A stretch of 30,612 nt of DNA from a virus (Duplodnaviria; Caudoviricetes), in the IMG/VR virus record IMGVR_UViG_3300032335_000508, positions 1 through 30,612 of that record; one strand, given 5' to 3'. The position numbers were made by a program, and so were the translations under genes. Under the pieces are notes generated by a model. That model searched no databases, was not told the DNA's origin, and worked only from the letters and a program-made list of their open reading frames with translations. Positions 1 through 30,612 of the stretch are shown piece by piece; within the stretch, counting starts at the first letter, position 1; each line of letters begins with the position of its first letter.

Positions 1-123
1 ATTCAATTTCTTCCAACGAAGAAGAACCAGAGCATTTTTCACTTCTCCAAACTGCAATCCATGCGGTAGCACTTATCTAAACTCTGAAGGAACGATCACG
101 GGATCTGGAGCGATTGCCGCAGG
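1..123. repeat. Direct terminal repeat, copy 1 (circular assembly overlap)
   Basis: 1-123 is identical to 30490-30612 (attcaatttc...ttgccgcagg), and an ORF reads through the join in frame. Confidence 0.95.
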
Positions 124-682
124 AAACAATTCGACTTTTTGGAGTTACTTGGCAGGTCGATGCTCTTCGTGTGGATGCAACTCGCCGAACGATCCGAAGC
201 ACATGACTTTGCTCATAGGTGGCTACGGAAGTTTCACAGTCAACTCAACGACATACAACGAACAAGGAAATTCGTTTTCAGCCACTCCTCAAAACTTGAC
301 GCGCCACCTGAATCCACTTCTGTATCTGAAAGACGGTTGCGTTCAAGTGAACTCATTTCCTACCGCTGCATGGGAAACTCCTTCCGTTCTTGGATGGGCT
401 AGTCTTCCAAATCCACAGTTGAGTTTCACTCAAGCATTTCAACCTCCATACTGCTCGGATATCAATCCGCCTTATAAGTGCCAAGATCCTTGCGATCCAG
501 ATAGCATTGGCCCGAACTACAGCGCGAGTGGATGTGCCTCGATCGACGGCGAGTTCTTTCGAGTGTGCCAACAAGGAGCAGGATTCACTTGCGAATGCAA
601 TGGATCAAGTTCGACAGGATGCGTTCCAACGATCCAGAGTTATGAAAAATTCGGAATCTTCACAGCATCTCCCGTCTTGTAG
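2..682 (+). CDS. C-terminal part of a Cys-rich putative tail-tip/receptor-binding protein spanning the circular junction (starts at 30218, 317 aa in total)
   Basis: The frame is open from base 2 to TAG at 680-682 and continuous with the ORF from GTG 30218. It follows the tail genes and has about 20 Cys. Function is inferred from position. Confidence 0.75.
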   Translation, partial: FNFFQRRRTRAFFTSPNCNPCGSTYLNSEGTITGSGAIAAGNNSTFWSYLAGRCSSCGCNSPNDPKHMTLLIGGYGSFTVNSTTYNEQGNSFSATPQNLTRHLNPLLYLKDGCVQVNSFPTAAWETPSVLGWASLPNPQLSFTQAFQPPYCSDINPPYKCQDPCDPDSIGPNYSASGCASIDGEFFRVCQQGAGFTCECNGSSSTGCVPTIQSYEKFGIFTASPVL

Positions 683-932
683 ATACGAGATCAATCCTCT
701 CGAATGCTCTCATCCAGAGATCTTCGGAGCGACGAACGCGGAGAAGTGCGCGAGTTGCTCAAAGTATCGAGGCAGGCCGCGAGGCCTTGGCGACGTAGTT
801 CACGCGATCACGACTGCGACAGGCATCGCGAAGGCAGTCGATACGGTTACAGGCGGATGCGGAGGATGCGCTCGACGACGCGCCGCGCTGAATGCGGCAG
901 TCCCGTTCACCGATGAAGAATCGAAAGGCTGA
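642..932 (+). CDS. Small Cys-rich phage protein with RGLGD...CGGC..RR..LN motif
   Basis: ATG at 642 within ORF 507-932. The GLGDxV...TGI...CGGCxxRRxxLN pattern recurs in small phage proteins. Ends 3 nt before the next ATG. Confidence 0.7.
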   Translation: MKNSESSQHLPSCRYEINPLECSHPEIFGATNAEKCASCSKYRGRPRGLGDVVHAITTATGIAKAVDTVTGGCGGCARRRAALNAAVPFTDEESKG

Positions 933-935
933 ACT

Positions 936-2321
936 ATGGCTCTGACTTATACAGGCACGGACGGACTCTTCAATCGGCTCGGCGCACTCATCTACATGAT
1001 GGACCAAGTTCGATCGCATCAGAACAATCTGAAGACGCTCCTTGCGAATGTGCAGACGGAGTATTCATCAGCCGATGCTTGGATGATCGACGTCCTCTCC
1101 GGCAATATCGAATCGCGAATTGCCGAAGCAGGAAACATTCTCAACGACGTTCGCGCGGCGGCAGAGCGAACGATTCTTGAGATGTGCTTCGATGAGGCGA
1201 CGGCAGTAGGCGCGACCAACACGATGGTTCGCAAAGACATCCGCGACGCTCTCGTCTGGCTCATTCGAGACATGGACGCATCTCCGCAGTCCATCGACGG
1301 AACTACGATCACGAAATCGAGTCTCTCGGTCGGCGCATCGAACAGCGGCAACGGCAAGTTCTACTATCTGTTCGAGGCTCCGAATGTGCTTCTCGGCTCG
1401 ACGAATGACTGGCCAAACATTCGCACGGAAGTTCTCGAAGCGCGATGCGTTCAAGATGGCACGACAGGCGCGATCTCGCGAGGCTCGGAGATATTCGAGA
1501 TTCGCGGACAGCCTGCCTATACCGGCCTCGACTACCGATTCCCTGCCGGAAGCGGAACGCTCATGCGTCTCGCGACTGCTTGTGCGAGCGTCGACAACGG
1601 ATCGCAGGGACAGAACATTCTCCACAATTCCGACCTCGAAGAACAGACAAGCAACTTGCCGGATCGCTTCACCGTTTCGAGCGGAACGGCAGGCACGGAG
1701 TTTCTTACCGAGACGACGGCGGCGAATGTCTTCCGAGGAACTCGATCGCTGAAACTTGCGGTCACGGGGAACACTTTCAAGATTCGCCAGAGGCTCGCGG
1801 ATTTCGACGGCACTCTCGGCAGGCTCACGCCGGATCGACCTTATCTCCTCGCGGTCGCGATCAAAAAAGACGCAGGCGCGACGGGAACGCTGCGACTCTC
1901 GGTTCAGGATTCCGCCGGAACGATCATCGACTCGACGAACTTCTTCTTCTCGCAGTCGATCGCGGCGACGACAACTTCATTCGGAATCTATGCGACGCAG
2001 TTGCGATCGCCGCGAGTCATCCCAAGCGAGGTGTATCTGGTCGTCGAGACGACGGTCGCGATCGCGACTGCTGCCTGCTACATCGACGAGATCATTCTCG
2101 CGGAGATGATGCCGATCGCAAACGGTGGACCTTCGCTTGCGATCGTCGCAGGCTCAACGGACTGGGCCGCTGACGACAACGCTCGCTACACATTCACGAA
2201 CAACGGCGAGGGAGCGTTTGCTACGGCCTTCGATCGCTTGTTCGATATGTACGGGAAGGGCCTCAGCCTTCCTGCGAACTATGTCGGCAGCGAGACGATC
2301 TCTGACTCTCTGATCGCTTGA
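936..2321 (+). CDS. Putative virion structural protein with a possible carbohydrate-binding (CBM-like beta-sandwich) C-terminal domain
   Basis: 461-aa ORF, Thr/Ser/Gly-rich. NILHNSDLEE...SLKL...YIDEI resembles CBM4/9-like modules. Last gene of the late block. Confidence 0.6.
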   Translation: MALTYTGTDGLFNRLGALIYMMDQVRSHQNNLKTLLANVQTEYSSADAWMIDVLSGNIESRIAEAGNILNDVRAAAERTILEMCFDEATAVGATNTMVRKDIRDALVWLIRDMDASPQSIDGTTITKSSLSVGASNSGNGKFYYLFEAPNVLLGSTNDWPNIRTEVLEARCVQDGTTGAISRGSEIFEIRGQPAYTGLDYRFPAGSGTLMRLATACASVDNGSQGQNILHNSDLEEQTSNLPDRFTVSSGTAGTEFLTETTAANVFRGTRSLKLAVTGNTFKIRQRLADFDGTLGRLTPDRPYLLAVAIKKDAGATGTLRLSVQDSAGTIIDSTNFFFSQSIAATTTSFGIYATQLRSPRVIPSEVYLVVETTVAIATAACYIDEIILAEMMPIANGGPSLAIVAGSTDWAADDNARYTFTNNGEGAFATAFDRLFDMYGKGLSLPANYVGSETISDSLIA

Positions 2322-2568
2322 TGAGATCTCCGAGGATCGCGGCTCTCGCTTGCGCGACGAGGAATCGGAGATCGTCTTCTTCGGCGAGATCAACGGCGAG
2401 CGTATACAGATCGAGCGTTTCCCAAGTCGGCGAGAGGATAGAGCGGCATCGGAGCGCGGCTCGATCGGAGTTGCCTCGCGTGACCGCGAAAGACAGCACC
2501 GTCTCGACGTGGGCTTGGACGCGCCGAGATTCGAGTTTGTGCAGGCCTCTCGGATTTTTTCTCGACAT
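2263..2568 (-). CDS. Hypothetical protein (only plausible minus-strand gene), MSRKNPRGLHKLE...
   Basis: Fills the gap between the late and early blocks. Codon usage (CTC, GAA, GAT) and amphipathic helical character match the real genes better than the + strand alternatives do. Confidence 0.45.
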   Translation of the reverse strand: MSRKNPRGLHKLESRRVQAHVETVLSFAVTRGNSDRAALRCRSILSPTWETLDLYTLAVDLAEEDDLRFLVAQARAAILGDLIKRSESQRSSRCRHSSQEG

Positions 2569-2591
2569 CTCCTCAAATCTTCCGATATAGT
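2562..2591 (+). promoter_or_regulatory. Putative sigma70-type early promoter
   Basis: TCGACA (2562-2567), 18-nt spacer, TATAGT (2586-2591), upstream of AGGAGA and ATG 2634. Confidence 0.5.
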
Positions 2592-2615
2592 GTCCGCAAT
2601 CGGACACGGTGTCCG
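2590..2615. promoter_or_regulatory. Triple half-site GTGTCCG/CGGACAC/GTGTCCG (operator and/or leader hairpin with ACGGT loop)
   Basis: GTGTCCG-caat-CGGACAC-g-GTGTCCG, abutting the -10 box. Confidence 0.55.
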
Positions 2616-2633
2616 CAGAAACAGGAGACACAA

Positions 2634-3518
2634 ATGACAGCATTAATGGTATCGGAGGCCGCGAAGTCGGCCAGTAGTCAACTCGCAATCGCAGGCACGA
2701 AGGCTCTCGAAGCCTATATCGCCGCAGGCGACATCGGCAAACTCGGGCCGGAGCAGCGCATCGCGCTCTATCGCGCCGTTTGCGATTCGATGGGGTTGAA
2801 TCCCCTGACGCAACCGTTTCAGTATCTGACCCTGAGCGGGAAGACCGTGCTCTATGCAACCAAGAGTTGCACCGAGCAGTTGCGCTCGATTCACGGAGTT
2901 TCGGTCGTCCGCATGGAGCGCGAGATCATCGGCGACATTCTGACCGTGACGGTCGCCGTGACCGAGCGAACGGGCCGAGAAGACATCAGCACAGGCTCGG
3001 TCAGCCTCGCCGGATTGAAAGGCGAGAATCTCTCGAATGCTCACATGAAGGCTGAGACGAAGGCAAAGAGACGCGCCACGCTTTCGATCTGCGGCCTTGC
3101 CGTCCTCGATGAAACTGAGGTCGAGTCGATCGCCGGAGCGCAGGCCGTCTCGGTGCAGGAGTTCCACTCTGAGCCGAAGAAGGCCGCGAAGCCAACACGC
3201 GAGGAGCGGAGGAAGGACATCGAGGAACTCACGAATCCGATTCCGATCGCGAATCGAGTCGCCGAGCCGGAGATGGTCGCGGAGGACTGCATCACGATCC
3301 TCGCTCGCTCGCCGATCGGCGTAGTCGAAGGTAAGTCAGGCCGCCGCGTCTGGCGTATCGATCAGGAAGATCAGCCGATGCCGATCGCCGTTCTCTCGGA
3401 AGAGATTGCCTCCGGCCTCGAAGCGAATCAGGCGTTCAGCGTCAATACGCGCGTCCGAGTCAAGGCCAGAGCCAACGGCGGATTCGAGGTCGTCGAGATC
3501 ATCGGAGACGCTCCATGA
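2634..3518 (+). CDS. RecT/Red-beta-like single-strand annealing protein
   Basis: CxSMGLNPLTQPF...VLYA and NAHMKAETKAKRRATLSICGL motifs are typical of RecT/Bet-type SSAPs. Strong RBS AGGAGA. Confidence 0.7.
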   Translation: MTALMVSEAAKSASSQLAIAGTKALEAYIAAGDIGKLGPEQRIALYRAVCDSMGLNPLTQPFQYLTLSGKTVLYATKSCTEQLRSIHGVSVVRMEREIIGDILTVTVAVTERTGREDISTGSVSLAGLKGENLSNAHMKAETKAKRRATLSICGLAVLDETEVESIAGAQAVSVQEFHSEPKKAAKPTREERRKDIEELTNPIPIANRVAEPEMVAEDCITILARSPIGVVEGKSGRRVWRIDQEDQPMPIAVLSEEIASGLEANQAFSVNTRVRVKARANGGFEVVEIIGDAP

Positions 3519-3874
3519 GTGGCGAGATCGTCGGCTCGGCGAGCCTTCGATCGCAGATCGGGATCGCGGCGGAAGATCCAAAGATCTTCCGTCCGATCTC
3601 GGTCGCGGAGGCTCTGGAGGTCGCGCGAATCATCAAGGCGGACGAGACGATCGAGGAGGAGATCCGTGAGGTCGTCGAGGTCGGGATTCCGCTTGATCTG
3701 ATGCCTGCACATCTCACGCCAAGGAAGGAACTTCTCGCCGAGGCTCTTCGCGTCTCGGTGCGAACGATCCGCCGGAGGGAACTTGCTTGGGAACTCTGCG
3801 ACCAACGCATCCGCTTCGATCTCGTGCATCGAGCCTCACGCCTCGTCTTCGCGAATCGCGGCTCGAAACTTTGA
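3515..3874 (+). CDS. HTH-containing protein, possibly replication-associated
   Basis: ATGA overlap with the upstream gene; KELLAEALRVSVRTIRRRE is an HTH pattern. Confidence 0.55.
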   Translation: MSGEIVGSASLRSQIGIAAEDPKIFRPISVAEALEVARIIKADETIEEEIREVVEVGIPLDLMPAHLTPRKELLAEALRVSVRTIRRRELAWELCDQRIRFDLVHRASRLVFANRGSKL

Positions 3875-3885
3875 CCATGCGCTTG

Positions 3886-3918
3886 GCCTGCCGTGAGAAG
3901 TTCGCGGCAGGCTTTTTT
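3886..3918 (+). terminator. Intrinsic terminator
   Basis: GCCTGCCG...CGGCAGGC stem followed by TTTTTT, just after the 3874 stop. Confidence 0.75.
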
Positions 3919-3919
3919 A

Positions 3920-4117
3920 CAATCTTCGGAAATTTCCAAGTTTCCCCCCTTTACAAATCGAAATCCCTCCCCCCTAATAACCCCCCACCCGAGCAAAGCG
4001 ACACAGATACGCACTCGGTGTTTCGGTTCGACTCCCTGAATCTAACTCCTTCTCTCTTCTCTTCTGTGAACCGGAAGCGGAGTACGTCGGACTTAGTTCA
4101 CGAGATAGGCCGCGAAA
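3920..4117. other. Candidate replication origin/regulatory region
   Basis: Longest low-coding stretch, with C-runs, a pyrimidine tract (ctccttctctcttctcttct) and palindrome GGAAATTTCC (3928-3937). Lies between the HTH gene and the loader-like gene. Confidence 0.35.
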
Positions 4118-4135
4118 CTCTGGCAGGAGCCAGAG
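4118..4135 (+). promoter_or_regulatory. Leader hairpin with AGGA loop (CsrA-type site)
   Basis: CTCTGGC-AGGA-GCCAGAG, 13 nt before ATG 4149. Confidence 0.5.
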
Positions 4136-4148
4136 AAAGAGAGACGCA

Positions 4149-4766
4149 ATGGAACAAAAGAAGCAAGGCATGACGCGCGAGGAACTCGCAGGCTTTACCG
4201 CGCGAGCAAATCGCTACTTCAAAGGCGAAACCGATCGCGAACTCTGGTCGCTTGCGCTACCACGCATCGCGGAGGAATCCGCCGAAGTCGCGATGGCGGC
4301 ACTTGAGAACTACTCGATTCAATGGGGAGGGCCGCGAGCGCGTTTCCTCCCTGCGAAATTTTTCGAGTTCCTCGCTGATGTGAAAGTTCGCCGTCTCGAA
4401 CTCAATCAGCGCGAGGCTCGCGAGCGCGAGTCGCGGATGCGATCAATCGCATCGAGCCGAGACGCGGCAGTCTGCGAGGCCGACTGGCTCTCACGTCGTC
4501 GCGAGATCGAGACTGCGAATCCGCTCGAAGTCGGAGAAGCAGTCGACTACCTTCGCTCGCTCGGTTGGGGAAATCCGCCGGAGTCCTTCGGCGCATGGAG
4601 CCGACCTTGGATTCTCGCCGTCTCGGATCTCGTCTGCCGGCGGACGGTCGCCGGATACGACCGCGATCGTCATGGATTTGAGGATCGGGATCGGAATCCG
4701 CTCCGGCCAGTCTCGGCGGCGACTTTCTACCGTGAGGCAGGAAAGGCCGCAGGACGGCTCTCCTAG
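4149..4766 (+). CDS. Putative replicative helicase loader/inhibitor (SPP1 G39P-like N-terminus)
   Basis: MTREE...RYF...ELW...L...VAMAALENY...RFLP pattern resembles G39P-family proteins, in replication-module position. Confidence 0.5.
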   Translation: MEQKKQGMTREELAGFTARANRYFKGETDRELWSLALPRIAEESAEVAMAALENYSIQWGGPRARFLPAKFFEFLADVKVRRLELNQREARERESRMRSIASSRDAAVCEADWLSRRREIETANPLEVGEAVDYLRSLGWGNPPESFGAWSRPWILAVSDLVCRRTVAGYDRDRHGFEDRDRNPLRPVSAATFYREAGKAAGRLS

Positions 4767-4811
4767 CCGTTTGGGCTGTCTGGAGGCCTTCCGAGGCCTG
4801 CCGCGCTCTGA

Positions 4812-4825
4812 GGCCCGTACGGGCC
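4812..4825. repeat. Perfect 14-bp palindrome
   Basis: GGCCCGTACGGGCC; AGGCCT-tccg-AGGCCT lies nearby at about 4784-4799. Confidence 0.8.
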
Positions 4826-4842
4826 GTTTCCCGTGCTTTGGA

Positions 4843-4930
4843 TATACAGAGTCCCGATAACATGGAATCTTGAGGAAATTTCGGAAATGCTCAAGCGATT
4901 CCTTCCATTGAGCCGAAATCTCTGTATACT
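4843..4930 (+). promoter_or_regulatory. Imperfect inverted repeat containing a putative early promoter (-10 TATACT 4925-4930)
   Basis: Outer arms TATACAGAG/CTCTGTATA, inner arms GGAATCTTGAG/CTCAAG(CG)ATTCC. AT-richer than the flanks. Confidence 0.5.
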
Positions 4931-4937
4931 CATCGCA

Positions 4938-4968
4938 TCGAGGAACGGATCCTCGAACACAAAGGAGA
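4938..4968 (+). promoter_or_regulatory. Leader hairpin with ACGGA loop plus RBS
   Basis: TCGAGGA-ACGGA-TCCTCGA followed by AAAGGAGA. Confidence 0.65.
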
Positions 4969-4974
4969 CACGCT

Positions 4975-5181
4975 ATGAGCATCAATAACATCGAATCCCT
5001 GAAGCGTCGCGATCGCGAGACTCTCGAGAAGTGGGGAGTCGATTCTTGCCGGGAAGCATGGAAAATATCCGCGAATGGAGAGTCTGCGATCATCCAGTCG
5101 ATCCGCTCCGGGATTCCAGTTCGATCGACCGCTCCCGCAGTTAGAGCGTATCGAGAACTCCTTCGCGCTCAAAGCAAGTGA
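4975..5181 (+). CDS. Hypothetical early protein (68 aa)
   Basis: ATG with strong RBS AAAGGAGA; stop abuts the repeat element. Confidence 0.75.
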   Translation: MSINNIESLKRRDRETLEKWGVDSCREAWKISANGESAIIQSIRSGIPVRSTAPAVRAYRELLRAQSK

Positions 5182-5270
5182 ACGACTCGGATCGGAGGAG
5201 CCTCTTCGGAGGCTCCTCGAATCTGAGCCGTGAGCCAGACTCGCGAACGGATCGCGAGGAACAAAGGAGA
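5182..5270 (+). ncRNA. Repeated structured intergenic element, copy 1
   Basis: ACGACTCGGATCG, 10-bp stem with TTCG loop, TCTG..GCCGTGAGC..CAGA, 7-bp stem with ACGGA loop, RBS. Covaries with copy 2. Confidence 0.7.
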
Positions 5271-5275
5271 TAGCC

Positions 5276-5686
5276 ATGAAGATTTCTACCGTCCGCCAAG
5301 CAGCACAGAGCCTCGTTCGCGCCATCAATACTACCGAGTGGCAGAATCGACTCGATGCGCTCGGGATCAAGATCTGGATCACGAACGGGCCGCAAGATCA
5401 CTACGAGTACGGGATCGAGATCCGATACGAAGGAATTGATCCGAACTTGATGCCAAGCCAGATTTCTCATCCTGTCGGTTCTCCAGATCTGCGCGAAACC
5501 ATTCACGTCATCGCAGATATGGAAACCGAGAGCAGCGATAAGTACGGCATTCTCGCAGGCGCAAAGAGCGACTTCTGCCGCGATAACGCAAACTGGAACT
5601 GGATCAAATCCGTCTACATGATGAACAAGGATCTCCGCGCTGAAATCAAGGCAGCATTCGGAAATCCGCCATCGCACGAATGTTGA
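5276..5686 (+). CDS. Hypothetical early protein (136 aa)
   Basis: RBS AAAGGAGA; globular composition; bounded on both sides by the repeat elements. Confidence 0.8.
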   Translation: MKISTVRQAAQSLVRAINTTEWQNRLDALGIKIWITNGPQDHYEYGIEIRYEGIDPNLMPSQISHPVGSPDLRETIHVIADMETESSDKYGILAGAKSDFCRDNANWNWIKSVYMMNKDLRAEIKAAFGNPPSHEC

Positions 5687-5690
5687 GAAG

Positions 5691-5780
5691 ACGACTCGGA
5701 TCGGAGAGGCCTCGCGAGAGGCCTCTCGAATCCGCGCCGTGAGCCGGATCCTCGCACGGAGCGAGGAGAAGACAAGGAGA
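5691..5780 (+). ncRNA. Repeated structured intergenic element, copy 2
   Basis: ACGACTCGGATCG, 10-bp stem with GCGA loop, ATCCG..GCCGTGAGC..CGGAT, 6-bp stem with ACGGA loop, RBS. Confidence 0.7.
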
Positions 5781-5786
5781 CACATC

Positions 5787-6038
5787 ATGCAAGAAGAAGA
5801 CATCAAGGAACTCTCAGACCTCGAACTCGATCTCGCGATCTCCGCGATCAACGAATTGATCCGCGATCCGTTCCGCTGCATTCACGGCGAGTATCCGATG
5901 CTCGATCGCGCCTGCTCTGGTTCTTGGATTCAGGAACTCGAACAAACCGGATCGATTGAAATTCCTGCGCATTACTCGCGAACGAGTCGTCCTGAACAGG
6001 TCAAGCGCGAATCGCTCACGATCGGAGGCTCGCGGTGA
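5787..6038 (+). CDS. Hypothetical early protein
   Basis: ATG 5787 after AAGGAGA; GTGA overlap with the next gene. Confidence 0.75.
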   Translation: MQEEDIKELSDLELDLAISAINELIRDPFRCIHGEYPMLDRACSGSWIQELEQTGSIEIPAHYSRTSRPEQVKRESLTIGGSR

Positions 6039-6307
6039 TCTATCAACTCAAACAAGCCATCGGATCGACTTGGGAAGACGTGCAGAATCTCGACTGGGAC
6101 GGTTGGTATCCGCTCCTCGAAGTGCGCCGCGCTGAACTCCTCGTCGTTGGATTGATTGAGGCCGATCGCGAGGATCTTTCCGATCTCGTACCGATCGCAT
6201 ATCGAAACGGCGAAGCCTGCGCTTGTCTCGCCGGAGATCAAGACGGCTTCATGCTCGCGAGCGAGTATCGGAAGTTCTTCGATCAGCAGACGGGAGGAGA
6301 GCAATGA
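6035..6307 (+). CDS. Hypothetical protein
   Basis: GTG start with GGAGG upstream; coupled to both neighbours. Confidence 0.7.
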   Translation: MIYQLKQAIGSTWEDVQNLDWDGWYPLLEVRRAELLVVGLIEADREDLSDLVPIAYRNGEACACLAGDQDGFMLASEYRKFFDQQTGGEQ

Positions 6308-6447
6308 AAGATCTCCTCGTCTGTCTCGCGTTCCTTTGGTACATCGCGATCCTCGTCGGCATCGTGATGATCGAATACCGACTATCGCGCATCGCGAAGC
6401 GCATCGATGAAATCGAGCGCGAGGACAGAAAGCGAGGCATTCGATGA
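6304..6447 (+). CDS. Small single-TM membrane protein (47 aa)
   Basis: MKDLLVCLAFLWYIAILVGIVMI followed by a charged tail; RBS GGAGGAG; ATGA overlaps at both ends. Confidence 0.65.
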   Translation: MKDLLVCLAFLWYIAILVGIVMIEYRLSRIAKRIDEIEREDRKRGIR

Positions 6448-6845
6448 CCTCGATACTCCTCTCTACTCTTCTCCTCATCGCACCACCGAAAGGCACGGAC
6501 ACGCGATCCATTCTCGACGCGATTCGCACCGTCGAGACTGGCGGCGAGGCCGATCCGGATCGAGCGATCGGCGACAAAGGAAAGGCACTTGGCGCGTATC
6601 AGATCCATCGAGGCTACTGGCTCGACGCAACGGAGAAAGATCCTGCGCTCCGCGCTCTTGGATACGAGAGCGTGACCGATCGAGCGATCGCCGAGCGTGT
6701 CGTCATCGCGTATCTGACTCGATACGCGCCAGACTGGAAACTCGACACCGTCGCGAGGATTCACAATGGTGGGCCTCGCGGTCACAAGAAAGACAGTACG
6801 CTTGACTACGCTCGCAAGGCGCGAGCAGCAATGGAGACACAATGA
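6444..6845 (+). CDS. Lysozyme-fold muramidase, i-type/destabilase-like, with hydrophobic N-terminus
   Basis: AIRTVETGG, GDKGKALGAYQIHRGYWLDA and ARIHNGGPRG motifs. Confidence 0.8.
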   Translation: MTSILLSTLLLIAPPKGTDTRSILDAIRTVETGGEADPDRAIGDKGKALGAYQIHRGYWLDATEKDPALRALGYESVTDRAIAERVVIAYLTRYAPDWKLDTVARIHNGGPRGHKKDSTLDYARKARAAMETQ

Positions 6846-7366
6846 ATCGAACTATCTACGACATCAGCGCGGATCTCGCTGCGCTCGAAACGATCCTCCA
6901 TGAGAACGGAGGCGACATCACCGATCCGCAGGCAGAGGCCGCGATCGCCGAATGGGAACGCGAACTCGAATCGGATCTCACGGGAAAAGTCGATCGATAC
7001 TGCTCGCTCATCGCTGAACTCGAAGCGCGTTCGGCAATGCGGCAAGCAGAGGCCGACCGTCTCGCGGATCTGGCGAAGGCCGACGACAAGGCCGCGCAAG
7101 GCTTGCGCGAGCGTCTCCGATTCGTTTGGGAAACGCGGAATCTTCCGAAGATCGAAACGTCTCGCTTCCGCGTCGCGCTCACGAAGAACGGCGGCAAGGC
7201 TCCACTCGATCTCCGCGTCGGGCCGGATGAGTTGCCGGAGTGGGCTATCGAACGGAAGACAGTCATCACGGCAAACAAGGACGCGATTCGCGCTCGGCTC
7301 GAAGCAGGCGAGAGCCTGCCGTTCGCGAATCTCATGGAACGAGGAACGAGGATCACTATCAAATGA
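6842..7366 (+). CDS. Siphovirus Gp157-family protein
   Basis: TIYDIS...KVDRY...EADRL coiled coil and the C-terminal NKDAIRARLEAGE...A.L...I.IK pattern. Confidence 0.8.
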   Translation: MNRTIYDISADLAALETILHENGGDITDPQAEAAIAEWERELESDLTGKVDRYCSLIAELEARSAMRQAEADRLADLAKADDKAAQGLRERLRFVWETRNLPKIETSRFRVALTKNGGKAPLDLRVGPDELPEWAIERKTVITANKDAIRARLEAGESLPFANLMERGTRITIK

Positions 7367-7584
7367 ACCGACCGTATCTATCCAAGCGAGCGCGACAAGG
7401 CCTCGAATCTCTCCTATCGCGCTCGATCGCGACGACCGAGGAAGATCTTGTCGCGATGCAATGGATTCGCGGAATGCTCGATCGCGCTGCTATCATCGCC
7501 AGTCCGAAAGCGCAGGACGCGCCGTCTCCTCGGATGGGAGGGAGCAGCAATGCTCCCTCCCAAGGAGAGGAGGCAACGGTATGA
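7363..7584 (+). CDS. Hypothetical protein
   Basis: ATGA-coupled at both ends (MNRPYLSKRAR...). Confidence 0.6.
   Translation: MNRPYLSKRARQGLESLLSRSIATTEEDLVAMQWIRGMLDRAAIIASPKAQDAPSPRMGGSSNAPSQGEEATV
7535..7562 (+). promoter_or_regulatory. 12-bp hairpin with GCAA tetraloop directly before the RBS of the CsrA-like gene
   Basis: TGGGAGGGAGCA-GCAA-TGCTCCCTCCCA followed by AGGAGAGGAGG. Confidence 0.6.
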
Positions 7585-7784
7585 AACAACCGATCGACAA
7601 ACCGTCGCACTTTGGCCGCGTCATCCGGCAAGCCTACGAAGGCGACCGGATCTGGCTCATCGGCGAGAACGGAGACGATCTTGGATTCCTCGAAATGAAG
7701 CGCGTTCCCAAGGACGCGAAGATCACCGTCGCGTTGTGCTTCGATCGCACGATTCGCATCGAGCGCAGAGAGGAGGAGCGATGA
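7581..7784 (+). CDS. Divergent CsrA/RsmA-like small RNA-binding protein (67 aa)
   Basis: VIRQAYEGDRIWL...KITVALCFDRTIRIERRE aligns by eye to CsrA LILTRRVGETLMI...QVRIGVNAPKEVSVHREE, including G-[DE] and the R44 equivalent. R6/R7 are not conserved. Confidence 0.5.
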   Translation: MKQPIDKPSHFGRVIRQAYEGDRIWLIGENGDDLGFLEMKRVPKDAKITVALCFDRTIRIERREEER

Positions 7785-8137
7785 AGCACGATCCGATGAT
7801 GCAAGCGGGAAACGCTCCGCCGCCGGAAGGCTCTCTCTTTTCTCTCGGGATGCATCGAACCAACGATCGAGAGACATCCATCGAGGCCGCGAAGAAAGTC
7901 TCAACAAAAGCAGGAACTCAACGCATGATCGCGCTCAACGCCTTCCGCGCATATCCAGAAGGCTTGACAGATGAGGAACTTGCTTTTGTAACTGGCATAT
8001 ATCAGAACTCAATAGGCAAACGCCGAACAGAACTCGTCCAAGCAGGATGGCTTCAGGATGCTCACATTCGAAGGATGTCGACGAGAGGATGTCTCATGAT
8101 TGTTTGGCAACTCAAGAAAGAAGAGGAAGAAGAATGA
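7781..8137 (+). CDS. Winged-HTH DNA-binding protein
   Basis: HRTNDRETSIEAA...GLTDEEL...SIGKRRTELVQAG...IVW is a common phage wHTH pattern. Confidence 0.75.
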   Translation: MKHDPMMQAGNAPPPEGSLFSLGMHRTNDRETSIEAAKKVSTKAGTQRMIALNAFRAYPEGLTDEELAFVTGIYQNSIGKRRTELVQAGWLQDAHIRRMSTRGCLMIVWQLKKEEEEE

Positions 8138-8436
8138 CGGAATTCGAACGCATCGAGAAGCGGTTCAAGCAACTCAAAGACTTCTTGCTTGAACGGCAAG
8201 CGGAAGATCCAGACGCAGACCGACACGACGAAGGCGACGGATACAACATTGCGCGAGTCGATCTCCATGAGATCAAACTCGCGTTCTTTGCTCTGGCGCA
8301 GGAGCGAGATCGACTTCGCGCCGAACGCGACGATGCGCGGCAAAGGCTTTGCAAGGTTGTCGGAGACAATCGCGATATGTGGGGCGAAGATGTCGCAAAG
8401 GAATACGGTTGGGACTGCTTCAAGGAGATCAAATGA
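8134..8436 (+). CDS. Hypothetical protein, LRAERD...GWDCF family
   Basis: ATGA-coupled; C-terminus shared with the next gene. Confidence 0.7.
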   Translation: MTEFERIEKRFKQLKDFLLERQAEDPDADRHDEGDGYNIARVDLHEIKLAFFALAQERDRLRAERDDARQRLCKVVGDNRDMWGEDVAKEYGWDCFKEIK

Positions 8437-8678
8437 GCGACACCATTGACATCGTAGATCGTCTGCGAATCAACTGGACATCGCTCACCGACAAGCAGAA
8501 CGCGGAACGCGCAGAAGCCGCTGACGCGATTGAACGGCTCCGCGCGGAACGCGACGAGGTGCGGCGAGAAATCGTGTTGTTGCTGAATGGATGTTGTTCT
8601 TGGAGCAAACTGACGCAGGAGATCAAGAAGCAAGGTTGGGAATGTTTGAAGGAGGCGACCAGATGTTCCAATGGATGA
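8433..8678 (+). CDS. Hypothetical protein, DIVDRLR/AADAIERLRAERD...GWEC family
   Basis: RBS AAGGAG; C-terminus paralogous to 8134-8436. Confidence 0.7.
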   Translation: MSDTIDIVDRLRINWTSLTDKQNAERAEAADAIERLRAERDEVRREIVLLLNGCCSWSKLTQEIKKQGWECLKEATRCSNG

Positions 8679-8929
8679 AGAAAGTCTCTCTCATTCCTCC
8701 GTGCGTTCATCCTCCAGAACTTGCCGCGCCTCGAAGCGAAACGGCAGACGAGCCATTCGATGCAGGCTTCGAGGATCGCATGGCATCGAGGCCGATGAGT
8801 ACGCATCGCGGCATCTATCATCTTCCCTGCGGATGCAATCGATGCCGTGAATACCGAGCAGGCTACGATCTCGCAGACAAGAAGCGAATGAAGATGCTTC
8901 GCAAGCGAAAGAAGGAGGCGAGCGCGTGA
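8663..8929 (+). CDS. Hypothetical protein with CxCxxC motif
   Basis: RBS AAGGAGG before ATG 8663; PCGCNRC..Y..GY. Confidence 0.6.
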   Translation: MFQWMKKVSLIPPCVHPPELAAPRSETADEPFDAGFEDRMASRPMSTHRGIYHLPCGCNRCREYRAGYDLADKKRMKMLRKRKKEASA

Positions 8930-9087
8930 CCGTCGTCAAACCGAAACCGTCGCATCCTTGGAACTCTCATATCTCGATCGAGACTCGCATCGCGCGAATC
9001 CGAGGAGAGATCGCGAAACTGCGCGAGGAGATCAAATCGAAGACAGCGGAGATCCGCGAACTTCAGGCACGGAGGATGCAGAAGTGA
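8926..9087 (+). CDS. Small coiled-coil protein (53 aa; absent from the ORF track)
   Basis: GTG after AAGGAGG; VTVVKPKPSHPWNSHISIETRIARIRGEIAKLREEIK...; GTGA overlaps at both ends. Confidence 0.6.
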   Translation: MTVVKPKPSHPWNSHISIETRIARIRGEIAKLREEIKSKTAEIRELQARRMQK

Positions 9088-9377
9088 CGCACGATGAATA
9101 CATCGAGCAACTCGAAGCGATCAGCGAAGCCGGACTGCCTGCGACTCAAACGATGGAATGCCAAATCGCTTTTTCCTTCATTGAATATCTACAAAGATTC
9201 GAGAACTACGAAACGAGAACCGCGCAAGGATTGATTCTCGACATATTGAAGAAAAACAATGTCCGAATCGTTCGCGATATTCCTATTCAGGAAGGGCATC
9301 CTTTGATTTGGAGCAATGCGATGTTCGAGGAGATCAAACGTCGTCAACTGCTTGCAGAATCGAGGCAGGCACAATGA
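9084..9377 (+). CDS. Hypothetical protein
   Basis: GTG 9084 after GGAGG, within ORF 8958-9377. Confidence 0.65.
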   Translation: MTHDEYIEQLEAISEAGLPATQTMECQIAFSFIEYLQRFENYETRTAQGLILDILKKNNVRIVRDIPIQEGHPLIWSNAMFEEIKRRQLLAESRQAQ

Positions 9378-9637
9378 GGACGCAAGCCACACTCTCCAGA
9401 GGACGAAACAGCGATGGCATGGAAAGCAAAGAAGACATCGAAGGCCTCATCCTCCAACTTGCCGAACTCCGGCGGCGGAACTTCACGCTTGTCCGCGAAG
9501 CGAATGTCCTCCGGCGCGAGGTTCACGCTTGGCGCAAATGGCGCGAGAACAACGACGCGAGCCTCTGGACGCACGTCGTCCGCGCTCGACGCGCCACAGA
9601 CGCGGCAGGCGCGTTCCGATGCGTCGATGACTCCTGA
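9374..9637 (+). CDS. Hypothetical protein
   Basis: ATGA-coupled; coiled-coil-like. Confidence 0.55.
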   Translation: MRTQATLSRGRNSDGMESKEDIEGLILQLAELRRRNFTLVREANVLRREVHAWRKWRENNDASLWTHVVRARRATDAAGAFRCVDDS

Positions 9638-9992
9638 CGGGATGTTGATTCGAATCGTGCTCCCGCTTCCGGCAAAGCAACTCTCGCCGAACGCTCGCGT
9701 TTGTTGGCAAGCCAAGGCGCGAGCCGTCAAGCAGTACCGCTCTATTTCCTTCTTCGTCTCTCAGCGATTCCCGAGCCGATGGAAGGCCGCCGAGGTCGAG
9801 TCGACGTTCTTCTTCCGCGATCGGCGACGGCGTGATCGAGACAACCTCCTTGCCTCGCTCAAGGCCGCATTCGATGGAATCGCCTCGGCAGGAATCGTCG
9901 ACGACGACGCGAATCTGACGCATCTCCCTGTACGGCTCGAAGTCGACCGAGACGCGCCTCGCGTCGAGATCTCGATCAGGAGGACGGAATGA
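9627..9992 (+). CDS. rusA: RusA-family Holliday junction resolvase
   Basis: LPLP..LSPN, RRRRDRDNL...K...DG...AG..DDD and PRVEI motifs. Confidence 0.8.
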   Translation: MTPDGMLIRIVLPLPAKQLSPNARVCWQAKARAVKQYRSISFFVSQRFPSRWKAAEVESTFFFRDRRRRDRDNLLASLKAAFDGIASAGIVDDDANLTHLPVRLEVDRDAPRVEISIRRTE

Positions 9993-10126
9993 ACGACGGA
10001 CTCGATGAAATGCACAGCGACCGCGACAACTTCTTCCCGAATCTGAAGGAAGCGATCGCGGCCTTTACCCTCTGGCTGATCGTGATGATGCTGCTATCGT
10101 TCTCCCTCGCAGGATGCCTTTCGTAA
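9989..10126 (+). CDS. Small membrane peptide (45 aa) ending LAGCLS
   Basis: RBS AGGAGG, ATGA overlap, hydrophobic stretch; lies before the terminator. Confidence 0.55.
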   Translation: MNDGLDEMHSDRDNFFPNLKEAIAAFTLWLIVMMLLSFSLAGCLS

Positions 10127-10167
10127 ACAACTCCCGCGTCGATGCGCCTCTGGTCGACGTGTCCTCC

Positions 10168-10203
10168 GACTCGCCGTTCGCGCTGAACGGCGAGTCTCTT
10201 TTT
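10168..10203 (+). terminator. Intrinsic terminator ending the early operon
   Basis: GACTCGCCGTTC-gcgct-GAACGGCGAGTC followed by TCTTTTT. Confidence 0.8.
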
Positions 10204-10262
10204 GATCGTGCAACAAAAGGAGCGGACGCGAGTCGAAACGCGCCGATGCCGATCTTCGAAGC

Positions 10263-10535
10263 ATGGCGGAAGGCACACAGAAGAACGTCCTCTCGACGGC
10301 GATCGGCATCGGCCAGATCGCGACGATGATCGTCGGTTTCTCCGCACTCGTATTCACGTTTGGCGCGAAATCCAAGGAACTCGAAGTCGCACGAACCGAC
10401 ATCGACAAACTCGCCGCGACGGTGAATGATCTCGCGAGAGCGCAGGCTTCGGCGGCAGTCAACGACGCGAGCCATTCCAGAACACTCGAAGACATCCAAA
10501 GGCGACTAGAATCGCTCGAAAGGCGGATCAAATGA
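10263..10535 (+). CDS. TM plus coiled-coil protein, lysis-associated
   Basis: One N-terminal TM helix and a C-terminal coiled coil; first gene of the holin/spanin block. Confidence 0.6.
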   Translation: MAEGTQKNVLSTAIGIGQIATMIVGFSALVFTFGAKSKELEVARTDIDKLAATVNDLARAQASAAVNDASHSRTLEDIQRRLESLERRIK

Positions 10536-10735
10536 GCAAGGCATCTTGGCGCACAACGACGACGGGCATCCTCGCGATCGTGGTCGCGATCGCAGGCGCG
10601 GCGAAGGCTGAATTCGACGGCGATCCAGTTACGGTCGCAGACTGGGGCGCGGTCGCCGCCGCGATCATGGCAGGCATCGGCCTGATCCTCGCGCGGGACG
10701 CGAAGGTATCGAGTCAGCAGGAAGGCATCCGATGA
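10532..10735 (+). CDS. Putative holin (2 TM)
   Basis: SWRTT..GIL, FDGDP.T..DW and GLI.ARD..VSS pattern; 67 aa. Confidence 0.65.
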   Translation: MSKASWRTTTTGILAIVVAIAGAAKAEFDGDPVTVADWGAVAAAIMAGIGLILARDAKVSSQQEGIR

Positions 10736-10941
10736 TCGACCTTGAGCAGACGCTCGCCGTCGCGCTCGAATACCGAGAGAGGCTCGCTCGCGCGACTGAC
10801 TCGCCGTCGCGACTCCGCGTTCTCTCCGACGCTCCTCTCTTCTCTCTGTGGCACGAAGTGCGAAACGAACTCAAGACGGCGGCGGACGAGATTGAATTGC
10901 TTCGCGCTCGCATCCGCGCTCTGGAAGGCGAAGATGCTTGA
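10732..10941 (+). CDS. Hypothetical protein
   Basis: ATGA-coupled; AADEIELLRAR motif similar to 8433-8678. Confidence 0.6.
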   Translation: MIDLEQTLAVALEYRERLARATDSPSRLRVLSDAPLFSLWHEVRNELKTAADEIELLRARIRALEGEDA

Positions 10942-11101
10942 ATTCATCACGTCACTCATCGTCGCGATCCTCGTTTGGATCGAGAAGCGATTCGAGAAAG
11001 GAAGCACGGCAACCGATGGCAAAGAAGATCCTGATGCTCTCCGTCGCGCCGGTTCTCGCATTCGCGAGCGGATGCGGACCGAGGACGATTCTCGTTCCTG
11101 A
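10934..11101 (+). CDS. Putative i-spanin-like membrane protein
   Basis: N-terminal TM MLEFITSLIVAILVWI; 3' end overlapped by a lipoprotein ORF. Confidence 0.5.
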   Translation: MLEFITSLIVAILVWIEKRFEKGSTATDGKEDPDALRRAGSRIRERMRTEDDSRS

Positions 11102-11240
11102 ATCGTCACCAGTCCGAATCGGGCCTAACGTGAAAGGCCGCGTCTACGTTCGCGAAGGCAACGAATGGACGCTCTCTGCGAACGATGTCGCAATTCCTGA
11201 AGGCTTCTATCTTGTGCCTCCCTCTTATGTCGACGAATAA
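11016..11240 (+). CDS. Lipoprotein, putative o-spanin
   Basis: MAKK plus hydrophobic stretch plus lipobox ASGC; Pro-rich; overlaps the upstream TM gene in another frame, as Rz/Rz1 do. Confidence 0.6.
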   Translation: MAKKILMLSVAPVLAFASGCGPRTILVPESSPVRIGPNVKGRVYVREGNEWTLSANDVAIPEGFYLVPPSYVDE

Positions 11241-11475
11241 GGCGAAGAGCCGAATTCAACTTCCGAGTGACGGATCGCGAGAAACGATCTGGCTCACGAC
11301 GGGCCAAGTCGCGGCGCGTCTCGGTGTAGCCTCGAAGACGATCGCGAAATGGATCGACAGCGGACGAATGCTCGGCGTAAAGATTCCAGATTCGAAAGAT
11401 CGGCGAGTGAGCCTCGATGCGCTTCTTGCATTCGAGCGAGACAACGGATTCGATAGAGCGCGAGGAAAGCCATGA
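11227..11475 (+). CDS. MerR/excisionase-type HTH (HTH_17) DNA-binding protein
   Basis: LTTGQVAARLGVASKTIAKWIDSGRMLGVKIPDSKDRRV. Confidence 0.8.
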   Translation: MSTNKAKSRIQLPSDGSRETIWLTTGQVAARLGVASKTIAKWIDSGRMLGVKIPDSKDRRVSLDALLAFERDNGFDRARGKP

Positions 11476-11684
11476 AAAAGACGATACCTGAAGTCTTCGA
11501 TATTCCGCTTGGTAATGGCCTTCGTGTCGACTCTGATTTCCGTCTTGAAGCCTTCGGAGATACGCTCGACTTTGGAGCATTCAATCTGCTCGACTTCGCA
11601 ACATTCGCGTTCCCGATGAATGATCTCGATGAATTGACTTTCGCTTCGCCTTCTTCCACGACCAACGATTTAGGAGCCTTCTGA
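11472..11684 (+). CDS. Small acidic protein with D-x-x-x-F repeats
   Basis: DFGAF, DFATF, DELTF, DLGAF; TGATG-coupled to the fibre gene. Confidence 0.6.
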   Translation: MKKTIPEVFDIPLGNGLRVDSDFRLEAFGDTLDFGAFNLLDFATFAFPMNDLDELTFASPSSTTNDLGAF

Positions 11685-12607
11685 TGCCACTCAAGTTCCG
11701 ACGAGGTGTTGCCGCAGATCGAACGACGATCACTCCCGCGCAAGGCGAGCCGATCTACACGACCGACACGAAGAAGATGTACATCGGAGACGGCTCAACC
11801 GCAGGCGGCGTTGAAGTTGGCGGCGGCGGAACGCTCACCGTCAACACGCAGGATTTCACCAGCAGCGGCACGTGGACCAAGCCAGCGAACGCCTTGTGGG
11901 TCGAAGTCACGATGTGCGGTGGCGGCGAAGGGGGACAGGCTGGAAACACATTCAATCCCGGATCAGGAGGAAGTGGTGGACGCTTTGCAAGCAAGACATT
12001 TCTTGCTTCTGATCTTGCATCCACGGTTTCTGTAACTTGTGGAAATGCACTCACATTCAATACATACAACAGCAACGGAACAAGTTCTTTCGGAACTCAT
12101 CTGTATGCATTGCCGCCATCGACTTCTCACTCTGGAAATACATTAGAAGCCTCTGCGATTATGTATGAGATCGCAAACAACTTAGGTGGTACTGACGTCT
12201 ACGATTTTTTCTCAAGTAAAGGCGTAAACGGTGCGACTCTTGAAGAGGGAGCGGTTGGACCTCCAATGGGGCCGGGTGGTGGTGGCCTAGGTCATTACGC
12301 AGGCGGGAAAGCATCAAGTGGTGAAGGTGGATCTACTGGTGAAAGAGCCAAGCGCGGCGGCGGTGGAACTGCTGGGACCACGGCAGCAACAGGCGGTGCT
12401 GGTGGTGCTGGCGGCTACGACACCGTGACGGGCTTCGGCAACGGCGGCGGCGGCGGTGGCGAAGGAACTTCTGGCGCAGGCGGCGCAGGCGGCGCGGCAG
12501 TTCGCGGCGGCGGCGGCGGTGGCGGTGGCAAGGGAACAACAACTGGCGGAGCCGCTGGCGCAGGCGGCGCAGGATTCGTCCGCGTCCGAACTCTTTGCTT
12601 CGGCTGA
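11684..12607 (+). CDS. Fibre protein: Mtd-N/hyaluronidase-like N-terminus plus glycine-rich domain
   Basis: LKFRRG...GEPIYTTDTKKMYIGDG; FTSSGTWTKP...V.V...GGG.GG; C-terminal GAGGAGFVRV. Confidence 0.75.
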   Translation: MPLKFRRGVAADRTTITPAQGEPIYTTDTKKMYIGDGSTAGGVEVGGGGTLTVNTQDFTSSGTWTKPANALWVEVTMCGGGEGGQAGNTFNPGSGGSGGRFASKTFLASDLASTVSVTCGNALTFNTYNSNGTSSFGTHLYALPPSTSHSGNTLEASAIMYEIANNLGGTDVYDFFSSKGVNGATLEEGAVGPPMGPGGGGLGHYAGGKASSGEGGSTGERAKRGGGGTAGTTAATGGAGGAGGYDTVTGFGNGGGGGGEGTSGAGGAGGAAVRGGGGGGGGKGTTTGGAAGAGGAGFVRVRTLCFG

Positions 12608-12636
12608 TCGACTACGCTTCTCGCATAGGAGACAAC

Positions 12637-13332
12637 ATGGAGCAGAAAGAAGAAGAAAGAACGGTTCTGCGGAACTTCTCGCAGGCAGGACAGGATCTAT
12701 TCGTTGCGCTCGTGCTCGATGGAGAACAGGGAGGCAAGCAAGGAAGGCTCTTCGTCGACCTCGGCGCAGGACATCCGCAGAACTACTCGAACACGTTTGC
12801 GCTTGAGAAGTACGCCGGATGGCGCGGCATCCTTGCCGACATCGAGACGCTCGATCAGTTGAAGGCCGAGCGAGATCCTCGGAATCTCTTCTACGGAAAC
12901 GCGCTCGATCCGAAACTGATGGCCGACATCCTCACGCTCGCGGATGCGAACGAAGGGACGCTCGACTATCTCTCGCTTGATCTGGAGCCGCCAGAGTCGA
13001 CGCTCGCCGCGCTCTACGGCCTTCCGCTCGATGAGATGACGTTCGCCGTCGCGACCGTCGAGCATGACCTCTATCGCGGAAAGCAATCGATCAAGTTCGC
13101 GATCGAAGGCATCTTGCAAGGCTACGGATATCGCCGCGTCGCGGAGAACGTGCGGATGATCGCGAAGAACGAGAGCGGATATCTCCTCGTTCCGGTCGAG
13201 GACTGGTGGGTTCATCCTTCACTCGTCGACGTGCATCGCGCGAGCGAAATCGCGGCAGACGTGCGCCGCGAGCAGGAGATCCGCCTGCTTGAGATCATCG
13301 AGCGATTGAATGCGGAGGAAGCGAATGGGTAG
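12637..13332 (+). CDS. FkbM-like SAM-dependent methyltransferase
   Basis: SQAGQDLFV, FVDLGA.HP...SNTF.LE...W.GI, DYLSLDLE and EDWWVHP motifs; RBS AGGAGA. Confidence 0.8.
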   Translation: MEQKEEERTVLRNFSQAGQDLFVALVLDGEQGGKQGRLFVDLGAGHPQNYSNTFALEKYAGWRGILADIETLDQLKAERDPRNLFYGNALDPKLMADILTLADANEGTLDYLSLDLEPPESTLAALYGLPLDEMTFAVATVEHDLYRGKQSIKFAIEGILQGYGYRRVAENVRMIAKNESGYLLVPVEDWWVHPSLVDVHRASEIAADVRREQEIRLLEIIERLNAEEANG

Positions 13333-13660
13333 GCCTCGCGCACAAATCGACTTCAAACTTGTTCAATCTCTCGCCTCGATCGGATGCACTCATGCCGAGA
13401 TCGCGACGATCTGCGGAGTTGCAGAGCCGACGATTCGTCGTCGATGCCGAACCGAGATCAACAAGGGATACGATGAGATGAGGATGAGCCTTCGCCGTTG
13501 GCAATACGAGAAGGCAAAGGAAGGCAACGTCGCGATGCTGATTTGGCTTGGCAAGCAGCATCTTGGACAGCGCGAGAAGATCGACGAGACAAGGCGCGAA
13601 GAGGTCGTCACGATCGAGCCGTTCGAGGCTCCGAAGCCTCGGCTCGCGGATAGCGCGTGA
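13325..13660 (+). CDS. terS: Terminase small subunit
   Basis: GRPR..ID, GCT..EIA HTH, SLRR.Q...A..GN..MLIWLGKQ.LGQ; directly upstream of TerL. Confidence 0.8.
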   Translation: MGRPRAQIDFKLVQSLASIGCTHAEIATICGVAEPTIRRRCRTEINKGYDEMRMSLRRWQYEKAKEGNVAMLIWLGKQHLGQREKIDETRREEVVTIEPFEAPKPRLADSA

Positions 13661-14835
13661 AAATCCGACTTCCAACTCCAGAGTCGGTTCTCCATGCTTC
13701 GCAACTCGATGTCTTCCGTCGACTGCGGCGATTCAACGTGCTTGAGATCGGCCGTCGTTGGGGAAAGACAAAATTCGAAGAGTTCGTCATTCTCAACGAC
13801 GCGATCAGAGGCAGGCGGACGGCATGGTTCGCGCCTTCGTACAAGTACCTTGCCGAGCCAGTCCGCGATCTTGAACGCGCTCTCCTGCCGCTCATCTCGA
13901 AGCATGATCGCGTCGAGAAGCGCATCGAACTTTCAACCGGCGGGACGATCGACTTCTGGACGCTCGAAGACGCTGACGCAGGCCGAGGACGTTTCTACGA
14001 TCGAGTTGCAATCGACGAGGCAGGCTTCGTCGTCGGCCTTCTCGACATCTGGCGAGCAGCGATTCGACCGACTCTCGCCGATCGAAAGGGAAGCGCGATC
14101 TTCGCCGGAACTCCGAAAGGAACTGGAGACTTCCATCGTCTCTTCCTCGAAGCGGAAGGCGACACGACAGGAACTTGGGCCGCGTTTCGCATCGGCTCGA
14201 TGTCGAATCCGTTTCTTGATCCTGCGGAAGTAGAAGCGATGCGAGCGAGTCTGCCGAAGGCAATCGCAGATCAGGAACTCGAAGGGATTCCCGCAGAGGA
14301 CGGAGGAAATCCATTCGGCCTCGATGCGATTCGCGCTTGCATCGCGCCGATGTCGACGGCAACGCCAGAGGCTTGGGGAGTCGACCTCGCGAAGTCGCAG
14401 GACTGGACGGTCGCTGTCGGCCTTGATGCCGAGGGCCGCGTCTGTCGGCTCGAACGATGGCAGGCTCCGTGGAACGTCACGCGCGAGCGACTCGCGAAGA
14501 TGATTCAGAACGCTCCGGCGCAGATCGACTCGACTGGTGTCGGAGATCCGATCGTCGAAGATCTTCGCAAGGTTTGTCGAAGAACCGAAGGCTTCAAATT
14601 CACAAGCCAGAGCAAGCAGCAACTGATGGAAGGTCTTCAGATCGCGATCTCGACTGCGGATATTCGCTTTCCCGATGGTTGGCTACGGAGTGAACTTGAA
14701 TCGTTCGGCTTCCGATACTCAGGGAGAAACGTCTCATACGAGGCAACGGTCGGTCACGACGACGGAGTTTGCGCTCTCGCGCTTGCCGTTCTTGCGCGTC
14801 GAGCGCGAAGGCCTCTCATGGTGAAAGTCATCTGA
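13657..14835 (+). CDS. terL: Terminase large subunit
   Basis: Walker A GRRWGKT, Walker B VAIDEAG, GTPKG, and nuclease motifs GVDLAK..D, IDSTGVGD, HDD. Confidence 0.95.
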   Translation: MKIRLPTPESVLHASQLDVFRRLRRFNVLEIGRRWGKTKFEEFVILNDAIRGRRTAWFAPSYKYLAEPVRDLERALLPLISKHDRVEKRIELSTGGTIDFWTLEDADAGRGRFYDRVAIDEAGFVVGLLDIWRAAIRPTLADRKGSAIFAGTPKGTGDFHRLFLEAEGDTTGTWAAFRIGSMSNPFLDPAEVEAMRASLPKAIADQELEGIPAEDGGNPFGLDAIRACIAPMSTATPEAWGVDLAKSQDWTVAVGLDAEGRVCRLERWQAPWNVTRERLAKMIQNAPAQIDSTGVGDPIVEDLRKVCRRTEGFKFTSQSKQQLMEGLQIAISTADIRFPDGWLRSELESFGFRYSGRNVSYEATVGHDDGVCALALAVLARRARRPLMVKVI

Positions 14836-17800
14836 TGAATCTACTCGCACGAATCAAAGCGGCGTTCACTCCGGAGAAGTACTTCAATTCTTCGATGACG
14901 ATCCTTCGCGGCGAGCCATCGAAGCGATCGCCGTTTGAATATCGCTCGGCCGTGAATGCGTACCGATCATGGATCTACGCTGCGGCGAATCTGAACGCTG
15001 TCGCTGTCGCGAGTCAGCCTCTTCGCTTGTACGTTCGAAATAAGAGTCAGTCGACGAAACTCTGGAACACTCGCAAGGCTTCGCGCCGCACGAAGGCGTA
15101 TCTATTCGGCGATCTCGAACAGCGTCCGAGCCGATACGCGCTCACGAAGGCCGCAGAGTACGGCGACGACTTCGAGGTCGTCGACGACGCGCATCCGATC
15201 CTCCAGTTGCTCTCGAAGGTCAATCCATACCAGAACGGATTCGACGCGACAGTTCTCCGAGTTCTGTACGGCGAGTTGACGGGCAACTCCTACATTCATC
15301 CAGTCATCGATCAGCGTCTCGGCGTTCCGGTGCAACTCTGGACGATGCCTTCGCAATTCGTCGAAGTCGTCCCCGGTCAGCAAGGCGAAGACTTCATCAA
15401 GGAATATCGCTATGGCGCGACCGAAGAGCAGAAGCGCGAGAACACATACGCGCCTGATGAAGTGATCCATTTCAAGCGACCGAATCCGGCGGATATGTAT
15501 TACGGGATCGGCAAGGTCGAAGCAGCGTGGGGCGCGATCATGGCGAACGAGGCTATCCATGAGATGGATGTCGCGTTCTTCGCGAACAAAGCGCGACCTG
15601 ATTATCTCCTCGTTGTAAAGTCGCCTGCTCACGACGACGAACTCGAACGGCTCGAAGTCTCGATCGACGAGAAGTTGCGCGGATCGAAGCGCACGGGACG
15701 CTTCCTCACGACGACGGCAGACATCGACCTCAAGCCTCTCTCTTTCCCTACGAAGGATCTCGCAGGCCGCGATCAGATCGTCGAAGAGATCGCGGCGGTC
15801 TTCGGCGTTCCCGTCTCGATGCTGAAGGCAAACGATCCGAATCTCGCGAGCGCGACCGTAGGCTTCGCATCATGGAAGCAGACAACGATCCTTCCGCTGC
15901 TTCGCATGGATGAGGAGACGCTGAATCAGAATCTCCTTCCGCTCTTCAATATCGAAGAGGATGCGTTCCTCGCCTATGACAATCCGGTTTCCGAGGATGA
16001 GCGATTCGCCTTCGAGAAACTCCGCTCGATGGTCGCAGGCGGAATTATGACGGCAAACGAGGCGCGAATGCGCGAAGGCCTCGAGCCAGTCGAAGACCCG
16101 ATGGCCGACGCTCTTCTCGTCAACGGACAGCCTCTCGGAGGCCCTGCGCCTGTCGCGCCTCTCGGTATGGCTTCGAGTGCGCCGGACGGCCTGACTGGGC
16201 CTCTGGACGCCTCAAACGAGATCGAGGAGCCTCCGATGCTCCCGACACAGCCAGAGCAGAAGGACGCGCTCTCGGACTGCGTCTCGGAGAAGATTCCGAA
16301 ACTGATCGCGGAAGGCTATCCGCAGGATCAGGCAGTCGCGATCGCCTATTCAATGTGCGCCGAAGGGAAGAAGAATTGTGGAGTGGGTTCGGGAGGATTC
16401 GAACAAGGGAATACTTGCGGATCACTTCGAGGAAGTTCAGCATCGATCCAAGAATCTGCTCTTTCTCGCGTGAAAGATATCGAGATCACGTCTTCTATGA
16501 GTTCGAGTCAAGTTCAAGAAAAGGCAGATGAGGTGTACGAAGCGATTCAGAATGTGCTGACTGACTGGAACGAGCAGGCACTTGGAAAAGAAAGCCGTGA
16601 GTTTTTTGGAGATCGGGAACTCGTAGAACCAAAGCGTCAGATTGCATCGACTGGATCGAACTACATAGACGTGCAAGGCGACAACGGAAAGACGCTTCGA
16701 GTTCGAATCGCGAATCACATGGAGGCTTATCCTCCTCGCGGTGATGTAGAAGATCAAGTGAGCATCGCGCCCGGAGAACTATCCGCGACTCAGGCGATGA
16801 AGCGAGTGGTTCGATGGCTTGATGAAAATAGAGATCCGGTGCTCATCGAAGATGGTGAATATGAGGATCTCAAGCCAGAAAAAAAGACGAAGGCAATCGG
16901 CGACATCGACACTCGGCCTCCGCAGTCTGTCGCAGACAATGCTCGCCGCGCTCTCGAAGTTCGCGCACGGAAGCCAGAGAGCGAGCGCGGAATGACCGCA
17001 GTCGGAATCGCTCGCGCTCGCGACTTGATGAATCGAGTTCGCCTCTCTGAAGACACGATCCGCCGCATGGCTTCGTACTTCGAGCGTCACGAGGTCGACA
17101 AGCAAGGATCGACTTGGGACGAGCAGGGCAAGGGATGGCAGGCTTGGTACGGTTGGGGCGGCGACGACGGCTTTGCTTGGGCCAAACGGAAGATCGAGGA
17201 GTTCGATCGCGAGCGAGAGCGCAACTCGGAGCGCAAGAAGAAATGCGCCTGCGGATGCGGATCGAAGAACGGCGGCGGCGATCCTCCGGCCAAGCCATCC
17301 GAGCGCATCAGCGGAAGCGATCGCAACGAGGAAGGCTCCGCGAGCGGATCGCGCGGCGGAATCGAGATCAGCGAAGCCACGGAGAAGGCTCTGCGAGCGA
17401 AGGTCGACGAACACAACGAGAAGCACGGCGACGAGAAAGGGAAGCGCGTCGATCTCGGAATGCTGAAGGCCGTCTATCGACGTGGCGCAGGCGCGTTCTC
17501 GACGAGCCATCGCACCGGAGTCGGTCGCGAGCAATGGGCCATCGCGCGAGTGAATGCGTTCCTCACTCTCGTTCGTCGCGGCAAACCAGAGGATGCCGAC
17601 TACACGACCGACTTCGATCTTCTGCCGGACGGCCATCCAAAGAAGAGCGATGCGAAGAAATCTCTTCTCTCTGATCTCTGGTTGAAGATGATCGAGGCCG
17701 ACAAGATCGAGCCTCCGCACGTTCTCACGAAGGATCTCGGCAAGGACGCGCTCAAGGAATTCGACAAGATCACGAAGCGCGAGGATGAACTCGGTAAGAG

Positions 17801-18683
17801 CGTCGGTCGCATCTTCGATCGACAAGTCAAGGCCGTCCTCGAACGCATTGCGAAGCAGGACGCGCCGACGCAGGAACTCGCCGCAGAAGTTCAGTCTCTT
17901 CTTGAATCGAAGAAGTGGCGTAAGGACATCGTCGACGCGCTTCGACCGTATCTCGAAGACTCGCTCGCGGCAGGAATCATCCTCGGCAAGACGACGCTTG
18001 AGAAGATGAAGGCTCTTCCGGTGAACTTCGACAAGCACGGCGAGGATCTCAAGGCATACGCTCGAACCGAATCGATCCGTCTCGCGAATCGCGCGGCAGA
18101 CTCGACGAATCGATGGACGGCAGTCAAGTTCTCGAAGGTCATCGGCGACGGAGTCGCGAACGGCGAGACGATTCCAGAGATCGCGGAGCGCGTGAAGACG
18201 TGGGCCGTGAAGGACGGCGACGCGGAACGCGCGACAACTCGCCGCGCTTTGACGATCGCTCGAACTGAAGCGCAACGCGCGAGCCGACGAGCCGAGGTCG
18301 AAGCATGGAAGGCATCCGGCGTAGTCAGCGGAAAGACGTGGCTCCTCGCGCCTGATCCGTGCGAGTTCTGTGAGGCCGCGAGCGATGCGTTCTCGAAGAA
18401 CGCTGTCGGCCTCGAAGACTCTTTCTACGGTGAAGGCTCGGAGATCATCGGCAAGGACGGAGGAATCATGGTCGCCGATTATGAAGCGATTGACGGGCCT
18501 CCGCTGCATCCGAACTGCCGCTGCGCTCTTCAGCCTCGGCTCGATGACGAGTTCGAAGCAGAAATGCAACAAGCAGAGCGCGAACTCGCCGAAGCGGAAG
18601 CAGAGAATCTCCGCCAGATCATCGCGGAGAATGCAGAAGAAATTGCAGCGATTGACGCGCAAGTCGAAAGGATCATGCGATGA
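14835..18683 (+). CDS. Portal protein fused to several internal modules and a C-terminal MuF/SPP1 gp7-like head morphogenesis domain (1282 aa)
   Basis: HK97-type portal motifs (PNPY.., GNSY, EVIHFK.PNP...YYG, IAAVFGVP, T.NEAR...GLEP). C-terminal IARTE, KTW...PCEFC and PPLHPNCRC. TGATG-coupled to terL. Confidence 0.9.
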   Translation: MNLLARIKAAFTPEKYFNSSMTILRGEPSKRSPFEYRSAVNAYRSWIYAAANLNAVAVASQPLRLYVRNKSQSTKLWNTRKASRRTKAYLFGDLEQRPSRYALTKAAEYGDDFEVVDDAHPILQLLSKVNPYQNGFDATVLRVLYGELTGNSYIHPVIDQRLGVPVQLWTMPSQFVEVVPGQQGEDFIKEYRYGATEEQKRENTYAPDEVIHFKRPNPADMYYGIGKVEAAWGAIMANEAIHEMDVAFFANKARPDYLLVVKSPAHDDELERLEVSIDEKLRGSKRTGRFLTTTADIDLKPLSFPTKDLAGRDQIVEEIAAVFGVPVSMLKANDPNLASATVGFASWKQTTILPLLRMDEETLNQNLLPLFNIEEDAFLAYDNPVSEDERFAFEKLRSMVAGGIMTANEARMREGLEPVEDPMADALLVNGQPLGGPAPVAPLGMASSAPDGLTGPLDASNEIEEPPMLPTQPEQKDALSDCVSEKIPKLIAEGYPQDQAVAIAYSMCAEGKKNCGVGSGGFEQGNTCGSLRGSSASIQESALSRVKDIEITSSMSSSQVQEKADEVYEAIQNVLTDWNEQALGKESREFFGDRELVEPKRQIASTGSNYIDVQGDNGKTLRVRIANHMEAYPPRGDVEDQVSIAPGELSATQAMKRVVRWLDENRDPVLIEDGEYEDLKPEKKTKAIGDIDTRPPQSVADNARRALEVRARKPESERGMTAVGIARARDLMNRVRLSEDTIRRMASYFERHEVDKQGSTWDEQGKGWQAWYGWGGDDGFAWAKRKIEEFDRERERNSERKKKCACGCGSKNGGGDPPAKPSERISGSDRNEEGSASGSRGGIEISEATEKALRAKVDEHNEKHGDEKGKRVDLGMLKAVYRRGAGAFSTSHRTGVGREQWAIARVNAFLTLVRRGKPEDADYTTDFDLLPDGHPKKSDAKKSLLSDLWLKMIEADKIEPPHVLTKDLGKDALKEFDKITKREDELGKSVGRIFDRQVKAVLERIAKQDAPTQELAAEVQSLLESKKWRKDIVDALRPYLEDSLAAGIILGKTTLEKMKALPVNFDKHGEDLKAYARTESIRLANRAADSTNRWTAVKFSKVIGDGVANGETIPEIAERVKTWAVKDGDAERATTRRALTIARTEAQRASRRAEVEAWKASGVVSGKTWLLAPDPCEFCEAASDAFSKNAVGLEDSFYGEGSEIIGKDGGIMVADYEAIDGPPLHPNCRCALQPRLDDEFEAEMQQAERELAEAEAENLRQIIAENAEEIAAIDAQVERIMR

Positions 18684-19348
18684 ACGATCTCAAGCGGAAG
18701 GCACTCGGCGCGGAACTCACTTCGACGGCGAAGGGATTCACCGCGATCATCACGGCAGAGACGCTCGATCGCGACGGCGAGGTTCTGATTCCTGCGGGAA
18801 TGAACTCGAAGGAGTTCGAGCAGAATCCGACGCTCTTCTGGAATCACGACTACGCGGAGCCAGTCGGAACGACGGTCGGCCTCAAGCGTCGAGAGCGCGA
18901 CATCGTCGGCGACTTCGTCTTCGCGAAGCGGCCTGACGGATACTCTGGCGATTTCTTTCCAGAGGTCGCCGCTGCTCTCGTCGGTCAAGGCATCGTTCGC
19001 GCAGTCTCGGTCGGATACGTTCCAGAGGCCGGAGGAGTGCGCCGCGCGACGGACATCGATAAGAAGAAGTACGGCGAGGACGTGAAGACGATCTACTCGC
19101 GGTGGAAGTTGCTCGAAGTCTCGCTCGCGCCATTGCAAGCGAATCCAGAAGCACTCATCACGGCGGTGAAGAAAGGCATTTGCTCGCCGGCTTCCGCGCG
19201 GAAATGGTTTGGAATCGAGCCTCCGAAGCGGACGGTCGTTTCTATTTCGATTCCCGCGCACTCATCTACAAAGGCGGCGCGGTCGATCATGCTCTCTGAA
19301 ACCGTAGAGCGCGAAATTGCTCGCGCTCGCGGTCGACTCTGGCTCTGA
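18680..19348 (+). CDS. HK97-family prohead protease
   Basis: DRDGE, NP.LFWNHD...PVG, AVSVGY and LLEVSLAPLQANPEA. Confidence 0.9.
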   Translation: MNDLKRKALGAELTSTAKGFTAIITAETLDRDGEVLIPAGMNSKEFEQNPTLFWNHDYAEPVGTTVGLKRRERDIVGDFVFAKRPDGYSGDFFPEVAAALVGQGIVRAVSVGYVPEAGGVRRATDIDKKKYGEDVKTIYSRWKLLEVSLAPLQANPEALITAVKKGICSPASARKWFGIEPPKRTVVSISIPAHSSTKAARSIMLSETVEREIARARGRLWL

Positions 19349-19435
19349 CGTTCGGCAACGCTCACGGCACTTCGCTTGAAACGCGGCCTCGCTCGGAAGA
19401 GAAGAGTTGTCTCTTTGAATTCGAAAGGTACAGAC

Positions 19436-20806
19436 ATGAAGACGATGAATCTCGATCAGTTCAAGAATGCGCTTGAAAAGGCCGCTCGCATCAAGGGTGC
19501 GGACGGCGTGGCAATGCAGAAGAAACTCATCCTCGAAGGCTACATGGTCACCGATGCCGAAGGCATGGCGGTTGATCCAGAAATGCTCGACGTAACGATC
19601 GCTGCCGCTGCTCCATCGACCGACATGATGAGCGATGAGGAGAAGGAACAAATCTCGAAGTCAATCCGTCGCGAAGTCGCTTCGCGTCTCGACGCAATGC
19701 CGCGCGGCCTCTCGGCAGTCGCCAACGTCGACGACAAGCCTTGGGAACGCGCTCGCGTCTACAGCGCAGGCCGCAAGGCTTTCTCCTCGAAGGAGATGGC
19801 TTGGAAGTTCGGCACGTGGTGTCTCGCAACTCTCGGCCACAAGAAGTCGGTCGAGAATTGCAAGAACTTCGGTATCACGATCAAGGCTCACACCGAAGGC
19901 GTGAACTCGCAAGGTGGCTTCCTCGTTCCTGACGAGATGGCCGCTGAACTCGTCACGCTTCGCGAGCAGTACGGAGTGTTCCGTCGCAACGCGAAGATCT
20001 ACCGCATGACCTCGGACACGCTCCGCATTCCTCGCAAGAATACGGGCCTTACGGCGTACTGGGTCGGCGAAGCGATCGCCGCGACCGAGTCGACGATGGG
20101 CTTCGACAACGTGCAACTCGTCGCGAAGAAGTTGACTGCGCTGACGACCGTCTCGAATGAACTCCTCGAAGACTCTGTGATCGACCTCGCGAGCGATGTC
20201 GCGAATGAAATCGCGTACCAGTTCGCGTTCAAGGAAGACGACGCAGGCTTCAACGGCGACGGCACGTCGACCTACGGCGGCGTTGTCGGCCTCACGACTG
20301 CTCTCTCTGATACGACCTACCAAATTAGCGACGGCGCAGCGTCGACCTACGCAGGAAGCGGAACAAGCCCAACACAGGCTGAAATCTCCGCAGGCTTCCG
20401 CAAGTTGCCGAACTGGGCCTATCAGCGAAACAACGTGAAGATCTTCTGCTCGAAGTCTGCATACCACGGAATCTTCGAGCGTCTCGCAATGGCCGCAGGT
20501 GGCGTGACTGCAACTGAAATGTCTGCAGGCATTCGCGAGCCTCGCTTCTTCGGATACCCAGTTGAGTTCACGCAAGTGATCCCAGTCACCGAAAGCGCAG
20601 GCGCAGTCTTCGCGTACATCGGCGACCTTTCGCAAGCCTGCTATCTCGGCGATCGCCGCGCGACCTCGATCGCGTTCAGCGATTCGGCTCTCAACGCCTT
20701 CGAGCAGGACGAGCGCGTTGTCCGTGGAACGCAGCGCGTCGACATCGTTTGCGCGAACGTCGGATCGTCGTCGGCCTCTGGCGCAATGATCAAGATGACC
20801 CTCTGA
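19436..20806 (+). CDS. Major capsid protein, HK97 fold with N-terminal delta domain
   Basis: K-AHTEG...GGFLVPDE, AYWVGE, KKL......SNELLEDS, GDG, GYPV, GDLS; ATG 19436 after GAAAGG. Confidence 0.95.
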   Translation: MKTMNLDQFKNALEKAARIKGADGVAMQKKLILEGYMVTDAEGMAVDPEMLDVTIAAAAPSTDMMSDEEKEQISKSIRREVASRLDAMPRGLSAVANVDDKPWERARVYSAGRKAFSSKEMAWKFGTWCLATLGHKKSVENCKNFGITIKAHTEGVNSQGGFLVPDEMAAELVTLREQYGVFRRNAKIYRMTSDTLRIPRKNTGLTAYWVGEAIAATESTMGFDNVQLVAKKLTALTTVSNELLEDSVIDLASDVANEIAYQFAFKEDDAGFNGDGTSTYGGVVGLTTALSDTTYQISDGAASTYAGSGTSPTQAEISAGFRKLPNWAYQRNNVKIFCSKSAYHGIFERLAMAAGGVTATEMSAGIREPRFFGYPVEFTQVIPVTESAGAVFAYIGDLSQACYLGDRRATSIAFSDSALNAFEQDERVVRGTQRVDIVCANVGSSSASGAMIKMTL

Positions 20807-20825
20807 TCCAAAGGAGATCAAACAC

Positions 20826-21266
20826 ATGAAAGCCAACTACAAGATCATCACCGTCGCAGGCGCATCGACTGCCGCTAGCACGACTCTGACAGCAGAATTC
20901 GACACGCTCGGATTTTCTTATGCGTCGATTGCCTTCGTCGACGGAACTAGTCCGACGACTCACGGCCTTTCGACAGTTGCTGCCAATCACGTTGTTCAGC
21001 ACAGCGATGCTTCCGGATCTGGCTTCTCTGCCATCTCTGGATTCACCGCAGGAACGGACTGGACTCCATCGAGCGCAGCACTCGCAACGAACGTTGCGAA
21101 ACTCGTTTACAACGTCGATCTTCGCGGCCGCAAGCGATACCTGAAGATTCAAGTGTCTCCGAACGGCGCGATCACGACTGGCGCACTTGTTTGCACTCTC
21201 ACGAATCCTGCAGATGGTCGCGTGACCGCTGCGGAAATCGGCGCAGGAGCAGTCGTCAACGGTTGA
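20826..21266 (+). CDS. Putative capsid decoration/cement protein, paralog 1
   Basis: Directly after the MCP; DTLGFSYASI...QHSD...GTDW...VDLRGRKRYLK. Confidence 0.7.
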   Translation: MKANYKIITVAGASTAASTTLTAEFDTLGFSYASIAFVDGTSPTTHGLSTVAANHVVQHSDASGSGFSAISGFTAGTDWTPSSAALATNVAKLVYNVDLRGRKRYLKIQVSPNGAITTGALVCTLTNPADGRVTAAEIGAGAVVNG

Positions 21267-21286
21267 TCAGTGAATGCATGATCCAT

Positions 21287-21317
21287 GAGAGGGGAGGGAA
21301 ACCTCCCCTCTCTCTTT
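21287..21317 (+). terminator. Hairpin/terminator after capsid and first decoration gene
   Basis: GAGAGGGGAGG-GAAA-CCTCCCCTCTC followed by TCTTT. Confidence 0.7.
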
Positions 21318-21326
21318 GGAGGACAG

Positions 21327-21740
21327 ATGAGAAACTCTCAAAATATGCGCTCGGTCGTTCTTTCAGAGGCGAGCGCATCGACACTCACGGCATCAGTCGA
21401 CACGCAGGGATTTCGCTTTGCGCGTATCGCCTTTTCATCCTCATCGACTGGAGCACCGACGACAAACTGCAAACTTGAGCAGTCAGACGATAATTCGACT
21501 TGGGAAGCGATTCGAGGAATCGTTCTCGCAACTGACTACACGCTCGCAACGACGACGAATCTCACGACTCGTCCGAAGGTCGTTTGGGATGTGAATCTCG
21601 CAGGTCGAAAGCGATATCTCAAGGCGACGATCGAACACGCGACCTCTGGCCGAGGTCAACTCAACGCGATGCTTCTCGATCCGATCGACGGCATCACGAC
21701 CGTCGCCGAGACTGGCGCAGCGAACTACGTCATCGCGTAA
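21327..21740 (+). CDS. Putative decoration protein, paralog 2
   Basis: MRNSQ...VDTQGFRFARI...EQSDD..WEAI...PKVVWDV.L.GRKRYLK; RBS GGAGG. Confidence 0.7.
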   Translation: MRNSQNMRSVVLSEASASTLTASVDTQGFRFARIAFSSSSTGAPTTNCKLEQSDDNSTWEAIRGIVLATDYTLATTTNLTTRPKVVWDVNLAGRKRYLKATIEHATSGRGQLNAMLLDPIDGITTVAETGAANYVIA

Positions 21741-21752
21741 CGAGGAGATTCG

Positions 21753-22166
21753 ATGCGAAACTCGCAAGACTTCAAGATGGTCGTTCTCGATCAGTCGTTT
21801 GGTCAGAGTTTCACGGCATCCGTCGACACTCAAGGATATCGATACGCGCGAATCATCTTCTGCTCGGATTCAGCGGGAAGACTCGTCAGCGGAACCAAGA
21901 TCGAGCAGTCGGACAAGGGAGTCACTTGGGAAGCGATTCCGAAGATGGTTGCCGGAGTCGACTACGTTCTTCCGAGCAAGGCGACAGTGACGACACAACC
22001 GAAGATCGTTTGGGATGTCTCGATGCTCGGGAAGAAGCGATTTCTCAAAGCGACCATCGAGCAGATTACTGAAGGAAATTCGATCATCATGGCTCAACTT
22101 CTTGAGCCGATCGACTCCGTCACGACTGCCGAGGAAACTGGAGTCACGACCTACGCGCTCGGATGA
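21753..22166 (+). CDS. Putative decoration protein, paralog 3
   Basis: MRNSQ...VDTQGYRYARI...EQSD..WEAI...PKIVWDV.M.GKKRFLK; RBS GAGGAG. Confidence 0.7.
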   Translation: MRNSQDFKMVVLDQSFGQSFTASVDTQGYRYARIIFCSDSAGRLVSGTKIEQSDKGVTWEAIPKMVAGVDYVLPSKATVTTQPKIVWDVSMLGKKRFLKATIEQITEGNSIIMAQLLEPIDSVTTAEETGVTTYALG

Positions 22167-22192
22167 TCGACAAGCCTCTTTCTTTTTCCGGT

Positions 22193-22217
22193 GGGGAGGC
22201 GGCACGTCCGTCTCCCC
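22193..22217 (+). promoter_or_regulatory. Intergenic hairpin
   Basis: GGGGAGGCGG-cacgt-CCGTCTCCCC; no clear U-tract. Confidence 0.45.
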
Positions 22218-22252
22218 TCTATCATTCCGAAGCCAAACGGCAAGGAGACATC

Positions 22253-23302
22253 ATGGAAGAACTGAAGGACGGCGCAGACATCGGCTCGGGCTTGACGCAA
22301 ATCCGCACGGAGGACGCGATTCCTTGGCTTCGCTCGATCGCATCGCAACTGAAAGACGGAGCAGAACTCCGGCTCGAAGTGCCTGATCTCGACGGAGTGA
22401 TGAAAGCCTACAACGACGGCGAGCCAGAGACGGAGAAGATGCTCATCGGCGATGGCGCGAAGTCGCTTTGGAATCGCGAGAAACTCTCGCGCGTTCTAAA
22501 TCTCTCAGGATTCGAGATCTCGCGCGGGAAGAATGGTTGGGCTTGGAACGAGACGAAGACAAAGATCTCTGTCGTCGCTCGCAAGTACTCGCGGCCTGCG
22601 CCGTCTTTCCCGATGAAAGACATCCATTGCATCATGTCGCTTCCTCGCGTTTGTTGGACGGATACGCAAGGCGTTCTCCATCATGCGGCGGCCTCGCTTG
22701 GCTTCAACGTCACGCGATCGACCGGAGTCTTCTGGGGCCAATGCCTCGAACGTCTTCTCGAAACTTGCCTGACGATGGAAGGCATCAAGTACGTTCTGAC
22801 GGTCGACTACGATTCGATCTTTGACGCGGAAGACATTATTCGGCTTTGGCAAGTCATGGAGACGCGGCCTGACGTTGCCGCGCTCTGTCCGCTTCAGATC
22901 GGACGAGACAAAGATCTTCCGCTCTTCTCAATCAAGAACGACGACGGAACTCTTTTAAAGGAGATGACGGAAGATCGTCTCTACACGGACGCGCTCGAAA
23001 TGAACACGGGTCACTTTGGCCTGACGCTGATTCGACTCGATGCGATCCGCGATCTTCCGAGGCCGTTCTTCCTCGGCGTTCCGAACAAGAACGGCAACTG
23101 GGAAGAAGGCCGCGTCGATGACGACATCTTCTTCTGGAATCGTCTCCGCGAAGCAGGCAAGAAGATTTGCCTCTGTCCGCGAGTTCGCATCGGACATCTT
23201 CAGAACGTCGTGACGTGGCCTGCCGAAGACTGTCGAGCGATCACGCAATATCTCTCGAAATACCATGAAGACGGGAGACCGATCGAATGCATGACCTTCT
23301 AA
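22253..23302 (+). CDS. Fusion of a degenerate class I methyltransferase-like N-terminus and a GT-A-fold glycosyltransferase
   Basis: LKDGAELRLEVPDL (compare LKPGG.L.I.VPD); YVLTVDYDS (DxD), HFGLTLIR, DDDIFFW..LREAG.K......RIGH; RBS AAGGAGA. Confidence 0.75.
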   Translation: MEELKDGADIGSGLTQIRTEDAIPWLRSIASQLKDGAELRLEVPDLDGVMKAYNDGEPETEKMLIGDGAKSLWNREKLSRVLNLSGFEISRGKNGWAWNETKTKISVVARKYSRPAPSFPMKDIHCIMSLPRVCWTDTQGVLHHAAASLGFNVTRSTGVFWGQCLERLLETCLTMEGIKYVLTVDYDSIFDAEDIIRLWQVMETRPDVAALCPLQIGRDKDLPLFSIKNDDGTLLKEMTEDRLYTDALEMNTGHFGLTLIRLDAIRDLPRPFFLGVPNKNGNWEEGRVDDDIFFWNRLREAGKKICLCPRVRIGHLQNVVTWPAEDCRAITQYLSKYHEDGRPIECMTF

Positions 23303-23616
23303 TCGTTCTTCGAAACTGCGCGATTCACGTCGACGGCGTAGGCCGACGAGATCTCCGAGCCGGAACGATCGTCAACGTCTCGCACGAAGCAGCGAAGACG
23401 CTAGTCTCAAAGGGATACGCGAAACACGCGATCGAGCCTGCTCCGCTCTTTGTGGATTCGACTCGACTGAATCAAACGCCGAAGAAGAAGCCAAGGAGAG
23501 CCGATGGCCGTAGCGACGAACTCACTCACGACTCTGGTCAGTCTGAAGCAATATCTCGGCGTGACGACGACGACCGACGATGCGCTGATGGAGAGCCTGA
23601 TCGACCGAGCGAGTGA
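23287..23616 (+). CDS. Small virion-associated protein
   Basis: G..V.V....A..LV..GYA plus basic tail, typical of the gene before the connector; 3' end overlaps the next gene. Confidence 0.6.
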   Translation: MHDLLIVLRNCAIHVDGVGRRDLRAGTIVNVSHEAAKTLVSKGYAKHAIEPAPLFVDSTRLNQTPKKKPRRADGRSDELTHDSGQSEAISRRDDDDRRCADGEPDRPSE

Positions 23617-24319
23617 CTTCATTCAGAGATACTGCGCTCGGAACTTCGTATCGCAGCGATACTACGAATGGCACGATACATATGGCGCGGATCGAATTGC
23701 GCTGAAGAACAATCCAGTCGAGCACGTTCGATTTGTCGGAGTAGGCTACGACAATGCGATCTCCGTTCAATCGACAGTCCCAAGCGATATTTCCGTGACG
23801 ATCGGAGTCGATAGCGACCACGTGCATCTCCATCGAATCAATTCGTCAGGAGTCGAGACATCGAGCCAAGCCGTTTTCGCAACGTATCCATCGACCAATC
23901 TCCTTGCGGCGGCAATCTCTGGCGTGACTGGCTTCTCGGCGAGCGCGGTCTTGAATTTGCCAACCAAGTACCTTCGCAAGATCGCAGGCGCGGATCTCAA
24001 GCAGAAGACGATCTACCTTCAGGCTCCGACTGATTCGCTGACTGACTACATGATCGACGATGCGAGGGGAATCATTTACGGCCCTACGCTGACGCAGTAT
24101 CGTTCGTTCTTCGTTGACTATGAAGGCGGATACGGAGTGATTCCATACGATCTTCAGCAGGCGACGATCGAGATGGCATCTCGTCTCCTGAACTCGCGGA
24201 AGCGCGATCCGAGCCTTCAGAGCGAATCGCTCGGCGGATACTCGTACTCGCTTCGATCTGTGTCGGATATCGACTCGTCGACGAAGTTGGTTCTCGATTC
24301 GTATCGGAGGCTCCGTTGA
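23504..24319 (+). CDS. Head-tail connector (gp6/gp15-like) with an inserted domain
   Basis: LTTL..LKQYL...DDAL...LI..AS..I..YC.R.F; Y.GGY..IP.DL.QA; SESLGGYSYS. Confidence 0.85.
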   Translation: MAVATNSLTTLVSLKQYLGVTTTTDDALMESLIDRASDFIQRYCARNFVSQRYYEWHDTYGADRIALKNNPVEHVRFVGVGYDNAISVQSTVPSDISVTIGVDSDHVHLHRINSSGVETSSQAVFATYPSTNLLAAAISGVTGFSASAVLNLPTKYLRKIAGADLKQKTIYLQAPTDSLTDYMIDDARGIIYGPTLTQYRSFFVDYEGGYGVIPYDLQQATIEMASRLLNSRKRDPSLQSESLGGYSYSLRSVSDIDSSTKLVLDSYRRLR

Positions 24320-24711
24320 GCATCGAGACGCTTGTGAATCAGTTCGGAATGACGCTGTACATTCGTCTTCCGGCGTACACGGTCGAATCGGACGGATCAA
24401 TCTCTCGGCAGTATGGCCGAGTTTTTACGGCGACAGGATTCATTCAGCCTGCCTCACAAAGCGAGCCAGTCATTCAAGGCCGATACGAAGGCCGAACTTC
24501 CGCGACGATTTACTTTGCCGGCGCACTCACGATCGGCATCGACTACGAGATTCACGACTCGGAAGGCCTGACGGCTCGACAATGGCGCGTCACGGGTGTC
24601 GTGAATCCTGCGGAACTCGGTCAGACTGGAGCGCGTCCTGCGCTCAATATGACGGTCGTCGATTGCGTTGAAGTTGAGCCTGACGCAGTCGGAGCAGGAG
24701 GCGCACCGTGA
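24316..24711 (+). CDS. Head closure/stopper protein
   Basis: Position after the connector; GFIQP...W.VTGV.NP. Confidence 0.65.
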   Translation: MSIETLVNQFGMTLYIRLPAYTVESDGSISRQYGRVFTATGFIQPASQSEPVIQGRYEGRTSATIYFAGALTIGIDYEIHDSEGLTARQWRVTGVVNPAELGQTGARPALNMTVVDCVEVEPDAVGAGGAP

Positions 24712-25193
24712 GCGGCGCGAAGTTCAATCATGACGCGATTCTCGAAACGATGCGAGTCGGTATTCGCAAAGGTATGAACTTGTCTCTCGTCAGAGCGTCC
24801 CGATTGATGCGTGGTCAACTATCTCACGCAGGCATGGGGACGCTTTACAAAGTCGCACAAGGAAAGGCGAAGGGTCGAAATCTGCGAGCGCGTGGCTACC
24901 ATCGCGCTTCATACGCAGGACAATCTCCTGCGGCATTGACAGGAAGCCTCCGCGCTTCATGGAGCGTCGAGACGGTCGGCAATCGTCCAGACGGATTCGC
25001 GAACATCTTCGAGGACGGTCGAGATGTCATCCTTCGATTTGGAAGCAATTTGAAATATGCGCCGATGCTCGAATATGGAACTCGCCGAATGAAGCCTCGT
25101 CCATATGTGAGGAAGGTACTACCTCGTCTCGCGGTATTCGCCAAGAAAGATATCTTCACGGCACTTGAGAGAGAATTTGCGAGGACTCCATGA
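24708..25193 (+). CDS. HK97 gp10-like tail completion protein
   Basis: PA..TG.LR.S, GSN.KYA..LEYGTRRM.PRPY. Confidence 0.85.
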   Translation: MSGAKFNHDAILETMRVGIRKGMNLSLVRASRLMRGQLSHAGMGTLYKVAQGKAKGRNLRARGYHRASYAGQSPAALTGSLRASWSVETVGNRPDGFANIFEDGRDVILRFGSNLKYAPMLEYGTRRMKPRPYVRKVLPRLAVFAKKDIFTALEREFARTP

Positions 25194-25582
25194 GCAAAGC
25201 AATCCTCGACGCGGTGAAGACTCGGCTCTATGCGACGACCTCGATCGCGACTGCGCTCGCGTCTCGGATCTACTACAACTCCGCGCCTGCAAACGCGAAT
25301 CTTCCTCTTCTCGTCTATACGGCGACTGTGAGGACGACTCCATTCTTCGGCGCGATCACGCGGCACGAAGTGGAGATCGAGTTCGCGATTCAATACAACA
25401 ACGAGAACGGAATCGACGCGTACACAATCTCGGACGGCCTCGCGACGGCGTTCTCGACTCCGATCGCCGTATCTGGCTTCGACGCGCTTCGCGGAGTTCG
25501 CATCGAGCGCGGTGTGCCATCATTCGCAGATGATGGTTGGACGATGATTGAGCGGTGGCGATTCGTCGCGCACGACACATAA
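25190..25582 (+). CDS. Tail terminator (DUF3168-like)
   Basis: AI...L......L..RIY...AP.....P..VY; position before the tail tube. Confidence 0.75.
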   Translation: MSKAILDAVKTRLYATTSIATALASRIYYNSAPANANLPLLVYTATVRTTPFFGAITRHEVEIEFAIQYNNENGIDAYTISDGLATAFSTPIAVSGFDALRGVRIERGVPSFADDGWTMIERWRFVAHDT

Positions 25583-25591
25583 GGAAACCTC

Positions 25592-26050
25592 ATGGCAATC
25601 GATACATATCTCATCGGCAACGACGGAAACGTCTCCTACACGATCGGAACGACGACGACCGTCCAGACCTTTTTCAAGGTCCAGAGTTTCGCTGCGACTC
25701 TCTCGCGGCCTGTCTCGACTCTGACGGCCTTCGGCGATACTGGACATCGCAAGCGTCTCGGTATGCTCGATTTGACTGGCTCGCTCAATGCCATCGTCGG
25801 TATCGATTCGACGGCAGGCACTTCGACAAGCCACACGAATCTCATTCTCGTCTCGTCGCAGGACACGACGACGACGCGACCTGCCTTGAGCCTCACGCTC
25901 TATGACAGCACGAATGACGCGAAGATCTCGTCGAACTGTGTCTTCTCCTCATTCGCGTTCAATTCAACGAAGACTGGCGACACGACGATGACGGTCAACT
26001 TCGAGAACGCGGATGGCGCGGCTCCAGTCGTCACTTGGCTGATCTCATGA
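25592..26050 (+). CDS. Tail tube (major tail) protein
   Basis: G.DG.V, TAFGD...K..G..D.TGS; Thr/Ser-rich; position. Confidence 0.75.
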   Translation: MAIDTYLIGNDGNVSYTIGTTTTVQTFFKVQSFAATLSRPVSTLTAFGDTGHRKRLGMLDLTGSLNAIVGIDSTAGTSTSHTNLILVSSQDTTTTRPALSLTLYDSTNDAKISSNCVFSSFAFNSTKTGDTTMTVNFENADGAAPVVTWLIS

Positions 26051-26319
26051 GCCTTTCTGCTACTGAAGTCATTCCTCTATTTCGGCCTTCCGATGCAGAC
26101 TGGATCGTGACTCTCGTCACGAAACAAGGCCGAACGATTTCGCGTCGAATCAGCGGAGGACGACTCGAAGAGGAAGCGGCAGTCCGAGTCGCGATGAACG
26201 CGAGCGAAGTCAGCCTCGCGGATCTCGATTCGTATACAGTTCGACGCGCTTCCGATCGATCTCTCGTCGTCAACGGCGACGAGTTTCTCGCACATCTCAA
26301 AACAAAGAAGAAGGACTAA
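26047..26319 (+). CDS. Hypothetical tail-region protein
   Basis: ATGA-coupled to the tail tube and TAATG-coupled to the chaperone. Confidence 0.6.
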   Translation: MSLSATEVIPLFRPSDADWIVTLVTKQGRTISRRISGGRLEEEAAVRVAMNASEVSLADLDSYTVRRASDRSLVVNGDEFLAHLKTKKKD

Positions 26320-26693
26320 TGGTTCACCCTTGGAATGAGACGCTTCCTGATGGTCGCGTCGTCACGATTCGGCCTTTGACCGTTCGTCAGCGTATCGCGC
26401 TTACGAACGAACTCGCAGACATTCGAGCAGGCGAAGCGCGGAAGGCAGCGGAGATCGCAGGCCTTCCGGTTTCGCTTCAGGCCGTCGAGAAGGCTCGCAG
26501 AGACGCTCTCGTCGCTTCGGCCCTAGTTCTGGACTGCTACACGCTCGCAGGCTCTCTGCGCGTTCTGTGCGCCGCGAGCGAGTTCGGCGAGCTGATCGCG
26601 GATTCTGTCGACGCGAAGCGAGCCACAGAGATCGCGCTTCGTGCGCTCGGATTCGGCGGCGAAGATCGAGAAGAGAAGCAAGCGGGAAACTGA
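26319..26693 (+). CDS. Tail assembly chaperone (lambda gpG analogue)
   Basis: IRPLTVRQ motif; ends at slippery site G GGA AAC TGA. Confidence 0.75.
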   Translation: MVHPWNETLPDGRVVTIRPLTVRQRIALTNELADIRAGEARKAAEIAGLPVSLQAVEKARRDALVASALVLDCYTLAGSLRVLCAASEFGELIADSVDAKRATEIALRALGFGGEDREEKQAGN

Positions 26694-26739
26694 GTGGGCC
26701 TCCGCGCGAGCCGATGCCGCGTGACTATCTCGCGGAGGC
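26684..26739 (+). promoter_or_regulatory. Programmed -1 frameshift signal
   Basis: In-frame G GGA AAC (26684-26690), 7-nt spacer, stem GCCTCCGCG (26698-26706)/CGCGGAGGC (26731-26739). Confidence 0.8.
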
Positions 26740-26908
26740 GCATCTCATCGCACGAACTGCCGCAGGCCTCGGGAATCCACTCGATCTGACGTGCGCCGAA
26801 TTCGATCGTCATCTCATGCTTTGCTTGAAAGGCTACGAGTCGAGTCAGACTGCGTCGACTGATTCGCGCGACTGGGCGCGACGATATGTAGAGCGGAGCA
26901 CTACATGA
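26684..26908 (+). CDS. Frameshift extension of the tail chaperone (gpGT analogue)
   Basis: The -1 frame (ORF 26567-26908) is open through to an ATGA overlap with the tape measure gene. Confidence 0.75.
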   Translation, partial: GKLSGPPREPMPRDYLAEAHLIARTAAGLGNPLDLTCAEFDRHLMLCLKGYESSQTASTDSRDWARRYVERSTT

Positions 26909-27984
26909 AGGGCGGCGACATTTACATCGACGTGCGAGCGAACTACTCCGCAATGGAGCGCGATCTCGTCGAGGCAGAGTCAAAGGCCGCAGCGTCAGCA
27001 GAAGGCGCGGCGAAACAGTACGAGTCGAAGTTCGGCGGATGGCTACAGAAGAGCGCAGGGAGCGTCTCGAAGAAGATCGAGGGCTTTCTCAATCCGATCC
27101 AACTCCTCGATCGAGTCGCGGATTTCGCGGAGCGAGCCGGAGAAGAAGGCATCGGCTCTGCGCTCGATGGACTCGCGAAGTCGACGCCGATCATCGGCGC
27201 GGCCTACCGAATCGGAACGGCGATCGGTCAGTCCGTGATGAATGCTTTCGGCGCGGAGACGAACGAACAGTTCGCCGCGCGTGTCGAGCAGGAACTCGCA
27301 GACGCGCAGGCTCGCGCGGATCGTCAGCGCAAGATCGCGCAGGGACAAGAAGCAGAGGCTCGCCAGACGTTTGGGCTTGAGCAGGAAGCAGGCGCGGCAG
27401 AGTTCGAAGCGCAGATGCGTCAACTTGAGCGCACGGGCCAAGCGGAACGCGCGATCTTCCTTCGAGGCTTGAACGAAGAAGAGCGTCTCCAGACCGAAAT
27501 GGAATTGCGAGTCGCAGATGCCGCGAACGAAGCGCAGGCCGACGCGATTCGTCGACTGTATGAAGCGAAGATCCAATCGAACGCAGACGAGACTCGCGAC
27601 AAACTCGACAAGCAGAAGGCCGCAGACAAGGCCGCTGCCGAGGCTCGAATCGCAGAAGAGACTCGCGCGGCAGATGAGATCGCGAAGGCCGAGGCCGATG
27701 CCTCGAAAGCGGCGCAGCGTGAGCAGGAGAAGGCCGATCAGGAGGCCGCTCGCGCTCGCGAGAAGGCCGATGCAGAGCGCGTCAAAATGATGGAAGAGGT
27801 CGCGCGTATGGAAGAAGAGCGCATCTCATCGCAGGCCGCAGGCATCAACGGCGCGAATACCGCGCTCGGAACTTTCCGATTTGATGCGTATCCGGACAAC
27901 GACAAGCGGCGCAACGATGAGCGTATGGTTCGAGGCATCGAGACGCTTGTCGCGAACTCTGGAACGAGTGGAGGATTCGTCTAA
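26905..27984 (+). CDS. Tape measure protein (short, 359 aa)
   Basis: G.IYIDV.A N-terminus; Ala/Glu-rich helical; follows the G/GT genes. Confidence 0.8.
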   Translation: MKGGDIYIDVRANYSAMERDLVEAESKAAASAEGAAKQYESKFGGWLQKSAGSVSKKIEGFLNPIQLLDRVADFAERAGEEGIGSALDGLAKSTPIIGAAYRIGTAIGQSVMNAFGAETNEQFAARVEQELADAQARADRQRKIAQGQEAEARQTFGLEQEAGAAEFEAQMRQLERTGQAERAIFLRGLNEEERLQTEMELRVADAANEAQADAIRRLYEAKIQSNADETRDKLDKQKAADKAAAEARIAEETRAADEIAKAEADASKAAQREQEKADQEAARAREKADAERVKMMEEVARMEEERISSQAAGINGANTALGTFRFDAYPDNDKRRNDERMVRGIETLVANSGTSGGFV

Positions 27985-28787
27985 TGGCTTTCGAGTTTGT
28001 TGAGTTGCAGGAGACGCGAGGATTCAGCGACAGCGGAGGCCGCGTGAGCGCGAGCCGAACTTTCCGTTGTTGGGACGATGCCGCTCCGCTCACGTCGCCG
28101 AAGATGGTCAAGGACCATTTTGGAGTCGAGTTGCCTGACATCCGCGAAGAGTTCCCCGATGAGAAATTGATCTTCGCGACGGCGTTTTCGATCAAGCACA
28201 TTGCAGAATCTCGCAATGTGTGGGAAGTAGAGTTCACCTACGAGAACACAGAGCCGGGAGATAAACTGCCGAATGAAGAAGGATACATCCAGATTACGAT
28301 CGACTACGCTTCAGAGTTTCGCGAAGCATGGCGCACAGGTCCAACCATTCCGTCAAACGGAACGCAGACTGGTCTTGATTGCGGAGGAACTCCGATCGAC
28401 AAATCTGGAGTTCCTCTCTCGATCCTTGTTCGCATGAGCGATATCACGATCACGGAAACCGTATCTGCTGCGAGTTTCCCAGAACGATCGCTCAAGATTC
28501 GACAGGCGCGAGGCCGTCGAAACTCGACGATCTTTCAAGGCGCACCGATCGGGCAAGTTCTGTATCTCGGCGCGAATGCTTCGAGAATCGGCCTTGAGAA
28601 GTTCTCGATCACGCACAAGTTTCGACAGGATGAATTCCTGCACATGATCCAGAGTGCGAGGAGAAATCAACTCGGCCAAGTGGACACCGTTGCAGATCTT
28701 CAGGGCATATACAGAGCAGGGAATGTCGATCTCGTTCAGCCTTTCCCGAACTTCGCAGATTTCAATCTTCTATCGGAGAATTTCTGA
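27984..28787 (+). CDS. Putative distal tail/hub protein
   Basis: Directly after the tape measure gene; beta-rich; N...F.G...G.VLY.GA. Confidence 0.55.
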   Translation: MAFEFVELQETRGFSDSGGRVSASRTFRCWDDAAPLTSPKMVKDHFGVELPDIREEFPDEKLIFATAFSIKHIAESRNVWEVEFTYENTEPGDKLPNEEGYIQITIDYASEFREAWRTGPTIPSNGTQTGLDCGGTPIDKSGVPLSILVRMSDITITETVSAASFPERSLKIRQARGRRNSTIFQGAPIGQVLYLGANASRIGLEKFSITHKFRQDEFLHMIQSARRNQLGQVDTVADLQGIYRAGNVDLVQPFPNFADFNLLSENF

Positions 28788-29152
28788 TGGCTCGCGAGAT
28801 CACGTTGAACCTCAAGATCGCAACTATCAAAGGCGATCTCAACCATACTGAAAACCCCGGAACGCTCTTTGTCGATCTCGCAGGAACGACGGCAGTCGGC
28901 GGCGCGGCAACCGTGACGACTACCGCTGCCGCGCTCACGATGGGAAGCGTTTCATCCGCAGGCTATGCCTACTTCAAGAACACAGGGCCGACGAATTACG
29001 TCGAGATTGGAACAGGTACAGGCGGCTCATTCGTCGCGTTCCTGAAGTTGAAAGCAGGAGAGGCCGCGATCTGTAGGCTCGGTACAAACACTCCGACCGC
29101 GCGAGCGAATACTGCGAGCGTCGCGCTTCAATACTACATCTTGGCGGACTGA
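28787..29152 (+). CDS. Putative tail structural protein
   Basis: Thr/Ala-rich; GYAYFKN...NYVEIG...KLKAGE; TGATG-coupled. Confidence 0.6.
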   Translation: MAREITLNLKIATIKGDLNHTENPGTLFVDLAGTTAVGGAATVTTTAAALTMGSVSSAGYAYFKNTGPTNYVEIGTGTGGSFVAFLKLKAGEAAICRLGTNTPTARANTASVALQYYILAD

Positions 29153-29862
29153 TGACGCTTCCAAAGTTCACCGCAGGCCAAGTCGGAAAACTCGAATTCC
29201 ACCATCTCAACGAGGCGTTCGAGCGCATCGAGAGACTGGACGGGAATCCTGCGCTCGTTACTGCTTCTGGTCCAGTACTCGGTCGAACGATTCTCGTTCG
29301 GATCACGGGACAAAGCGGAACGGGAAACTCGATCAGAGGAAGTTTCGAAGAGGTCGCTCTTTCATCTGTCGGATCGAATACCTACGTCGCGGTAGGTGGC
29401 GGCGTGAAATCGACCGTATCTGGAGACGCGTACGGCGCACCGATTGTCTTTCCATGCTCCGCAGTTGGATCGATTGTCCCAGTCCTTGGACATATCGCGG
29501 CGAATGGAAAACTCTATTTCCGCGAATGCTCATCTCCGACTCTGATGCGCTTGGGAAGAATCAACGCGGCGGCACAGATCGGGTCATCTGGAAAATTCAT
29601 CTACACGCTCGTAGAAGTTTCGATCGACAACTTCAATCAAGGAACTTTTGCGACGGTTGGATCTGGTCTGATCTTCTACGCGCTGAATGGTTGCGAACAG
29701 CCAGTTGATTTGAATCGAGAGATCGGAGTCGGCACGATCTATCCGCTCGGCGGAACGGCATATCGAAAGCCGATCAAGAACGGAACCGTCGTCTCGTGTA
29801 TGCCTTCGGGCAGCGACTATGTCTTCTCCATTCCAAACGGATACGAGTTCGTCTGCCCATGA
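29152..29862 (+). CDS. Putative tail-tip/baseplate protein
   Basis: LPKF..G......HLN N-terminus; TGATG-coupled; position. Confidence 0.55.
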   Translation: MTLPKFTAGQVGKLEFHHLNEAFERIERLDGNPALVTASGPVLGRTILVRITGQSGTGNSIRGSFEEVALSSVGSNTYVAVGGGVKSTVSGDAYGAPIVFPCSAVGSIVPVLGHIAANGKLYFRECSSPTLMRLGRINAAAQIGSSGKFIYTLVEVSIDNFNQGTFATVGSGLIFYALNGCEQPVDLNREIGVGTIYPLGGTAYRKPIKNGTVVSCMPSGSDYVFSIPNGYEFVCP

Positions 29863-30221
29863 GTAGCCTTCCCTCATCAATCAACTCTCTCACGAGATTC
29901 AGCGCAAAGCGAAGAATCGTTGCATCAACCGCGAAGACGGCCTCTTCGATTGTGTATGAAGTTCCCGCGTCGAAGTCGCTGCGAATCGAATCTCTTTCGG
30001 TTTGCAACACGGCGGTAGGGACGATCACCTTTCGTCTCTTCATCCTCGGCGCGAACGAATCGACGGCAGTCTCGAACGCGGTGTACTACGACAATCCGCT
30101 TCGAGGAAATGCGACGCTCCTCGATGACTCGATTCGATACTTGAACGCAGGCGATCGGATCGCGCTTCGAGCGGATACAGCGAGTTCGGTTTCGCTACAG
30201 ATTCACGGAGTCGAGGAGTGA
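29859..30221 (+). CDS. Small beta-sandwich virion protein
   Basis: VYEVPA....I..L.VCN...L.AGD.I.......G.E pattern common in phage structural genes. Confidence 0.65.
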   Translation: MSSLPSSINSLTRFSAKRRIVASTAKTASSIVYEVPASKSLRIESLSVCNTAVGTITFRLFILGANESTAVSNAVYYDNPLRGNATLLDDSIRYLNAGDRIALRADTASSVSLQIHGVEE

Positions 30222-30612
30222 GCGTCGACGCGGCGAGCCTTCTTTGTTGCTGCGCTCCGACTTTCCCGACGAGTTGCGTTGATATCTGGCAATGCTCGAT
30301 GCCGAAATTCCGGCTCGATTATGAACTCGGTCTAACGACGAAGATTGTGGGAACGACGAGCAATGGTCTTGTGACATTGAGCGAGGTTGTATGCACGATG
30401 ACAGGCTTTGCGACCTATCAGAAAGCAGCAACCGCTCCTCCGTTGTTTGGTGGAGTTCCTACGTTGTATTTCCGAACAGGAGCGGCAGAATTCAATTTCT
30501 TCCAACGAAGAAGAACCAGAGCATTTTTCACTTCTCCAAACTGCAATCCATGCGGTAGCACTTATCTAAACTCTGAAGGAACGATCACGGGATCTGGAGC
30601 GATTGCCGCAGG
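30218..30612 (+). CDS. N-terminal part of the junction-spanning Cys-rich protein (VSVDAASLLCCCAPTF...)
   Basis: GTGA overlap with the upstream stop; no stop before the window end; continues in frame to 682. Missed by the ORF track. Confidence 0.75.
   Translation, partial: MSVDAASLLCCCAPTFPTSCVDIWQCSMPKFRLDYELGLTTKIVGTTSNGLVTLSEVVCTMTGFATYQKAATAPPLFGGVPTLYFRTGAAEFNFFQRRRTRAFFTSPNCNPCGSTYLNSEGTITGSGAIAA
30490..30612. repeat. Direct terminal repeat, copy 2
   Basis: Identical to 1-123. Confidence 0.95.

Follow-up and report, generated by a model that had tools for sequence, protein, structure and literature searches.

The DNA analyzed here (the window, 30,612 nt) is the record of a complete phage genome; it has a terminal repeat of 123 nt, and its main genes are all on the plus strand. 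The genome is small (30 kb) and siphovirus-like, and it encodes a terminase, portal, HK97-type protease, capsid, RusA-like resolvase, Gp157/Gam-like protein and destabilase-type lysozyme. Elsewhere in the window, the portal protein (14769-18683; 1304 aa) is a fusion with a DUF5824 region and a head morphogenesis domain resembling Mu gpF, and three paralogous genes (phrog_5707; 20826-22166), among which DNA repeats recur at distances of 426-498 nt, lie 3' of the capsid gene.

The element described below occurs in an array of small genes, all on the plus strand, which sits between a conserved gene without a family match (4149-4766, 205 aa; the anchor gene) and the lysozyme/Gp157 block. A likely sigma-70-type early promoter (TTCCAT, 16 nt, TATACT; 4903-4930) was recognized by eye; a consensus promoter scan of the window did not list it, and relatives carry the putative array promoter with equal spacing and TTGCRN/TAKVMT-like boxes, keeping the -35/16 nt/-10 layout. 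Seven nucleotides past the -10 box begins a 7-bp leader hairpin with loop ACGGA (4938-4956), likely the 5' end of the primary transcript, which in relatives has different stem letters and the same pairing. Three ORFs without a known family follow: cassette ORF 1 (4975-5181, 68 aa), which has a 94% identical counterpart in some relatives and is replaced in others; cassette ORF 2 (5276-5686, 136 aa), without a relative in the compared loci; and ORF 3 (5787-6038, 83 aa), the constant final array gene in 11 close contigs. Upstream of the array promoter (4846-4900), a GATAAC..GAAT motif with inverted repeats is kept in 19 of 24 loci, distant ones included, and the -10 region recurs in reverse near 4844-4852, where it may act as an operator or as a promoter directed leftward. 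Within the 270 nt that precede gene 4149 lies a conserved, promoter- or origin-like C-run block (CCCCC-TTKACAA ... CCCCCTAA; window 3940-4000, L034 2140-2180, L049 1797-1840, L051 2490-2533), after which a structured leader follows.

A folded element at the joints between array genes

Two copies of an element of about 95 nt join the array genes. Copy 1 (5182-5275) begins directly past the stop codon at 5179-5181, copy 2 (5691-5786) begins 4 nt past the stop codon at 5684-5686, and both extend to the ribosome binding site (RBS) of the next ORF, as the sequence-only reading of this locus had placed them. In joint 1, a long hairpin (5182-5231) is composed of a lower stem, a 2x2 internal loop and a 10-bp upper stem (5195-5218) capped by UUCG. 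Its 3' strand can alternatively form a second hairpin, P2 (5222-5239), which overlaps it, and is followed by a segment (5240-5275) comprising hairpin P3 (5240-5258, loop ACGGA), an A-rich linker and a Shine-Dalgarno sequence (5264-5269). Joint 2 has the same parts: a long hairpin (5691-5740; upper stem 5704-5727, loop GCGA), P2 (5731-5748), and a 3' segment (5749-5786) with P3 (5749-5767, loop ACGGA), linker and Shine-Dalgarno sequence (5774-5779). The copies are 76% identical across 80 nt without gaps. Their stems, the exchange of UUCG for GCGA and the change in P2 agree with the earlier description, as does the presence of the last hairpin only in the promoter-proximal leader (4938-4956).

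Both copies fold far better than shuffled sequences (z = -4.7 and -3.4; none of 200 shuffles equal). The 15-16-mer that they have in common is by itself within chance, as Markov simulations gave 0-11 repeated 15-mers; it is position, structure and homologues that place the element beyond chance. The two mutually exclusive folds proposed earlier are unbalanced: the long hairpin has a probability of 1.00 in both window copies, where it beats the three-hairpin form by 9.3 and 6.0 kcal/mol, and its pair 9-42 has a probability of at least 0.6 in 25 of 26 variants, the alternative fold being preferred by L067 only.

Relatives were collected by pattern and protein scans of viral contigs plus one metagenome scan, and a reverse reading of a palindrome (L035) was left out before variants were counted. 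The scans gave 27 element copies that differ somewhere along their length, 23 of them distinct across the first 62 nt. Among 23 contigs found through the anchor protein, 17 bear one to three full elements each, just downstream of the anchor gene. The element was present in 16/16 contigs with an anchor identity of at least 51% and in 1/7 at 38% or less; one of the six contigs without it (L090) spans only 76 nt downstream. Four joints in L072, L076 and L077 also have no long hairpin and, together with the six contigs lacking the element, indicate that this hairpin is dispensable. In L088, whose anchor protein is 33% identical, nt 1-50 are identical to window copy 2, which suggests, from sequence comparison, lateral movement of the element.

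The size of the hairpin is uniform. All 12 loci of the first pattern scan gave 50-nt matches where 18-34 nt were permitted, and the 16 true copies among 108 metagenome pattern matches all had 8+8 spacing where 5-14 nt were permitted per side; hairpin length is thus no artefact of the search, as looser settings still returned one size. The other 92 metagenome matches, with unequal spacing and an unpaired upper stem, were rejected as chance. In all 23 distinct variants the upper stem has 10/10 pairs and a 4-nt loop, and no variant has a standard pair at 12:39 or 13:38, not even L083, in which the four bases are all different. Within 15 distinct 50-mers the internal loop is a symmetric 2x2, or 3x3 in 4/15, and the lower stem contains an A-C mismatch in 14/15 and a second mismatch in 11/15.

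The compensatory changes seen between the window copies extend to this set, in which six of 21 pairs vary on both sides and 90.5% of cells are paired (15 distinct 50-mers); none of 500 shuffles scored as high, slid controls were 35-49% paired, and L166 contributes one further compensatory pair. As the aligned variants are close kin, this covariation reflects few independent events. The motifs called invariant are so between the two window copies only; in relatives, positions 4, 6, 8, 11-13 and all positions past nt 50 vary, as does the ACGGA loop, of which there are many forms. Since the antisense strand folds equally well as or better than the sense strand, energy alone fixes neither the strand nor whether RNA or DNA is concerned. 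The position of the element and its loops (UUCG or GNRA in 16/23 variants; the non-special UCGC, CUCG and CUCA in 7/23) favour sense RNA.

Database searches returned no known counterpart. No Rfam family matched at the element, in line with the earlier failure to assign it to one, and the single match at E <= 1 in the whole window lay elsewhere and below threshold. The exact element pattern gave no match in genome contigs, and blastn of 4840-5800 gave none among 50,697 GenBank phages. Searching 101 genomes of a Phycisphaerales order with the element model R1 returned one weak palindrome that is not the element, which, by sequence, is not a host repeat. Open-access literature (subscription journals and supplements excluded) contained papers on the PeSL modules of T4-type phages and nothing on this element. 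The element constitutes a genuine, uncatalogued family of RNA within a single phage clade.

A separate, putative start signal and the exchange of array genes

The last hairpin, P3, with its A(N)GRN loop, is a separate, putative start signal that also stands ahead of three non-cassette genes. The A(N)GRN stem, linker and RBS precede six of the 51 gene starts in the window (2634, 4149, 4975, 5276, 5787 and 6842), all in the early/recombination region and none at structural gene starts; one further match, weak and distant, lies ahead of 21753. Outside the array, the small plus-strand hairpins are found at 2601-2615 (loop ACGGT, ahead of the annealase gene), 4118-4135 (loop AGGA, ahead of gene 4149) and 6810-6826 (loop AAGGC, ahead of the Gp157/Gam-like gene and inside the end of the destabilase gene). 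Relatives keep the hairpin with changed, covarying stems, making it clade-wide. Of 56 array hairpins, 48 have a GGA in the loop and eight lack it, and hairpins of the annealase and Gp157 genes mostly have ACGGT/AAGGY loops without GGA. The AGAAA/ACAAA linker and GGAG complement the 16S tail CCUCCUUUCU of four candidate-host genomes, forming an extended Shine-Dalgarno sequence. A narrow hairpin-plus-RBS pattern was not enriched host-wide (two matches in five genomes vs one control match).

The candidate host comes from the capsid protein, whose relatives in GTDB genomes fall in Planctomycetota in 11 of 14 cases, at 37-44% identity and twice in megabase contigs; the three best matches (75, 60 and 45%) are short contigs in three other phyla, and a Planctomycetota host is a lead drawn from these protein matches. 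Within the candidate order, taken from one capsid-relative genome, RNase III was found in 60/61 genomes and CsrA in 61/61 (both tallies include the unpublished genome G046, on which no conclusion rests). Megabase contigs of Phycisphaerales hosts (L204, L207) include capsid-like gene clusters whose neighbours are similar in several MAGs; these may be domesticated loci and not prophages.

The ORFs between joints do vary between related genomes, as a shuffling of cassettes would have it. In 11 close contigs (the window and L068-L077; anchor protein 92-97% identical), 11 variable ORF families occur in nine arrangements, plus one constant last gene, and four ORF families occupy different positions across the loci examined. 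Joints are full, short (P3 directly preceded by the first 7 nt; L072, L076) or minimal (P3 only; L076, L077), and L049 has an unrelated 12-bp hairpin at the equal place, followed by an exact copy of its own leader. One ORF family precedes three different joint types that have only the first 7 nt in common. As the hairpin type tracks neither the upstream nor the downstream ORF, crossovers appear to have occurred at various points rather than through a site-specific reaction. Exchange of genes is thus seen by comparison among relatives, and its mechanism is likely homologous recombination, given variable crossover points and a phage-encoded annealase of the Rad52/Redbeta fold. This protein (2634-3518, plus strand) had been called RecT-like; it has no sequence match in Pfam, PHROG or PDB, and it is a predicted single-strand annealing protein from its structure model (pLDDT 79), whose best Foldseek matches are human RAD52 (E 8e-4), Mgm101 and lambda Red-beta. 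These matches are modest (E about 1e-3, TM 0.35-0.4), and the ESM Atlas gave a weak Rad52_Rad22 lead (20% of one cluster). The products of 22 cassette ORFs (three from the window, 19 from relatives) had no Pfam match above cut-off and one PHROG match under E 0.01, to a family of unknown function. Unrelated cassette ORFs have their last 6-7 codons in common (window 5160-5181 vs L068/L076/L077), which suggests that crossovers took place within the ends of ORFs. The array region of distant relatives contains genes that bear long, low-complexity repeats rich in Ala, Trp and Asp (L049 3700-4790, L051 3790-4140, L086 5360-5830), duplicated in L049.

Probable RNase III processing and its alternatives

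For comparison, the T7 early region was taken from V01146, a record without labels for processing sites. Between genes 1 and 1.1 it contains a 10-bp stem with a GCAA loop and boxes that match the description of R1.1, and we take this hairpin (loop at 5871) to be R1.1 by its loop and the box pairs given in PMC1540722. In the accessible text of that paper, the minimum from cut to loop is 11 bp, the product between two cuts measures 28 nt, and internal loops can limit RNase III to one bond, leaving a protective 3' hairpin; the accessible text of PMC4858673 describes the T7 early precursor as cut at five sites, with R1.1 cut at a single bond. It follows from the 11-bp minimum and the 28-nt product that the 3' cut falls 13 nt past the loop, i.e., after nt 40 in the element. 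Transfer of this register thus predicts a 5' site inside the 2x2 loop and a 3' site on the plus strand between 5221 and 5222 in joint 1 and between 5730 and 5731 in joint 2. A product starting at nt 41 is predicted to have its first base paired in 21/23 variants and two free bases in 2/23, and the T7 strand past the R1.1 register (L219; T7 record 5888-5910) is predicted to refold likewise, into 7 bp with one free base. Because the variants are related, the coincidence of cut and P2 start counts as little more than a single observation.

Agreement with the RNase III boxes of E. coli is mixed. Across 15 distinct 50-mers, pb1 is GC in 15/15, pb2 AU in 13/15 and db1 UA in 15/15, and pb4 is mismatched, as in R1.1. 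However, pb3 (GC) and db2 (CG) depart from the E. coli optimum in 15/15 and pb2 is the inhibitory GC in 2/15, so that only three of six positions are canonical by E. coli rules. In the accessible text of PMC1540722, UG at db2 is stringent, and the db may not be conserved across orthologues.

Putting the probability at about 0.6, we favour the element as a T7-style single-cut RNase III processing site combined with a standard translation start, its copies likely doubling as joints for homologous recombination. This unites two options of the sequence-only reading, RNase III-type processing and cassette shuffling, which geometry, covariation and varied arrangements support together, the cut itself being a prediction. 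One promoter would drive the entire array, and the 50-nt hairpin, backed by compensatory changes, is predicted to form right past each stop codon. By analogy with R1.1, the host's RNase III would make a single cut, after nt 40 in the 3' strand, with the 2x2 loop preventing one in the 5' strand. The 10-bp hairpin is predicted to stay on the upstream message and guard its 3' end, and the strand set free to refold into P2, so that the downstream message would open with a paired nucleotide. P3, the A-rich linker and the extended Shine-Dalgarno sequence, observed at each of these genes, would act as their common start signal, and genes between joints, which differ in identity and order among relatives, would swap through annealase-driven crossovers anywhere in the common sequence. 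The earlier proposal that each ORF receives the same 5' end is inexact here, as processed messages would gain P2 ahead of the hairpin that opens the primary transcript.

P2 also finds a place in this processing scheme. It is retained with differing sequences in divergent phages, and its pair 43 is C-G in nine cases, U-A in five, U-G in three and C-A in none; taken alone, its stability gave p > 0.05 against shuffles in 11/18 distinct segments. According to the accessible text of PMC3997798, RNA with a 5' monophosphate decays faster, and a hairpin at the 5' end can make the RNA downstream of it more stable; this supplies a purpose for P2. In our model the two folds most likely represent the RNA before and after cutting and not a switch: the alternative fold is a minor form at equilibrium, is clear of the RBS and is expected for the 3' product once the cut is made, so the proposal of a free-standing switch finds little support. 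A kissing interaction between the CCGT and P3 loops finds no support among variants, in which the partner becomes AAGGA, AGGA or AAGAT while CCGT is unchanged, and the same loop is kept in leaders without any partner. A K-turn reading of the internal loop was rejected by eye as a misfit in register.

The rival that survives best, though we think it unlikely, holds that the hairpins are never cut and act as insulators, barriers to 3' exonucleases or weak U-less terminators, so that expression is graded from gene to gene of the array, and that shuffling is a side effect of the copies being repeated. Such a role would suit a very stable, GC-rich stem that starts 0-8 nt from the stop codon or overlaps it, and the unrelated hairpin at the equal place in L049; T4-type PeSL stem-loops, moreover, function as terminators in the accessible text of PMC2839356. 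However, the hairpin has no U tract (at most two T in the 8 nt past it), and a barrier would need neither a fixed 10-bp length nor a conserved unpaired 2x2 loop, a lower stem or a second fold.

A more elaborate reading, which we regard as distinctly improbable, sees a cassette system that dispenses with promoters and an integrase and relies on RNA processing, itself gated by translation, to make its genes autonomous: a ribosome stopping on the upstream gene would switch the joint between two forms, the long hairpin that can be cleaved and the three-hairpin form that cannot, and the A(N)GRN hairpin marking all early genes of the clade would be read by a CsrA paralogue of the host. Slightly less probable again is the element as a translation-gated switch or protein-binding RNA, in which the terminating ribosome covers nt 1-13 and flips the element to the three-hairpin form, a host CsrA paralogue or phage protein then reading the A(N)GGA loop and the Shine-Dalgarno GGA. 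Blocking nt 1-13 is indeed predicted to yield the P2 fold in most variants, but the RBS is hidden in neither fold. Judged by its motif, the A(N)GRN hairpin is a possible CsrA site: most array loops contain GGA, and AAGGA pentaloops bind RsmE well, with upstream and RBS GGA pairs forming a classic layout, in the accessible text of PMC4005645. CsrA was also found throughout the candidate-host genomes, often in several copies; the host is uncertain, so that this 61/61 tally speaks for the candidate order only. Against recognition by CsrA, the loops are of 4-5 nt and not the high-affinity hexaloop, GGA is missing from the eight array loops and most annealase/Gp157 hairpins noted above, and the phage encodes no CsrA by Pfam.

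A DNA-level site, i.e., a cruciform or single-strand hairpin (attC- or REP-like) cut by a recombinase or RusA-like resolvase for cassette exchange, is very unlikely. The element is a near-palindrome whose A-C mismatches turn into G-T on the other strand, which folds equally well as DNA, and RusA-like, Gam-like and annealase genes are present. However, the 51 ORFs scanned include no integrase, recombinase or HUH transposase, and the hairpin type is tied to neither flanking ORF, placing crossovers at more than one point. The element is not repeated in the host (one weak palindrome match in the 101 genomes), and its special tetraloops, in 16/23 variants, are those of the sense strand. Integron attC sites carry the cores RYYYAAC and GTTRRRY and act with a cognate integrase; the flanks of the element vary and are without such core triads. 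A new self-cleaving ribozyme freeing each cassette message, although rightly positioned, is hardly to be expected of an element with no Rfam match at E <= 1, invariant bases mostly in stems, no long invariant unpaired core, no pseudoknot support and a conserved loop that also occurs alone.

Comparison with known systems

For the small hairpin, the nearest described analogue is the SAS/ESAS of cluster K mycobacteriophages, which, in the accessible text of PMC3203893, is likewise a stereotyped RBS-bearing signal, found ahead of some genes and preceded by an inverted repeat. There is no sequence likeness to the element hairpin in that text, and the ESAS has conserved arms and a variable spacer (protein-DNA-like), whereas the hairpin described here has a conserved loop and a stem that changes in sequence but still pairs. 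Compared with CsrA/RsmE sites (A(N)GGAX loops; accessible text of PMC4005645), most array copies have a loop GGA just upstream of a GGA-bearing RBS, but the loops are of 4-5 nt and GGA is missing in 8/56 array copies and in most non-array copies.

The joints as a whole recall the PeSL cassettes of T4-type phages, which, in the accessible text of PMC2839356 and PMC4122927, are also repeated modules running from a stop codon to the next Shine-Dalgarno sequence and start, with small genes of no known function exchanged by recombination between copies. Unlike the PeSL, which holds a sigma-70-like promoter and a terminator stem-loop (accessible text of PMC2839356), the joints have no -10 box and no U tract, and both an internal promoter and an intrinsic terminator were sought in them and not found. 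A -10-like hexamer precedes P3 in 0/27 full joints vs 22/23 first hairpins, a label that itself partly rests on a similar -10-type pattern. By definition, which places a promoter inside each copy, the element is not a PeSL.

Searching with the element model did not return the T7 locus, i.e., there is no likeness in sequence, and the resemblance to a T7 processing site, which we judge probable, lies in geometry and predicted register. Like the T7 early mRNA signals (accessible text of PMC4858673), the elements are irregular intergenic hairpins between early genes of one putative transcript. Like R1.1, they have a 10-bp upper stem and tetraloop above an internal loop; in the most frequent variant, the base of this stem reads AGG/CCU. 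As in T7 sites, the structure spans about two helical turns (21 possible pairs in the element), the internal loop stands above a lower stem, here symmetric and with a predicted cut-limiting effect, and the 3' strand is predicted to refold past the cut. Unlike T7 sites, the element has a small symmetric loop, GC-rich stems and non-canonical db2 and pb3, and its copies flank interchangeable genes and are fused to a separate A(N)GRN hairpin. It thereby offers a testable single-bond prediction (after nt 40) far from the T7/E. coli model, in a phage whose host probably belongs to a poorly studied phylum. Any ORF placed between two joints would have both its 3' and its 5' end guarded and would gain a strong start, with no need of its own promoter, so that one small RNA module could serve expression and gene exchange alike, and the 11 or more unannotated cassette proteins are candidates for host take-over or counter-defence. 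The sequence family is new; the kind of device is already known.
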